DNA of 64,000 nucleotides from Candidatus Magasanikbacteria bacterium RIFCSPLOWO2_12_FULL_43_12. GTDB taxonomy: Bacteria; Patescibacteriota; Patescibacteriia; Magasanikbacterales; UBA922. A model generated the notes under the pieces. That model had not been told where the DNA came from. It did no database searches and saw nothing but the letters and a program-made list of their open reading frames with translations. Made by a program: the position numbers and the translations under genes. Below, one piece after another: positions 1-64,000 of the stretch (its first letter is position 1; every line of letters begins with the position of its first letter). The DNA lies in the NCBI GenBank assembly GCA_001783065.1, contig MFQN01000003.1:15314-79313 (forward strand), read 5' to 3'.

Positions 1-327
1 CAAAACATAAATCAAATCCACTTTCGTCTTTCCAAGAGAAAATTTATTCATGTTCGCTCGAAAGAGTCTTGTTTTAATTTCTTTTTCTTTGGCGCGCGCT
101 TCTACAAAGTTCAACATCTCTCTGTTCAAATCCAATCCATAATATTTATAGCCGCGTTTATGCCATTCTTCCAAGTAAGGACTGTTTCCGGAAGCTAATT
201 CAAAAATTTTTCTAACTTTGACTTTAGAAAATTTCTTTATTGCTTTTTCAAAAAAATCAACCTCGTTTGATATATTCCTAAAACTGAAAGCGATTTCGTA
301 ATACTTGGGATTTTTATAAAGATACAT
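1..327 (-). CDS. Class I SAM-dependent methyltransferase (partial, runs off left edge)
   Basis: Hand-translated from ATG at 327: MYLYKNPKYYEIAF...IFELASGNS...YGLDLNREML; resembles motif I and the post-I acidic motif. Confidence 0.7.
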   Translation of the reverse strand, partial: MYLYKNPKYYEIAFSFRNISNEVDFFEKAIKKFSKVKVRKIFELASGNSPYLEEWHKRGYKYYGLDLNREMLNFVEARAKEKEIKTRLFRANMNKFSLGKTKVDLIYVL

Positions 328-330
328 AAG

Positions 331-409
331 TGGGCGATAATGGAGTCGAACCATCGACCCGCCTGCATTGACTTGCTGTCAAAGCATGTCGGGCAGGCCT
401 CGTCATTAC
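331..409 (-). pseudogene. 3' half of a tRNA-Ile-like gene with a hairpin inserted in the variable region
   Basis: Minus strand TAATGACGAG[gcctgcc...gcaggcg]GGTCGATGGTTCGACTCCATTATCGCCCA; T-arm and acceptor 3' strand present, 5' side of anticodon arm missing. Confidence 0.65.
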
Positions 410-459
410 CGCGCCCGACTTCGCCTTGACCTCTATATAAGATGATTAAAACTAACGTT

Positions 460-536
460 TGGTGCGCATGCCTGGATTTGAACCAGGGACCTCGTCATTA
501 TCAGTGACGCGCTCTAACCAACTGAGCTACACGCGC
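460..536 (-). tRNA. tRNA-Ile(GAT)
   Basis: GCGCGTGTAGCTCAGTTGGTTAGAGCGCGTCACT-GAT-AATGACGAGGTCCCTGGTTCAAATCCAGGCATGCGCACCA; full cloverleaf with encoded CCA. Confidence 0.92.
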
Positions 537-559
537 TTATTTTTCTAAAATAAAAACTT

Positions 560-624
560 GCGCTCCCTGCCCCGCACCGACCCGAAGGGTCTGGTGCTGG
601 GGTAACCAATTGAGCTAATCGCCC
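560..624 (-). pseudogene. 5' half of a tRNA with a ~37-nt hairpin inserted in the D-loop
   Basis: GGGCGATTAGCTCAATTGGTTA[ccccagcaccagacccttcgggtcggtgcggggcagg]GAGCGC; GGGCGAT pairs with ATCGCCC of the 331-409 half. Confidence 0.65.
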
Positions 625-629
625 CCTTG

Positions 630-704
630 TGGGTCTGAGCCGACTTGAACGGCTGGCCTCTTCGATGTCAACGAAGCGCTCTAACCAAACTGAGCTACAG
701 ACCC
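630..704 (-). tRNA. tRNA-Val(GAC)
   Basis: GGGTCTGTAGCTCAGTTTGGTTAGAGCGCTTCGTT-GAC-ATCGAAGAGGCCAGCCGTTCAAGTCGGCTCAGACCCA. Confidence 0.9.
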
Positions 705-707
705 ATC

Positions 708-772
708 GCGCTCCCTGCCCCGCACCGACCCGAAGGGTCTGGTGCTGGGGTAACCAACTAAGCTACGAGCCC
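708..772 (-). pseudogene. Second tRNA 5' half carrying the identical D-loop hairpin insertion
   Basis: GGGCTCGTAGCTTAGTTGGTTA[same insert]GAGCGC; 50-nt direct repeat with 560-609. Confidence 0.6.
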
Positions 773-1042
773 CTATCGTTTTTTGTAAATATCATGCGAA
801 CCCGCGTCAAGAAGATCAACCGAATCAGAAGCAATAAAATCAAAAAGAACCCGGTACCCGTTCTGTAGCCGAAACACGAAACACTCTTGGAGACGTCCTT
901 TGAGTTTGTGTGTTTTAAGCGAAGGATGATTTGGGTTACGCATGAACACTTTCATTTGCTTATCAAAATCATCTTGAATGCGCGGAGGAAGCTTCTTATA
1001 CGCGCGCTTGAAACGCGGCGAGAAGTTTATATTCATAATCAA
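773..1042 (-). CDS. RelE/YafQ-family mRNA interferase toxin
   Basis: 89 aa; FKRAYKKL, HPSLKTHKLKG, YRVLF, GSHDIY motifs. Confidence 0.85.
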   Translation of the reverse strand: MIMNINFSPRFKRAYKKLPPRIQDDFDKQMKVFMRNPNHPSLKTHKLKGRLQECFVFRLQNGYRVLFDFIASDSVDLLDAGSHDIYKKR

Positions 1043-1300
1043 TCACGCGCGCAAAGCGGCGATTAAGCTCTTTGGAGTTTTATGAGTGGAATAATCGCCA
1101 AGAGCGTAATCAAGCCGCGCTTCGTTAATAATCTCATCAATCGTTTTGGCGGCATTAACCCGTTTCAAATCATCGGTTGAAATCTCAACAACGATCTTTT
1201 TTCCACGGGAATACCGAGAGAGATAACGAAACGCAGACAATGGTATTTTTACTATTGCCTCTTTTGTTTTTTGACAAACAACCAAATTTCCATTAGCCAT
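1043..1300 (-). CDS. Probable antitoxin of the RelE/YafQ toxin
   Basis: 85 aa, abuts the toxin upstream; C-terminus EARLDYALGDYSTHKTPKSLIAAL is RelB-like. Confidence 0.65.
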   Translation of the reverse strand: MANGNLVVCQKTKEAIVKIPLSAFRYLSRYSRGKKIVVEISTDDLKRVNAAKTIDEIINEARLDYALGDYSTHKTPKSLIAALRA

Positions 1301-1388
1301 ATTTTTTGCTAATATACGAAAATTCTATCATAGAACAAAATAAAAAGCAAGTGGCGCTGAAGAATGGCGGCCTACACGAATTATCAGA

Positions 1389-4300
1389 TCAAACATCCTC
1401 CTCCCCAAGCTCCTCTCCATCCTTATACGCCTCCGACTTGGAAATCGTCACAATCCTATCCCAGCGGAAATTCAGAGCGTTGAACACCGCTTCGTTCTTG
1501 ATGTGTCTTTTCACTTGTTTGCTGGAATCAGCCGGATCCGGTTCCAGACGATAAATTTTTGTTGAAGCGGCGTACTTAATCAAAGTATAATTTGGATGAT
1601 GATCGGTATAATTTATTTCTGAACCGGTGATGTATTTATCCAACAGTTTCTTATCAATGTCTTCAACCCAATTCCACGAATACTTAAGTCCGGTAAAAAT
1701 CTCTTCCGCGGTTATCCAATATTTCTCCCCGCCGAGAAGCAGATAAACTTTCGGATCGCTCACGATTTTTACCAGCGCGCCGTATTTCGGATCATATTTC
1801 GGCCCCCATGGCATAAATCCCAAAGTATCCAAAGGAATTTTATCTAATTTTGTTTTCGTTGTCGCGACCACGTCAGACCACGAACTGAAATAAGTAAAAA
1901 AAACATTTGATTTGTTGAACGGCCGCTTGGCGCATTCGTCAGTGATGTAATAGACCGCCGGCGAGCCGCTCAATTTATAAGCGCCATTGATAGTCAACGA
2001 ACATGATACTGGTGTTGGAACCGGTGTTGAGGTGTTTACGGTAAAAGTGAAAGATGACACCGGGCTGGAATTACCTGCCGCGTCTTTAGCAAAAACTTTC
2101 ACCGTATGCGAACCGTCAAACAAACTGGCGACAGTATATGTCTGCGCGCCGCCGATATCTACCAAAGATCCGTTATCCACTTGAACCACATAAGAAGTAA
2201 CACCATTGTTGTCATTGGAAGAATTCCAAGTAAATGTCGGCGTTTTGTCAGAATCATCACTAACTTTTTTCATTCCGCTCGGAGTGGTTGGGGCCGCTGT
2301 ATCAACCACATTCACCGGCGCGGCGCTCACTGAAACTGTAGCCAAAGATCCCAACCCGACATTACCCGCGTCATCCGAACAACGCGCCTGTAAACTGTGG
2401 CTGGCGGTATTAACAAATGTATATTCGCGGCTGGCAGTGCCGGTCTTTGTTCCTGATAAAGTCATCGCGCCTTGATTTGAACTGTCAACATACAGATCGC
2501 AAGAAACCACGCCGACAGCGTCAGAATAAGACGCGGTGAAGGATTGAGAAACAGTAGCCTGCGCGGTAACCGGAGTGATTGCGCCAACTGATGGCGGAGT
2601 AGTGTCAGCCGGCGTCGCGCTAGTGATTATCCATGTGTAAGAATCAGCGGTAGCGTCAACATTGCCCGCGGCATCTACCGCGCGCACTTGAAAAGTATGA
2701 TTGCCGACTGACAAATTGCTGTAGCTCTTCGGACTGTCGCATGAAGAAAATACGCCTGTATCCAATTTACATTCAAAAGTTACCGGTGTGATTGATGATC
2801 CTGTATAGCCAAAAGTAAAATCTCCCATACCGACACTGTTTGAGGATGGTTTGACCATGATTGATGTATCTTGCGCTGTCGTGTCCAAAATAATCGTATC
2901 AATATATTGCGCGCTAGTATTCGCGGCGCTGTCTTTGAATTTTACCGCCACTGTCTTCGCGCCATCGCCGCCGGACAAAGTAACTGTCTTGCTCGCCGCG
3001 TAGCCTTCCAATGATTCTGTGTCAACTGTCCCATCAACCGCGACTGTCATGCGTGTACAACCGACATTATCACTGCAAGTTAAAATTAATGTCGCCGAAT
3101 TGCTGTTGGTATAAGACGCGCCGCTGTTAATCGTGATTGAACCGGTTGGCGGGGTAGTATCCGGCCCAGTAGCGACAGTTACAGTTACGGTAGTGGCCGC
3201 GCCCCAAGTAGTGTTCGTGCCATCACTGCATTTTGCTTTCACCGCGTAAGAACCGGCGGAAGAAAAAGTATATGATTTTGTCGCGGTGCCGGAAGTCGTT
3301 CCTGCCAAAGACATATTGCCTTGAGAAATATCATTCACATATAATTCACAGCTCGTAACGCCAACATTATCAGAATATGAATTTGTAAAAGATTGCGCGC
3401 TGTTAGCGGTGGCGGTAGCCGGTGAAATCGCGCTAACTACAGGCGGAGTTGTGTCAGAAACGGCCGCGGCGCTCACAACAACAGTAATGGCCGCGCCCCA
3501 CGTAGTATTGGTGCCATCAGTACAGTTGGCTTTAACCGCGTAAGAACCGACTGAAGAAAAAGTATATGATTTGGTGGCAGTACCTGAAGCGACGCCGGCC
3601 AAAGACATGGCGCCTTGGGGGATGTCATCTACAAACAACCCGCAACTGGTAACACCGACGCTATCTGAATAAGACGCGGTAAACGATTGCGCGCTATTTA
3701 CGACTGCTGTAGCCGGTGAAATCGCGCTGACTGTTGGGGGGGTGGCGTCAATGGTATAGGTTAATGTGCTAAAAGGTCCGACATTACCCGCGGCATCAAC
3801 AGCCCGCACTTTGAAAGTGTGCGAACCATCAGCGCTATTATCAGGTAAAAATGTGACAGTGTAAGAAAAACCGGCATTAGTAATAGGCCAACTGTCTAAT
3901 TGAAACTCATACTTAGCTATGCCAGTACCAATCGTTCCGCTAACATCATCGCTGGATATACCCCAAGTAAGGGTTGGGTAATTATCATTATCAGGGGAAG
4001 TCTTGATTAAATTGATAGGCGCTGTTGGCGCGGTTTCGTCATAACGGACGATTGTGCCTGAACCGCCAACTGCCCATGCGGTTAGAACCGGACTATATTT
4101 AACTGCCACGCCATAAAGTGTTTGAGAGGTGTTGGAAGTTTCTGCCACCCAAGTCCAACCGCCTCCACTTTGCGTCCCGCGATAAATAAGTCCGGAAGAA
4201 CCAATGGTATAAATGCCGCCACTAGTATAAATGCCGCCGCTAAAAATACCTACTCCTAAAAAACTCTGTGTCATAGCGCCATCTTGAATCGCCGACCAAT

Positions 4301-5021
4301 TGGTGCCGTAGTTATCCGAAAGCAATATTACGCTGTTACCGGATACTCTTAAATTGCTTGTGGAAGATATCCGGCTAATATCAAAAAGCGTCGCGGTCGT
4401 ACCGGAATTTTTCGTTGTCCAGTCCGGTGTATCGCTGGCATTGGCATAACTGGTGTAAACAATTGTGCCATTTGTGCCAACAGCCCAGATACATCTTGTT
4501 GATAATCCACAAGCGCTAAATTCAACCCCGTATAGAACAGCGGCCAAATCCGACTGCAACACTGTCCATGTAACGCCATTGGTCGTTCTTAAAACCACAC
4601 CAGCAGTGCCAACCGCCACTACTTCTAGGCCATTATAAACATTAACATCCTGCAAGGAAAAAGAAGTGCCGGAAACTTGCTCTGTCCAATCTTCTCCACC
4701 ATTTGACGTTTTAAAAATTTTGCCGCTCATGCCAACCACCCAGCCGATTGAACTGTTGTACATATCAATACCGTAAAAATTGTTGCCCGCGCTGGTGTAA
4801 ACAGTACTCCAATTTTTTCCGCCATTAATGGTTTTTAAAATCGTTCCGCCATCACCAACCGCGAAGCCAATATTTTGATCAATCATATTAATATCACGCA
4901 GAATCACTGTAACACCAGAACTCTGCGCCACCCACCCGGCCGCGTAGCTTGACTGCGCCAAAAAAAATCCAATCGCGATGATTAATAAAAAAAATACTTT
5001 TGCTATGTTTTTTCCTAACAT
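1389..5021 (-). CDS. Large secreted surface protein (Ycf48/BNR-like propeller plus Ig/FN3-like repeats)
   Basis: Signal peptide; repeated AVGxxGxIxKTxxGGxxW units; DTTPP...AVDAAGN Ig-like repeats; 1210 aa. Confidence 0.8.
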   Translation of the reverse strand: MLGKNIAKVFFLLIIAIGFFLAQSSYAAGWVAQSSGVTVILRDINMIDQNIGFAVGDGGTILKTINGGKNWSTVYTSAGNNFYGIDMYNSSIGWVVGMSGKIFKTSNGGEDWTEQVSGTSFSLQDVNVYNGLEVVAVGTAGVVLRTTNGVTWTVLQSDLAAVLYGVEFSACGLSTRCIWAVGTNGTIVYTSYANASDTPDWTTKNSGTTATLFDISRISSTSNLRVSGNSVILLSDNYGTNWSAIQDGAMTQSFLGVGIFSGGIYTSGGIYTIGSSGLIYRGTQSGGGWTWVAETSNTSQTLYGVAVKYSPVLTAWAVGGSGTIVRYDETAPTAPINLIKTSPDNDNYPTLTWGISSDDVSGTIGTGIAKYEFQLDSWPITNAGFSYTVTFLPDNSADGSHTFKVRAVDAAGNVGPFSTLTYTIDATPPTVSAISPATAVVNSAQSFTASYSDSVGVTSCGLFVDDIPQGAMSLAGVASGTATKSYTFSSVGSYAVKANCTDGTNTTWGAAITVVVSAAAVSDTTPPVVSAISPATATANSAQSFTNSYSDNVGVTSCELYVNDISQGNMSLAGTTSGTATKSYTFSSAGSYAVKAKCSDGTNTTWGAATTVTVTVATGPDTTPPTGSITINSGASYTNSNSATLILTCSDNVGCTRMTVAVDGTVDTESLEGYAASKTVTLSGGDGAKTVAVKFKDSAANTSAQYIDTIILDTTAQDTSIMVKPSSNSVGMGDFTFGYTGSSITPVTFECKLDTGVFSSCDSPKSYSNLSVGNHTFQVRAVDAAGNVDATADSYTWIITSATPADTTPPSVGAITPVTAQATVSQSFTASYSDAVGVVSCDLYVDSSNQGAMTLSGTKTGTASREYTFVNTASHSLQARCSDDAGNVGLGSLATVSVSAAPVNVVDTAAPTTPSGMKKVSDDSDKTPTFTWNSSNDNNGVTSYVVQVDNGSLVDIGGAQTYTVASLFDGSHTVKVFAKDAAGNSSPVSSFTFTVNTSTPVPTPVSCSLTINGAYKLSGSPAVYYITDECAKRPFNKSNVFFTYFSSWSDVVATTKTKLDKIPLDTLGFMPWGPKYDPKYGALVKIVSDPKVYLLLGGEKYWITAEEIFTGLKYSWNWVEDIDKKLLDKYITGSEINYTDHHPNYTLIKYAASTKIYRLEPDPADSSKQVKRHIKNEAVFNALNFRWDRIVTISKSEAYKDGEELGEEDV

Positions 5022-5131
5022 AAAATTTTAATTAAACATTAATTTTTTATCTGTCTATATTATACTTCAATCTAAAAAATAGCGCAACAAAAAAACAGCC
5101 ATACGCTGTCATAAATAATAAAGAATGGGGA

Positions 5132-5165
5132 TCGCGGCGCTCCGATGTACATCGGAGCGCCGCGA
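5132..5165. repeat. Perfect 34-bp palindrome
   Basis: tcgcggcgctccgatgtacatcggagcgccgcga is its own reverse complement. Confidence 0.9.
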
Positions 5166-5191
5166 GTGAAGAAAGAGGAGAATGATGAGGA

Positions 5192-5404
5192 TTACTGGGG
5201 GTTGCGGAGGCGTGTCGCGACCTCGGAGAACAGCACGCGTTGCGCGCTGTCCGCCGCAGGTTGAACTCCTGGGAGCGGAATGTAGAAAGTGTCAGTGCTG
5301 GAGCTAACCTCCACCACCACCCTCCCGCCTGAAATGGTCATTCCGTGGGCAATCCGCCCGTCAAGAAGCCGCTGGGGAACCGAGAACCTGTGAGTTGTTC
5401 CCAT
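5192..5404 (-). CDS. Small hypothetical protein (70 aa, MGTTHRF...)
   Basis: ATG overlaps the stop of the upstream ORF (TAATG); GC-rich. Confidence 0.4.
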   Translation of the reverse strand: MGTTHRFSVPQRLLDGRIAHGMTISGGRVVVEVSSSTDTFYIPLPGVQPAADSAQRVLFSEVATRLRNPQ

Positions 5405-5646
5405 TAGATTATCGCCCCCACGATGGCGTCGAACCTGACCATGACCGCCGGCTTGCGATCGTTGGGACGCGCGTAGCACGCCACTCTTGGCAGTTTGCTA
5501 CCTCGCTTTGGGTCCTTTATGACCACCGCACCGCTCTCAGTGCGATCGACATAGAGCACCCCCTTGCCACTAACCGTAACCCTCTTCCTTGTGCACGGAT
5601 TCAAGATTCTCTCCTTTTCTCTAGTACTGTAACCAGCTTCCGCCAA
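5404..5646 (-). CDS. Small hypothetical protein (start uncertain)
   Basis: ORF downstream of a consensus promoter; AAGGAG precedes an internal TTG; translationally coupled to the next ORF. Confidence 0.3.
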   Translation of the reverse strand: MAEAGYSTREKERILNPCTRKRVTVSGKGVLYVDRTESGAVVIKDPKRGSKLPRVACYARPNDRKPAVMVRFDAIVGAII

Positions 5647-5699
5647 CTTGGCGAAGATCCGGCGCCTGCCGGACTTTTTTCACTGGTATGATGGAAGTG

Positions 5700-5728
5700 A
5701 TTGTATACTAAAAACGGTTGACTGTCAA
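5700..5728 (-). promoter_or_regulatory. sigma70 promoter
   Basis: TTGACA-17 nt-TACAAT on the minus strand. Confidence 0.65.
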
Positions 5729-5743
5729 GGGAGCGACGGTGTA

Positions 5744-5876
5744 AATTTTTAATTTTTAATTTGTAAACAATTTTTAATGAATTAATTTTCAATTACCAAA
5801 TGGCGGCATTATCACTAATTGAAAATTGGAAAATTGGTCATTGTTTAAAAATTACAAATTACAAATTAAAAATTAT
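5744..5876. repeat. Degenerate AT-rich 7/8-mer array arranged as an inverted pair
   Basis: aattttt/aattttc units followed by gaaaatt/aaattac units; related arrays at 11599-11707 and 16061-16153. Confidence 0.6.
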
Positions 5877-8149
5877 TCTAAATGCACTCTCTCTCCCCAC
5901 TCCTCTACTTTCTCTTTCAGCGCCGGATATTTTCCAAAATCCATCCCCCGCGCTAAATCGCGCGCCAGTTTTATAAGCTGTCCGTCTTTCATGGTAGCCA
6001 ACCGAAAATTTTCCATTCCGCTTTGCGCCGTGCCATAGACTTCGCCGGGGCCGCGGTTTTCCAAATCATATTCCGCGACTTTGAAACCGCTGGTGTTTTG
6101 TTCAAAAAATTTCAAACGCTCCGCGACTTTCGGAGAATCGCTATCCGTGAATAAAAAACAATATGATTGATGCGTGCTCCGGCAAACCCGGCCGCGGAAT
6201 TGATGCAATTGCGCCAAACCAAATCTTTCCGCGCCCTCAATCATCATCACGCTGGCATTAGGCACATTCACGCCAACCTCAATTACTGAAGTTGAAACCA
6301 AGATATTGATTGCTTGCCCAGTAGTGATGCTGAAAGCATCTACTACTGTGGATCCATTGCTAAACTGCTCCATTGTTTCTTGTTTTTCAGTTGATTTTAA
6401 TTTCCCATGCAAAAAACCAATTTTCAAATCCGGAAAAATCGTCTTAGATAACTTTTCGTATTCTACCATCACCGTTTTTCTCTCGTCATTTTGAAATTTG
6501 AAATTTGAAATTTGAAATTTATTTGTATCTTGTATCTTAGTATTTTGGTCAGTCTGAATCAACGGACAAACTACAAACACTTGTCGTCCTTGCTTCACTT
6601 GTTCTCTAATAAACTGATACGCTTTATCCCGATTGCGCGGTTCAACCAATCGCGTTTTAACCGGCTTACGCCCTGGCGGCATCTCGTCAATGATTGACAA
6701 ATCCAAATCGCCAAACACCGTCAACGCGAACGACCGCGGAATCGGTGTCGCCGTCATGCTTAAAAAGTGCGGCGTGGTTATCCCCCTCTCCTTGCCAAGG
6801 AGAGGGGCGGGGGGTGAGGTGGTCTCGCCGAGAGAGAGGTCTCGCTCGCCAACCCGCGTTTTCCCTCTCAACACCTTTCTCTGCTCCACTCCAAACCTAT
6901 GCTGTTCATCCACGATAACCAAACCAAGATTTTTAAATTGCACATCTTCAGACAGCAACGCCTGCGTCCCGACAATAACGCCAACTTCCCCATCTTTTAT
7001 TTTATTCCGCAATTTACTTTTACTATTTATCTCCCTATCTCCATTTATCTCCCTTATCATTCGCTGGCTTCCGGTAAACAATCCCAAACTAACTTTATCT
7101 CCCAGCGCCTCCAACAAAGTCTCAAAGTGCTGTTTAGCCAATATCTCGGTCGGACACATCAGCGCGGTCTGAAACCCATTCAACGCCGCGTTATACATCG
7201 CCATGGCCGCGACAACTGTTTTGCCGGAACCAACGTCGCCTTCAAGCAAACGATTCATTGGCTCGTCTTTTTCCAAATCGCGCAAAATTTCCCAGGCCGC
7301 GATTTTTTGTTTTTTAGTTAATTTAAACGGTAAAGAATCAACAAATTTTTTCGTTTCTTTTTCTTTGAATTCAATTTTCGGCGCGACTGCTTTTTTGATT
7401 TCCTGCCTTATCATCTCGCCGCGCAACTGCAAAATAAAAAGCTCATCAAATTTCAACCGGCGTTCCGCGTGTTTCAATTCGTCCTGCGATTCCGGAAAAT
7501 GAATCGCTTTAATCGCTTCAACCAAACTCATAACATCCGCGCGGTCGCGCAAATTTTCCGGCAACCACTCTTTAATCTGGTTCGCGAGATTAATCACCTG
7601 ACTCAACAAAAACCGCAACTGCTTATTCGTAATCCCGCTCGTTAACGAATACATCGGCACAATTCTGGCAGTGTGAGTAGTGCGCGTCCCCTCTCCTCGT
7701 AGAGCCTGCACTGAGCTCGCCGAAGTGAGAGGGGCAGGGTGAGGTCTCTCGCGTTCGTACGCCGGCCCCACCATCTGCGCCCCAAAAAAATCACCGGTAA
7801 CTTTGCCGGAAAGATAAACCCTATCCCCCGCCTTCAAAATCTTCGCGATAAACGGCTGGCCAAACCACACCACGCGCAACTGACCGGTGTCATCAGCCAC
7901 CACCGCCTCGGTGATAATCGTCCGCTTGCGCGGACTGCGCTTGCTCGCTATCAATTCAACCTTGCCGCGCACGCTCACCTGCATTCCCTCGCGCAAATCT
8001 TTAATCGGAACGACTTGACTATAATCTTCATATCGGAAAGGAAAATAAAACAACAAATCTTTGGCTGTTTCAATACCAAGCTGGCGCAGTTTTTTCTCCA
8101 ACGTCTTGCCAACACGGTTTAAATTTGACACCGGTGTAGATAAATCCAT
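5873..8149 (-). CDS. recG: ATP-dependent DNA helicase RecG with several in-frame repeat-derived insertions
   Basis: LLEGDVGSGKT, IVDEQHRFG, MTATPIPR, AERFGLAQLHQFRGRV motifs. Confidence 0.97.
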   Translation of the reverse strand: MDLSTPVSNLNRVGKTLEKKLRQLGIETAKDLLFYFPFRYEDYSQVVPIKDLREGMQVSVRGKVELIASKRSPRKRTIITEAVVADDTGQLRVVWFGQPFIAKILKAGDRVYLSGKVTGDFFGAQMVGPAYERERPHPAPLTSASSVQALRGEGTRTTHTARIVPMYSLTSGITNKQLRFLLSQVINLANQIKEWLPENLRDRADVMSLVEAIKAIHFPESQDELKHAERRLKFDELFILQLRGEMIRQEIKKAVAPKIEFKEKETKKFVDSLPFKLTKKQKIAAWEILRDLEKDEPMNRLLEGDVGSGKTVVAAMAMYNAALNGFQTALMCPTEILAKQHFETLLEALGDKVSLGLFTGSQRMIREINGDREINSKSKLRNKIKDGEVGVIVGTQALLSEDVQFKNLGLVIVDEQHRFGVEQRKVLRGKTRVGERDLSLGETTSPPAPLLGKERGITTPHFLSMTATPIPRSFALTVFGDLDLSIIDEMPPGRKPVKTRLVEPRNRDKAYQFIREQVKQGRQVFVVCPLIQTDQNTKIQDTNKFQISNFKFQNDERKTVMVEYEKLSKTIFPDLKIGFLHGKLKSTEKQETMEQFSNGSTVVDAFSITTGQAINILVSTSVIEVGVNVPNASVMMIEGAERFGLAQLHQFRGRVCRSTHQSYCFLFTDSDSPKVAERLKFFEQNTSGFKVAEYDLENRGPGEVYGTAQSGMENFRLATMKDGQLIKLARDLARGMDFGKYPALKEKVEEWGERVHLE

Positions 8150-8277
8150 AAGTTAGTATAATTCCCCTCTCCTTGTAGGAGAGGGGCGGGGTCCCAACTT
8201 CCATTATACCAAAAACCTGACTAACAAAAAAACCGCTCCGTAAAAATACGAAACGGTTTTTTAATCATTAAATCAAA

Positions 8278-8742
8278 TCACGCAGCCAATCTCACAGTAT
8301 CTTCCTCCTGCGCAGCTTTGGATAATTCATTTATTTTATCCTGAACATCGCCCATGTCTATTTTGGCGGTGTCGCCTTTTTCCATAGCCGATAACGCTTC
8401 CCGCATCCGGCCGTCAATCATCTGCGCCACATTTTTCCAACCCTCTCTCTGTTCTTCTGATAAACCGCGAGTGAGTGTCACGTGATCTTTTATTTGTTCG
8501 GCCGCGCCTCCCCAAAAACCTAATAAATAATGTCTTTCCAAAGCTGGGTCTTTAGGCATGTCTATCATCGGTACGCCGGCAAAAATCTCGCCATCAAATA
8601 AAACCTCGTGTGTTTGTCGCCACCCTGTCTTCTCGCCTTGAAGACGCATCTGACCTTCCTGTCTTTTTCTGCTTTCTTCCGGAGATAACACGCCTTCATC
8701 GCCTTCGTTGGAATATTTTATTGCTCTTAAGAGTTCTGCCAT
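8278..8742 (-). CDS. Hypothetical protein (start MAELLRAIKY)
   Basis: The ORF-track N-terminus overlaps a tRNA, so ATG at 8742 is the plausible start; hairpin terminator at ~8228-8262. Confidence 0.55.
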   Translation of the reverse strand: MAELLRAIKYSNEGDEGVLSPEESRKRQEGQMRLQGEKTGWRQTHEVLFDGEIFAGVPMIDMPKDPALERHYLLGFWGGAAEQIKDHVTLTRGLSEEQREGWKNVAQMIDGRMREALSAMEKGDTAKIDMGDVQDKINELSKAAQEEDTVRLAA

Positions 8743-8790
8743 ATTTTTGAAATTAAAATAGCTTGCAGGGCGTAATGAAATGAAGCCCTG

Positions 8791-8862
8791 TGCACCCGCG
8801 AAGAATCGAACTTCGATTACAAGATCCGCAATCTTGTGTCCTATCCGTTGAACGACGGGTGC
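8791..8862 (-). tRNA. tRNA-Arg(GCG)
   Basis: GCACCCGTCGTTCAACGGATAGGACACAAGATT-GCG-GATCTTGTAATCGAAGTTCGATTCTTCGCGGGTGCA. Confidence 0.88.
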
Positions 8863-8989
8863 GTTTGCTTGCCGTATTTTATCACAAAACCCCGTCTTGT
8901 CAACACAACCCCAACTCTTGCTTGGAACAATCATCCGTCGTCGCTCGTCGCGTGTTCCATGATCCATGTTACGTGGATCCTGAATCGTG

Positions 8990-9490
8990 TCAATGTATTT
9001 TCCAATTTCTCGCCGCCCGATCCGTCAACGGTTCCTCTTTTTCAATATCCTCCGACAGATACTCGCGCAGGCTGTGCTTAACCTCAATCGGATTCATGTC
9101 TAAAAGCGGAATACGCAGTATTGGTTGAAGCGTATTTTTAGTGTCCAAAAATAATGTTTTGACTTCCGGCGGGTTGTAAACAATATAAAAATTCTCAAAT
9201 TCTGCGTAGGGATAAAAACGGGTGCCGACAATTACGCCCAAATCGGTTATCTGAAACGGAATCTGACGCGGTTCTTGATGCGATTGCAAAAATAAAATAA
9301 TCGCCGCCAAGATAACGATTAAAGAAAACAAAAAGTTGCCTGTAAAAACTCCATACAAAACCAATGCCAACCCCAAGACCGCTGCCAAAACATACCACAA
9401 CATCCCGCGGGCATGCTTTTCATATTCTAAAATTGTCCACTCGTGGATAACATCGCCAAGTAATGTTTCTTCGGTGATTTTTTGCGGCAT
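8990..9490 (-). CDS. Hypothetical membrane protein (two TM helices plus PH-like domain)
   Basis: EYEKHARGMLWY followed by two hydrophobic helices; ITDLGVIVGTRFYPY. Confidence 0.7.
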   Translation of the reverse strand: MPQKITEETLLGDVIHEWTILEYEKHARGMLWYVLAAVLGLALVLYGVFTGNFLFSLIVILAAIILFLQSHQEPRQIPFQITDLGVIVGTRFYPYAEFENFYIVYNPPEVKTLFLDTKNTLQPILRIPLLDMNPIEVKHSLREYLSEDIEKEEPLTDRAARNWKIH

Positions 9491-9586
9491 ATTAAATTAA
9501 TTCCGTAGTTATATTGTACCAGATACAAAAAACATTGTAAAACTTCCACAGACCCTTTGCCAAGTCTTGCAACTACGTAAACTATA

Positions 9587-9988
9587 TCAATTTTTTAGAT
9601 TGATAGCCAGTTCCGGATCAGCTGTTTCTTCAAGTCGTTCATAACCGACACGAGCCAACCAGAGCTTGAATGGCTCGGCGTTGGGCGAGGGAATTGATTG
9701 AATGAGACGAAGCATTACTTCAGTATCTGCGGCATCGGTAAGACGCATTTTACCATCCGGCGCAATCATTTTCAAAGCGTGACATTTTGTCACGGTTTCT
9801 CCTCCCCCTTCTTTTAATAATCTTTCTTTAAGTTTCCGCCAATAGGCCGCAGGATCAACACTTTTTGTTAAAACAGCAATGATGTCGGAAACGGAAAAAT
9901 ACCAAAACTCTTTTTCTTCGTCCCAATGACGGCGGATTTGTTGTCCTTCAAAAATGGCAATGACTTTGTTTTTTGATTGTTTTTTCAT
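9587..9988 (-). pseudogene. Truncated BRO-N/antirepressor-like protein
   Basis: IRRHWDEEKEFWYFSV, YWRKLKERL, DGKMRLTD, IPSPNAEPFKLWLA; stops abruptly after DPELAI; lies at a tRNA 3' end. Confidence 0.7.
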
Positions 9989-9997
9989 AAAAACACA

Positions 9998-10074
9998 TGG
10001 TGGTCGCACCTGGATTCGAACCAGGGACCTTCGCAATGTGAATGCGACGCTCTAACCAGCTGAGCCATGCGACC
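9998..10074 (-). tRNA. tRNA-Val(CAC)
   Basis: GGTCGCATGGCTCAGCTGGTTAGAGCGTCGCATT-CAC-ATTGCGAAGGTCCCTGGTTCGAATCCAGGTGCGACCACCA. Confidence 0.93.
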
Positions 10075-10125
10075 ATAGCTGAAACCATAATATCACATGA
10101 TAATCAAAAAATCAATGATCTGGCC

Positions 10126-10154
10126 TTGTCAAATCCTCCAAAAACCGCTATACT
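10126..10154 (+). promoter_or_regulatory. sigma70 promoter of the LCP gene
   Basis: TTGTCA-17 nt-TATACT, 10 nt before the ATG at 10165. Confidence 0.6.
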
Positions 10155-10164
10155 ATGGCCAGAT

Positions 10165-11601
10165 ATGGAAACCAGACGGATAAATTTTTTATATACCAAC
10201 AATCCGATAGAAATTCCGCCGGAATTGCCGCCGCAAAAATCGCGCAAATGGCCGATTTTTTTGATTGTAATCGCGCTGTTAATTATTATTGGCGGCGTGA
10301 TTAAACTGATGGCAAAAGAAAACGCGCCCGATGATCCTTTGGCGTATGACCCGATAACACTGGAACCAAAAAAACCGGAAGGATTTATCAGCAAAATCAC
10401 GCAAATGGTTTTTTCGCGCGAATACCAGCTGAAAGGATATTCGGATGATAGAATAAATATTCTACTGCTTGGAATCGGCGGCATCGGCCATGACGGTCCG
10501 TTTTTAACTGATACGATAATGATCGCCAGTTTGAAGCCTTCAACCGGAGAAATCGCCACTATTTCCATCCCCCGCGACCTGGGTGTGGAAATCCCCGGGC
10601 AAGGCCTGAATAAAATAAATTATGCCGGCGCTTATGGCGAAGCCAAAGGGAGCGGAACCGGCGGAGCATTTGCCGTGAAAATTATTGAAGAAACTTTTGA
10701 TTTGAAAATTCATTATTACGCCCGCGTTGATTTTAAGGCATTCGCGGAAATTATTGATGAATTGGGTGGAATAACCATTAACGTGGAAAAATCATTTACT
10801 GATGAAATGTACCCGACAAAAAACGGAGGATACGAAACAGTCAGTTTTAAAACCGGAACGCAAACTATGAATGGCGCTACCGCGCTGAAATTCGTCCGCT
10901 CCCGCCACGGCAATAATGGCGAAGGCTCGGATTTCGCCCGCGCCCGGCGCCAGCAAAAAGCGATTTTCGCGCTGAAAGAAAAAGCCTTGGCGTTTTCCAC
11001 GCTGGTGAATCCGATTAAAATCAACAACATCCGCAAGACTTTATCCGACAATATCGCCACCAATTTAGAATTTTCCGATTTGATGTCTTTTTTCAAGTTA
11101 ATGCGTGAATTAAAAGTGCCAAACATCAGCACCACGGTATTGGATGACAGTGTTAATGGAAATTTGCAAAGCGCGACAACCGAATTCGGTTCGTTTATTC
11201 TTATGCCAAAAACCGGAAACTTTTCTGAAATAAACAATTTGATTGAAAATATTTTTGCCAAGACTCCGGTTAAAATTGATGACACTCCGGAACAATCCGC
11301 GATCGCTCTGCCGCCGGCGAAAATAGAGGTCCAAAACGGCACCTGGATTGCCGGCCTCGCCGCGCGCATGGGCAAACGATTGGAAGATAAAAATTTTATA
11401 ATAACGGCTGTCGGCAATACTGAAATTAAACCGATGCCAACCAGCGGAATTTATAAAATCAACGCCAACGCGCCGTTTGAAGTGATGCAAGCATTGCAAA
11501 AAGAACTCCGCATTCCGATTCGACAAACCTTGCCAAGCAACGTCACTGCTACCAGCACCGCTGATATACTGGTGCTGTTGGGGGAAGATATGAGAGAATA
11601 A
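10165..11601 (+). CDS. LCP (LytR-CpsA-Psr) family protein with LytR C-terminal domain
   Basis: TM anchor; NILLLG, LTDTIMI, SIPRDL, ALKFVRSR, SDFARARRQQ; C-terminal VQNGTWIAGLA. Confidence 0.92.
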   Translation: METRRINFLYTNNPIEIPPELPPQKSRKWPIFLIVIALLIIIGGVIKLMAKENAPDDPLAYDPITLEPKKPEGFISKITQMVFSREYQLKGYSDDRINILLLGIGGIGHDGPFLTDTIMIASLKPSTGEIATISIPRDLGVEIPGQGLNKINYAGAYGEAKGSGTGGAFAVKIIEETFDLKIHYYARVDFKAFAEIIDELGGITINVEKSFTDEMYPTKNGGYETVSFKTGTQTMNGATALKFVRSRHGNNGEGSDFARARRQQKAIFALKEKALAFSTLVNPIKINNIRKTLSDNIATNLEFSDLMSFFKLMRELKVPNISTTVLDDSVNGNLQSATTEFGSFILMPKTGNFSEINNLIENIFAKTPVKIDDTPEQSAIALPPAKIEVQNGTWIAGLAARMGKRLEDKNFIITAVGNTEIKPMPTSGIYKINANAPFEVMQALQKELRIPIRQTLPSNVTATSTADILVLLGEDMRE

Positions 11602-11713
11602 TTTTCAATTTCTAATTTTTAATTTTCAAACAATTTTCAATGAACTAATTTTCAATTATAAAACTCGGCTCATTAATTGAAAATTAAAAATTGAAAATTG
11701 AAAATTTCTGTGT

Positions 11714-13123
11714 ATGTCAACACCAGCCACAATCAAGCCTAACAATCTTCCCACCGTCGTCCTCGTCGGCCGAGTTAATGTCGGCAAATCAACTTTGTTT
11801 AATCGACTGACGGAAAAAAATCAAGCGATTGTGTCCGGTATTCCCGGCACTACCCGCACCAATAATGAAGGGCTGGTTTTGTGGCGCGGAAAATATTTCC
11901 GATTGATTGATACCGGCGGACTGACTTTTGACGAAAAAATCCAGCTGGAACCGGATATCATTAAACAAAGCGAAATGGCTGTGGCGGAAGCTGACATTAT
12001 TATTATGGTGGCTGACGCGCAAGACGGCGTCTTGCCGCAAGAAAAAGAGCTGGCAAAACGGATACGCCGAATCGCGAACAAACCGATAATGCTGGTTGCC
12101 AACAAAACCGACAGCGAAAAAATCGCCAAAAATCTGCGCCTGTCAGAATTCATGCGCCTCGGATTAGGCAAACCATTTACGGTTTCCGCCATCAGCGGCA
12201 GAAGCACCGGGGATCTGCTTGAAGAAATTTTAAAAATTCTTAAAAAAATCAAAAAAAATCTCAAAACCAAAATCACGGAAAAAGAAATAATCCAGGTAAG
12301 TTTGGTTGGCAAGCCGAACGTGGGAAAATCTTCGCTGTTCAACAAATTGATCGGCCAAGAAAAAGTGATTGTCAGCCCGATCGCCCACACCACGCGCGAA
12401 CCGCACGATACGCTGATGTCGTATGAAGACCCTTCGGTCATTCGACAAGCTCATGGCTCAGGGCAAGTTCTGATTAATTTTATTGACACTGCCGGCATCC
12501 GCCGCAAAGCCAAGGTGGAAGGCGAGCTGGAACAAAAAGGCATTGGCAAAAGCATCCAAGCGCTGGAAAAATCCGACATCTGCCTATTCGTGATTGATGG
12601 CAAAGAAATAATTTCTTCCCAAGACCAGCAGTTGGGCGGATTTTTGGAAAGGCGCGCCAAAAGCGTAATTATTTTAATCAACAAGTGGGACTTATCGCCT
12701 GATAATAGCGACCGTCAGCGAAATGATGTTAAAAAAATGATCTACGATGAATTCCCACACCTCCAATTCGCGCCGATTATGTTTATCAGCGGCAAAACCG
12801 GTTATCGCGTCCATGATATCTTCCCTCTAATCACACATGCTTGGCGCAGCCGGCACACCATTGTTCCGGAGGATGCCCTACGAGCATTTTTAAAGCAACT
12901 GATAAAAACCCATCGGCCCGCGCGCGGCAAAGGCACACGCCAGCCGGAGATTATCGCCATCCGCCAGATTGCCTCTAATCCGCCGGTTTTGAACACGGTT
13001 ATCAAAGCCAGAACATCTCTGCACCGTTCTTATGTTAATTTTATTGAAAATAAACTCCGCGAGCAGTTTGACTTCTTCGCCACGCCGGTTATAATTAAAC
13101 TATCAAAAAACAAAAAACTATGA
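11714..13123 (+). CDS. der: Ribosome biogenesis GTPase Der/EngA
   Basis: Two G domains (GRVNVGKS/DTGG/NKTD; GKPNVGKS/DTAG/NKWD) plus KH-like tail. Confidence 0.97.
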   Translation: MSTPATIKPNNLPTVVLVGRVNVGKSTLFNRLTEKNQAIVSGIPGTTRTNNEGLVLWRGKYFRLIDTGGLTFDEKIQLEPDIIKQSEMAVAEADIIIMVADAQDGVLPQEKELAKRIRRIANKPIMLVANKTDSEKIAKNLRLSEFMRLGLGKPFTVSAISGRSTGDLLEEILKILKKIKKNLKTKITEKEIIQVSLVGKPNVGKSSLFNKLIGQEKVIVSPIAHTTREPHDTLMSYEDPSVIRQAHGSGQVLINFIDTAGIRRKAKVEGELEQKGIGKSIQALEKSDICLFVIDGKEIISSQDQQLGGFLERRAKSVIILINKWDLSPDNSDRQRNDVKKMIYDEFPHLQFAPIMFISGKTGYRVHDIFPLITHAWRSRHTIVPEDALRAFLKQLIKTHRPARGKGTRQPEIIAIRQIASNPPVLNTVIKARTSLHRSYVNFIENKLREQFDFFATPVIIKLSKNKKL

Positions 13124-13665
13124 AGCTGGTTGTCGGGTTAGGAAATCCGGGAAAAATATACGCGAAGACGCGCCACAACGCGGGTTTTATGGTATTGGAT
13201 AAATTGCGCGAGGAGTTTAAAGAAAATAATATTTCCAACTGGGAGTTGAGCAAAAAATTCAATGCCGAAGTCTGCGGCTGTACCATCAGCGGCAATAAAA
13301 TCGTGCTGACCAAGCCAATGACTTTCATGAATGACTCGGGTCAAGCCGTCCAGCTCATCGCGCATTTTTATAAATTAACTCCGGCTGATTTAATCGTGAT
13401 TCATGACGACAAAGACATCAAACTCGGTGAAATAAAAATCCAAACCAACCGCTCTTCCGCCGGCCACAATGGCGCGCAATCCATCATTGACCACATTGGC
13501 ACGCAAAACTTCACCCGCGTCCGCGTCGGTGTCGCGCCGGAAAATCCAAAAAAAATGTCCGACACCGCGAAGTTTGTTTTGAACAGGTTTGGGTTGTTTG
13601 AGAGAAAAAAAATTGAAGGAGCCGTAAAACAAACTGTGAAAGAAGTATTGGGTTTGATTAAATAA
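13120..13665 (+). CDS. pth: Peptidyl-tRNA hydrolase
   Basis: VGLGNPG, TRHNAGF, KPMTFMNDSG, HDD, GHNG. Confidence 0.97.
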   Translation: MKLVVGLGNPGKIYAKTRHNAGFMVLDKLREEFKENNISNWELSKKFNAEVCGCTISGNKIVLTKPMTFMNDSGQAVQLIAHFYKLTPADLIVIHDDKDIKLGEIKIQTNRSSAGHNGAQSIIDHIGTQNFTRVRVGVAPENPKKMSDTAKFVLNRFGLFERKKIEGAVKQTVKEVLGLIK

Positions 13666-13668
13666 ATT

Positions 13669-14556
13669 ATGCGCGAAGAAATCACTAGAAGAAATTTTTT
13701 GAAAAAAACCGGAGCAATTTTAGGTTTGGCCGCTTTGGAACAAATGGGTGTTAGCGAAGCCAATGCCGAACCGAAAATTGACACGGCGACAGGTGGTAAA
13801 GAAAAAGAAAAAAACCAACTGCCGGAGATTGAATACCAAGACAAACAATTAGACGGGTTTGTTTACCAAAACAACCGCGACCGAAGAGGAAAACTAAAGG
13901 TGGAATCTCCGAAAAACGGAAGGATACTTTTTTTTAGGGAGTCGCTATCTCACAAACCAAATACAATATTACGCCAACTTGATCACGAATTGTACCACCA
14001 AAATTTTGATAAAGCCGGATTGGAAAAACAAACGGAAATCGCGCGCTTAATTTTATCAAAGTACAAAATAGAAGACATTTTAAAACAAGTCCTGAATGAA
14101 CCGACTTACGAGACGCAATTTGAACAATTGCGAAAACAATCCGGGCAACCAACCGCGGAAATTTATGCTGTCAATGAGTTTCTGGGCCACGTCATGAGCT
14201 ACGCCGATTACCCGCCGCCGGAAGTAAAAAACCCCAAAGGACATTTCACCAAACAGCAGTGGACGGAATTCTTATCTGAAGAGATAAAAAACGGCGGAAC
14301 GGAAGAAACTCTTATTGAACAATTTAAACAAAATCCGAATCTGATCACGCCCGCCTCTTCCGCCGCGTATGATGTTAGCGATAAATTCTTTTTTGAACTG
14401 CGGCAAAACAACATGTTGCTTCCAAACGATCTTAAAAAAGCGCTGGAAAAGTACGGTTTAACCGCCAATACCGAACGCGCCAAGGTTTTATTGGAGAGAA
14501 TAAAAAATCTAAAACAAAAGACACCAAATAGTCCCGATAGGGACGCCAGATTGTAG
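13669..14556 (+). CDS. Hypothetical protein with twin-arginine-like N-terminus
   Basis: TRRNFLKK followed by a hydrophobic stretch and ANA; HELYH (HExxH) motif. Confidence 0.65.
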   Translation: MREEITRRNFLKKTGAILGLAALEQMGVSEANAEPKIDTATGGKEKEKNQLPEIEYQDKQLDGFVYQNNRDRRGKLKVESPKNGRILFFRESLSHKPNTILRQLDHELYHQNFDKAGLEKQTEIARLILSKYKIEDILKQVLNEPTYETQFEQLRKQSGQPTAEIYAVNEFLGHVMSYADYPPPEVKNPKGHFTKQQWTEFLSEEIKNGGTEETLIEQFKQNPNLITPASSAAYDVSDKFFFELRQNNMLLPNDLKKALEKYGLTANTERAKVLLERIKNLKQKTPNSPDRDARL

Positions 14557-14796
14557 CCAGGGCATTTATGCCCTGGAAAAGATTCACATTTAAACAAAAG
14601 TCCCAGAGGGACGGCACAAGTTATATTCAATACTTTCCAAAATATCTATTTTGAGCGATGTGTCGTCCCTCCGGGACTATCCGACATTATTGATCTTTTT
14701 CCAGGGGCTAAAGCCCCTGGCTACTATCTGTCGCCCATGTTGGGGCTCAAAACGATTGGACAATTGAAGTACCTGACTACGACCCTTACGGGACTT
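14552..14796. repeat. REP/BIME-like palindrome cluster
   Basis: gtagccagggcatttatgccctgg and inverted ccaggggctaaagcccctggctac; gtcccagagggacggcaca and tgtgtcgtccctccgggac. Confidence 0.7.
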
Positions 14797-14951
14797 AACG
14801 ATATAAAATACATTTTGTAAGCATTAGACTGCCTGCCTATAGATCAATTGTCCATAACGGGATATCTAAAGAGATCATTTGTTGCATTAGATTTTTAAAC
14901 CAAACCCATTAGCAGCATTAGCATAAATTAGTATATTGGCATTATACTCAA

Positions 14952-16031
14952 ATGCGCAAAGAAATCCTCCTCTCCTACTTCCCTAAAATCACCCCCAAAC
15001 GCTACCAGCAAATGCTGGGGCTTTTTGCATCTTTGGATAACGCCTGGCAAGGACAATTTGACGATTACAAAAAAATCGGCTGGGAAGACGATTTGATTAA
15101 TGAATTCCTGAAATGGCGCGACGCGGTTGATGAAGAAAAAATTGAAAAAATTCTGAAGCAGGAAAAAATTCATTGCCTGCTAAAAGACAACGTTGATTAT
15201 CCGCCGCTGTTGAAAGAAATTTACGATCCGCCGTTTTGTTTGTTTGTCCGCGGTGAATTGAAGCCAAACGAATTCACGCTGGCCGTGGTCGGTCCGCGCA
15301 AATTCACTCATTACGGCAAACAAATAACCGAAGAGCTGACGCGCGACCTGGCCGGACAAGGGATTACGATCGTCAGCGGTCTGGCTTTGGGAATTGACAG
15401 CGTCGCGCATCAGGCCGCACTGAACGCGAACGGAATCACGGTCGCCGTGCTTGGAACAGGAATCAATCGCGCGCACATTTACCCGGCCGCCCACAAACAG
15501 CTGGCGGAAAAAATTATTGATAGCGGTGGAGCGGTCATTTCCGAATACCCGCCGGGCACTCTGCCGACCAAATTTACTTTTCCCCGCCGCAACAGAATTA
15601 TTGCCGGCATGTCGCTCGGCACTCTGGTGATTGAAGCCGCGGAAAGCTCGGGCGCGCTGATTACGGCGCAATGCGCGCTTGATTATAATCGCGAAGTTTT
15701 CGCCGTGCCGCAAAATATTACTTCGCCGACAGCGCTGGGGACAAACACTTTAATTAAAAACGGCGCGCATCCGGTAACTGCGGCGCAAGATATTTTTGAC
15801 GCGCTAAATTTGCATGATGTAAAAAAATTCATCGCTAATCGCGAAATTATTCCTGACTCCCCGACCGAAGCGGAAATCCTCAAGCATCTTTCCCGCGAAC
15901 CGGCTCATGTTGACCAGCTCGTCAAACTCTCCGGCCTTGACAGTCCGGCGGTAAATAGTACACTGGTACTTATGGAGATGAAAGGGAAGGTGAGGAATTT
16001 GGGAGGGATGATGTACGTGTTAAGTAAATAA
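14952..16031 (+). CDS. dprA: DNA-processing protein DprA
   Basis: YPPLLKEIYDPP, IVSGLALGID, FPRRNRIIAG, SGALITA; C-terminal winged helix. Confidence 0.96.
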   Translation: MRKEILLSYFPKITPKRYQQMLGLFASLDNAWQGQFDDYKKIGWEDDLINEFLKWRDAVDEEKIEKILKQEKIHCLLKDNVDYPPLLKEIYDPPFCLFVRGELKPNEFTLAVVGPRKFTHYGKQITEELTRDLAGQGITIVSGLALGIDSVAHQAALNANGITVAVLGTGINRAHIYPAAHKQLAEKIIDSGGAVISEYPPGTLPTKFTFPRRNRIIAGMSLGTLVIEAAESSGALITAQCALDYNREVFAVPQNITSPTALGTNTLIKNGAHPVTAAQDIFDALNLHDVKKFIANREIIPDSPTEAEILKHLSREPAHVDQLVKLSGLDSPAVNSTLVLMEMKGKVRNLGGMMYVLSK

Positions 16032-16165
16032 TAAGTAAATAGAACCCATATGATTTAACTAAAATTACCAATTCTCAATTTTCATAATTTTCAAAAAAAA
16101 TTTAAAATTTTGAATTTCTCCTGAAAATTGAAAATTCGTAAATTGAAAATTTTAATATAATTTCT

Positions 16166-16858
16166 ATGCAAAAACTTAATCTCAAAAAAATCATCTTCCT
16201 CGCCGCCTTCGCTCTCATCGGTCTCGCCGCGATGCAGGTTCCGTTCAGCCAGCTCGTCGGCGCGAAGGGCGTCCGTTTCTCGCTCTTTGACTTCTACGGC
16301 CCGATCGCCGGCGGATTTGTCGGTTCAATCTGGGGTTTGGTGACAGTCGGGATAATGCAACTGGCCAACTGGGCATGGCACGGTTTCGCAACTGACGCCG
16401 GAACGATTATCAGATTTTTCCCAATGTTGTTTGCTTTATTGTATTTTGCTAAAAAAACACGATGGATGTTGTTGGTTCCGGCAATCGCTATGATTGCTTT
16501 CTGGGCGCATCCGGAAGGGAGACAGGCGTGGTATTACGCTCTTTACTGGTTAATTCCGATTGCCGCGTATTTCTTTCATGAAAAATCGATCCTGCTCCGC
16601 GCTCTCGGTACCACTTTCACCGCTCACGCTGTCGGCGGGGCATTGTGGATTTGGATTTTCAATATGAAAGCAATATTGTGGATTGGCTTAATCCCCGTAG
16701 TCTGGAAAGAACGAGGTCTGATGGCGATCGGCATTACTCTCACTTTCATTCTCTTTAATTTTTTGATGAGCGTTATCGCGCAAAAAACAAAAATCCAGTT
16801 GCCGTTCATAAAATTAAATCCGAAATACTCGCTCCAGCAAAATAAAACAACCCTTTAA
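16166..16858 (+). CDS. Polytopic membrane protein, possibly ECF S-component-like
   Basis: 230 aa with ~6-7 hydrophobic helices; family assignment is a guess. Confidence 0.6.
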   Translation: MQKLNLKKIIFLAAFALIGLAAMQVPFSQLVGAKGVRFSLFDFYGPIAGGFVGSIWGLVTVGIMQLANWAWHGFATDAGTIIRFFPMLFALLYFAKKTRWMLLVPAIAMIAFWAHPEGRQAWYYALYWLIPIAAYFFHEKSILLRALGTTFTAHAVGGALWIWIFNMKAILWIGLIPVVWKERGLMAIGITLTFILFNFLMSVIAQKTKIQLPFIKLNPKYSLQQNKTTL

Positions 16859-16873
16859 CAGAGTTGCTTTAGC

Positions 16874-16963
16874 GGCGGAGAGCAATGGAGTCGAACCATA
16901 TTCGTCTTGCGACGAACCGACTACTTATCAGGTAACGTTCTGCGCCGGCAGAATTTACTCTCC
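16874..16963 (-). tRNA. Non-canonical 8/4 allo-tRNA-like gene, anticodon GAT, long variable arm
   Basis: GGAGAGTA AA TTCTGC CGGC GCAGAA C GTTAC CTGATAA GTAGT CGG TTCGTC GCAA GACGAA T ATGG TTCGACT CCAT TGCTCTCC G CC. Confidence 0.8.
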
Positions 16964-17000
16964 ATGCGCACCGCCAGCGATATTTTATCATAAAACAATA

Positions 17001-17069
17001 AAACAAAACACCCCTTTCGGGGGTTTTGTCGATTCGCGAAAACGAATACGGTTCGCTACCTGATAAGTA
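17001..17069 (-). ncRNA. Putative small RNA antisense to the allo-tRNA, ending in an intrinsic terminator
   Basis: 13/13 complementarity to the anticodon arm plus a 28-nt block complementary to the V-arm/T-arm; CCCC-GAAA-GGGG hairpin with U-rich tail. Confidence 0.65.
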
Positions 17070-17074
17070 CTCCA

Positions 17075-17103
17075 AATATATCATGCTGCAAGAAATTTGT
17101 CAA
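17075..17103 (-). promoter_or_regulatory. sigma70 promoter for the antisense sRNA
   Basis: TTGACA-17 nt-TATATT with TGn extension; TTATCCACA (DnaA-box consensus) at 17109-17117. Confidence 0.7.
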
Positions 17104-17124
17104 GTTTTTTATCCACAACAGAAC

Positions 17125-18495
17125 ATGAACTTCAACCAAGCCTACAACTATATTCTTTCTCTTAATAATCTGCCGAGAAAAGAATACATGAGCGATCCGC
17201 GCCATTGCGGATGGTATTTGTTGCGTTTGCAATTCTTTTTAAATCTGATTGGAAATCCGGAACGCAAAATCCCCCACTATATTCACGTAACCGGCACATC
17301 AGGTAAGGGATCGGTAACCGCGTATCTGCATTCAATCCTGCAAGCTTCCGGCAAAACCGTCGGCTCAACCTATTCTCCGCACCCAACGATAATCACTGAA
17401 CGTTGGAAGGTCGGGAAACATTACATGACTAAAAAAGAGTTTGCCGATATCGTGGAATATCTAAAACCAAAACTGGATGAATACATCGCCAAAACGCCTT
17501 ATGATATGCTTTCTTTTTTTGAAGTTACCGAAGCGATCGGCTTGTTATTTTTCGTCCGCAAAAAAGTCAGCTGGGCGGTGATGGAAGTTGCTTGCGGCGG
17601 CCGGACAGACTCCAGCAATATCATTCCTTGGAAAGACGCGGCGATAATCACCAATATCGGCGTGGACCACATCGGCGTGCTTGGCAGAAACAAAGCGGAA
17701 ATCGCGTATGAAAAAGCGGGAATAATTAAGCGAGGCGCGCCAGTATTCACGATGGAGAAGGATGAGAAGATGTTGGAAATCATAAGAAAAGAATGCAAAA
17801 AAAATTCAGCCAAACTTTATCTCTCACATCCTACGCCCTACGCCCTACGCCCAACGACTGACATAGGACATATGGCATATGACGTAGGTAAGATGAAATT
17901 TAGTTATCAAAACGAAAATTATTCTATCCCTTGTCTCGGCGCTCACCAAATTCGTAACGCTATTCTCTGCATTGAGATTGCCCAACATTTAGGAATCAGC
18001 CGACAGTCTATAAAAAAAGGATTAAGCCGGGTTCAACAGCCGTTGCGAATGGAAGTTGTTTCTAAAAATCCGCTAATAATTCTTGATGGAGCGCATAATC
18101 CGGATAAGATGCGGACGACGGTAGATACACTTCATCACTTCATCACTTCATCACTTCATCACAGCGACACGAGACGCAATGTCAATTTACTGGTTGGTTT
18201 TTCCGGCGACAAAAACGTGGCAAAAATGATAAAACAACTTGTTTCCCTAAAACCCAAAACAATCGCGGTGACACGCAACACTACCAACCCGTTCCGCAAA
18301 GTGGCTGACCCGCAATCCACAAGCAAACAATTCAAAAAACTTTTACCGAAAACGAAAATCAAAATTTTTCTTGATCCTAAAACCGCGTTAGCTTGGTCAA
18401 AAAAACAAACAAAAAAAGACGAAATATTGCTCGTTACCGGCTCAATATTTGTAAGCGGAGAACTCCGCCCTCAATTTAAAGTGAAAAAGAAATAA
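17125..18495 (+). CDS. folC: Folylpolyglutamate synthase/dihydrofolate synthase (Mur-ligase family)
   Basis: IHVTGTSGKGS, SPH, EVACGGRTD, IAYEKAGI, ILDGAHNP, LLVTGSIF; start MNFNQAY. Confidence 0.9.
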   Translation: MNFNQAYNYILSLNNLPRKEYMSDPRHCGWYLLRLQFFLNLIGNPERKIPHYIHVTGTSGKGSVTAYLHSILQASGKTVGSTYSPHPTIITERWKVGKHYMTKKEFADIVEYLKPKLDEYIAKTPYDMLSFFEVTEAIGLLFFVRKKVSWAVMEVACGGRTDSSNIIPWKDAAIITNIGVDHIGVLGRNKAEIAYEKAGIIKRGAPVFTMEKDEKMLEIIRKECKKNSAKLYLSHPTPYALRPTTDIGHMAYDVGKMKFSYQNENYSIPCLGAHQIRNAILCIEIAQHLGISRQSIKKGLSRVQQPLRMEVVSKNPLIILDGAHNPDKMRTTVDTLHHFITSSLHHSDTRRNVNLLVGFSGDKNVAKMIKQLVSLKPKTIAVTRNTTNPFRKVADPQSTSKQFKKLLPKTKIKIFLDPKTALAWSKKQTKKDEILLVTGSIFVSGELRPQFKVKKK

Positions 18496-18594
18496 AAACG
18501 AATCAATATTTGACACTTTCGTAAATGTTGTATATCATTAAAGACAATTTCGCAGTTCGTAATTTCGTATCCGGTTCGTAAGTTCGCACATATT

Positions 18595-20898
18595 ATGAAA
18601 ACCCTCGTCATCGTAGAATCCCCCACCAAGGCCAAAACCATCACAAAATTTTTAAATAAGGACTTCGTCGTGGAGTCCTCTTTTGGTCATGTGCGCGATC
18701 TGCCGGCGAGTGAGATGGGCGTGAATACGGAAGATGGGAGTTTTGAACCAAAATACATCGTAGCCAGAAAAAAAGCGCCGACCGTAAAAAAACTGAAAGA
18801 ACTGGCGAAAAAAAGTGATGAGATTATCTTTGCTACTGATGAGGATCGCGAAGGTGAGGCTATTTCTTGGCATTTGGCAAAACTGTTAGGCGTCGAACCG
18901 CAAGATGCCAAACGGATCGCGTTTCACGAAATCACCAAACACGCGATTGACGAAGCATTAAAAAATCCTCGCGCCATTGACCAAAAATTAGTTGACGCCC
19001 AGCAAGCGCGCCGAATTTTAGACAGATTGGTCGGTTATGAACTATCCCCTCTCTTGTGGAAAAAAGTCGCTAAGGGCTTGTCCGCCGGCCGCGTCCAATC
19101 AGTCGCAGTGCGCTTAATTGTGGAGCGCGAACGAGAGATAAAAGCGTTTGTCCCGCAGGAATATTGGAGTGTCATTGGTTTATTCGCTCCTACATCCTAT
19201 GTCCTAAGTCCTATATCTGCAGAACTACACTCAATCAACGGCAAAAAATTAGACAAACTTGATCTCAAAACAAAGGAACAAATTGACAATATCCTCGCGG
19301 ATTTGAAAAACGCGGAATATAAAATTTCTGACATTAAAAAATCAGAACAAAAACGCACCCCGCCTCCGCCGTTCACAACTTCAACCTTGCAACAAGCGTC
19401 AAACCAAAAATTAGGATATTCCGCCAAACAAACTATGCGTCTGGCGCAACAGCTTTATGAGGGTGTGGAATTAGGATCCGATGGTTCGGTAGGTTTAATC
19501 ACTTACATGCGCACTGACGCGGTGAATTTGTCGGAAAAATTTTTGACTGAAGCGCGCGCTTTAATCCGAAAAGACTTCGGCGATAAATACTCTCTGCCAA
19601 AACCCAGATTTTATCAAAACAAATCCAAGGGCGCGCAAGAAGCGCACGAAGCAATTCGCCCAGCTGACGCGAGCCGCACGCCGGAATCAGTCGCGTCGCA
19701 TTTAGACCCGCAACAATTAAAACTTTATACTCTGATTTGGAAACGCGCGGTCGCCACGCAAATGAGCGAGGCGAAATTGGATAAGACAACCGTAGACATC
19801 GTCAATCTGAAGTCCGAAGTCCGAAGTCCGAAGTCCGCTTACACCTTCCGCGCTAATGGTCAAACGGTTGCTTTTGACGGCTGGTTAAAACTTTATCCGG
19901 AAAGCGTAAAAGAAGAAATGCTGCCGGAATTAACAATCAACGAACCGATGGACTGCAAAGAATTAAAGCCGGAGCAACATTTTACCGAACCGCCGGCGCG
20001 TTATTCTGACGCGACTTTGGTTAAAATAATGGAAGAATATGGTATCGGCCGACCTTCCACTTACGCGCCGACGATTGCCACGATTGAAGATCGCGGTTAT
20101 GTGGAACGCGATGAAAATAAAAAATTAAAACCCAGCGATATAGCGTTTGTGGTTAATGATTTGCTGGTGGAACATTTTAAAAACATTGTTGATTACCAAT
20201 TCACCGCGGAAATGGAAGAAACGTTGGATAAAATCGCCGAAGGCGCGGTTGAATGGCGGCCGATGATTAAAAATTTCTATGGCCCTTTCCACGAAAGCAT
20301 TGTCGCTAAATCCTCTGAACTGCAAAAATCCGCCACGGTTGGCATGCATGAACTCGGTCATGATCCAACCACCAATCTGCCAATATTCGTGCGCCTCGGA
20401 CGCTTTGGTCCATACGCGCAATTGGGCGAAGGCGGCGGTGATGACAAACCGCGCTTCGCGCCGTTTAGACCGGGTCAAACATTGGACACCATCACCCTGG
20501 AAGACGCGGTGAAACTTTTCACTTTGCCGCGCGACTTAGGGCTGAGTGAAACCGGAGAAAAAATTACTGTCAGCACCGGACGTTATGGACCGTATGTTAA
20601 ATGCGGAGAAAAATTTTATTCGCTTAAAAACATTGACCCGTTTGAAATAACTTTGGAACAAGCGCTGGTAGTGATTAAAGAAAAAAACGAAGCGGAAGCG
20701 AATAAAATTATCAAAACTTTTCCTGATTCTGAAATCCAAATTCTCCACGGGCGGTACGGACCATACATAACTGACGGCAAAAAAAACGGCCGCATTCCAA
20801 AAGATACCGAACCTTCTAGTCTTGAACTATCACAATGCCAAGAAATTCTGGCCAACGCGAAAGAGAAAAGACCGCGGAGAGGCAAAACTAAAAAATAA
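18595..20898 (+). CDS. topA: DNA topoisomerase I with C-terminal repeats
   Basis: IVESPTKAK, ATDEDREGE, SAGRVQS, LITYMRTD, QEAHEAIRP, GIGRPSTY; GRFGPY repeats. Confidence 0.98.
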   Translation: MKTLVIVESPTKAKTITKFLNKDFVVESSFGHVRDLPASEMGVNTEDGSFEPKYIVARKKAPTVKKLKELAKKSDEIIFATDEDREGEAISWHLAKLLGVEPQDAKRIAFHEITKHAIDEALKNPRAIDQKLVDAQQARRILDRLVGYELSPLLWKKVAKGLSAGRVQSVAVRLIVEREREIKAFVPQEYWSVIGLFAPTSYVLSPISAELHSINGKKLDKLDLKTKEQIDNILADLKNAEYKISDIKKSEQKRTPPPPFTTSTLQQASNQKLGYSAKQTMRLAQQLYEGVELGSDGSVGLITYMRTDAVNLSEKFLTEARALIRKDFGDKYSLPKPRFYQNKSKGAQEAHEAIRPADASRTPESVASHLDPQQLKLYTLIWKRAVATQMSEAKLDKTTVDIVNLKSEVRSPKSAYTFRANGQTVAFDGWLKLYPESVKEEMLPELTINEPMDCKELKPEQHFTEPPARYSDATLVKIMEEYGIGRPSTYAPTIATIEDRGYVERDENKKLKPSDIAFVVNDLLVEHFKNIVDYQFTAEMEETLDKIAEGAVEWRPMIKNFYGPFHESIVAKSSELQKSATVGMHELGHDPTTNLPIFVRLGRFGPYAQLGEGGGDDKPRFAPFRPGQTLDTITLEDAVKLFTLPRDLGLSETGEKITVSTGRYGPYVKCGEKFYSLKNIDPFEITLEQALVVIKEKNEAEANKIIKTFPDSEIQILHGRYGPYITDGKKNGRIPKDTEPSSLELSQCQEILANAKEKRPRRGKTKK

Positions 20899-20901
20899 AC
20901 G

Positions 20902-20930
20902 AAATATCCTCGGTAAAACCGAGGATATTT
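20902..20930. terminator. Hairpin terminator, probably bidirectional
   Basis: aaatatcctcggt-aaa-accgaggatattt directly after the topA stop. Confidence 0.75.
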
Positions 20931-21114
20931 ATAAAGCTGTTTGATGGGAGCAAGCTCCCAATACTGTATCCAAAAGGGCGTGTCTTAGAAATAAACGAGC
21001 CGAAGCCTGCAATACCCTAGAACACACCCTCCATGCTTGTCTGGATACAGATGGTTATCCGTTTTCAAAAACCGGATGATCATCTAAATCCACAATTTTT
21101 GTTTTAACAACGAA
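20931..21114 (-). ncRNA. Candidate structured ncRNA
   Basis: Promoter TTGACA-17-TATAGT at 21121-21149 (minus); nested stems ctgtatcca/tggatacag and agggtgtg/cacgccct; no ORF over ~32 aa. Confidence 0.4.
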
Positions 21115-21218
21115 TGACATACTATATCACACTTTGACTGTTTTGTCAAGCCCCACCTGTGGAAAACCACAATTTCTTGGCTAAAATAACACAAAAACAG
21201 CTGGGTAATATTAAAAAA

Positions 21219-21312
21219 TCCCCTCCCCTTTTAGGGGAGGGTTAGGGTGGGGTCTCTCGTCTTCACTCAACCACAACAACCCCCTCCTCGCCTCCCCCTA
21301 CAAGGGGGAGGG
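21219..21312. repeat. Pair of CCCCTCC...GGAGGG palindromic repeats; the second encodes the VanW-like C-terminus
   Basis: ccctcccct-ttt-aggggaggg and cctccccct-aca-agggggagg; family also at 6782, 7688, 8164, 31620-31812 and 60021. Confidence 0.7.
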
Positions 21313-23239
21313 ATGTGTCAACATTCACCTCATCTGCCTTCTTTTCTTCCACCCCCACCAAACAAATCTTCGGCAAGGCGCGGTAATGGCTTTCAAAAAT
21401 TGTCTCTTCTTTCTTTCGGCCATTGACGAACTCGCGAGTGTAGGTAAAAGAAGCGTCCGCGCCCTTGAACGCGTTCTGACACTCCTTCTCTCCTGGTTTT
21501 AATTTTGTTGTCTCAATTTCTTTCGGCTCACCATAAGGAATCCAACGCTTAACCACTGGTTTGGAATAATATCCCTTCCGGCCATCATTCGTCCCCCACA
21601 GATAAAACCTTAATTCACCGGTGGACGTATCCATTTCCGTTTGAATCAAAACATAATTCGCCGTGTCATTTCGAAAACGGAAATCCGGCTTGGGGTCATA
21701 AAACGTAGCGTCGGTGCCGGGATTCTTATTACTCGGATCATTATAATAACTCACGACTAATGAATGATTACGCCGTTCTACGATTTCCATGCCCGCGTTC
21801 ATCGCCATTCGGAACAGCGTGGTGCCGATCTGACACAACCCGCCGCCGATCTCCGGCTTAATCTCGTCGCCTTTAATCACTTTTTCAGGCAGATACCCGC
21901 CTTCCAAAGTAAAAGGCTGGGTATATTGTATGGCGGAAAAAATTTCTCCGGGTTTTATCAAAATGCCATTCAATTTTTTAACCGCGTTGGCGATATTTTT
22001 AATGCGATTAATCGGACTGCCGGAATAATTTGATATGCCGACGCCTAAAATTTCTTTTATTCCCAAATTATTGACGTCGCCGGTTTTGACATTGGGTTCA
22101 ACTTTTTCCACCACCGCGGCCACGGCAGTGGCCACGCCTTCATCGTGCCGCGTGCGCTCAATCAGCGCCTCGTTGATTGCCAAATAAGTTTTTTCCAAAT
22201 CTAATTTAATTCCGGGACGAGAGCCTTGAAATTCTTCTGTTTTGCCTTCAACACCAATTTTGAATTTAGCGTCTTGCGCTTCAACATTAACGCTCGGTTC
22301 TACTTTTTTGGTTAAAAAATCTACCACTGATTCTCGCTTCAAACCGAAAACAAAACCTTCGTCTGCCGCCTTTTGCGCCTCCACCCAATCGGCAATCTGA
22401 CCCAAACTAATCTGCCAATCATACTTCAAACCAGTATGCGGGTCTTGGTAACTCAAACTGACCGGGCCGTGAGCAAAAACGCTTGACAAACGATTTTCAA
22501 TGCTTTTCACGTCTATTTCAAAAATTTCCGGCTGTCCATTTTTAATGGAAATAGATACTTGTGCCAACTGTAAATTGGACCAAAGCCGATACACCTCGCT
22601 TACAGCGCCGTCATAATCAAAAACAACGCCCGCTTTTGCCGGCAAAATTTCATATTGTAAAGGATCTAATGATTTAATTTTAATTTCCGCGTTACGCGGC
22701 AAAGATTCATAAACGGAAATTTTGTTTTTAATCTTCTCTAATAACCGCGCCTCATCAACGCGCACCGTCTTCAATTCATATCTTGTTTCCCGCAGACCAG
22801 ACAGCAAAGCCGACACTCCCCATGATAGCAAATTGCGATCCTTGCCTATCAGATAATCCGCCTCTTTCTCAACTTCCATCTCTATCACATCCGGCAAAGC
22901 GCTGTCGCCAACCACCTCCGGATAAATCACCGTTGTTTCCTGTCGCCCATCCACTTCGTAACTAAACCACAGACCTTCATTGGCCATCTTGTCATTCATG
23001 TCTGACAAAAAAGCGACGACCTCGTTGCGGTCAAGGCCGGCCAAAGGCGCGTCGCCAATATATACTCCGGGCAAAACTTCACCACGAAAAGATGCTCCGT
23101 AAACAGCCAACGCGGACGCGCCAAGTATTATTATAATCACCGGCAGTCCCAAAACCAATAATAAAAATCTCCGCTTTGATTTCTCTATCGGTTTTTTTTC
23201 TGTTTTTTCTTCCAGAAAGTCCAACGACATATCATTCAT
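21263..23239 (-). CDS. VanW-family protein with peptidoglycan-binding domains
   Basis: N-terminal TM; RIKNI, GGGLCQIGTTLFR, ERRNHS, PGTDAT, DFRFRNDT. Confidence 0.9.
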   Translation of the reverse strand: MNDMSLDFLEEKTEKKPIEKSKRRFLLLVLGLPVIIIILGASALAVYGASFRGEVLPGVYIGDAPLAGLDRNEVVAFLSDMNDKMANEGLWFSYEVDGRQETTVIYPEVVGDSALPDVIEMEVEKEADYLIGKDRNLLSWGVSALLSGLRETRYELKTVRVDEARLLEKIKNKISVYESLPRNAEIKIKSLDPLQYEILPAKAGVVFDYDGAVSEVYRLWSNLQLAQVSISIKNGQPEIFEIDVKSIENRLSSVFAHGPVSLSYQDPHTGLKYDWQISLGQIADWVEAQKAADEGFVFGLKRESVVDFLTKKVEPSVNVEAQDAKFKIGVEGKTEEFQGSRPGIKLDLEKTYLAINEALIERTRHDEGVATAVAAVVEKVEPNVKTGDVNNLGIKEILGVGISNYSGSPINRIKNIANAVKKLNGILIKPGEIFSAIQYTQPFTLEGGYLPEKVIKGDEIKPEIGGGLCQIGTTLFRMAMNAGMEIVERRNHSLVVSYYNDPSNKNPGTDATFYDPKPDFRFRNDTANYVLIQTEMDTSTGELRFYLWGTNDGRKGYYSKPVVKRWIPYGEPKEIETTKLKPGEKECQNAFKGADASFTYTREFVNGRKKEETIFESHYRALPKICLVGVEEKKADEVNVDTSLPLVGGGEEGVVVVE

Positions 23240-23696
23240 CCTCTATCATCACCGGAATTTTTGTGTCAACTCTTTGTTTTAAAAGCCGGATGATTAAAAC
23301 GCCATTGCGGTATTCCGCGCGCGCGGAATCAGGTTTAACATCAACCGGCAAAACAATCGTGCGCGAAAATTTTCCCCAAAAACATTCTTGGTGGAAATAA
23401 TCGGCATCACCGGCTTCAGCCAAAGGCGAAACTCGCTGGCCGCGGATCGTTAACAAATCATTGTGCAAATAAACTTCAATCTTGTCAGTCGCCGCGCCGG
23501 CCATAGTGGAGACGATGATTATTTCTCTTTCGGTTTGAGCGACATCAACTGACAATTGTCCGTCTTGATGCTCTTCATGCCAATTTTCCGGCAACAAAAA
23601 ATCAGACGGCCGCGCGCTGGCCATGGCGTTCTCACCCGCTGTTTTCAAAATCATTTCAAACACCGGATTGGAATATATTTTCTGACCGGTATTCAT
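23232..23696 (-). CDS. Hsp20/alpha-crystallin family protein
   Basis: GQLSVDV, LLTIRGQR, ECFWGKFSRTIVLP, AEYRNGVL. Confidence 0.92.
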   Translation of the reverse strand: MNTGQKIYSNPVFEMILKTAGENAMASARPSDFLLPENWHEEHQDGQLSVDVAQTEREIIIVSTMAGAATDKIEVYLHNDLLTIRGQRVSPLAEAGDADYFHQECFWGKFSRTIVLPVDVKPDSARAEYRNGVLIIRLLKQRVDTKIPVMIEDE

Positions 23697-23787
23697 ACCT
23701 AAGTATTATACCAGATTTCTAAAAAGAAAAATACGCCAAGCGTTTCAAAATCTGTGTAATCTGTATAAATCAGTCTAAATCAATGCT

Positions 23788-24990
23788 CTAAAACCTCTCA
23801 ACATTCTCCTCCACATAATTCCACAACTCCCGCGCGACATTACTTGGTTCGCCGGCCAGCGGCTCGTGATGCAAATCAATGAACGGCGTGCCGTTGCACT
23901 CTATAATCCCCCACTTTTGTCCTTGTGGAGGAATAGTAACATCTTTAATAATAAAATCAAAACCCACCAGCGGATCGTCCACGACTGCGGCCGCTTGTTC
24001 CATTACGTTTTTTATCTCCGGATGTGTTTCTTTGATTACTTCGGCGCGGAAACCGCCGTAACTCACGCCGATTTTTTCCAAAAGGTCAATTATTTCTCCG
24101 CCGGTTGGTACACTATTCAATGCCCAGCCTCTGCGACTCAAAAAACTAAGATGTTGATTATCAATTATAACCTCGCTGACAAGATGATGCCGAGTTTTAT
24201 TTTTAATATCAATAAGTTCCGCGATGGTATGAACGCCGTCGCCGACGACTCGCGGCGGATCTCCCCGCAAAAGACCGGCCAGCTTACCGTTAATTAATGT
24301 CGCGCGATAAACGCTTCCCTCCAAATGTTCCTCCATTATCACCCAATGACACAGTTGTTTGGCAATTTTAAACGCTTGCTTTAATTCTTCTACTGTAAAA
24401 ACATTGGTGGTGGTGTGCCGGCCGCGCGAACCCAGTCGCGGTTTTATGATCACCGGTTTATCAAGCTGACGGAACATCTCCAGTATTTTATCCCAGCGAG
24501 AAAATGAACCTCCGCGCGCGACCGGCAAATCTGCTTGTTGTAATTTTTTCTTCAGCAATTCTTTATCATCCAACCACAGCTCTGAACCGCTGTCAGTCCT
24601 TATCGGCCGCGGCAAGCCGTTAAAATAAATCCGCTTGTTGCGAACCACGGCTTGATACACGTCAACCGAACGTCCGCAGACAATAAAATTTCCCATCAAA
24701 ATACCGCGCCTGATCGCTTCCTGCCAAAACACCTTGCCGCGTTCGCAAACAACGCGCGTGATATTAGCATTCGGTTTAGCAACGCCGAAAAGTTTAAGTA
24801 CATAAATACTGCCGATAAAAAATTTGTGAGCCAATCTTGATAATAACGAATAGACCCAGCCGCGGATAATTATTCTATCCAACGGATTCAAAAATACTTG
24901 CGCGGTTTCCGCGAGCCATGCGGGAAAATGCGGAGTCGGATTGTTCCCGCACGCTTGACAGTTTTTTTTAGACAAACAGGGTTGGCTCAT
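23788..24990 (-). CDS. Cyanophycin-synthetase-like ATP-grasp ligase
   Basis: DDKELLK, PVIIKPRLGSRG, VVGDG, VGFDFI, IIECNGTPFI; start MSQPC. Confidence 0.8.
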   Translation of the reverse strand: MSQPCLSKKNCQACGNNPTPHFPAWLAETAQVFLNPLDRIIIRGWVYSLLSRLAHKFFIGSIYVLKLFGVAKPNANITRVVCERGKVFWQEAIRRGILMGNFIVCGRSVDVYQAVVRNKRIYFNGLPRPIRTDSGSELWLDDKELLKKKLQQADLPVARGGSFSRWDKILEMFRQLDKPVIIKPRLGSRGRHTTTNVFTVEELKQAFKIAKQLCHWVIMEEHLEGSVYRATLINGKLAGLLRGDPPRVVGDGVHTIAELIDIKNKTRHHLVSEVIIDNQHLSFLSRRGWALNSVPTGGEIIDLLEKIGVSYGGFRAEVIKETHPEIKNVMEQAAAVVDDPLVGFDFIIKDVTIPPQGQKWGIIECNGTPFIDLHHEPLAGEPSNVARELWNYVEENVERF

Positions 24991-26392
24991 AGGAAAATTT
25001 TGGCGGCAAAATATTCGTTGCCTTGCCATAAACAATTTTATATAATTCCGGCATCATCTGGTCAACCGCCTCATTAAGGGAGCGCTTTGACGCGGTATCG
25101 CGCAAACGCTCTGCGGTGTCTCCATTCGCGTAAAGGAGAAAATCAAACGGAGTAGCTGGAACATCCCTCCCCTGATTAGACAACGTGCCAAGAACAAATT
25201 CTCCGCAAAAATAATCGGTGCTAATTGAGGACAGCTGATCAATTTCAATCTGGCCGGCGCCAATCGTTTGCCGTAACGAACGATACGCTTCTTTCATGGC
25301 GGTGAGATAACTAACCTGCAAAAACCCGCCGCCGCAGGACAATCCGTAATAAAAACTCAAAACAATAAAAGTCAAGGCCATGCTCGGCATAATTTCTTTT
25401 TTAAGAATCGCTTCGCGAAGCGCGGTTGGCTCAAGCGCGATTCGGTATTCCCCGTCTTCTGATGCCAGTATTAAACCATCGCGAATCAATCGTTTTCTTC
25501 TGCCGTTCTGAATCGCCCAAAATAATATCGTGCCGCGAGCTGATTCTGAAGAAAATGCGCCGGCAATGCCGTCAAAATATTTTTCAAACGCGCGCAACGC
25601 TGATTCGTCGGTGAGTAAACGGAACAACGCGGTGTCGCGTCCCAAGTGATACGCGAGCAAAAGTTCGTTGACGATATTTTCCTGCTCAAGATAAATAAGA
25701 TTGACCGCCGACTGCCCTGGCATTTTCTTCCAAAGACAATAATTTAGATATGTAATCTGCTCCGAATAAGAACGCGCGGAAAATAATCGCGGCTGTAGAC
25801 AGACATCCCGTGTGATTTCCTTTAATCGCTCTTTGAATCCGATGGAAAAATTTTTATTCTTATCAATCTCCTCAACAATCGCGTCCAAGGTTGATTCCTG
25901 ATAACGCGGCAAAGCAAACACCGGATGCTGGCGATAACGCAGGCTGAAAAAATGCAGACATTCTTTTCCCAAATCGTTATTATGGAAAAAAAATCCGCGC
26001 GGAAAAGAAGAATTATTCAAAGATACTCCGCCAACCGAAAAAACAAAGACGCAATTACGGCCGCGCTGTTCGTTTGCCAACGAACGGACAAAATGGCTGT
26101 TGGAAAAAAACGGATGAGTGAGCGGACCATGATGGTCGGTGGTAGAAGCGCGGTAATTCACGCGCAACTGTTTTATCGCGTCGCCGCTAATCGCTGGATT
26201 AATATATTTATCAATTAAATTTTTCAAAACCGTGAAAAACTCTTCTTGCCGGGCTAATGACACCGGCGGCAATAAACTATCTGCCGTCTCTTTAAAAAAA
26301 TCAAGAAGGGATAGATTTCCCTTCTCATTAAGAATACGTCTAAATATTGGCGTGCGCTGTAAAACTTTATCACGCAGGTCTTTAAAAGTCAT
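24968..26392 (-). CDS. Hypothetical protein coupled to the ATP-grasp gene
   Basis: Start MTFKD (ORF-track start overlaps a tRNA); motifs TTDHHGP, NNSSFPRG, GGFLQVSYL. Confidence 0.75.
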   Translation of the reverse strand: MTFKDLRDKVLQRTPIFRRILNEKGNLSLLDFFKETADSLLPPVSLARQEEFFTVLKNLIDKYINPAISGDAIKQLRVNYRASTTDHHGPLTHPFFSNSHFVRSLANEQRGRNCVFVFSVGGVSLNNSSFPRGFFFHNNDLGKECLHFFSLRYRQHPVFALPRYQESTLDAIVEEIDKNKNFSIGFKERLKEITRDVCLQPRLFSARSYSEQITYLNYCLWKKMPGQSAVNLIYLEQENIVNELLLAYHLGRDTALFRLLTDESALRAFEKYFDGIAGAFSSESARGTILFWAIQNGRRKRLIRDGLILASEDGEYRIALEPTALREAILKKEIMPSMALTFIVLSFYYGLSCGGGFLQVSYLTAMKEAYRSLRQTIGAGQIEIDQLSSISTDYFCGEFVLGTLSNQGRDVPATPFDFLLYANGDTAERLRDTASKRSLNEAVDQMMPELYKIVYGKATNILPPKFSYEPTLFV

Positions 26393-26414
26393 AATGCGCC
26401 TGGATGTAAAAAAT

Positions 26415-26504
26415 TGGCGGAGAGACAGGGATTCGAACCCTGGGACCCCTTTCGGGGTCAGCACATTAGCAGTGTGCTGCTTTCAGCCGCTCAGCCATCT
26501 CTCC
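26415..26504 (-). tRNA. tRNA-Ser(GCT)
   Basis: GGAGAGATGGCTGAGCGGCTGAAAGCAGCACACT-GCT-AATGTGCTG, long variable arm, GGTTCGAATCCCTGTCTCTCCGCCA. Confidence 0.94.
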
Positions 26505-26551
26505 GTTGGTCGTTAGTTTATACCAATTTAAACCAAGAGTCAAGACGCTCG

Positions 26552-27256
26552 CTACCCCCTCGCCACGCTAAACCCAATCACTCTTTTAACGCCGGAGGAT
26601 TTCAATACTCGCGCGCATTCTTGCATGGTCGCGCCGGTAGTGAAAACGTCGTCAACTAATAAAACCGCGTTTGCCCGAAAATCGCTATTAACAAACGCGT
26701 GGTGGACATTTAATTGCCGTTCTTCACGAGAAAGCTTGGCTTGCTGTAAAGTATAACGATCTCGCTTTAACAAATCAACCACCGGCCGGCCGATTTTCTG
26801 ACCTAAAATATCTGCCAACAGGCGCGCCTGATTGAATCCTCGTTCCGCAAAACGCCTGCGATGCAGAGGCACCGGAACAATCAAATCTATTTCTGACAAA
26901 ACTCCAAGCTGATGAATTAAAAATCCGTCAATCATTTTCGCGAACACGGCGATAATCTCTTCGGCATAATTATACTTTAGTGCCTTGATTAATTTCCCAA
27001 CCAAGTTCTCTTCTTGATAAACTGCGATCGCCACTGCTCTATCTAAACAAGACTGTGGCTGACAAACAGCGCAACAAGCGCCATTCCCATTCGGCCGATA
27101 ACAAACCGGACAATAAAATACACCGCGCAAATCTATTTTGCCAAAACAATCCGCGCAAACCCATTCTCCCTCCTTATCGCAACCCAGACAAAAAATGGGA
27201 AATAAGCAATCTTTACTTATCTGCAAAATTTTTGAAACAGCAGTCTTTGTCGCCAT
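26552..27256 (-). CDS. comF: ComF family competence protein (zinc ribbon plus PRTase)
   Basis: CxxC pairs, LKY, VPVPLH, RGFNQA, LLVDDVFTTGAT. Confidence 0.93.
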   Translation of the reverse strand: MATKTAVSKILQISKDCLFPIFCLGCDKEGEWVCADCFGKIDLRGVFYCPVCYRPNGNGACCAVCQPQSCLDRAVAIAVYQEENLVGKLIKALKYNYAEEIIAVFAKMIDGFLIHQLGVLSEIDLIVPVPLHRRRFAERGFNQARLLADILGQKIGRPVVDLLKRDRYTLQQAKLSREERQLNVHHAFVNSDFRANAVLLVDDVFTTGATMQECARVLKSSGVKRVIGFSVARG

Positions 27257-27354
27257 ACATACAAAAAGAGGTCGAGCCTCTTTTTAGCAAATATATTCTT
27301 AACAAAAATTAGTATACATTAGTATCATTAGTACTCTATTCGTATATTAGTATT

Positions 27355-27960
27355 TTAATTAGTATCCCAATAAAACCCACCCACCTTCCACTCTCCGCCT
27401 GCATCAACCAAATCAACCGTACCGGACCGATATGCAGTTTCCTGCTTATCAGCGTTGCTTTTAATCTGCTGTGTATCTACTTTGACTGACGCGCTGTTAT
27501 CAGAAATATTTGATAAGCTCGCGGCAATCACTTTCGTTGTTACACCCTGATACTCCGCCGCGGTTTTAATTTTTTGCGTTTCAATCCATTTGCCCATCGG
27601 TGATGTGGCTAAAATCAAAACATCATCAATATGCGTGTTGTCATTCTGGTTTGAAAAAGTGGTAAATCTTTCCACAAATAATCTGGCGATTTGTTTGGCG
27701 TAAATCTCGCGCGACTTTTCCACTGGAACAAAAACCTCCGGCTCTTTCGCGGGCGGTAAAACCGCCCCGCCGCCAGCCGGCGCGGAAGAACCGCCGGGCA
27801 ACGTTGCTGTGGTTTCCGCTGTGGTCTCTCCAGTCAACGGCGCCGCCACTTCTACCGCTTTTTTCTTATTTAAAACAAAATAAAACAGCAGAGTGAAAGC
27901 TAAGATAAAACCTATTCCAAGACTCAAGATAATAAAGATTCTTTTACGAAGGTCTAACAT
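27355..27960 (-). CDS. Membrane-anchored protein of the T4SS-like locus (NTF2/VirB8-like?)
   Basis: One TM helix, Pro/Thr linker, ARLFVERFTTFS and GEWKV ending; co-oriented with the VirB4-like gene. Confidence 0.6.
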   Translation of the reverse strand: MLDLRKRIFIILSLGIGFILAFTLLFYFVLNKKKAVEVAAPLTGETTAETTATLPGGSSAPAGGGAVLPPAKEPEVFVPVEKSREIYAKQIARLFVERFTTFSNQNDNTHIDDVLILATSPMGKWIETQKIKTAAEYQGVTTKVIAASLSNISDNSASVKVDTQQIKSNADKQETAYRSGTVDLVDAGGEWKVGGFYWDTN

Positions 27961-28097
27961 ATACCAATATACTAATTTACTAATTATACAAATGCTATAC
28001 CAATGTACTTTGAAGTTTCTTAATATTAAATACTTTCTTTATCAAGATTAGTATAGCATTAGTATCATTAGTACTCAATTCGTATATTAGTATTTTA

Positions 28098-30002
28098 TTA
28101 CCCTATATCCAAATCTTGGTTGCCGCCCTGCCGTCCGCCCATCTGCGCCTCAAACTCTTTCTTCGCCTTTTCAATAGCCATAAGTTGCGCCGGGTCGGAA
28201 GTAATCAGCTGGTCTTCGGTGTAAGACGCGATGACTTTAATCGCGGCGCGTTTTAGACCGGCAAAGAAAATTCCTTCGCCAACCGCGCTTTCCAACAATA
28301 AATATTTCTCGCCTTCGGTCAGCATAAAAGTTTTTTGGATAATATCAACCGCGGCCGGCAACTGGCGCAAAAGAAGCTGCAAGGCCGAATTGGTGACGAT
28401 TGAATGGCCATATTGCGACTGCAAAAAGTCATTAACATCCTGCGTAATCGTGGTAACGCCCAAATAATACTTGCGGCATCTTTTGACCAACGCGTAAATA
28501 AACTTCGCGCTGTCCTCATGCGTCATCAACCACCACGCTTCATCAATAATCAGCAAACGTTTTTTCCGCTCGCTCCGAACGATATTCCAAACATAATTAA
28601 CCAAACTATAAATCGCCATCGGACGCAACTCATCTTCCAGATCGCGCACGCTGAACACCACCAACTGATTGTTCATGTTAACGTTGGTCGGCGAATTAAA
28701 CAATCCGGAAAAAGTGCCTTCCGTGTATTTTTTAAGCTTCAAAACCATTGTCTGCGCCCCCTCCATTCCTTCCAAAACATCAAGCAAGTCCTGCATTATT
28801 GGCGGTTCAACCGTGGCTAAGTTAGAACTGGGCGTAATATCTTTTTTCGCGTAGGTCTCTCGCAGCGCCTGATCCATCACCGAATCTTCCAGCGCGCTTA
28901 AAGAACCAAACATAATTCTTATCAAGCCCTTTGAAGTAATTATCGCGCTTCTAATCACGTCCTCGGTGGAAATCTGCTGGCCGACCGGCCGCGGCAAATC
29001 AAAAGGATTAACTTTGCTTTCCGATGCCAAAGAAATATTAACATAAGTGCCGCCGACCGCTTCGCATAAGTGCTGATATTCCATTTCCGGGTCTATGATA
29101 ATAATGTCAGTGCCCATCATCAAACTGCGCAAGACTTCCAATTTTACCGCGTATGATTTTCCGGCGCCGGAGGTGGCAAAAACAACCATGTTGGCATTTT
29201 GCAAACTGAATCTGTCAAACAAAATCAGACTGTTATTATGCTGATTAATGCCGTACAAAATGCCATTATCGCTCGTCAATTCCGCGGACATAAACGGAAA
29301 CGACGCGGCAATCGGCGATGAATTCATGTTAAAAGCAATGTTTAATTCGTCAACGCATAAAGGCATGGTGGAGTTAAATCCCTGTTCAGCTTGAAACAAC
29401 ACGTGTTTGCTGTAAATCAATCGCGCGCCAAAAACATTTTCAATATCTTCCGTCATTTTATTCAACTCATCAACCGACTTGGCGTATAAAGTAACATAAA
29501 AAGCGAATTGAAAAAAATGTTCCGTACCCTGCGTTAAATCATCGCGCAGTTGCTCAATGTCGCGCAAAGCGGTTTCGCGCAAAGGATCGCGCGCCGCGCC
29601 TTTTTCCGCGTCCGCGCTAATCTGCGCTTCCAGCACGCCGACTTTCTTTTTTAATTGCTTTAAAATAATCGCCGAATTGATCGGATAAAAAAACATTGAG
29701 GTGTCCATCGTGGCGTTAAAATTCAAAATTGGCGCGCTCCAGCCCACGGCGATATAGCGCGGGTAAGTAATGGCAAAAATCGTGCGCAAAAAAGTCTCGC
29801 CAAGCTGGATGAAATTTGATTCAACCCGAAAGGCGGACGGCGCGATTAGATCGCGGATCGCCACCGTGCCTTCGCGGTAAACGCGCTCTTCTTCCAGAGA
29901 AATCAATTCCTCCCGCACTTCTTTCTTTTTCTTTTCCGCTTCTTCTTGGGACTTCGCGCTGCCGAGAAATTTCTTGTCAATTGTGGTCGGCTTAAATGGC
30001 AT
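28098..30002 (-). CDS. VirB4/TraE-like conjugal transfer ATPase
   Basis: Walker A ATSGAGKS, IIDPEMEY, NPFDL, Walker B IIDEAW, RKY, ITQDVNDF. Confidence 0.9.
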   Translation of the reverse strand: MPFKPTTIDKKFLGSAKSQEEAEKKKKEVREELISLEEERVYREGTVAIRDLIAPSAFRVESNFIQLGETFLRTIFAITYPRYIAVGWSAPILNFNATMDTSMFFYPINSAIILKQLKKKVGVLEAQISADAEKGAARDPLRETALRDIEQLRDDLTQGTEHFFQFAFYVTLYAKSVDELNKMTEDIENVFGARLIYSKHVLFQAEQGFNSTMPLCVDELNIAFNMNSSPIAASFPFMSAELTSDNGILYGINQHNNSLILFDRFSLQNANMVVFATSGAGKSYAVKLEVLRSLMMGTDIIIIDPEMEYQHLCEAVGGTYVNISLASESKVNPFDLPRPVGQQISTEDVIRSAIITSKGLIRIMFGSLSALEDSVMDQALRETYAKKDITPSSNLATVEPPIMQDLLDVLEGMEGAQTMVLKLKKYTEGTFSGLFNSPTNVNMNNQLVVFSVRDLEDELRPMAIYSLVNYVWNIVRSERKKRLLIIDEAWWLMTHEDSAKFIYALVKRCRKYYLGVTTITQDVNDFLQSQYGHSIVTNSALQLLLRQLPAAVDIIQKTFMLTEGEKYLLLESAVGEGIFFAGLKRAAIKVIASYTEDQLITSDPAQLMAIEKAKKEFEAQMGGRQGGNQDLDIG

Positions 30003-30123
30003 AATTCATAATACTAATATACGAATAGAGTACTAAATGATACTAATGGATACAAATATTTAGCATCAGAGGGTATTAGTATTCATTAGTATCATTAGTA
30101 AATTAGTATATTGGTATGTTAAA

Positions 30124-30804
30124 CTATTCTATTTGCAACTGTTCAATCGGCTGAAGCTGTTCCGCCAATGAGATATCCGGATTGTAGCTGGAATAAAATA
30201 ATTCAATCGCCGCTTGGGTGTCCAACTGAACTACTTCCAACCCCATGCCCTGCAAACCGGAAAACACCTGCCGCAAACGCATATTTAAATCCTCTTGACG
30301 CTGTTTGAACCGCTCTTCTTTTAAACGCACGCTCAAGGCCGGTTTCAACACTTCTTTAAACTTCGTCCAAAAAGATTTTCTCTTGTTGGAAAGCGGGTCA
30401 TACGGCACCACCACATAAAAACGCTTGGTCATTATCTGTCCCATCTGTATCAACTCCTGAATAAACGAACGATAGTCCGCGGTTTGGATGCGCAAAAGCT
30501 CGTTCGGCTGCTCTTTTTCCAGTTGGATTAATTTTTCCACGTATGGCTTAATCTGCAACTTGCGCGATTGTATTACTATTTGCAAAGGAAAATCCAACGA
30601 ATTTAGAAAACTCACATACGAAGAAATCAAAGCGTTCTGCTCATCTTCCGATTTTAACGCAAAATTGATGCTGGAAGTCATCAGCACCGCGCGCAAAGTT
30701 CCGTCTTTCAAAATTATCGCGCCGTCTTTTATTTCCGCGATTGGCAAGTGCGTCTGCGTGGACGGCTTGCCAGACTTTTTCTTTTTTACCTTTTCGTTTT
30801 TCAT
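30124..30804 (-). CDS. VirB4 N-terminal-like/TraC-like partner protein
   Basis: INFALKSEDEQ, FLNSLDFPLQI; lies between PrgI and the ATPase. Confidence 0.7.
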   Translation of the reverse strand: MKNEKVKKKKSGKPSTQTHLPIAEIKDGAIILKDGTLRAVLMTSSINFALKSEDEQNALISSYVSFLNSLDFPLQIVIQSRKLQIKPYVEKLIQLEKEQPNELLRIQTADYRSFIQELIQMGQIMTKRFYVVVPYDPLSNKRKSFWTKFKEVLKPALSVRLKEERFKQRQEDLNMRLRQVFSGLQGMGLEVVQLDTQAAIELFYSSYNPDISLAEQLQPIEQLQIE

Positions 30805-30805
30805 A

Positions 30806-31231
30806 TTACTCCTCCGGCCGATAAAACCCGCCGGTATTCACAATTAAAGCCAAATCCCTGATATGCTCGCTCCGCGCCGCTTTTCTCTCTTCTTTTTCTT
30901 CAATCTCCGGCGGTTCTTGCAAACGCAGATAATTTAATTCGTCTTTATCATAATTTTTCCGCCAAACACGCAAGCCCGGACGGCGGACGGTTTGCAATAA
31001 ATTTAAAATAAAATAATGAAATGTTTGACCGTTAATTTTTACAAAGGCCACGATTAGCGACCCGCCGCCAACCACCGCCAAAGTTGTGATGAATAAAGCG
31101 AAATCAGCGTATTTGAAAGCAAGGAAAACCAACAGTCCGGACGTGAGCAGAATTAAAAACTGCCGCACCGTTATCGGCCCGAAAATCTTGTCTTCCACGT
31201 CAATGAATTGCGGGACTACAAATTGTTGCAT
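30806..31231 (-). CDS. PrgI family protein
   Basis: MQQFVVPQFIDVEDKIFGPITVRQF followed by two TM helices. Confidence 0.85.
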   Translation of the reverse strand: MQQFVVPQFIDVEDKIFGPITVRQFLILLTSGLLVFLAFKYADFALFITTLAVVGGGSLIVAFVKINGQTFHYFILNLLQTVRRPGLRVWRKNYDKDELNYLRLQEPPEIEEKEERKAARSEHIRDLALIVNTGGFYRPEE

Positions 31232-31245
31232 AGCCAATTTAACAA

Positions 31246-32502
31246 TCAAATTGTCTTTCCAACCTCCGCTATTCTTTCAAACTCTTCAAATTTAATTCCA
31301 CTCTCTCCCACAACTTCCGTTAGTTTCCTCCTCTCATTCACCGCGCGCTTAATTAAATTCTGATAATCTTTATACACCGGGCTGCTAAACCACGCATCCA
31401 GCGCCTGAAGATATATTATAACAGATTCTTTCCTTAAAGCCGAGAACTTACCGCGCAAAACCTGAATTGAATCAATCCCGCCGGTCGCCAAACGGCGGAA
31501 ATCTGTCAAAGTCATTGTCGCGATCTCATCAATCGGCCCCAGGGAAACTTTCTCCGCCGGTTCAACTTTCGGCGGCACAACATCTTGAACCAACGGTTTG
31601 GTGTTAATCCCCAACACCTCCCCTGCCCTCCTCCGAGGAGGGAGCTTGTTAGCCACACCATCGGATCCGCCTGCCGGCGATACAGAGAAAGTCTGTGAGT
31701 GTATCCTAACACCTCCATCGCCCTCCTCCGAGGAGGGAATTTTTGAGCTCCCATCTCGGAGAGGGGTAGGCCTTCGAGGCTCTAAGGAGCCCTCAGGCTC
31801 TCGAAGAGGGGGTGTGTTCGCCAAATGCCAAATTTTTTTTATCGCCGCGATCACCGCAGCTGTTTGTTCTTCAGAAAATCCCAACCCGCCTTCCGCCTCG
31901 TTTCTTTGCAAATACCCGCGCATTTGCTCTTCATTCCTCACTCCCTTTACAAAAGACACGACCAACGAATTCAATCTCCCTCTCATTTCATCTTTAACCG
32001 GAAATCTGATTTCTTTTACAAACAAATCATACAAATCACCTCTCTTGTCAGGCAAAACATTTACTGCTTTAATTTTCATCGCTTCATCAGCAGAATCTTC
32101 CAACAACGACTTATTATCCTCTCTCGTCCACGCTTTCACCTCACTATTTTTCTGTTTCTTGTTATCTGTCTCCTGCATTATATCGTCAACTCTTTGGGTT
32201 TTGTTAATTGTGTTTTGTGTTTTGCTCTTCACTGTTCGCACATACTTCGCTTCATCCACAAAAATATCCTTCACCGGCGCCGCCGTCGCTACCGCTTCCT
32301 CGCCAATCTTCGCCGGCAGATTTGACCCCAGCTCTCGGACTTCAGCTTTCGGATTTATGATTTTAGGTTTAGCAATCTCAACACTCGCCGATTGAGTTTT
32401 GTTAATTGTGTTTTGTGTTCTGTACACGCCAAACTCATCCCAACTCATCCTTACGGACGTGCCGTCGGATTTTTTGACGAGGATTGTGGGTTGATTGGGC
32501 AT
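31246..32502 (-). CDS. Hypothetical protein with repeat-derived low-complexity inserts
   Basis: 418 aa; GGLG and GPIDEI motifs; central region encoded by palindromic repeats. Confidence 0.75.
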   Translation of the reverse strand: MPNQPTILVKKSDGTSVRMSWDEFGVYRTQNTINKTQSASVEIAKPKIINPKAEVRELGSNLPAKIGEEAVATAAPVKDIFVDEAKYVRTVKSKTQNTINKTQRVDDIMQETDNKKQKNSEVKAWTREDNKSLLEDSADEAMKIKAVNVLPDKRGDLYDLFVKEIRFPVKDEMRGRLNSLVVSFVKGVRNEEQMRGYLQRNEAEGGLGFSEEQTAAVIAAIKKIWHLANTPPLREPEGSLEPRRPTPLRDGSSKIPSSEEGDGGVRIHSQTFSVSPAGGSDGVANKLPPRRRAGEVLGINTKPLVQDVVPPKVEPAEKVSLGPIDEIATMTLTDFRRLATGGIDSIQVLRGKFSALRKESVIIYLQALDAWFSSPVYKDYQNLIKRAVNERRKLTEVVGESGIKFEEFERIAEVGKTI

Positions 32503-32505
32503 AGA

Positions 32506-33744
32506 TTAAAGCTCCCAAGGATAAATGCAGTGTTCATCTTTTTTCTTTCCTTCTAAACCAACCACCTTATAGTCTTTGGCTTTGTATTTCTTGCAAAATG
32601 AATTTACGGCATTGCTTTTAAAATTTCTAAAATTTGTTTTCACCTCTATCGGCAAAAGAGACGCGCGCAAATCTAAAACAAAATCAACTTCCGCGTGCCT
32701 GTGTGTCCGCCAAAAATGTATGCGCTCGCGTCCATATTTTTTTACGAGCTCGGCAAAAACGCTGGTTTCAAACAGATCGCCGCTAATCCTAGCGCTCAGT
32801 TCCTTATAACGCAATACCTGCAACAAACCTGTATCATAAAAAAATATTTTAGGAGCCTTTGACACCTCAACATTGGCGCTATGGCTAAACGGATGGACAA
32901 ATTTTATAATATACGTGTTCTCTAAAATTGATAGATACTGTTCAACTGTCTGCGCCGCCAAACCTATTGTGCTTGCCGTGGCAGATACGCTTAAAAGCTG
33001 TCCGCTCTGTGCCGCCAAAACTTTCAATAAGTTATTAAACTTTTCTATCTCCACAATATTAGCCAAATCTCTTATGTCTTTCCGCACATAAGTGTCAATT
33101 ATAATCTGCAAATATTTTTCTTTTATTTCTATTGAATCTTGCAAAACAATTTTCGGATATCCGCCATAAAAAACATATTCGCGATACATACGGATGACAT
33201 CTTCAAAAATCGGCCCTTTGCCAAGTTTAGACACCTGTTCCAAGTTATAGTTAATGTTTTTAAACCTCAAGAACTCGCTGAACGATAAATTAAAAACTTC
33301 AAAGTTGACTATCCTGCCAACGAGCGAATCACTAAATTTATTCTTAATATCAAAACTGGACGAACCTGACACAATTAGCTTTAGATACTTATGATGATCT
33401 GCCAACAATTTCAAAAAAGACGACGGTTTCTTAAGATTCTGTATCTCATCTATAAAGACAAATAATTTTTTATCCGACCGGCTTAACTCTCCCCAATCAA
33501 ATCCAGCCCCTTCAAGATAAGATAAAAAATTTTCCACGCCAGCGTCAAGGATGTCTGTTTTTCTTGAATCCTCAAGATCAAAAAAGTATGTTTTTTCACC
33601 GGCCGCATTCAGCTGATCTTGCAAATAGAGCATTATGGATGTTTTTCCAACTTGTCTTGCGCCATGTAACACCAAAACATCGTCTATATTGATATACTTC
33701 AAAATTTCATCTAAAATATCACGTTTTATCAAGTTTTTTGTCAT
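32506..33744 (-). CDS. AAA_14-type ATPase with C-terminal DUF4143/PD-(D/E)xK-like domain
   Basis: GARQVGKT, FIDEIQ, SGSS, GGYP, KIFFYDTG, EVDFV, PIEVK. Confidence 0.9.
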   Translation of the reverse strand: MTKNLIKRDILDEILKYINIDDVLVLHGARQVGKTSIMLYLQDQLNAAGEKTYFFDLEDSRKTDILDAGVENFLSYLEGAGFDWGELSRSDKKLFVFIDEIQNLKKPSSFLKLLADHHKYLKLIVSGSSSFDIKNKFSDSLVGRIVNFEVFNLSFSEFLRFKNINYNLEQVSKLGKGPIFEDVIRMYREYVFYGGYPKIVLQDSIEIKEKYLQIIIDTYVRKDIRDLANIVEIEKFNNLLKVLAAQSGQLLSVSATASTIGLAAQTVEQYLSILENTYIIKFVHPFSHSANVEVSKAPKIFFYDTGLLQVLRYKELSARISGDLFETSVFAELVKKYGRERIHFWRTHRHAEVDFVLDLRASLLPIEVKTNFRNFKSNAVNSFCKKYKAKDYKVVGLEGKKKDEHCIYPWEL

Positions 33745-33931
33745 AAGTGTATGTATTTCTAAACTGCACTTTCATTTTACCATACCTTTATTTCAAAGTC
33801 AAGTTTAACTTTACCTTATGATTTTTTTACACCATACTCCCATTTTATCTGGCCTTTTTCTATCACCACACTGCCATTTAACCGCATTTTTACACCTTTT
33901 GGCTGTGTTAAGCGGAAAATAAGTTGTAATT

Positions 33932-33972
33932 GTTGGATTTTTTACGAGAATTGTGGGTTGGTTTGATGGCAT
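33932..33972 (-). repeat. Degenerate copy of the first ~40 nt of the 31246-32502 gene
   Basis: ATGCCATCAAACCAACCCACAATTCTCGTAAAAAATCCAAC vs ATGCCCAATCAACCCACAATCCTCGTCAAAAAATCCGAC. Confidence 0.8.
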
Positions 33973-33984
33973 AATGTTATCCAC

Positions 33985-34077
33985 TTGACAAATGAATTGA
34001 TCTACTTTATACTTTAGGTAGTATTACTAGAAAAGAGCACTTCTTAATGGTTTCGTCCTTAAGCGGTGCTTTTTTTA
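33985..34077 (+). ncRNA. Promoter plus ~57-nt hairpin RNA convergent on the NYN gene 3' end
   Basis: TTGACA-17-TATACT (33985-34013), then agcac..tt..aa..gtgct hairpin and T-tract. Confidence 0.45.
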
Positions 34078-34559
34078 TACTCTAGCTTTCCGCGCAAATT
34101 TTCCATAAAAAATATTTTCTCTTTTGCGTGTTGTCTCAACAGTCCGGAGCACCTTTTGTAATTCGGGCTTAATACTGCCAATAATTTCCTTTTTCCGTAC
34201 AGGTATCTAACCAAAGAATAAAAATCGCCGTCGCTTGTTACTACCAATGCCTTATCAAATTTTTCTAATTCTATCATCACCTGAAGCACCAAATCAGCAT
34301 CAACATTTCCTTTCAAATCACCATTTCCATCAGGAATAGTCGGCTTAAATATTAAAATAAAACCCGCCTCTTGTAATTTATTATACAAGTCTTGATTGCC
34401 GCTGACAAAACCAATAAATAAATACGCTCTCTCAATATGATATTTCTCTTTTAAATATCGTCTGAATCTTTTGTAATCTAATTTCCACCCTAAACTCAAA
34501 ATCCCTAAATGCAGATTCTGACTGTCAATAAACGCGTAATTGTTTCCTATTTTTGGCAT
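34059..34559 (-). CDS. NYN/LabA (PIN-like) domain protein
   Basis: AFIDSQNL, KGNVDADL, VTSDGDF acidic motifs; start MPKIG. Confidence 0.9.
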   Translation of the reverse strand: MPKIGNNYAFIDSQNLHLGILSLGWKLDYKRFRRYLKEKYHIERAYLFIGFVSGNQDLYNKLQEAGFILIFKPTIPDGNGDLKGNVDADLVLQVMIELEKFDKALVVTSDGDFYSLVRYLYGKRKLLAVLSPNYKRCSGLLRQHAKEKIFFMENLRGKLEYKKSTA

Positions 34560-34562
34560 ATG

Positions 34563-34600
34563 GTCGGATTTTTGACGAGAATTGTGGGTTTGGTGGGCAT
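34563..34600 (-). repeat. Second degenerate copy of the 5' end of the 31246-32502 gene
   Basis: ATGCCCACCAAACCCACAATTCTCGTCAAAAATCCGAC immediately upstream of the NYN ATG. Confidence 0.8.
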
Positions 34601-34638
34601 ACCGGCACAATCTTACCGAATTTATTTACTAATCAACC

Positions 34639-36231
34639 TTAATCAAATTCTATATCTGGATTCGTAGATAAATATTTTAATTTCTTCCTCGCTTCCTCTT
34701 CTGCCTGCTTCCAAACACTTTCTTCTATACCAAATCTAAACCACGGAGTGTACCAGCTGTCCGGTAATTTTTTATTAAATTTAACTTTTCCTTCTCGTTC
34801 ATCAAAATATATAATTGGTCCGTAATCAAAAGAAGGGAACACTTCTGAATACAAATCGCTTAGACGCGCCACCCGGCTCAAAAACGGCTCATCTTCCCAC
34901 GGCACAGACTCAAAAGCGGTTATAAGTTTTGCCTTTGTCAACGCCGGCCGATCAAACAATTTAAAATGTTCTCTTAATTCTTCCGTATCTTTGTCGCTAA
35001 TATCTTGCCGCACAATTTTTTTCCAATCATATTTATCCGATAAAATCTGTTCTTCGGTGAGTATCCCGCGATAATCCACGAAATCGCAATCACGCAAATG
35101 GATATATAAATACAATAACTTCTGCAATAACGGCTTCAAACCAAGCGGCCATTTATGCTCGGCAATGGCTTGATTAATATACAAATCATGTTCAGCAACA
35201 TCACGACCATCGCCTTTGGCGAAAGACAAAAATCCCTTAATGAATCCGCCGACTGTTGTTTGGTCTTCACCAACATGAATAAGCTGCGCGCTATAACGCA
35301 AAAGTTCGGAGAAACTACCAGAATTAATAATATAATCAGTTAACAAGGGCCGACCGGCTAAATACTCCTGCAATTCTTTTTCAATCAAGACCCCAAAACA
35401 CAGCGCTTCCCACAGATACCATTCCATGGCTCTGGCCTGCCGCCATTCGTTCAACTCGTTAAAATTACCCAGAGATAAATGCAAAAGTACGATAAACAAC
35501 AGGTGGTCCGCTTCAAACTCAAAAATGTTTTTATCTGCTTGTTTAGCATTAACATATAAAAATTTACCTGCCCAAGTCAATGCTTCTCCATCGTGATTAT
35601 GCACGGCTTGACCCAAAATCCGTAATACCGGCACCCAATCAACAACCGGAACGTCTGGCTCCTTTTCTAAACCAGCAAGTTGTACTGACCCACCCAGCGG
35701 CGAATAATAAAGAAGAGCGGCCGCTATCAACCTAAGCTGTGGTTTTAATTTTTCATATAGCTCCGCCACCACTGTTAGCTGTTGGCTAATTTTTAACTGT
35801 ACCGCGTCCGTTCGACTGAACACTTTGGCAGACATCAATTCTATTCCCTGTTTATCCAATTCCAACAGCGCGCCTAATGCTTTCCATGATTCAATGGTGG
35901 CAGACGCAGTTTGACCGATTACTCCTCTCTGACTACTCTCAAAGACGACTACAGCCTCGTCAATTTTATCACGCAGAATAGCGACTACCTCCCAATTTAT
36001 CTGCTCAAGCATGGCCACAAAAAAAGCATCGCGTTTGTCGGAAACTGGTTGAGAAAAATCAAAACGCGACATCTCTTCTTGTAAATCCGCCAGCCATTGC
36101 CAAACCGATTCGTTTTTCCAAGCAGTGCCAAAAAACTCCTCGGCTGATGATACAGCCAAAATGATACTTCCCAATCTTTTTTGCCACTCAGCTGTCGTGG
36201 CCGGTACAAAATATTGAGGTAACATAGTCAA
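34639..36231 (-). CDS. Hypothetical protein (530 aa)
   Basis: Long ORF directly downstream of the VirB6-like gene; no motif recognised. Confidence 0.75.
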   Translation of the reverse strand: MTMLPQYFVPATTAEWQKRLGSIILAVSSAEEFFGTAWKNESVWQWLADLQEEMSRFDFSQPVSDKRDAFFVAMLEQINWEVVAILRDKIDEAVVVFESSQRGVIGQTASATIESWKALGALLELDKQGIELMSAKVFSRTDAVQLKISQQLTVVAELYEKLKPQLRLIAAALLYYSPLGGSVQLAGLEKEPDVPVVDWVPVLRILGQAVHNHDGEALTWAGKFLYVNAKQADKNIFEFEADHLLFIVLLHLSLGNFNELNEWRQARAMEWYLWEALCFGVLIEKELQEYLAGRPLLTDYIINSGSFSELLRYSAQLIHVGEDQTTVGGFIKGFLSFAKGDGRDVAEHDLYINQAIAEHKWPLGLKPLLQKLLYLYIHLRDCDFVDYRGILTEEQILSDKYDWKKIVRQDISDKDTEELREHFKLFDRPALTKAKLITAFESVPWEDEPFLSRVARLSDLYSEVFPSFDYGPIIYFDEREGKVKFNKKLPDSWYTPWFRFGIEESVWKQAEEEARKKLKYLSTNPDIEFD

Positions 36232-36242
36232 TTGCCTAATTA

Positions 36243-39200
36243 TTATTCTCCTCTTCTTTTTCCTTCACTTGCCCTTGCAAGCGAACGCCTTATACGCTCT
36301 GGGTTAAACCGATAGGAAGAATCTTGATTTACCCAAGCCACTAATTCTTCAACATTGTTTATGTTTTCACCGCAAATATTCATATTAAGGTTGCCCTTCA
36401 TACCATCATCAAACGATAAACCGCTTCGCTCGGCAAGTGAACCAAACAGGGCAGCAGGGTTATTCTGTAAAAATGCGGCGTAATTACCACGGAGTCGCTT
36501 TTCGACTTCTTTTTTGCGCTGATCTTTGTCAATAATATGTTTAAAAGTGCTTCTGAAATATGCTGAATCATCGTCGCCTATTTTTGTTCTTCCATTTTCA
36601 TCCTGACGTATTGTCTCTCCAGCGGCCATACCGGCGATGTGATCTTTATTTCTGCCATCAACTTTAGCGAATTCGCGCTGATTAGACAATCCAGCAAATG
36701 TTTCTCTGATTGCGTCATCGCATTCTTCACTCGCTGTATAATCTATTGTTCCAAAATCTTCCTGCATTTGACCTATGCTGTGGGTTTTTAAACGAGATAA
36801 ACGTTGGTCAAGACCCAATTTACGCCACTCGCCCAACACAAACTCCTTGCCTTTGTGGCCCAAGTTACCGCGTAACATTCCTTCATTCATATCATAATAA
36901 GTGTGTCCGCCGTCATCAATGTGGCCAGTGTTCATCGCCAAATTTTTAAAGTCTGCCAACATCTCAAATGCTTCCGTAAATTCATCCATAGACTTCATAA
37001 ATGTCGCAGCGGCCATCTTTGCACCATCCGCCATTCCCGCCACTGGTTCAATAAATTTTTCTGTATAAGCCATAAGTTGTTCAATGCTGGCGTCTACCGC
37101 GGCAGTGGCTCTGACATCACCTTCTCCTGCCTTTTCTATTTGCTCATCTGTTATCATCCCGGCTTCCTTCGCTACCCGCATTCTTGAGAGTTTGTCTGCG
37201 CCAGGACCGACTATGTTTGCATAATTGCTATGTGCTATCTCTGCCAATTGTTTGTTTGCTTCGCCGTAACCTTCGTCTGTACTCTCCATACGCCACAAAA
37301 CAGCTTCTTCAGCTTGCATTTGTTTCCTATCCCCTCCCATGCCAATCAATTTTTGTACTTGCGCGGTTCGATCAGCCCCAGAACGATTATCTTTTGGATC
37401 CCAATGTAACTTGTTAATAAATATTTCTTCCAACGCTTCCGCCTCTTCTCTTTTTTCCCCGGTCAGAGTTTTCTTGCTGGTCGCCATCTTTGCAACCCGA
37501 GCTAATAAATCATCCATCCAGCCATTAGACGTAAGATGTTTGACATGGGCCATCATCTGCGCTTTTTGGTCGGTGGTAATCTCTTTACCTTGTTTTTGCA
37601 ATTTAAAAAATTGACCTAGTGTTCCCATGGCGTTTACCACTGACTGCTCGCGCTCCACCCCCTGCAATCTTTCCGTCTGTTTTTTTACCCAATCTTTAAA
37701 AGCAGAAGCTGGAGTTTTAAAATTATACCTCTCCAATGTGAAAATATCCGTGGCGTGATCAGCCGCTTCAGCTTTATTCGCTCCGGTAATGTCTTTGTTG
37801 TATTCAGCTATCATCTGCGCTTGCGCCATCTTCGCGCCGACATTTGTCAACGACAACGCTTCTAATGACAGTTTTATACCTTTTGCCTGAGCGCCTTCCA
37901 AAGCATCTTTCAATTCTTTCGCTCCTTTTTTGAATAAATCGCCCATTTTTTTATCCTTGATACCGTCAATAAAGGCCTTTGACGCTTCCGCTCCCATCTT
38001 TGAAGCTACCTCGGCTGAGAATAGTGAACCATAACTCTCTAACCCAAGAATAATTTTTTTTGCTTCTGTTTCCGATGCCTCTACTCCGGCACCAACCGCG
38101 GCAGCTTTCTGGGCTGCCTGTAAATAAGCAATGGCAACGTTACTATTCTTGCGTTCTACCTCTTTTCCGTTCGCCATCACCGGTTCGCCATCCTTGCCTA
38201 TCAAGAACCCACTATATAAGTCTTCTTCTATTTCTTCCAGTCGCTTACTAACCTCCGTGTCACGATCGCGTTGGTCCATTATTTCTTTCAATTCCTTACT
38301 AATTGGTGGTTTTTCTTTACTATCACTGTCACGATAATTTTTTATTTCTTTTTCGTCTGCATCCGGTAGTGTACTACCAGCATCCGCCACTACTTTATCC
38401 CAAGCATCACTTGCTTTAATTGTTTTTTCTGTCGCCGCCTTGTAGACATCTCGTTGTTCCGCAATAGTGCGACTGCCGTCTTCCACTCTTTCTGTCTTTT
38501 CTAAATCTGTGGCAATTTGAGCTTTTTTTTCTTCTATGGTCCTTTTTGCGTCTTCAACCGCATTTACCGCCTTCTGCCTTTCGTCTTCCAACTTCTTAGC
38601 TGCCTTTTCCTCCAAAAGTCCTTTGCTGTTGCCTTGAATTTTCACATCCAGATCTTCTATCTTTTTTTCTTCCGCCACCTTCATCTTTCCAAGTTGAGTT
38701 TTGTCCTTGTCAGTCAAAACTCCCTCGGTATCTTTCAACTTTTCACTAATTTTTTCCAATGTTTCTTCCGCTTTATTCTTCTCCTCTTTATCCTCAATCA
38801 TCTCCGTATATTCTCCGCTTTTCTTTAGTATTTTCAATCCTTTTTCCGCAAATTTAATTTCCTCATTTGCTTTATTTAAATTCGTCTGCGCCAATAGCAC
38901 ATCGGTGTCCGTCTTTAATTTTGCGTCAACAACAACCTGTATCTTAGCCTCTGCGGTTCGCAAGATATTTTTTGCGCCAGCCTCTTCTGCCTCTGCCGCT
39001 ACTAAATCACTGCTCTTTCGTCCTTCTCGCGCTTCGTCGCTATCTTTGACAGCTTTCTCCATATCAGGCCTCGCCCTTTCTATAATTTTCTTCCGCTCAC
39101 TGCCTATCAGCGCCTTCCCTTCTTCCTCCCACCTCTGCTGTCTAATCGCAAAACGCGCGGCTTCCCCGGCCAGTGTGGACACCTCTCCTGTGTCTGGATT

Positions 39201-40826
39201 GAAATAGGCTTTGCCGTCTTTATAACGCGGTCCGTGCATTGCTTTTTCTTTTGCCTCTGCCACTCCTTCGGCGTCTCTATGCTTACTCCTTTCCTCATAC
39301 GCTTCTAACTCACCATGTCTGCTGCGAGCGCGATTGCCCCATTGCCCGCTGGATTGCATTTTGCCTAACAAATCTTCTGCATATTCCGCTGTATGTTCCG
39401 CCGCTTTCAGGTGTTTTTTCCTCCTAGCTGTTCCACCAGCCAAAACTCCCACATTCCAACCAAAAAGTTTACGCATACCCCTGCCCATATAATCTTCTTT
39501 AGCCAAGTCACCCTTACCTCCAGCCCCAGTGTACCAGGCATCCTTGGTTCTCGCCCATTTCATCTTTGCGTGTTCGGTCCAAAACTCTCCTCCCAAAGGC
39601 ATGTGCCACAGCGCGCCTTTCCCAGCCAACTTTACTCCGCGTCCTGTCGCCCCAGCCAACCACCTCCCCGCGGCATAACCGGTCGCGATGGTGGCGACTT
39701 TGCCGAAGAAATCTTTAGCCTTGGACGCGACACTGCCGCCGGCAACGTTGAGTTTCTGCACTTCCTGCAAGCCGACGAATAACAATACTATGGCCACCAA
39801 AAAATTCGCCATGTTTTCCCAAGTGGTAACCGCGGATAAAGTTAAAGCGCCGACTGAATCAATGCTCCCTGCCTGCAACATTTGGTCGGTAATGCCGATG
39901 TCGCTACCGAGCGTACCGGAGCCGGCAGTGGCAAAAGCCAGCCACATGAAAAACGAAATTGTTGGCGCGAGCACGACATAATTGGAAAATTCCTTCCACC
40001 ATTCGCCATAGCGATTCGTGGTTTGCGGCAAAGCGATGAATAAAAACGCCAACGGAGATAAAATAATCAAAACCCACAGCACTGTCATCCGCAAAAGCAT
40101 CATTATCGCGTAAGCGCCCATTACCAGCATGGCAAGCAAAGCGAAAAGCATGGCCACAACAGAAGCCACCAGTGTCCGGCCCAACAAATTAAAACTTTCT
40201 CCACCAACGCCAACATCATTTTTCCCGGTGGTGATAGCGTAAATCTTTTCAAAATGAAACATGTTGATCAGATTGCCGCCGGCTGTCGCGGAAATCGCGC
40301 TGGCAAAAGTCAGAGTGAAAACATGCGCCGCGTCAATGAAAAGCTGGCAAATCAAATTACTGAAATTAACAAACACCGCGCTTAAAATAAGTTTGACTAG
40401 AGTCTTATTCCATTGATATTGTTCAATGCCGAGAATGGTGCCAATGGCGATCACCAGCAAAATCACCACAAAAAACATATTGACCACATCGCGTACCATC
40501 AGCCAGCCAAGCTTGACTACCGGAGAATCAATATAGTTGTTGTATTGAGCTAACGCGATAAAAAAGCGCAGGAAAAAAATGCTCATTTTTATAAAAAACT
40601 CACCCAAACCCAGGGCCAGATTCGTAAACATGTCCATTATGCCGCCGGAAATAACCCCCATATCGCCCAAAGCTGGGTTTGCCATTGAAGTGAGCGGGAA
40701 CATCACCGCGCCAATCACCAAAATTACAAACAAAAAACTCAAGCCTGTTTTGCCTTTCCTAAACACAAGCAAACACAAAAATCGTTTCAGGATAAGAAAA
40801 AATTTTCGCTTTAATAAGCTCTTCAT
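36243..40826 (-). CDS. Giant VirB6/TrbL-like membrane protein with long coiled-coil tail
   Basis: GWLMVRDVVNMFF, FVNFS, LLRMTVLWVLIILSPLAF TM block, then ~1100 aa of charged helical sequence. Confidence 0.75.
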   Translation of the reverse strand: MKSLLKRKFFLILKRFLCLLVFRKGKTGLSFLFVILVIGAVMFPLTSMANPALGDMGVISGGIMDMFTNLALGLGEFFIKMSIFFLRFFIALAQYNNYIDSPVVKLGWLMVRDVVNMFFVVILLVIAIGTILGIEQYQWNKTLVKLILSAVFVNFSNLICQLFIDAAHVFTLTFASAISATAGGNLINMFHFEKIYAITTGKNDVGVGGESFNLLGRTLVASVVAMLFALLAMLVMGAYAIMMLLRMTVLWVLIILSPLAFLFIALPQTTNRYGEWWKEFSNYVVLAPTISFFMWLAFATAGSGTLGSDIGITDQMLQAGSIDSVGALTLSAVTTWENMANFLVAIVLLFVGLQEVQKLNVAGGSVASKAKDFFGKVATIATGYAAGRWLAGATGRGVKLAGKGALWHMPLGGEFWTEHAKMKWARTKDAWYTGAGGKGDLAKEDYMGRGMRKLFGWNVGVLAGGTARRKKHLKAAEHTAEYAEDLLGKMQSSGQWGNRARSRHGELEAYEERSKHRDAEGVAEAKEKAMHGPRYKDGKAYFNPDTGEVSTLAGEAARFAIRQQRWEEEGKALIGSERKKIIERARPDMEKAVKDSDEAREGRKSSDLVAAEAEEAGAKNILRTAEAKIQVVVDAKLKTDTDVLLAQTNLNKANEEIKFAEKGLKILKKSGEYTEMIEDKEEKNKAEETLEKISEKLKDTEGVLTDKDKTQLGKMKVAEEKKIEDLDVKIQGNSKGLLEEKAAKKLEDERQKAVNAVEDAKRTIEEKKAQIATDLEKTERVEDGSRTIAEQRDVYKAATEKTIKASDAWDKVVADAGSTLPDADEKEIKNYRDSDSKEKPPISKELKEIMDQRDRDTEVSKRLEEIEEDLYSGFLIGKDGEPVMANGKEVERKNSNVAIAYLQAAQKAAAVGAGVEASETEAKKIILGLESYGSLFSAEVASKMGAEASKAFIDGIKDKKMGDLFKKGAKELKDALEGAQAKGIKLSLEALSLTNVGAKMAQAQMIAEYNKDITGANKAEAADHATDIFTLERYNFKTPASAFKDWVKKQTERLQGVEREQSVVNAMGTLGQFFKLQKQGKEITTDQKAQMMAHVKHLTSNGWMDDLLARVAKMATSKKTLTGEKREEAEALEEIFINKLHWDPKDNRSGADRTAQVQKLIGMGGDRKQMQAEEAVLWRMESTDEGYGEANKQLAEIAHSNYANIVGPGADKLSRMRVAKEAGMITDEQIEKAGEGDVRATAAVDASIEQLMAYTEKFIEPVAGMADGAKMAAATFMKSMDEFTEAFEMLADFKNLAMNTGHIDDGGHTYYDMNEGMLRGNLGHKGKEFVLGEWRKLGLDQRLSRLKTHSIGQMQEDFGTIDYTASEECDDAIRETFAGLSNQREFAKVDGRNKDHIAGMAAGETIRQDENGRTKIGDDDSAYFRSTFKHIIDKDQRKKEVEKRLRGNYAAFLQNNPAALFGSLAERSGLSFDDGMKGNLNMNICGENINNVEELVAWVNQDSSYRFNPERIRRSLARASEGKRRGE

Positions 40827-40985
40827 GCTGGTTGTTTGAAGACAGCGGTATTATACCATATTTTATGCGCGAAGAGGAGGGGGTGGGGATAACGGCGAGC
40901 AGGATGCAGGATGCACGCAGCATGACACATTTTTGAAAAACAAAAAATCCTCGTTATTATTACGGGAATTTTTTTTCTTAAAGTT

Positions 40986-41186
40986 TCACTCTAACCCAGC
41001 CGCGCGTAAAATCGCTTTTAATGTGCCTATCGGCAAATTCTTTGAATGATACGGAACCACAGCTCTTTTCTCTGGTAACGGTTGGTAAAAAACATAATGA
41101 CTGCCTGAAACATGATCCAAAATAAAACCATTTTCTTGCAATAATTTTATTACTTGTTTTGAAGTCAGCCGTGGAGTTTTAGGCAT
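40986..41186 (-). CDS. hicA: HicA toxin
   Basis: GF..DHVSGSH, VVPYH, LPIGTLKAIL; start MPKTP. Confidence 0.9.
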   Translation of the reverse strand: MPKTPRLTSKQVIKLLQENGFILDHVSGSHYVFYQPLPEKRAVVPYHSKNLPIGTLKAILRAAGLE

Positions 41187-41412
41187 AAGCCACATCCAAT
41201 GAGGTAATAAAACTATGTTCGTCGCTTACGACTTCGCCACCATGTTTGCGAACACTCTTAAGATACGAATCAATCGCATCAATCGCCATTTCTTTTGCTT
41301 CAGTCAAAGTGCGGCCGAAAGTAATACAGCCAGCTAAGGCCGGCACAATAACCGTAAAACCGCCCTCAATTTCAGGACGAAAAATTAAATTGTAATGCAA
41401 ATTTTTTTTCAT
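41179..41412 (-). CDS. hicB: HicB antitoxin
   Basis: GGFTVIVPALAGCITFGRTLTEA. Confidence 0.9.
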   Translation of the reverse strand: MKKNLHYNLIFRPEIEGGFTVIVPALAGCITFGRTLTEAKEMAIDAIDSYLKSVRKHGGEVVSDEHSFITSLDVAYA

Positions 41413-41474
41413 ATTTTTCACAATATTATTAACACATATACACTACAGAATTTAATCAAAAAAGTCAATACACA

Positions 41475-41539
41475 CCTTATGCGTCTTATTACACTCCCCC
41501 GTACACCACCACCCAGCTATTCAACACCTGAACGCGAGG
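41475..41539 (-). repeat. Fragment copy of the giant Cys-rich gene (60867-60930)
   Basis: Encodes PRVQVLNSW../WCTGECNKT with a 1-nt insertion; sits just upstream of hicB. Confidence 0.8.
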
Positions 41540-41672
41540 AATGATAAAAATAGTATACTAATACTCACTGATGATAATTTGAATAACATTCATATTTTCT
41601 TTTTCTAACAAAAAACCATCTCAATATTAAGACAGTTTTTTGTCTGAAAGAATTTTGTTTGCATAAAATCTT

Positions 41673-41987
41673 TCATTTTAATTTTATCCCCGTTCTTTTA
41701 ATTTCAAAAACCATCGGGTCAGAATCATTTTGAAAATCGCGAACACTAAAGACATGCGCCTCTAATCGCCTGTCAACTGCCATGCCTATTTTTGAATACA
41801 GCGCCAATTTCCTCCAAAAATTAATTTTGCTGTCATCAACAACAACAGCGACGTCTATGTCGCTCCACTTGCCCGCCCGCCCGGAAACACAAGAACCAAA
41901 CAAATAGGCCGCCTTGACTGTCAATCCGTTGTCTTCCAACATTTCCGCGTAATTTTTTACGATCTTTTTTACTTTAGCTTTTGACAT
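41673..41987 (-). CDS. Minimal nucleotidyltransferase (MNT)
   Basis: AYLFGS...SDIDVAV. Confidence 0.9.
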   Translation of the reverse strand: MSKAKVKKIVKNYAEMLEDNGLTVKAAYLFGSCVSGRAGKWSDIDVAVVVDDSKINFWRKLALYSKIGMAVDRRLEAHVFSVRDFQNDSDPMVFEIKRTGIKLK

Positions 41988-42358
41988 AACATCTCATATA
42001 AGGCGACAATCCGTTTATAATACCCTTCCGTAAAATCTCTCGTGCATACTTGATAAAACTGCAACTTGAAATCGGGATAGCGCGTCGCGATATTAAAATT
42101 GTTCACCTCCTTTAGGAATAATATGTATTCCTCCGACAAATTTAATTTAGCCAAGTCATGCAAACGGACTAGGTCATGAATGCGCGGAGACTGTTTCTTC
42201 GTGATTTTCACGACCAGCGCTTTCAAAATCTTTTCTAAAACTATGTGTCCGAAAAATAAACAGTCTGAATAACGTTTCAACTTTTTTAAACCAAGCATCG
42301 TGTCAAAATCATGCTCAGCTGTCTTTTTCCAATACATGACAACTTCTTTGTAATCCAT
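41969..42358 (-). CDS. HEPN domain protein
   Basis: EKILKAL, RIHDL, ATRYPD; overlaps the MNT gene. Confidence 0.9.
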   Translation of the reverse strand: MDYKEVVMYWKKTAEHDFDTMLGLKKLKRYSDCLFFGHIVLEKILKALVVKITKKQSPRIHDLVRLHDLAKLNLSEEYILFLKEVNNFNIATRYPDFKLQFYQVCTRDFTEGYYKRIVALYEMLCQKLK

Positions 42359-42589
42359 ATGTTTACACTATACCAACAAACAACCGTTGTGTCAAAAAAT
42401 CCTGCGCCCTATCCTGTAGCTCGCGCCCACCCTACTTATCCACACCACACCCTTGATAAAACTGCGAAAATCGGTCCAAAAAAACCATCAACATGATACA
42501 GACGCTTGCTAAAATCTCAAATATAACATACCATCCCTATAGCTCTTTACAGCGGAAGTTCCGCGATGGATTTTAGAAACTGTCACTTT

Positions 42590-43090
42590 ATGCCAAAAAT
42601 CACTTTGAAAAAAATAAAACCCGCGGATAAAAACCATTTTGCCAAATGGTGGCGGGACAAAACACTGCTTAAACTGACGAGCGGCATTTTAAAACCAATA
42701 TCTGATAAAGAAATAACGAAATATTTTTTTGCTATATTACAAAACAAAAATGACTATCACTTCCTAATCCGCGCGGACAAAAAAGTCATCGGCCACGTCT
42801 CTTTAGTTAAAAGGAATGGCAATCGGTATGAAACTCAAATAATTATTGGCGAAAAAAAATATTGGAATAAAGGCTATGGCGCGAAAGCTATCAAAATCCT
42901 CATGAATAAAGCAAAACGATTGGGTATTCCAAAAATATTTCTTGAAGTCAGACCGACTAACCTGCGGGCTATCAAGGCCTATGAAAAATGCGGCTTTATT
43001 AAATCCGGCGTTAAAAAATATCCAAAAAATAAATTCATGCCGGAAATTTTGAAGATGGAATTTGAAAACACATTGCAAAAAACAAAATAG
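42590..43090 (+). CDS. GNAT (RimJ/RimL-like) acetyltransferase
   Basis: IIIGEKKYWNKGYG, NLRAIKAYEKCGF; start MPKIT. Confidence 0.85.
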   Translation: MPKITLKKIKPADKNHFAKWWRDKTLLKLTSGILKPISDKEITKYFFAILQNKNDYHFLIRADKKVIGHVSLVKRNGNRYETQIIIGEKKYWNKGYGAKAIKILMNKAKRLGIPKIFLEVRPTNLRAIKAYEKCGFIKSGVKKYPKNKFMPEILKMEFENTLQKTK

Positions 43091-43149
43091 TCCTTCTCGC
43101 GGTGAACCAGCAATGTTTCAAATTGTGTTTTGCAACCGGCAAAATAAAC

Positions 43150-43441
43150 TGGATCCACACTCATAAACCTCCCAATCTCACTATTGTAATACCTCTGTCC
43201 GGCATAATATAACCCGCTCGCATCAAGCTCATACCCGGTAAACTTCTTATCATTCTCGTAAGCTGTGTATTTATTATCCAACCGGACCGAACCAAACGGG
43301 TAGTAATCCAATACTTCAACCACAAAGCCGTTTTTGTCTGTTTCAACGCTTGAACCGGAGAGGTGGTCGATATGATGGTAGATTAGTTTACCCTATCCGC
43401 TAATGCCTGAGCATGACGATGGCGGGCAAACATCGTCAATT
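43150..43441 (-). pseudogene. Orphan Rhs-core fragment without toxin tip
   Basis: Near copy of 48830-49085 (DHLSGS, DYYPFG, KFTGYELD, RYY, RFMSVDP) with a hairpin insertion at ~43393-43430. Confidence 0.8.
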
Positions 43442-43444
43442 GTA

Positions 43445-44020
43445 TTAAAAACCACCCATCGAACCACTTGACAGTTTTTTCTTTTGTTTATTGAATTCAT
43501 CAAGATCAATAATTTCTTTTTCATAAAGCCAATTGAGTGATCTTAATTTTTCGTCTTGTTCAAATGAATCGCTAACATATTTATTTAAGAAAAAAGATCT
43601 TCTCTTCTCAAAAATTTCTTTAATAAAATTATCCAGTGTTTCTTTATCCGGTCTATTATTAAAGAAAACTAGATTTGCGCTATTCAATCCTTGAATTATT
43701 CTAAAGTCTTTTTTATTAAATAAAAAAATTGCTAAACTTATGATAGCCATACCAATCCAAAATAAAATTGCCCACTTGTCATCAGTTGAATAATAAATTT
43801 GGACAATACCTAATATAATTGAAACAATTAAAAAAACAAAAAAAACAACGAGCCAGCCTCCCTTTTTATTTGTAGAAATAATTTCTTTGTTTAAAATTTC
43901 TTCAAATGAAAGTGCGCATTCAAAATAATTCCACAAGTACCTATCAGAAACCTTCACGCCATTATCTAAAATTTCAAACTTTTTGAAATTTAGACCGTAT
44001 CTTTGATTTAAAGTATTCAT
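43445..44020 (-). CDS. Hypothetical membrane protein with SHOCT-like C-terminus
   Basis: Two TM helices; LNWLYEKEIIDLDEFNKQKKKL; very low GC. Confidence 0.65.
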   Translation of the reverse strand: MNTLNQRYGLNFKKFEILDNGVKVSDRYLWNYFECALSFEEILNKEIISTNKKGGWLVVFFVFLIVSIILGIVQIYYSTDDKWAILFWIGMAIISLAIFLFNKKDFRIIQGLNSANLVFFNNRPDKETLDNFIKEIFEKRRSFFLNKYVSDSFEQDEKLRSLNWLYEKEIIDLDEFNKQKKKLSSGSMGGF

Positions 44021-44089
44021 AATAATTTAATTGGCTTTTTTATAATTTCAATTATCAATACCATTTTAAAAAAATCCGGCGGGGAAAAA

Positions 44090-44965
44090 TTACCAACAAA
44101 TTACCGCCTCCCCACCAATCTTTTCTTTTATAAAATTCTTTGCTTCTGTAAAACTACCAATTTCATCTATCAAACCGTTTTCTAATGCCATCTCGCCTGG
44201 CATCGAAGATCCATCAGCCAGCGACTTCACTTTTTCAACATCCAAATTACGACTTGTGGCGATGCTTTTCACAAGATCATCGTGAAGTATCTGTATATCA
44301 CGCATAATTAATTGTTTTTCCTCTTCTGTCAGTTGCTTGTTCGGATTAGCGGAATCTTTGTATTTTCCAGAACTTAGTATATTATACTTTACTCCGTCTT
44401 TTTCGTTCTTTTTTACATTATCGAGATACGACATGGTTACACCAATACTTCCTACATCCGAATTTTTTAATGCAAATATTGTGTCAGCCCCGGTTGCCAC
44501 ATAATATGCCGCTGACAGGCCTTGAGATCTAATCAATGTTATAATCGGTTTATCCAAATGTTTCATTGCTTCCACAATTTCTTCTGCAGCCGCAGTATAC
44601 CCGCCGAACGAATCTATTTCTAATAATACCGCCTTGATATTCTCATGCTTTTTTGCTTCATCCAAATTAAATATAATATTTTCTGAGGCGGTTGAATCTG
44701 AATAAAATTCTTTACTCTTGTCATCAATAGTATTTGGTATATATGTCACTAGATTACCGCGTAAAACAACACCAGCCACGTTACAATCTCCGGCATAACG
44801 CTCCGTACTCTGTACTGATGTGTTGAGTTTAGAAAAATCTATTTTTGTGTAAAAAAAATACGCCACACTAATTACAAAAATTATAAAACTCAATCCTATG
44901 CCTGCCGCCACAAACATAAAAATTCTTTTAATATCATTATTGTTCCCCTGCTTTATTTCTTCCAT
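44090..44965 (-). CDS. sppA: Signal peptide peptidase SppA (S49)
   Basis: IDSFGG, SAAYY, VGSIGV, SGKYKD, GLIDEIG. Confidence 0.88.
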   Translation of the reverse strand: MEEIKQGNNNDIKRIFMFVAAGIGLSFIIFVISVAYFFYTKIDFSKLNTSVQSTERYAGDCNVAGVVLRGNLVTYIPNTIDDKSKEFYSDSTASENIIFNLDEAKKHENIKAVLLEIDSFGGYTAAAEEIVEAMKHLDKPIITLIRSQGLSAAYYVATGADTIFALKNSDVGSIGVTMSYLDNVKKNEKDGVKYNILSSGKYKDSANPNKQLTEEEKQLIMRDIQILHDDLVKSIATSRNLDVEKVKSLADGSSMPGEMALENGLIDEIGSFTEAKNFIKEKIGGEAVICW

Positions 44966-44966
44966 A

Positions 44967-45854
44967 TCATTGTGCGTTAGACTTTTTATTTAGTTTCTTA
45001 GTTTTAATCTCAGTGATTTTTCTTTGTACAGAATCCAATGGCCTTACCAAGTAAATAAGGAAAACAAACTTTAAAATTAACGGCCAAATCATAAGAGGCA
45101 TCCTAAATAATATTAGCGTAACCAGATTTTCTAAAATAAGAATAATCAATATGGCAATAGCAACTTCTAAAGCAAGTTTATTTTTCTTTTTAATTAATTG
45201 TCCTAATGCAAAAAAAATGAAAGCTAATATTATTATTATAATCAAATAAATCTTAGCAAGCAAACCTTCGGATATCTTATTTAAATAAACAATTACAGAA
45301 AAGACACTGGATACAGCCAAAATAAATGCTACATTCGAAGCGACATTCCATATTTTGTCGGAATCAGATAGCACACAATTTTTTGAATCAGCTTGTAAAT
45401 TTAAGTACGCCGACTGTCCAGACACACTATCATTAATATTTCTTTGTACCCGTATAAATGGAAACATTTTACCAACCCGAAAAGCGTAAACATACAAGAC
45501 AGTGAATAGTGGTATAATTAATAATAACCAAAACACATAACCAAAAATTACCGACCATTGAGGTAAATCAGCAGCGGCTACTTTTGGTTGAATTGCGACA
45601 AAAAAATACACCGTATTCCATACTATGGCTACAAAAAAGAAAAACTTCCAAAATATCTTCTCCAATATTTTTTTACTCCAACAAAAACCATACAAACCAA
45701 CTAATGCTGGAATTAATACCACTAAATCAATAAATTTCCAAATACTATCAAATCCTTTGGAATAATCCATGATTGATAGTATCATATAAACCCAAAACAG
45801 TATCTTCCAACCGATATTTTTTGGTTTAATTAGATTCTGTTGAACTTCGTCCAT
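44967..45854 (-). CDS. Hypothetical polytopic membrane protein
   Basis: About 8 hydrophobic helices in two blocks; low GC. Confidence 0.7.
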   Translation of the reverse strand: MDEVQQNLIKPKNIGWKILFWVYMILSIMDYSKGFDSIWKFIDLVVLIPALVGLYGFCWSKKILEKIFWKFFFFVAIVWNTVYFFVAIQPKVAAADLPQWSVIFGYVFWLLLIIPLFTVLYVYAFRVGKMFPFIRVQRNINDSVSGQSAYLNLQADSKNCVLSDSDKIWNVASNVAFILAVSSVFSVIVYLNKISEGLLAKIYLIIIIILAFIFFALGQLIKKKNKLALEVAIAILIILILENLVTLILFRMPLMIWPLILKFVFLIYLVRPLDSVQRKITEIKTKKLNKKSNAQ

Positions 45855-45909
45855 ATTTAAATTAATTTAATTGGTCGTGTCCACATCCTTTCTCAGCGCC
45901 AAAATTGAA

Positions 45910-46275
45910 TTATTGTGAATTAAAATCCTGCTTGATTTTATTAAGCCATTCTCTACCATTTTGATTCAGTAATTTTTCACCAACTTCAAGACCTTTTTTA
46001 GAACCCACTAAAACTTCAAAAACACCAACTTGAGGCAAATTCTGAACGTTTGGATCTTCAGAATCCTGCATTTCGTTTATTAAATCAAAAGATTTTTTGA
46101 TTACCCTATCACCCTGAGACTCAGATTTAATTTTTCCTAACAGAAAGTCACCAAATTTGTCAAAAACTATTGTGGGTTCACTTAGCTCAAATTCATCAAA
46201 CTGGTGATAAGATTTAAGCTCTGGAACCCTATTTAGTAATTCTTGCACTGCATTGTCGTGGGTTATTTTTGTCAT
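45910..46275 (-). CDS. Probable immunity protein of the adjacent Rhs tip
   Basis: 121-aa acidic ORF starting 2 nt after the toxin-tip stop. Confidence 0.7.
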   Translation of the reverse strand: MTKITHDNAVQELLNRVPELKSYHQFDEFELSEPTIVFDKFGDFLLGKIKSESQGDRVIKKSFDLINEMQDSEDPNVQNLPQVGVFEVLVGSKKGLEVGEKLLNQNGREWLNKIKQDFNSQ

Positions 46276-46276
46276 A

Positions 46277-47340
46277 TTATTTTTTTACATCAGTCGCCGT
46301 TTTCACAGCATCTTTAAGATTGTTTAATAATGATTGTCCTATTTGTCTATCTTGAGTAGATAAATTATCCTGTCCAAGATACCTCGTTAATTCTGTAATT
46401 CTTCCAGTAGCCTTCTCTATGTGTCCAGACTTAGAGAGTAAATCGCCTGTTTGAGTTTCGTAACGCAATGCATCCGCTGTGCCACCGTCACCTATTTTAG
46501 ATCCTTTTCTATACAATTGTTGTACAATTTCTTTCAGCTTATGGTCAGATACATTGTCTAATAAAACTCCTCTAGTATTTTTACCAGCTTTCGTAATATC
46601 AAATGCATGATTTGCGGCCTTCCCTGCCGCCCCATACCCGCCACCAGGCAATACAACACCGAGCAACATACCGCCGGTCGCGATTCCTTTGTCGCTAAAC
46701 GTTGCATCTTTGTCTGCCAAAGTAGATACCGTATCATACACATCATAAGCTGACATACCAAATTCTGCAACAGCCCACGCGGCTATCAAGATAGGTATTA
46801 TTTCCCCATCCGGATCCGTATATTTCAACGGATTGTTATTCGCGTAAGCGTAACTATTCAAACTTTGAGGATCTGATAAATGAACTTTTAGACTTCTCTC
46901 ATACTTTTGTTCAAACCATGCCGCTCCGATGTCGAGGAAAGATGGATCCTCGCTCAAAAACTGCCCTCTCTAACCATCATAATACCTCGCATTAAGGTAA
47001 GACAGCTCGCTTTCTTCATCAAAATATTGTCCAATGAATTGTTTGCTTGTATTATCAGAACCAACGTCAATTCTCTTTTTTCCGTATGGATAATAGTCAA
47101 ATACATGCGTGGCAGAACCTTGATTGTCCGTGGTTATGTTTGTGCTGCCGAGGTGGTCGGTGTGGATATATTTTACACTGTTATTGTTTTCAATGGTAGC
47201 GACAAGGTTGTTTCCGGCGTAGATATATTTAGATGTTTTATTTCCCTCTTTTTCGTAGTGTTTAAATGGGTATATTGTAGTTGTGCCATTGGTGGTCTTT
47301 TTTGTTCTTTGTCCGGATTCGTCGTACGCGTATGTAACAC
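46277..47340 (-). pseudogene. Orphan Rhs core plus toxin tip, in-frame TAG at 46970-46972
   Basis: 46950-47340 is a near copy of 50320-50710; NSYAYANNNPLKYTDPDG followed by a distinct tip (GDGGTADALRYE...GHIEKA). Confidence 0.8.
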
Positions 47341-47367
47341 TGTTGGTAACACATCATGACCTCGTTT

Positions 47368-47688
47368 TTAATGTTCCATCCCAATCCAATCAGTTAAAAT
47401 ACCATAAACTTCTGTAGCTAAATCTTTATATTTTTCAACAAAACCGGCAGTCTCCTCGTCAAATGTTTCGATGAAAACTTTGTGGACGTTTCTGATAAAT
47501 TCGTCAACATTAAAACTTAGATTAAACATTTCCACACTCTTTTTTATTTCGAGATCATATTCATCATGATTGTTTGCATCTGCGTAGTATATCCCAACAG
47601 GATTATACTTGTTAAACACTTTCCTCAACTTTTCAAGAATGACAGAACCTTCGGCCAACTCGATCAATCTACCTTTGTCAACCATCAT
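47368..47688 (-). CDS. Probable orphan immunity protein
   Basis: NPVGI...DEYD..I motif; 106 aa within the Rhs array. Confidence 0.6.
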   Translation of the reverse strand: MMVDKGRLIELAEGSVILEKLRKVFNKYNPVGIYYADANNHDEYDLEIKKSVEMFNLSFNVDEFIRNVHKVFIETFDEETAGFVEKYKDLATEVYGILTDWIGMEH

Positions 47689-47819
47689 AAGCCGCCACCC
47701 CCCTTCTTTTTATTCCATTCTAATGCCATACATTAGATAGTTTAATTTTAAAAAACAACAGGACTATCCTTTTCTCTTGTAACAGCATCGGTTAAATCAT
47801 TCATTTTTAGGGGTTTAAT

Positions 47820-48131
47820 TTATGGTGACCCCTCAAATAATTTAATTAATTCTCGACACGCGATCTTAGCATTATTCATATAATAATCCTCGGTAGTTTT
47901 AATTTCTTTATCCTTTTCAGCAAGTGCATCGTGACTCCACTTCTTTCGCACATCACCAAACGGCAGATGATCTGTCTCTGATGCAACACCTACAAAAAAC
48001 AACAAACTTTTGTTATTTTCTAAATTATACCCAAACTGAAAACCATTCAATTTGCGAGCCCCCTCAATAATGCTAATCTTATTATCCAGAATATCATTTG
48101 CAATTTTGATAATTTTTTCTTTGTAATCCAT
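47820..48131 (-). CDS. Probable immunity protein
   Basis: Start MDYKEK 2 nt after the toxin stop; IIEGARKL, SETDHLP. Confidence 0.7.
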   Translation of the reverse strand: MDYKEKIIKIANDILDNKISIIEGARKLNGFQFGYNLENNKSLLFFVGVASETDHLPFGDVRKKWSHDALAEKDKEIKTTEDYYMNNAKIACRELIKLFEGSP

Positions 48132-48132
48132 A

Positions 48133-49173
48133 TTATTTTTTAAAAAAATCAATTAACACGCTTTTAACTTCCACTATTTTATTATTTGCAACATTCTTGT
48201 AATAATGCGGTTGATAACGGATACCAGTTGGACTCACAAAAATTTCTTTTGTTACATTTTTTACCCAATTTTTTGCTCCGCCACCATATTGTTCAGATAA
48301 TCTTTTTGCCGCTCGTAAAGTTCCTTCTGCCCCGGAAAAAATTGTTTTACTATTTTCAATAACTTCCTTTTTTAACAAACCAGCTTGAGTAAAGGCACTC
48401 CATAATACTGAACCACCTTCCTTAATCCCCTTATTCGCAACTGAACTTCTTCCACCCGTCCCCACATCAAGCGCCATAAAACCAATCGCCAATCCACGCG
48501 TACTGCCCTTTGTGTCCGGGTCAAACACATCCGCCGCGTTGTTTATCATACCACCAATGGTATGGTTCACAAACGCCGCCGAATGACCAACAATACCACC
48601 TTGTGCTTGTGCGTAATCCGCCGAAGCATTAAAGAAATCCCCGACTTTTCTTTGATCGGCGGCCATTTGTCTGCCGATATCGCCGTAAAATTGACCGTCG
48701 GGATCAGTATATCTCAGCGGATTATTCTTAACATACGCATACGAATTCAGGTTTTGCGGATCTGCCAAGAGTTGTGGTAATTTCATTTCCGTAATTTGTT
48801 CTGCTTCGCGTGTACCCATTACTATACTTAGCGGATCCACACTCATAAACCTCCCCACCTCACTATCATAATACCTCTGTCCGGCGTAATACAATCCGCT
48901 CGCGTCAAGCTCATACCCAGTGAACTTCTTATCGTTTTCGTAAGTCGTGTATTTATTATCCAACCGAACCGAGCCGAATGGGTAGTAATCCAATACTTCA
49001 ACCGCATACCCGTCTTTATTGGTTTCAACGCTTGAACCCGAGAGATGATCGGTGTGATGATAGATTATTTTTCCGTCGTCAATCGTGGCGATTGAGCTGT
49101 CTCCGGCAAAGATATGTTTCTTTGCTTTTCCTTGCCCTGAACCAGGCTGAATGGCGGCTTCAATAGTATACAA
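48133..49173 (-). CDS. Orphan Rhs core plus C-terminal toxin tip
   Basis: HTDHLSGS, DYYPFG, RYYD, NSYAYVKNNPLRYTDPDG; tip ends WVK...HYY...EVK. Confidence 0.8.
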   Translation of the reverse strand: MYTIEAAIQPGSGQGKAKKHIFAGDSSIATIDDGKIIYHHTDHLSGSSVETNKDGYAVEVLDYYPFGSVRLDNKYTTYENDKKFTGYELDASGLYYAGQRYYDSEVGRFMSVDPLSIVMGTREAEQITEMKLPQLLADPQNLNSYAYVKNNPLRYTDPDGQFYGDIGRQMAADQRKVGDFFNASADYAQAQGGIVGHSAAFVNHTIGGMINNAADVFDPDTKGSTRGLAIGFMALDVGTGGRSSVANKGIKEGGSVLWSAFTQAGLLKKEVIENSKTIFSGAEGTLRAAKRLSEQYGGGAKNWVKNVTKEIFVSPTGIRYQPHYYKNVANNKIVEVKSVLIDFFKK

Positions 49174-49247
49174 CCTGTTCGGGTAGATTGAAACTTTACC
49201 CTGCGCCCCTGTGGCGCCAGGGTTGGTGTTTTCGGTTTAAATTTTAA

Positions 49248-49601
49248 TTAACTCTTAATCTCATAAGAAAAATCTAATTCGTCATAGCGATTTTCTTTAT
49301 GTGTATTTTTTTCTATAATTTCTTCTAATATTTTTTTGTCTTTTGGATCAATATTATCAAGAGCCTTATAATTTTCGAGAACAAGATGAATGCCGGTTAT
49401 TTTGTCACGATCGGGGTCATCGATGAAGGTTTTAGATTCAGTGTCAAGACTCTGAAAACTATCATCAAACGAATCCCAATTTGCATTTGTTTTCTCGCTA
49501 TCTACTGGCGGATAAGCAAAATCAAATATCTTATTAAAACAATATAAAAGATCTGCTTTACTTTTGACATTAATTAAATTTACAGTATATTTTTTAATCA
49601 T
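49248..49601 (-). CDS. Barstar-family RNase inhibitor (immunity)
   Basis: VKSKADLL..F...F, NWDSFDDS; directly after the RNase tip. Confidence 0.75.
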   Translation of the reverse strand: MIKKYTVNLINVKSKADLLYCFNKIFDFAYPPVDSEKTNANWDSFDDSFQSLDTESKTFIDDPDRDKITGIHLVLENYKALDNIDPKDKKILEEIIEKNTHKENRYDELDFSYEIKS

Positions 49602-49605
49602 AAAT

Positions 49606-52600
49606 TTAATTATTTTTATTAACTTTCAAAAAAGCTGGTCCTTTATTTTTTTGTTCGCCATAATGAGTGTTCGTATAATACATTTCCCCATTTTTTCCTG
49701 TGACGAGTCTTTCGGCCGTTCTGTTGCCTTGGTTTGGAGTTGTGTCCCATTTCTGGTAGTGCCCTTTTTCTTGTTGAGGCAAGTAACCTTCTTTATTTTC
49801 AAACAGCCCTCCTCCTTTATAATTTTGCATTGGACTCTTAAAACCATTCCCCTCCAAGTGTTCTATCACTCCTTGCACATGCGAAGGCAACGCGCCTCTC
49901 CCAATACTTGCCATTTCATTTGCCTTCCTCACCATCCCTCCCGCAACGAATGGAACACCAGCCGCCAATCCGCTGATAGTACGATCTGTCCATGAAAGAG
50001 GGTTGCCTGAGAAAGTGTCTTTTCCTGATATGGCCTCTTTTGCGTCTATGATATCTCCCAGCACGGGGGTTGAACGGATTGAACTTTCCATGGGGCGATT
50101 TGCAAAGGCATTTCCTATCATTCCAATAAGGGCTGATTGGGTGGCGATAAATGTTCCTGCGGCAATTATGGAAGGAGTTGTGTAGGCTATAATAGGTACA
50201 AGAAAGGCAAGCTCTCCGTTTTGGTCTTGATACATGATGGGATTATTCCTAGCGTACGCATAGCTATTAAACGATTGGGGGTCTATCAAATTCTGCCCAC
50301 TCCTCCAAAACACCGGATCTTGTGAAAGGAATTTTCCTCTCACCCCATCATAATATCTCGCGTTAAGGTAAGACAGCTCGCTTTCTTTGTCAAAATATTG
50401 TCCGATGAATTGTTTGTTTGTATTATCAGAACCAGCATCAATTCTCTTTTTTCCGTATGGATAATAGTCAGATACATGGGTGACAAAACCTTGGTTGTCA
50501 GTAGTTACGTTTGTGCTGTCCAGGTGGTCGGTGTGGATATATTTTACACTGTTATTGTTTTCAATGGTAGCGACAAGGTTGTTTCCGGCGTAAATGTATT
50601 TGGTTGTTTTCGTCCCGTCTTTTTCGTAATGTTTGAATGGGTATATTGTAGTTGTGTCATTGGCTGTTTTCTTGGTTCTCTGCCCGGTTTGGTCGTACGC
50701 ATACGTAACTTTGTTGGCGACAGTCGCGGTGGTTGTATTTGTCGACGACTGCGTGTAGGTGACGGTGAGATACGGATCTTGAGTGGTGCCTGTGTATTCT
50801 CCAGAAAAGATGGAAAAATAATTGTACCGTGTGGACGTTGCCGACGAACTGATGAACGCGGAATCAATGACATCATGTCCTTCGCGCAATCCGAGCTTGG
50901 TTGCGCCGGTCTTTGAAACCCAATTCCTACCATTGGCATTAAAATTGAAAGTAAGATACTTGCCAGTGATGATGTTAGTAAGGTCTTTGCGCTCGCTTAA
51001 ATCTATACCTTCAGTTGGATTGTCAATACTTCCGGCCTGATCAAAGTCGTCTATGGAAAGGGCTGCCGCGCTGGCTTGAGAGGCCTGAACTACTGTGATA
51101 AAATCATCGCCGTCATTGTCGTGATTGGTTATTGATTGTGGAAAGACGTTGAGCGAGGCGGAAGTGACTGTTGCGTTGTCGGGAATCTGGGATGTGTCAA
51201 AAGGCAAGAATGAACGATAGATAACATAGCTGGCGGTTGATTTGGCAGGTCCTGTCAGAAGGTAGGAAAATGTCGCGGAAGCGCCTGAACCAGACGTTGC
51301 GTCATGCGCCGTGTCCCAAGAGAAGCTGGATTTGAAGATGGATCCATCCACTGCGGTTGGATAAAAATTCATGGTTGTGGTCGTTGTGGCGGCAGTATTT
51401 ATGGTTGGGGAGGTCGCGGTCTCACCGGAAGACACCAGACGGTTCTGGTAATCCCATTCGTACGTCGTTATACCGTCGCTGACAAGGTTGCCGTTGTTGT
51501 CGTAGGCGAATGTCTTGTTGCCGACTTGAGTTACCGCGTGAGGATTGGTATATCCGGTTTGGGCGTACGCGTAATCCCCGACATCTGATTTGTTTAAGAT
51601 GTTTCCAATCGCGTCATAATTATATGTTTGCGTGTAATTTTGATTGTTTTTGGCGTTGGTTATGGTGGCGGATTTTAATCGGTACAAATCATCGTAAGTA
51701 TAGTTGCTCGTTTTGGCAGTGTCTAAATTTCCCGCGTCAATTATTTGGGTGATGTTGCCGACTGTGTCATAGGCGTAAAAAAGATCTTGCAACGTAACAA
51801 CCGCCGATTTTGAGTCGGATTTGGTTGTTTGCGTATAGGTGACGGTAAGATACGGATCTTGAACGGTGCCGGAGTATTCGCTCGTACGGATGGTCAAAAA
51901 ATTGTATTGTATGGTTGTTGAAGACGAACTCGTAAATGCCGAATCAATCACGTCATGACCTTCGCGCAGACCCAATCGCGTTGCGCCGATCGCGGAAATC
52001 CAACCCAGTCCGGTGGAATTAAGGTTGAAGGCGAGATATTTGCCAACCGCGATATTGGTGATGTCTTTGCGTTCGTTTGAATTAACGCCTTCGGTCGGGT
52101 TATTTATGGCCCCAGTTTGATCAAAATCTTCCTTGGCAAGTATCGTCGTACTCGCCTGGGACGTCTGCACAAGCGTGATAAAGTCATCTCCATCGTTGTC
52201 ATCATTTTTTTTCGCATAGACATACACGTTGAGCGAGGCGGATGTGATCGCGGCGTCGTCAGGAATGGAGGAAGTATCAAAAGGGAGAAAGGTACGATAG
52301 ATGTAATACAACTTTGAAGATTTGATGATTCCCGTAGTGGCTGCTAAAGCGGTATAGTTGCTGGCTATTCCCGCTGTCGCGTCATGCGCCGCGTCCCAAG
52401 AAGGGTTGGAGCTATAGATATACCCGTCTCCGGCTGTTGGATAAAACGTCTGGGTGGTTGTCGTGGTCGTCGCGCCAGATGATTCTTGCTTATACCCGGT
52501 CGTCACTTTATGCTTGAGACGGTGAAGTTGGTTTTCATCGTAGGTGTTTGTCGTGGCTGTGCCATTGCCATTTTCTTGATAAGCAATCTGTCCAAGCGGA

Positions 52601-55600
52601 GAATAATCAAAATCATTTACCACGCTCGCAAAATCTCCGCCAGTGCTTTCTTTTTGGGAAATATTTTCAAGCAGACCCGCGGAATTGTATTGATTTTTTA
52701 CTTCGCTATTATCCGGATAGATTGTTGACTTTACATTGCCGGCTCTATCATAGGTGTATTGAGTAACATAATCTATCGCGTCAATATCCTTTGTCTCCTT
52801 CGCTATTTGTCCCAAGGCATTATAGTCATAGCTCGTATTTGCGCCGCTGTTTTTCACGCCGCACAATCGGCCGATGCCGTTTGCACAGCCGGCATCATAA
52901 GTGTAGGTTACTTCAACTCCGGCCTGCGCCGCGGTGTCTTCGGTGATTTTTCGATTGAGTGAATCATAATTATACGCGACAATTTGATTTTTCGGATCGG
53001 TTTGGTTTTTTAAATTCCCGTTGTTATCATAAGTGTAATTCCAAATCCCAAACGTGAAATCGCCAGGGGCGTGCGAATCTTGGGCAGATAATCTCCTTCC
53101 CAAACCGTCGTAGCCGAAATTTCTTACATTTCCAAGAGCGTCGGTAATTTTCACCAGATTATCATTTCCATCATACCCGTAATACGTGTGATAATTTGCC
53201 AGCGCCGGATTAGTGATTTTTTCCGTTACCTGAATTAAACGTCCAAACGCGTCATTGTAATAGTCTTTGGTATTTCCTTTCGCGTCAATGGTGGAAACTT
53301 TCCAGTTGAAATAATTATTGGCAGTCGTCCCAACCGCGTTGGTGATAGTTTTCACTCGTTTGAGAGCGTCATAAGTATAGGTGGTGTATAAATTTGTGTT
53401 TATTGTCGGCGCGGTTTGCGCGGAGCCGACGGAAAAATATGCCAACGTCTCGGATTCAACCATGCCTAATTTATTATACGCGAAATCTTCCACGGAAAAA
53501 CCGTCTTCCACTTCAGTTCGTTCTTGAATTGTCTTGTCCAAACCGTTTATGTATGAAAAAGAATCAACGGCGTTGGCGTCGTCTAAATATTTTTTTGTCT
53601 GAACCGCGCGCGGATTGGTATTGTCCGTGTAAAAATATTCGGCTGACACGACCAAAGCTGTCGGATTGCTTGCATCCGGTATGCGCTCTTGCTTGACTCG
53701 GCCGAGCGGGTCAAAAGACGTTTCATACGCGTAATTATTCGCGTCTATTATCTGCTTAGGTTTGCCGACAGCATAATCGTATTGGTATTTAACCGTTTGT
53801 CCGAGCGAGTTGGCGATGGCCGCGGGATAAAGATTATTTGCATCATAAATCATCGTCGTCAAATTATTATTGCCGTCGTATGATTTCACCGCCAAACCGA
53901 AATTATTATATGTCTTTTGATTATCCGCGTATTGATTCCCGCTTATCCAATTTTTCTCTTTGGTTTTATTGCCGATACTCGCTTGCCCGAAAGGCAGATT
54001 ATCATAATACGAGATTGTTTCGCGAATTTTTACGCCGCTTGAATCAGTAACGATTTCTTGAGACAACAAGGCGATAATATTCGCGCCGTTTCCAGCGTAA
54101 GAATATGTATGAATTCTGGCGTCCGCGCCGACATCCGCGATCGCGCCGTTATTTGGCGCTGATACTTCGCCCCATTCTGTTTTCTTGGTTAAATTGCCGT
54201 TTGAATTATTATATGCAAAACTTTCCGCGCCGGCTTTTTCCGCGCCGGCGCTATCAAAACTTTTTTTGATAGTTTCCGAATTGAAAACAAAACTGCGATT
54301 ATTACCCAAATCCGCCAAACCAAATTTATTTAATGTTTTTGCTTGCAATTTTCCGCTACCATCCAATATATCCTCGCGGTACATCAGATTAATTTTTGCC
54401 GGATGGTCAACGTACTCACCCAAAGCGCTGTCGGTTTCATCGCCTTGATGAAAATACTGTTTGGTAACATTTCCCAGCGCGTCGGTTTTGGCTACCATCT
54501 GAAATCCGGCAAAACGTTTATCCAGATAATTGTTAAAATAATATTTCCCGCCTTCATATTGATAACTCGTCGTCGCTTTATTGCCCAAACCGTCATCGGT
54601 CGCAATCTTATCCGCCACATACACCATAAAAGGCAGTTTTGGATTGGCTTGCGAGCCGTCAGTCTTTTTGAACATCTGGGCGGTTTGGTATGTTACTTCG
54701 GTAATCGCGCCCTTGCTGTGGTCAACGCGAATGAGCAAATCAGCTTTCGCCCCCTTATTCAAATATACACCATTGCCGCCCTCGCCGCCAAGCCGCAGAA
54801 AATCGCTCAAACCATCTCCATTCACGTCTATTACGCGCCAGCCATTATCCAAATTGTTTCCTCCGCCAGAATCTTTAAGAAAAGATGTGGGGATAGTTTG
54901 AGTAGAATCATACGCCCAGCCGGCGCCATCGCCTTTGTTCATATACACAACCAAGGGGTCGGTGGCTTTTAATCCATTCCCGCGCGCGAAATCCACCAAA
55001 CCGTCGCCGTTAATATCCAAAAAACTGTTAGCGCCGTCGTATGTGCCTGGGATGCCGCCGCCTAAATATGGCGTGTCAAGCGAATAAGAACAATCATAAT
55101 TTTTTCCGCCATCAATATTTAAACAAGTACTTGCCTTCGGCAACACTTGGGTCCCGCTATCGCTAACAGTGACAAACCCGGAATAAACAAAATCTTCCAA
55201 CCCGTCGCCATTAACATCCATAATCACTGTTTCATAAGGGCTGTTCATTTGCGAACACATATAATAGCTCGGCGGAAGAGAATGCTCGCTGCTTGATTCC
55301 CACGCGCCATTTCCTTTATTGATAAAAATTCCTTGAATCCAAGGAGTATATTTTAATATGTCTGCCAAACCATCGCCGTTTATGTCTGCCAAACGCACGC
55401 AATTATCCAAAATACCATTGGTTGGCGATATGTTTATAAAAAGAGCCGGTGAATTATAATTTGCATCCATTACCCAGCTATCTTGTCCGATTTTCTTGAT
55501 AAATACTTTGGTTGGCTGGGCCACATTATCTTGTATTTTTCCATACACAAAATCCAGCATACCGTCGCCATTCACATCGCCAAGACGAACGCCATTATCG

Positions 55601-56778
55601 CCGCCGTTCATGTATATTGGCGTGGGCGACCCGCCGCCACTGATATATCCGCCATTGCCGTTATTTATAAAAGACTTGTTATTTATCATCTTTCCCGTGC
55701 TATCCGTGTCATCGCTGGAAAACAAATCAAGCAAACCATCACCGGTTACGTCGGCAATCCGTTGTCCTTTGTCTTGATACCCCACCCAAGACCCCCAATC
55801 CGGCGCGTAATAACCGTCAAATTTCCAACCCTTTTCTTTTTGTTGGTAGGTGAATGTCGTCGGCGGCAATGTGATGATATTCCCGTTCTTATTTCCGGAT
55901 TCAATTATGCCGCCAAGCAAGGATCGCTTATTATTATCACCGATCACGTAACTGAAATCATATTTCCTCACCCATTCTCCATTAGCCTTTACCGTAATAT
56001 TTGAAATTCTATATTGCGTGCGGATTTTAAAACCGGCATTATACATAACCGCGGTGTCCGCGCGCGCCTCGCGATTGAAAATCACTTCAAAAATGCCGTC
56101 TTCCGTGTTATGCCCGGTATAGACAATCCGCTCCGGATATATTTGTCCGCTGTCTTTAAAATATTCGTATTTAACAAAATTGTCATTAGTGTCGCGAATT
56201 TCCTGCAACAGCCATTTATACGCGTGGCTGGCGTTGTTCGCGTCGTCTTGACGCGCGGCCGCGTCATTGCCGAAAGTATAAACCGCGCCGGTTTTATCCG
56301 TAACCACCCATTTATTATTAATCAACGCGTAATTTAAAAAGTCGCCGGTTTCCACCTTGGCGCCGTATTGCCCGTTGGCGCCATCCGTCAAATTTATTGG
56401 AATGATTTCTCCGGACAAACTGGAATAAAAATAATTTTCCGTATAAAGTTTATCAACTCCTTTTTTGGGTAATCTTTGGATATACGGAATGGAAAAAGAC
56501 CAGCCATACCCAGCGATATTTGACTGGTCTTCGTCTTGGTTGTTATATTGCAGTTTCAAATCCGGCTGCAGCCCGTTTCTGCCGGGCGGAATAACGATAT
56601 CTTGATCAAAAATAAAAGCGCCCGATTGAGCGCCTGCGGTTATCTCCGGCAGTTCTGATTTTATTTCGGTGGAAGCGCGATAAACATACCCGCCATCAGC
56701 CGCTTGAACCATGTTTAAGGGCAAAAATACCAATAGCAAAAATAAAATAATCGGATACGATTTTTTATTCTTCCACAT
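49606..56778 (-). CDS. Secreted Rhs/YD-repeat polymorphic toxin (SpvB-like N-terminus, FG-GAP/VCBS repeats, barnase/RNase Sa-like tip)
   Basis: Signal peptide; PPGRNGLQPDLKLQY; DxNGDGLxD repeats; YD repeats; Rhs core NPIMYQDQNG; tip FENKEGYLP...ERLVTG...YYTNTHY. Confidence 0.93.
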   Translation of the reverse strand: MWKNKKSYPIILFLLLVFLPLNMVQAADGGYVYRASTEIKSELPEITAGAQSGAFIFDQDIVIPPGRNGLQPDLKLQYNNQDEDQSNIAGYGWSFSIPYIQRLPKKGVDKLYTENYFYSSLSGEIIPINLTDGANGQYGAKVETGDFLNYALINNKWVVTDKTGAVYTFGNDAAARQDDANNASHAYKWLLQEIRDTNDNFVKYEYFKDSGQIYPERIVYTGHNTEDGIFEVIFNREARADTAVMYNAGFKIRTQYRISNITVKANGEWVRKYDFSYVIGDNNKRSLLGGIIESGNKNGNIITLPPTTFTYQQKEKGWKFDGYYAPDWGSWVGYQDKGQRIADVTGDGLLDLFSSDDTDSTGKMINNKSFINNGNGGYISGGGSPTPIYMNGGDNGVRLGDVNGDGMLDFVYGKIQDNVAQPTKVFIKKIGQDSWVMDANYNSPALFINISPTNGILDNCVRLADINGDGLADILKYTPWIQGIFINKGNGAWESSSEHSLPPSYYMCSQMNSPYETVIMDVNGDGLEDFVYSGFVTVSDSGTQVLPKASTCLNIDGGKNYDCSYSLDTPYLGGGIPGTYDGANSFLDINGDGLVDFARGNGLKATDPLVVYMNKGDGAGWAYDSTQTIPTSFLKDSGGGNNLDNGWRVIDVNGDGLSDFLRLGGEGGNGVYLNKGAKADLLIRVDHSKGAITEVTYQTAQMFKKTDGSQANPKLPFMVYVADKIATDDGLGNKATTSYQYEGGKYYFNNYLDKRFAGFQMVAKTDALGNVTKQYFHQGDETDSALGEYVDHPAKINLMYREDILDGSGKLQAKTLNKFGLADLGNNRSFVFNSETIKKSFDSAGAEKAGAESFAYNNSNGNLTKKTEWGEVSAPNNGAIADVGADARIHTYSYAGNGANIIALLSQEIVTDSSGVKIRETISYYDNLPFGQASIGNKTKEKNWISGNQYADNQKTYNNFGLAVKSYDGNNNLTTMIYDANNLYPAAIANSLGQTVKYQYDYAVGKPKQIIDANNYAYETSFDPLGRVKQERIPDASNPTALVVSAEYFYTDNTNPRAVQTKKYLDDANAVDSFSYINGLDKTIQERTEVEDGFSVEDFAYNKLGMVESETLAYFSVGSAQTAPTINTNLYTTYTYDALKRVKTITNAVGTTANNYFNWKVSTIDAKGNTKDYYNDAFGRLIQVTEKITNPALANYHTYYGYDGNDNLVKITDALGNVRNFGYDGLGRRLSAQDSHAPGDFTFGIWNYTYDNNGNLKNQTDPKNQIVAYNYDSLNRKITEDTAAQAGVEVTYTYDAGCANGIGRLCGVKNSGANTSYDYNALGQIAKETKDIDAIDYVTQYTYDRAGNVKSTIYPDNSEVKNQYNSAGLLENISQKESTGGDFASVVNDFDYSPLGQIAYQENGNGTATTNTYDENQLHRLKHKVTTGYKQESSGATTTTTTQTFYPTAGDGYIYSSNPSWDAAHDATAGIASNYTALAATTGIIKSSKLYYIYRTFLPFDTSSIPDDAAITSASLNVYVYAKKNDDNDGDDFITLVQTSQASTTILAKEDFDQTGAINNPTEGVNSNERKDITNIAVGKYLAFNLNSTGLGWISAIGATRLGLREGHDVIDSAFTSSSSTTIQYNFLTIRTSEYSGTVQDPYLTVTYTQTTKSDSKSAVVTLQDLFYAYDTVGNITQIIDAGNLDTAKTSNYTYDDLYRLKSATITNAKNNQNYTQTYNYDAIGNILNKSDVGDYAYAQTGYTNPHAVTQVGNKTFAYDNNGNLVSDGITTYEWDYQNRLVSSGETATSPTINTAATTTTTMNFYPTAVDGSIFKSSFSWDTAHDATSGSGASATFSYLLTGPAKSTASYVIYRSFLPFDTSQIPDNATVTSASLNVFPQSITNHDNDGDDFITVVQASQASAAALSIDDFDQAGSIDNPTEGIDLSERKDLTNIITGKYLTFNFNANGRNWVSKTGATKLGLREGHDVIDSAFISSSATSTRYNYFSIFSGEYTGTTQDPYLTVTYTQSSTNTTTATVANKVTYAYDQTGQRTKKTANDTTTIYPFKHYEKDGTKTTKYIYAGNNLVATIENNNSVKYIHTDHLDSTNVTTDNQGFVTHVSDYYPYGKKRIDAGSDNTNKQFIGQYFDKESELSYLNARYYDGVRGKFLSQDPVFWRSGQNLIDPQSFNSYAYARNNPIMYQDQNGELAFLVPIIAYTTPSIIAAGTFIATQSALIGMIGNAFANRPMESSIRSTPVLGDIIDAKEAISGKDTFSGNPLSWTDRTISGLAAGVPFVAGGMVRKANEMASIGRGALPSHVQGVIEHLEGNGFKSPMQNYKGGGLFENKEGYLPQQEKGHYQKWDTTPNQGNRTAERLVTGKNGEMYYTNTHYGEQKNKGPAFLKVNKNN

Positions 56779-56845
56779 AGATTTAGAATCAACAAATCAG
56801 CCGTGAAGTTATTATACAGGTTTTAGAAAAAACGTCAAGTGGCTG

Positions 56846-56884
56846 GCAGGTTTTGTCGGCTGATTGCCGAATTTGGGGCCGACG
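56846..56884 (-). repeat. VGPKFGNQ fragment copy 1 of the giant Cys-rich gene
   Basis: gcaggttttgtcggctgattgccgaatttggggccgacg matches 61135-61174. Confidence 0.85.
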
Positions 56885-56946
56885 GCGGACAGGATACGGA
56901 ATACGGATAACATTGCTCATGTGAAAACGAAAAACAAAATAATCCT

Positions 56947-57276
56947 TCATTTTAATTTCACGCCTGTCTTTTTGATTTCATAAACCAAGGGATCCTCTTC
57001 GCTGGCAAAATCCTTGACGCTGAAAAAGTGTGGTTCTATCCCGCGTTCAACATCAACAATTCTGCGTTTTTTCCACAAAAATCCCCAATCGGCATTCCCG
57101 TTGTTTTTTTTTGAAATTATGCAAACATCAATATCGCTCCATGCTCGAGCGTGATTTTTCGCGTAAGAACCAAAGAGGTAAGCTTTCTCCACTTTTAAAC
57201 CCTTATCTTCCAAATGTCGCACAAAATCCTTGGCAAATTTTTTTACTTGTCTGACGGGGTATTTTTTTTTAACCAT
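56947..57276 (-). CDS. Minimal nucleotidyltransferase (MNT)
   Basis: AYLFGSYA...SDIDVC. Confidence 0.9.
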   Translation of the reverse strand: MVKKKYPVRQVKKFAKDFVRHLEDKGLKVEKAYLFGSYAKNHARAWSDIDVCIISKKNNGNADWGFLWKKRRIVDVERGIEPHFFSVKDFASEEDPLVYEIKKTGVKLK

Positions 57277-57641
57277 AGCATTATCTCGCGTGTTAAACGA
57301 AAATATTTTTGCGTAAATTTCTTGGTTGCTTTTTTGTAAAAAGAAAATTTAAAATCATCATACCGCGCGGCGATATTAAATGTATTAATTACGGCTAAAT
57401 GCTTGGCGTATTTACCGGGTAATTTTATATTTGAGAGAATGGCTAATCTTTCTAAATCATGAGTAATTGGAAAGATTTTTTCCCTGCTTTCTAAATATTT
57501 TCCTTTGAGTAAAAGTTCTAGAACCAAATGGGAGTAAAATAAACAATCAGAATATTTGCCGCTTCCAAACAAAGACTTTGCCGTCTCCCATTTCCTCGTT
57601 GAATTAGTGGCACAATAGTTTTTTAAAGATTCAATATTCAT
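57243..57641 (-). CDS. HEPN domain protein
   Basis: ELLLKG, THDL, AARY; paralogue of 41969-42358. Confidence 0.88.
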   Translation of the reverse strand: MNIESLKNYCATNSTRKWETAKSLFGSGKYSDCLFYSHLVLELLLKGKYLESREKIFPITHDLERLAILSNIKLPGKYAKHLAVINTFNIAARYDDFKFSFYKKATKKFTQKYFRLTREIMLWLKKNTPSDK

Positions 57642-57683
57642 ACGGGGATATTATACCAAAAAGAAGTAAAAAGTCAATGCTGG

Positions 57684-57733
57684 GCAAGTCTTGCGTGATT
57701 GGTTGCCGAATTTGGGACCGACATCAACGCAAT
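57684..57733 (-). repeat. VGPKFGNQ fragment copy 2
   Basis: Encodes CVDVGPKFGNQSRKTC vs CEDVGPKFGNQPNKTC in the gene. Confidence 0.85.
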
Positions 57734-57764
57734 TAGGATATGTTGTTGGACACTCGGTATTGTT

Positions 57765-58076
57765 TTAAACAATTTTTATCCCACTCTTTCTTGCCTCGCA
57801 AGCCATCTGAGTGCCGCGGGTTTTAAAATCATTTTCATCAATCAGAGTCGGTTCGATTCTGGAATCGGCTCTTGCGGCGAGTTTCCATAGCAACATTTTT
57901 GCGTTTAAATAATCCTTTGTTTTCTTTGAAATAATTGCCACATCAATATCGCTGTTTTTGTCCGCCTTGCCAGACGCATAAGAGCCAAACAAATAAATAT
58001 TTGAAAACAAAAAACCACTATCTCTTAAAACTTGAGCATAATTCTTAATAATTTTTTTTACTTCATTAACAGACAT
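57765..58076 (-). CDS. Minimal nucleotidyltransferase (MNT)
   Basis: IYLFGSYA...SDIDVAI. Confidence 0.9.
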   Translation of the reverse strand: MSVNEVKKIIKNYAQVLRDSGFLFSNIYLFGSYASGKADKNSDIDVAIISKKTKDYLNAKMLLWKLAARADSRIEPTLIDENDFKTRGTQMACEARKSGIKIV

Positions 58077-58459
58077 AATCTTTTGTGCATTTTTTTAATT
58101 TTTGGTAAAAATTTATCCGCGTATGTTTTGTTGCACAGCTTATAAAAATCGAATTTTTCTTCTGGGTACCGGCCGGCCATATTAAATTCATTGACTATGG
58201 ATAAAAAATCTAATTCGTCCGGACTAAGCGTAATTCTAGCCAGCTCGGCAAGCCGGCGCAAGTTATGAATTCTCGGAGCGTAATCCTTAGTTTTTTCAAT
58301 AACTAACGCTTTGAGCGCTTTTTCCAAGACAAGATACCCAAAAAACAGACACGCCGAATATCGTTTGCTTTTACACAAACTTAACATTGTCTTGTAATCA
58401 TATGCCATTCCGTTTTTCCAGAAGACGATGGATTTCCTAACTGAAGATTGATTAATCAT
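58058..58459 (-). CDS. HEPN domain protein
   Basis: EKALKAL, RIHNL, GRYP. Confidence 0.9.
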   Translation of the reverse strand: MINQSSVRKSIVFWKNGMAYDYKTMLSLCKSKRYSACLFFGYLVLEKALKALVIEKTKDYAPRIHNLRRLAELARITLSPDELDFLSIVNEFNMAGRYPEEKFDFYKLCNKTYADKFLPKIKKMHKRLCLLMK

Positions 58460-58519
58460 AGTCGCAATATATTAAATATACCCTGATTCCCTCTAAAAGT
58501 CAAATCAATGTATCAATCA

Positions 58520-58695
58520 ATGTTTTATCTTTGAATTTCTCAACTTTCACTGCCGAACCATTGTCAACGTCGCAAGTATAATTAAATATGCGAACGACCG
58601 GAGTGTCTTTGCCCGTCCGCCATCCGGCTTGAGCCGTCAGGCGATTGCCGTGCGGACAGGTTTTGTTGGGCTGGTTGCCGAATTTGGGACCGACG
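58520..58695 (-). pseudogene. VGPKFGNQ fragment copy 3 (longest), interrupted by a hairpin insertion
   Basis: VGPKFGNQPNKTC[insert]KDTPVVRIFNYTCDVDNGSAVKV matches the gene at 61050-61175. Confidence 0.85.
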
Positions 58696-58796
58696 GCGAA
58701 CAGAATGCAGGATACAGATAACAGGATACATTTTGGAGAAATAAAAAACAAAAAACTACTTATTGATAGTAGTTTTTTGTCTTAAAGAATTTTGTC

Positions 58797-59138
58797 CTAT
58801 CCGATCTCTTCCAGCACTTTCGTAATCTGTTTTTTTAATTGCGGAATATCTTTTCGCACCACTTCCCAGACTAAATGCAAATCCACGATAAAATATTCAT
58901 AAATCAATTTATTCCTCATGCCGGAGATTTCCTGCCAAGAAACTTTAGGAAAAGCGCGGCGCACATCATCAGGAATTTGACTTACCGCTTCGCCGATTAC
59001 CTCCAATCTGCGAATAAAAGCGTCCTGCAGAAGCTCTGACTCCAAAAAATCTTTTTTTGTTTTGCCGGCCAAATAGTCTTCAACATTGGCAATGGATTCC
59101 AAAATGTGCAATAAAAAAATTTTAGGATCTTTCTTCAT
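58797..59138 (-). CDS. HepT/DUF86 family HEPN toxin
   Basis: LEVIGEA, WQEISGMRNKLIYEY; Tyr occupies the usual His of Rx4HxY. Confidence 0.88.
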   Translation of the reverse strand: MKKDPKIFLLHILESIANVEDYLAGKTKKDFLESELLQDAFIRRLEVIGEAVSQIPDDVRRAFPKVSWQEISGMRNKLIYEYFIVDLHLVWEVVRKDIPQLKKQITKVLEEIG

Positions 59139-59416
59139 AAAATACGAACCTGATCTTTTTCAACATAAGATTTTAAAAGCGGATGAACGGAACGGAATGT
59201 CACCACATCAACATCAATGCCGAGCTTGCTTCTTAAATCTTCCTCCAGTCCGACCAAACCTAACAAAGACATACCTTTGGGCGGTTTTATTAATAAATCC
59301 AAATCGCTCCCATGCTTCTGTTCATTGCGAGCGTAAGAACCAAAAATCGCCGCTTTTTGTATCTTGTGCTGTTTTAACACAGGTTTAATCTTTCTTGTGA
59401 TTGCGGTTAGTGTCAT
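59135..59416 (-). CDS. MNT antitoxin
   Basis: IFGSYARNE...SDLDLL, VDVVT. Confidence 0.9.
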   Translation of the reverse strand: MTLTAITRKIKPVLKQHKIQKAAIFGSYARNEQKHGSDLDLLIKPPKGMSLLGLVGLEEDLRSKLGIDVDVVTFRSVHPLLKSYVEKDQVRIL

Positions 59417-59521
59417 ATAAATAGACTATACCAACAAACAACCGTTGTGTCAAAAAATCCCTCCTCATATAGTTGAATAAATTTTTTTATTTCCGAGACG
59501 GCTAACTCGCTAAAACGGATT

Positions 59522-59689
59522 TCAAACATAAGATGGTTTTTTTGACGCGGTGTATTGTTTTTTCCACGCAATCAAAAATTTTTTCTGGAGCTGCTCAGTG
59601 GATTCATCAATATATTTATCAAGAACATCTTTTGCCTCCGCGATTGAATACCCGTTTTTTATTGATTTTTTTTGTTTCCTTGTAGCCAT
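59522..59689 (-). CDS. Small antitoxin-like protein followed by a truncated RelE/ParE-like toxin start
   Basis: 55 aa from MATRKQ; overlapping ATG gives MFEIRFSELAVSEIKKF..., cut off by the next cassette's promoter. Confidence 0.45.
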   Translation of the reverse strand: MATRKQKKSIKNGYSIAEAKDVLDKYIDESTEQLQKKFLIAWKKQYTASKKPSYV

Positions 59690-60159
59690 ATAATTTGTGA
59701 TTAATTCTAATAATATTGTACATAATTGAAAACGAAAAGTCAAACCAACCAAACATCTCGCATATGTTATATTATCCGTGTCCTGTATTCTGTCGCGAAC
59801 TTATCCACACCCCACCCTTGACAAAACCAGTCAAGTTAGCATAAATCACAAAACCCGCTTGACAATCATCATTTTTTATGGTCTAATTAAATTGGATAAG
59901 TGTGTTTGTTCTTTAAATCGTTTCCCTCGTTCGCGGCTAAATGCCTTGAGCTGGGGAACAAATATTGGTTGGCTTAAAACAATCCGCATGTCTGCGGTGA
60001 GGAGTGTAGTTTTTCTTTCGTCCCTCCCCCTCGTAGGGGGAGGCAGGAGGGGGTCTCAACGAGTGTTATCACACTAAAAGAAAAAACTCTACTCCCCGCC
60101 GCAGACTAAGTTAGTCCGCACGCGGGTCGCGTCCCATTTCGGGACAAAGGAGGTGCGCC

Positions 60160-60570
60160 ATGGTGCGTTTCAACTGGCTGCTCGCCGCTCTTGCGTGCGC
60201 CATTCTCGGCGCAACTCTCCTCGCGTCCTGCGATTCCGAGGGCGTTATCGCGCCCGACCCCACCTGTCAGGACCCGGCGTCCTGTCCTTACTCGCTCAAC
60301 TCGAGCAAGGATATCGTGTCCTCCACGGACACGGAACAGGAGGGCTCCCAGCCCGACATCGAGCAACCCGCTCCCCCGCCCGCCCCGGACTACACAGGGG
60401 AACCTTGTCCCAACATTGGGTGTGTACTCACCAAGGCACCCCCAGACGAACCTAACGAATGGGACTGTGGCGAACCGCCTGACTTCCCGCCTGACTCCAT
60501 GATCATCACAGGCATTCCCACCGCCTGGGTGCCGGCCAAATGCGGCATCCCCGAGCCAACCAACGAGTAG
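60160..60570 (+). CDS. GC-rich Pro/Cys-rich lipoprotein
   Basis: AAGGAGGT Shine-Dalgarno; hydrophobic signal with LLASC lipobox; hairpin terminator at ~60633-60665. Confidence 0.7.
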   Translation: MVRFNWLLAALACAILGATLLASCDSEGVIAPDPTCQDPASCPYSLNSSKDIVSSTDTEQEGSQPDIEQPAPPPAPDYTGEPCPNIGCVLTKAPPDEPNEWDCGEPPDFPPDSMIITGIPTAWVPAKCGIPEPTNE

Positions 60571-60693
60571 CCTGCGCTCCATCTTCCAGCAGGCATCTCA
60601 AAAGAATTTTGTAAAAACAAAATTCTTTAAGACAAAAAACTACCATTTATTGAGGTAGTTTTTTGTTTTTTATCCCCCATTTCCATTTATCTC

Positions 60694-63600
60694 TCAATCT
60701 CCTGGTGCCACCACAATAATATTATCAAAATTTACCCATTGATAAATTCCTACTTGTTTATTTTCCAAAGCACACTGATCATTTGTTTCTGATAAATCTG
60801 TTGTATTCCACGGATACTCATTATAACACCCAGTGGACTTTTTGCTTACAGACGGTAACTGCAAATCCTTATACGTCTTATCACACTCTCCCGTACACCA
60901 CCCCCAATTATCCAACACCTGAACACGAGGCTGAAAGACGCAGACCAAATCATCATTTTCGTAGCCTTTGTCAATTAAGAAGTTGTACCATTTCTTACCT
61001 AAACTTTCGTCTATGGATATGCCGGCAAGGTTTATGGAGTTATTAGTGACTGTTTTGAAATCTTTAACTGCCACTGCCTGGCCATTGTCAACATCGCAAG
61101 TATAATTAAATATGCGAATGACCGGAGAATCTTTGCAGGTTTTGTTGGGTTGGTTGCCGAATTTGGGGCCGACGTCTTCACATTCGTACCATTCAACAAA
61201 ATTGTCTAAATTAATTTTTGATGACGGACATTCATTCTCATTATTACATGTTTGACCTGGATAAATCTCCAAAGCCGTGCCATCTTTATAGTAATTCACA
61301 CACTCTTTTGCCTTTCCACTATTGTCACCGCAATACGGTTTGTAATTTGTGTAATAACCCTGCGAAATGCCGGAGATTGTGTTATCCGGCTTGCCGTAGC
61401 CTTTCTCTTGCCAATCAACCATAATCCGGCGCAAAGGCATTTGGTTGTGGTCGGCCCAGGCGAAGAATTGGACTTGCGCCATTTTTGTCTTAATGCCGAA
61501 TAGTTTGTCATCAACTTTGTTCTTGATGATGCCATTTACGGAAAATCCCTGTTCTTTGCTATCTAATTTACATTTTTGTCCAACACAATCAACCGCCGGA
61601 TAAATTTTGGGTGGGGTGCCATTGACTGAAGCATAATCGCCAAATAACATTTGATTTTCAGCGTTCTTGGTAAACGGCTCTTGAGCAATACCCCACCCAT
61701 AAGGATTATACGTTTTAGCGCTGGTGAGCATCCTGTATGCCCGTTCGTATATAGTAGCAAACAGCCAATTCAAGATATCATGTTTGGGTTCAATAATTTC
61801 AGGCGAATTATCTTCAGTCCAATCGTCCTGTACTTCTTCATCTCGATTATAACCGGAACTTTTACCTAACCAATCCTCACTTAAGGTACACCAACCATTA
61901 AACTTGACTTTGGCTGTTGACTCAAATGATTGCAAGCACTGCCATGGCGTGCCGGCATGCAAAATGTCGTTGGTTGGATTGGGATATAAATAACACCATG
62001 GATTGTCCGCATCGCAATTGTCAAGATTATTAAATCGTGCAGAGCCAAACGGAGCGGCATCGGCGCCATAATCAACATTATTCACTTTTTGTTTTGCCGC
62101 GAATTTTCCGTACGGCCAGACATTATCCGTGTAAGCTTTATTTTTACCATCCAAATCAACAACTTTTACCGCTTCCACGCACATCGGCTTAAGAGTGAAA
62201 ATAACCGCCATTGCATAACCGAACTCATCGCCATCATCAGCATCCAGCTCTTCGCAATTACGTGAACGGTAACCGATAAATTTTCCCGTCTCTTTATCAA
62301 ATAAAATTTCCACCGCGATAAAATGATTATCATCTTCTTTGCCTGTCTTACAATCAACATCTGATTTCCCACTCTTGCTTGCCAATGGATCAACTAAATA
62401 AGTGTTCGCGTTCACATATTCTTCTATGGCAGACGAGTCTCCGGTTGTCGGATCCTCGCCATACAACGGATCCATAGCCATCCATTGTAAGAGGTATCCT
62501 TCTACTGGGTTATTATTATTCAATTTATCGGTTTTGTGCTCCGTCTTCATCGTCCAATATTTGCAAAAACTGCAATTTCCCATTGCCGCGCTTTTTTTCA
62601 TATCAAGGTTAACTGATTCGCCCAAAACATTCGGGTAATCCTTGTCTAAATAAATCGTCAGCGGCATGCCCATGCCGGGCACCACCGGATCGTCCACACC
62701 ATCATCACCGTTTTCACTCAACCACAGCGGCACAAAAGAAACCGCGTAAATCATGTCTTTTGTTAAAAGTGTTTCTGCTTTGTTTGGCCCGTGACGTAAA
62801 ATTCCGCTATCATGGTCCTCCACAGCCACGGTCTCAATCTTAAACCCATCGTTATTTTGATACACCACCGCTTTAGATGGCGTAAAATAATCATTGTTAC
62901 CCGGCGGCCACTCCACATCAGGAAATAAAGCGGCGTATGGTTTTGTTTTTTCAGGCTCTTTCGGACTATAGCCGCCTGTCGCCATTGCGGTGGCAAAATA
63001 GATGGAATTTTTCTTTAACAATTGCCCTAAGGTGTTATCCTCATAACCGTAATTATCGTCCCATTTGCCGCCCGCCCTATCCCACATCCAATCATTTTCA
63101 GCTGAATCAGGAAGGTAACTCCAGCCGCTATTATCCGGAATAGTGCCATAGCCGTTATCCTTGGCCGGCGTTACTGCCACATCCACACGACTTATGTAAT
63201 GGTATGTCCCTACGGAATTAAATCCATCGGTAGTAAAACCATTAAGACTGCCGGATAATAATCCTATCATCTGCCAGGCACTTTGTTGAATTTTTTCAAA
63301 ACCAAAAGATTCTGGTGATAAATTATAAACACCGCCTCCGCTGAAATTTCCATTATCGCACAGATTGTAACCCAACTTGTCATTACTTGACCATTTCTTC
63401 GTTAAATCGCAATCAAACTCCAAATCCGGACTCAATCCTCCCACCCCCAGCATCTCGGTGCAATACGCCCGTCCCGGACTGCCCTTGCCGGTCGGCGGAA
63501 CATAACCGATTGATGGATCGCTGTAATAAATATCAAACAAACCCGGAACATAATCCAGAGGCAGCCAAGTCAGACAGGCGAAAGCGTCCGGCGCGTCGTC

Positions 63601-64000
63601 AATCCGGCCGTTGATGTGACGGCTTAAGTCGCGCTCTAAACAGTAGCCGTTCCAGCCGATGCGCGTGTTGCGTTTTATCTGGCGAATGCAAGCGCCGCTA
63701 TTCACTTCATCATCTTTATCAGCGCAATCTTTATTTGAACTGCACGACTTGCCGTCATTCGGGCCGTCTTGGCAAATGCCGCCTTTTTGCAAATCCTGAT
63801 GCAATACGCCGCCAAGCTCGTAATATTTCGTTTCTTCCGCGGAATTATTACTGCCATATTCAACTTTAATATAATTGCAGTCGCAATTTTCTCCCTCGGC
63901 GCAAAAACTGGCATTGGTTAAAAATGACTGTGTGAATTGCGACACATCGTCTAATTTTCCTTTGAACGGACTGGCCTGTTCCGGATAACCGCGGCATTCT
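60694..64000 (-). CDS. Giant Cys-rich extracellular protein of the T4SS-like locus (partial, continues off right edge)
   Basis: Frame is open to the window end (ECRGYPEQASPF...); GWNGYCLERD, FFAWADHNQMPL, PRVQVLDNWGWC. Confidence 0.85.
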   Translation of the reverse strand, partial: ECRGYPEQASPFKGKLDDVSQFTQSFLTNASFCAEGENCDCNYIKVEYGSNNSAEETKYYELGGVLHQDLQKGGICQDGPNDGKSCSSNKDCADKDDEVNSGACIRQIKRNTRIGWNGYCLERDLSRHINGRIDDAPDAFACLTWLPLDYVPGLFDIYYSDPSIGYVPPTGKGSPGRAYCTEMLGVGGLSPDLEFDCDLTKKWSSNDKLGYNLCDNGNFSGGGVYNLSPESFGFEKIQQSAWQMIGLLSGSLNGFTTDGFNSVGTYHYISRVDVAVTPAKDNGYGTIPDNSGWSYLPDSAENDWMWDRAGGKWDDNYGYEDNTLGQLLKKNSIYFATAMATGGYSPKEPEKTKPYAALFPDVEWPPGNNDYFTPSKAVVYQNNDGFKIETVAVEDHDSGILRHGPNKAETLLTKDMIYAVSFVPLWLSENGDDGVDDPVVPGMGMPLTIYLDKDYPNVLGESVNLDMKKSAAMGNCSFCKYWTMKTEHKTDKLNNNNPVEGYLLQWMAMDPLYGEDPTTGDSSAIEEYVNANTYLVDPLASKSGKSDVDCKTGKEDDNHFIAVEILFDKETGKFIGYRSRNCEELDADDGDEFGYAMAVIFTLKPMCVEAVKVVDLDGKNKAYTDNVWPYGKFAAKQKVNNVDYGADAAPFGSARFNNLDNCDADNPWCYLYPNPTNDILHAGTPWQCLQSFESTAKVKFNGWCTLSEDWLGKSSGYNRDEEVQDDWTEDNSPEIIEPKHDILNWLFATIYERAYRMLTSAKTYNPYGWGIAQEPFTKNAENQMLFGDYASVNGTPPKIYPAVDCVGQKCKLDSKEQGFSVNGIIKNKVDDKLFGIKTKMAQVQFFAWADHNQMPLRRIMVDWQEKGYGKPDNTISGISQGYYTNYKPYCGDNSGKAKECVNYYKDGTALEIYPGQTCNNENECPSSKINLDNFVEWYECEDVGPKFGNQPNKTCKDSPVIRIFNYTCDVDNGQAVAVKDFKTVTNNSINLAGISIDESLGKKWYNFLIDKGYENDDLVCVFQPRVQVLDNWGWCTGECDKTYKDLQLPSVSKKSTGCYNEYPWNTTDLSETNDQCALENKQVGIYQWVNFDNIIVVAPGD

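Follow-up and report, generated by a model that had tools for sequence, protein, structure and literature searches.

We identified a protein-free module of two adjacent predicted non-coding RNA genes, spanning ~230 bp, in a 64,000-nt stretch of DNA (hereafter the window) from the 1.05-Mb genome of a Candidatus Magasanikbacteria bacterium (hereafter the host genome, G000). One gene encodes a tRNA of the allo type with a serine-like acceptor and the anticodon GAU, and the other a predicted small RNA (sRNA) complementary to it. Comparison with homologous loci indicates that the module is real and conserved. It is apparently undescribed, and the sequence data make its proposed function likely, namely that a mistranslating tRNA is restrained by a dedicated anti-tRNA RNA.

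Anatomy of the module

ARAGORN called a 90-nt tRNA-Ile(GAU) at 16874-16963. Together with Rfam and folding, this placed an (8/4) allo-type tRNA with a serine-like acceptor at 16876..16963 on the minus strand, with the anticodon GAU at 16929-16927 (minus strand) in both the ARAGORN model and the fold. The fold comprises an 8-bp acceptor, a 6-bp D stem with a CGGC tetraloop, a 7-bp variable stem and a 4-bp T stem; the long variable arm is accompanied by G73, and CCA is not encoded. By its acceptor/T stem, D arm, variable (V) arm, G73 and non-serine anticodon, the molecule qualifies structurally as an (8/4) allo-tRNA. In its acceptor stem, the first six pairs are identical to those of the host tRNA-Ser(GCU) (26415-26504). 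The best Rfam match was tRNA-Sec, at 42.7 bits under a cut-off of 47; this score and the anticodon, GAU instead of UCA, ruled out a tRNA-Sec identity. A canonical tRNA-Ile(GAU), with a 7/5 architecture, a short variable loop and A73, was ruled out by the 8/4 architecture, the long arm and G73. The canonical tRNA-Ile(GAU) gene of the host lies at window positions 460-536. The host also encodes a tRNA-Ile with the anticodon UAU (G000:C22:6240-6312, plus strand), which is unusual in bacteria.

The sRNA gene precedes the tRNA gene on the same strand. As the sequence-only reading had proposed, a promoter (17075..17103, minus strand; TTGACA-17-TATATT, 11/12 consensus match) is followed by a unit that ends at an intrinsic terminator, located by terminator scan and folding at 17000..17029 (minus strand; stem 17024-17010, outer limits approximate). 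The predicted RNA is ~70 nt long (17000..17069, minus strand, with the 5' end placed from the promoter), slightly longer than the ~65 nt first estimated. Its block 1 (17054..17069, minus strand), delimited by complementarity and co-variation, faces the anticodon arm of the tRNA; the 13 perfect pairs seen in the earlier reading lengthen to 16 bp including one G-U pair (duplex −24.5 kcal/mol). Block 2 (17028..17055, minus strand) is complementary to the T-loop, the 5' strand of the T stem and the variable arm. All of its 28 nt are paired, with the three G-U pairs and two single-base bulges noted before, the latter on the tRNA side (duplex −40.7 kcal/mol). The permuted order of the blocks relative to the tRNA was likewise borne out: they run anti-anticodon, anti-T, anti-V, whereas simple inversion of the tRNA sequence would give the order anti-T, anti-V, anti-anticodon. 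Speculatively, permutation may avoid a mirror cloverleaf or put a free end on the anticodon loop.

The tRNA has an extended −10 promoter of its own, TGATAAAAT, at 16982..16990 (minus strand), as the earlier reading had it; such a box likewise precedes 52 of the 57 homologues described below. It went unlisted in the consensus promoter scan because it lacks a −35 element. A terminator found by scanning lies 3' of the tRNA (16843..16871, minus strand) and overlaps the end of an opposite-strand ORF. Outside the module, the flanking genes encode a 230-aa hydrophobic protein without a Pfam family (16166..16858, plus strand), which may resemble a vitamin-transporter S component, and a protein of the Mur-ligase family (17125..18495, plus strand), which we take to be FolC-like.

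Between the −10 box and the tRNA, a leader segment (16971..16976, minus strand), delimited by pair probabilities and co-variation, faces the tRNA 3' end and discriminator. In the modelled window precursor, the leader paired with the 3' end with a probability of ~0.93, versus 0.07 for the acceptor stem. Leader and 3' end co-varied across loci (cognate score 7.1 versus 6.1; 0 of 20000 permutations). The first acceptor pairs fell below a probability of 0.5 in 37/57 precursors and 0/57 mature forms; the corresponding figures for ordinary tRNAs were 6/46 and 1/46. The leader helix may therefore, according to these models, produce a slow-maturing precursor that leaves the sRNA time to bind.

The complementarity is far above the chance level. 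The two-run score of the window module was 31.5, compared with a mean of 15.0 (sd 2.1) for 3022 genomic 135-nt windows, the highest of which were four at 23-24 and one outlier at 82.5 that was taken to be the tRNA gene itself. The 46 ordinary tRNAs of the host genome scored 11-20.5. For a further control, a general 8/4 pattern retrieved 92 stretches from a viral collection, of which 78 distinct tRNAs with at least 100 nt upstream (73 called with serine anticodons) scored 12.5-22; four modules in the same table scored 23-31.5. These 92 stretches were mostly phage tRNAs with serine anticodons and no partner RNA, and the same collection gave no match to the GAU 8/4 pattern or to a pattern modelled on published soil allo-tRNAs. 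Searching Rfam with the window sRNA gave no match at E values up to 1, and 11 other loci gave tRNA matches only.

Co-variation of the small RNA with its tRNA

The sequence-only reading had proposed a comparative test, and homologues in which the upstream RNA co-varies with the anticodon arm, the anticodon and the V/T arms do exist. When one genome per species was scanned for 8/4 tRNAs with the anticodon GAU, 30 stretches matched. Combined with matches from the family and after removal of four duplicates, these yielded 34 loci with complementarity scores of 14.5-31.5 (at least 22.5 in 31 of them) and tRNA identities of 56-97% (mean 69%). When only the promoter was used to delimit the sRNA, the cognate tRNA ranked first among the 34 candidates in 29/34 loci. 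Cognate duplexes averaged −52.5 kcal/mol versus −32.2 kcal/mol for the others, a difference reached in 0 of 100000 permutations; because the loci are related, this and the other permutation values overstate independence. Among the five remaining loci, three cognate partners ranked 2-4 among close relatives, and two (L119 and L120) had no sRNA within 200 nt. The sRNA of L119 lies ~240 nt upstream, beyond an insert, and that of L120 is encoded 3' of the tRNA, as a unit with a separate promoter and terminator. The sense-sense duplex was stronger than the antisense duplex in 31/34 loci.

Additionally, a metagenome scan without an anticodon constraint returned 30 stretches with 28 distinct tRNAs, carrying the anticodons GAU (19), GAC (3), AAC (1), GAG (1), GCC (1) and GCU (3); those of L102, L110 and L191 were assigned by hand. 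The 5' end of the sRNA tracked each altered anticodon, that is, GAC (three cases), AAC, GAG and GCC. Two of the three tRNAs with the cognate anticodon GCU showed no promoter-RNA-terminator unit by eye, and the third was truncated. In wider windows, the two testable GCU loci scored 16.5 and 19.0 against 18.5 and 19.0 for the weakest modules, an overlap that makes this control suggestive, not sharp. Stand-alone 8/4 tRNA-Ser(GCU) genes with an extended −10 box and without a partner RNA are those of L186, L195 and L208; they are a possible source of the serine body.

Pooling the scans gave the same layout at 57 distinct non-serine 8/4 tRNAs. In all 57, a promoter (10-12 of 12 consensus positions) stands before the anti-anticodon block, a second block lies 3' of the anticodon, and sRNA and tRNA are encoded on the same strand without overlap. 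Over tRNA positions 26-39, the 57 modules contain 726 Watson-Crick, 46 G-U, 7 A-C and 19 other pairs, with as many as six pair types per column. The excess of G-U over A-C (46 versus 7) indicates that it is the two same-strand RNAs that pair. Since the sRNA can sit downstream of the tRNA, it would act in trans, and the downstream placements rule out a cis-only read-through leader. Conserved promoters and terminators, with the downstream sRNA in some loci, also favour the two separate transcription units that had been postulated. Collectively, at the level of sequence, these comparisons establish the sRNA as a specific, position-independent partner of its tRNA.

The tRNAs themselves are well conserved at functional positions, with U33 in 56/57, A37 in 56/57, the D-loop GG in 56/57 and G73 in 60/60; the search patterns themselves prescribed the acceptor and T-loop bases and, for the genome scan, GAU. 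Compensated changes were found in the D, V and T stems, and D stems of 5-6 bp in 51/57. The anticodon stem is weak, its loop-adjacent pair being open in 31/57 homologues.

Further modules, alanine bodies and distribution

Three aspects lay beyond the view of the sequence-only reading: the leader helix, the multi-copy nature of the family and a second, alanine tRNA body. The host genome contains six modules. Serine-body GAU modules comprise the window module (contig C3) and two on contig C11, at 7787-7871 (minus strand; L105) and 18303-18390 (plus strand; L108). Both C11 modules have their own co-varying sRNA, and the tRNA at C11:18303-18390 was missed by ARAGORN at default settings. Contig C18 encodes a tRNA with a 7/5 alanine body (G3:U70, A73) at 24698-24773, within a module at 24553-24773 (plus strand; L139, L142). 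This tRNA is annotated as tRNA-Ser(UGA) and has a three-block permuted sRNA upstream; with C at position 37, its anticodon could also be read one register over (GAC). Contig C20 carries an 8/4 alanine body with an 8-nt anticodon loop at 25645-25718 (plus strand; L233) and a 72-nt G3:U70 tRNA-like RNA with a short D arm and an irregular anticodon loop at 27028-27099 (minus strand; L233), the sRNA of which shows a 15-bp match. For each of the six sRNAs, the cognate tRNA was the strongest predicted partner out of 52 tRNAs. The predicted net binding of the window sRNA to its folded tRNA was a modest −9.4 kcal/mol, one block at a time.

The alanine-body pattern, in which G3:U70 was forced by the search, occurred in 31/107 family genomes, with up to five matches per genome (five in G094). 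For 49 distinct tRNAs, drawn from part of 55 listed places and from loci of other scans, the own flank was best in 30/49 (mean 30.4 versus 23.0; 0 of 20000 permutations). The sRNA blocks are permuted here too, and in L145 and L236 the sRNA gene, with a promoter and a terminator of its own, follows that of the tRNA. As read, the 7/5 anticodons are UGA, UGG, GCG, CCG and GCA; the UGA and UGG forms, which have a pyrimidine at position 37, may be read with a one-base shift (GAC, GGU). The 8-nt loops, found in 8/4 tRNAs at L159, L162, L167, L237, L241 and others as well, contain the triplets ACC/GCC, AUC/GUC and GCU, of which ACC/GCC (Gly) and AUC/GUC (Asp) recur; these tRNAs could be four-base frameshifting tRNAs. 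At L239 (G094:C9) and L263 (G069:C28), two alanine-body modules stand in tandem, ~350-400 nt apart. No partner RNA was found at the native tRNA-Ala genes of the host genome or at L262, a native tRNA-Ala(CGC). In the viral collection, the alanine-body pattern matched six stretches with scores of 5.5-20.5, of tRNA-array or native type and with no promoter-RNA-terminator layout by eye. All modules found combine serine or alanine bodies with non-cognate anticodons, and we infer an independent origin of the two bodies.

Records with a serine-type module are labelled mostly as Patescibacteria, some only as 'bacterium' and four (L115, L116, L117 and L136) as Gammaproteobacteria; the genomes of these four measure 0.8-1.1 Mb, which suggests mislabelled Patescibacteria. 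The serine-type module occurred in 3/106 other family genomes, and the GAU form in 0/400 sampled genomes of the phylum. At the window site, G001, of the same genus, has a diverged module. In G002 (L006/L215, C8 ~14540), the promoter, the sRNA, the anticodon and the 5' two thirds of the tRNA have been lost together from this site, and the remnant consists of the T arm, the tRNA 3' end and the terminator. The gene for the 230-aa protein is present in 27/107 family genomes, in most cases immediately ahead of the folC-like gene. At 17 loci of other family genomes, no module was seen by eye 3' of the 230-aa gene, which was directly followed by the Mur-ligase-family gene in 12 of them. The modules are thus patchily distributed and look dispensable.

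The neighbours of the modules are mostly housekeeping genes. Pfam analysis of 58 flanking frames identified two transposases and one TrbL, and no defence genes or cas families; no near-cut-off Rfam CRISPR match was found at the module. With no defence gene in the flanks and no GAU module in the viral collection, nothing obvious is guarded. Elsewhere in the window, palindromic repeats at 14530-14747 gave two Acido-Lenti-1 matches on opposite strands (35-36 bits, cut-off 37) and a weak hairpin match; they are probably REP-like elements.

Proposed function and relation to known systems

We consider it probable, judging from sequence comparison, that the modules form an RNA-only toxin-antitoxin family in which a mistranslating tRNA is restrained by a dedicated anti-tRNA RNA. 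The two short units would be transcribed separately, as their conserved promoters and terminators imply. The tRNA precursor would fold first with the leader on its own 3' end, a pairing that co-varies and that would delay maturation. The sRNA would bind the anticodon loop and the V/T arms, and the tRNA would then neither mature nor decode. Upon depletion of the sRNA, through gene loss or a halt of transcription such as phage infection may bring about, the tRNA would be trimmed and receive CCA. The host genome encodes SerRS, a CCA-type nucleotidyltransferase (PF01743) and RNase III. An RNase P RNA candidate (G000:C20:32918-33297, minus strand), at 54.5 bits versus a cut-off of 100, is a divergent form. 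SerRS, an enzyme that does not read the anticodon, would load serine onto the freed tRNA, and the seryl-tRNA would put serine at AUC/AUU isoleucine codons, leading to growth arrest.

The proposed mischarging and miscoding rest on identity features and on published tests of related allo-tRNAs. SerRS is reported to read the long arm and base 73, not the anticodon (PMC5389517), and AlaRS to use G3:U70, not the anticodon (PMC11295145). An 8/4 serine allo-tRNA whose anticodon was that of leucine is reported to have caused serine insertion and to have been lethal to E. coli (PMC5389517). As the purpose of the module, self-addiction and abortive phage defence carry about equal weight. Points against the toxin-antitoxin reading are the weak anticodon stems, the published allo-tRNAs that gave no suppression (see below), the mostly housekeeping neighbours with nothing obvious to guard, the modest predicted binding and the small cognate-anticodon control. 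Taking all loci together, we incline towards a widespread, undescribed class of protein-free toxin-antitoxin or phage-defence modules in Patescibacteria, with serine or alanine bodies bearing swapped anticodons, leader fold-back and a circularly permuted anti-tRNA RNA, with at least two body origins and with pairs that do not cross-react within a genome. The swapped anticodons would cover Ile, Val, Leu, Gly, Ser, Pro, Arg, Cys and Asp, possibly along with four-base frameshifting loops.

Several other explanations were weighed against the toxin-antitoxin reading. The pair might be a tunable mistranslation switch, in which low, useful miscoding under stress (proteome variation, dormancy) is dosed by the sRNA. 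The anatomy and the co-variation fit this equally, the modules lie among housekeeping genes, and a deliberate miscoding pair of unknown purpose is reported from Streptomyces (PMC10057733). However, selfish or defence elements better explain why one genome holds several modules with separate specificities, why the substitutions are so varied, and why the modules occur patchily and are lost as a unit; we regard a switch as improbable. Less probable still is a tRNA-like RNA that is toxic or active without decoding, by occupying SerRS, IleRS, EF-Tu or processing enzymes or as an anticodon-nuclease decoy, with the sRNA as its inhibitor. Weak anticodon stems and the unusual 8-nt loops of some alanine-body tRNAs speak for it, as do allo-tRNAs that were lethal though non-decoding: six allo-tRNA(UAU) species gave no suppression in E. 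coli and two of them killed cells (PMC5389517), so such RNAs need not decode. Yet U33, a purine at position 37 and non-cognate anticodons on anticodon-blind bodies, all requirements of decoding, are kept. For IleRS as the partner, G73 in place of A73 argues against, since position 73 is reported to matter for this enzyme.

It is very unlikely that the roles are reversed, with the sRNA as a toxin that blocks host tRNA-Ile and the tRNA-like RNA as a sponge, or that the tRNA-shaped RNA is an antisense regulator of the C4 type, acting on the upstream unit. The 5' part of the sRNA does match the 7-nt loop of host tRNA-Ile(GAU) as well, and CreT toxins are reported to act on tRNA supply; but the predicted binding to the host tRNA is only −1.8 kcal/mol versus −9.4 kcal/mol for the partner, the sRNA tracks the variable loop and stem bases of the partner, not of the host tRNA, and the upstream unit contains no ORF that could be regulated, and the flanking genes vary. 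We give hardly any credence to a functionless inverted or template-switch copy, or to a change of the genetic code by which Ile codons are read as Ser. Complementary copies can arise through replication errors, but the compensatory changes over 57 divergent loci, with G-U outnumbering A-C by 46 to 7, and the units' own promoters and terminators stand against mere copying. Codon reassignment was rejected: residues of folC-like relatives facing AUC/AUU are Ile in 297 and Ser in 4 of 422, and a normal tRNA-Ile(GAU) is present as well.

The tRNA closely resembles the (8/4) allo-tRNAs of Mukai et al. (PMC5389517) in the 8-bp acceptor, the 4-bp T stem, the long D stem with a tetraloop, the long variable arm, G73 (G73 or U73 there) and the mostly non-serine anticodon. 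G3:U70 forms and a proposed link to toxin-antitoxin systems are also found in that report, in which, unlike here, the carriers are Clostridia, Proteobacteria and Acidobacteria and the genes lie beside toxin-antitoxin loci (PMC5389517). No antisense partner appears in the text consulted; in the text of its supplement, as distinct from the locus figures, the words 'antisense' and 'complementary' and the motifs CTGATA and TTGATA occur 0 times, and all 12 'GAU' matches fall in the codon column. Another natural bacterial tRNA whose anticodon mismatches its amino acid is the Streptomyces tRNA-ProA; as described in PMC10057733, it requires a dedicated synthetase gene (ProRSx), and no antisense RNA is mentioned in the passages on it. 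The tRNAs of the present modules would need nothing beyond the SerRS or AlaRS of the host.

Type VIII toxin-antitoxin systems (CreTA, SdsR-RyeA) are defined, according to PMC10767807, only by both partners being RNA. The adjacent genes for an RNA toxin and an RNA antitoxin match the present module, with the two roles here being putative. CreA is reported to act as a guide for a CRISPR effector, by which a toxic small RNA is repressed (PMC10097628, PMC9458426); the window module, in contrast, has no CRISPR-repeat-like antitoxin and no adjoining cas genes. SdsR and RyeA are encoded on opposite strands, unlike the same-strand, non-overlapping RNAs of all 57 modules. The module would differ from known type VIII systems in that the putative toxin is a tRNA and the antitoxin pairs with it directly, from a separate site on the same strand and without a protein. 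In hok/Sok, the precursor of the toxin transcript is closed by pairing between its two ends. Type I systems of this kind use a short antisense RNA to neutralise the toxin transcript (PMC1635323), and the module resembles them in both respects; here, however, a tRNA takes the place of the mRNA as target, no peptide is made, and the antisense RNA is a permuted, separately encoded copy. The arrangement was not described in the literature found, which was mostly open-access and included PMC13092985 and PMC7609411, and no Rfam family covers the sRNA.

If the proposed function is true, the module would provide a natural small RNA dedicated to a tRNA target and a toxin that is itself a tRNA, within ~230 bp and without a protein. 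Should toxicity hold, it would formally be type VIII, yet both halves would act unlike those of the two known type VIII systems. The modules account for spurious 'tRNA-Ile' and 'tRNA-Ser' annotations in Patescibacteria, and their orthogonal tRNA/anti-tRNA pairs may be offered as switches for synthetic biology. They also give a testable answer to what allo-tRNAs do and how the cells that carry them survive, and would indicate an overlooked layer of defence or addiction in the minimal genomes of Patescibacteria.
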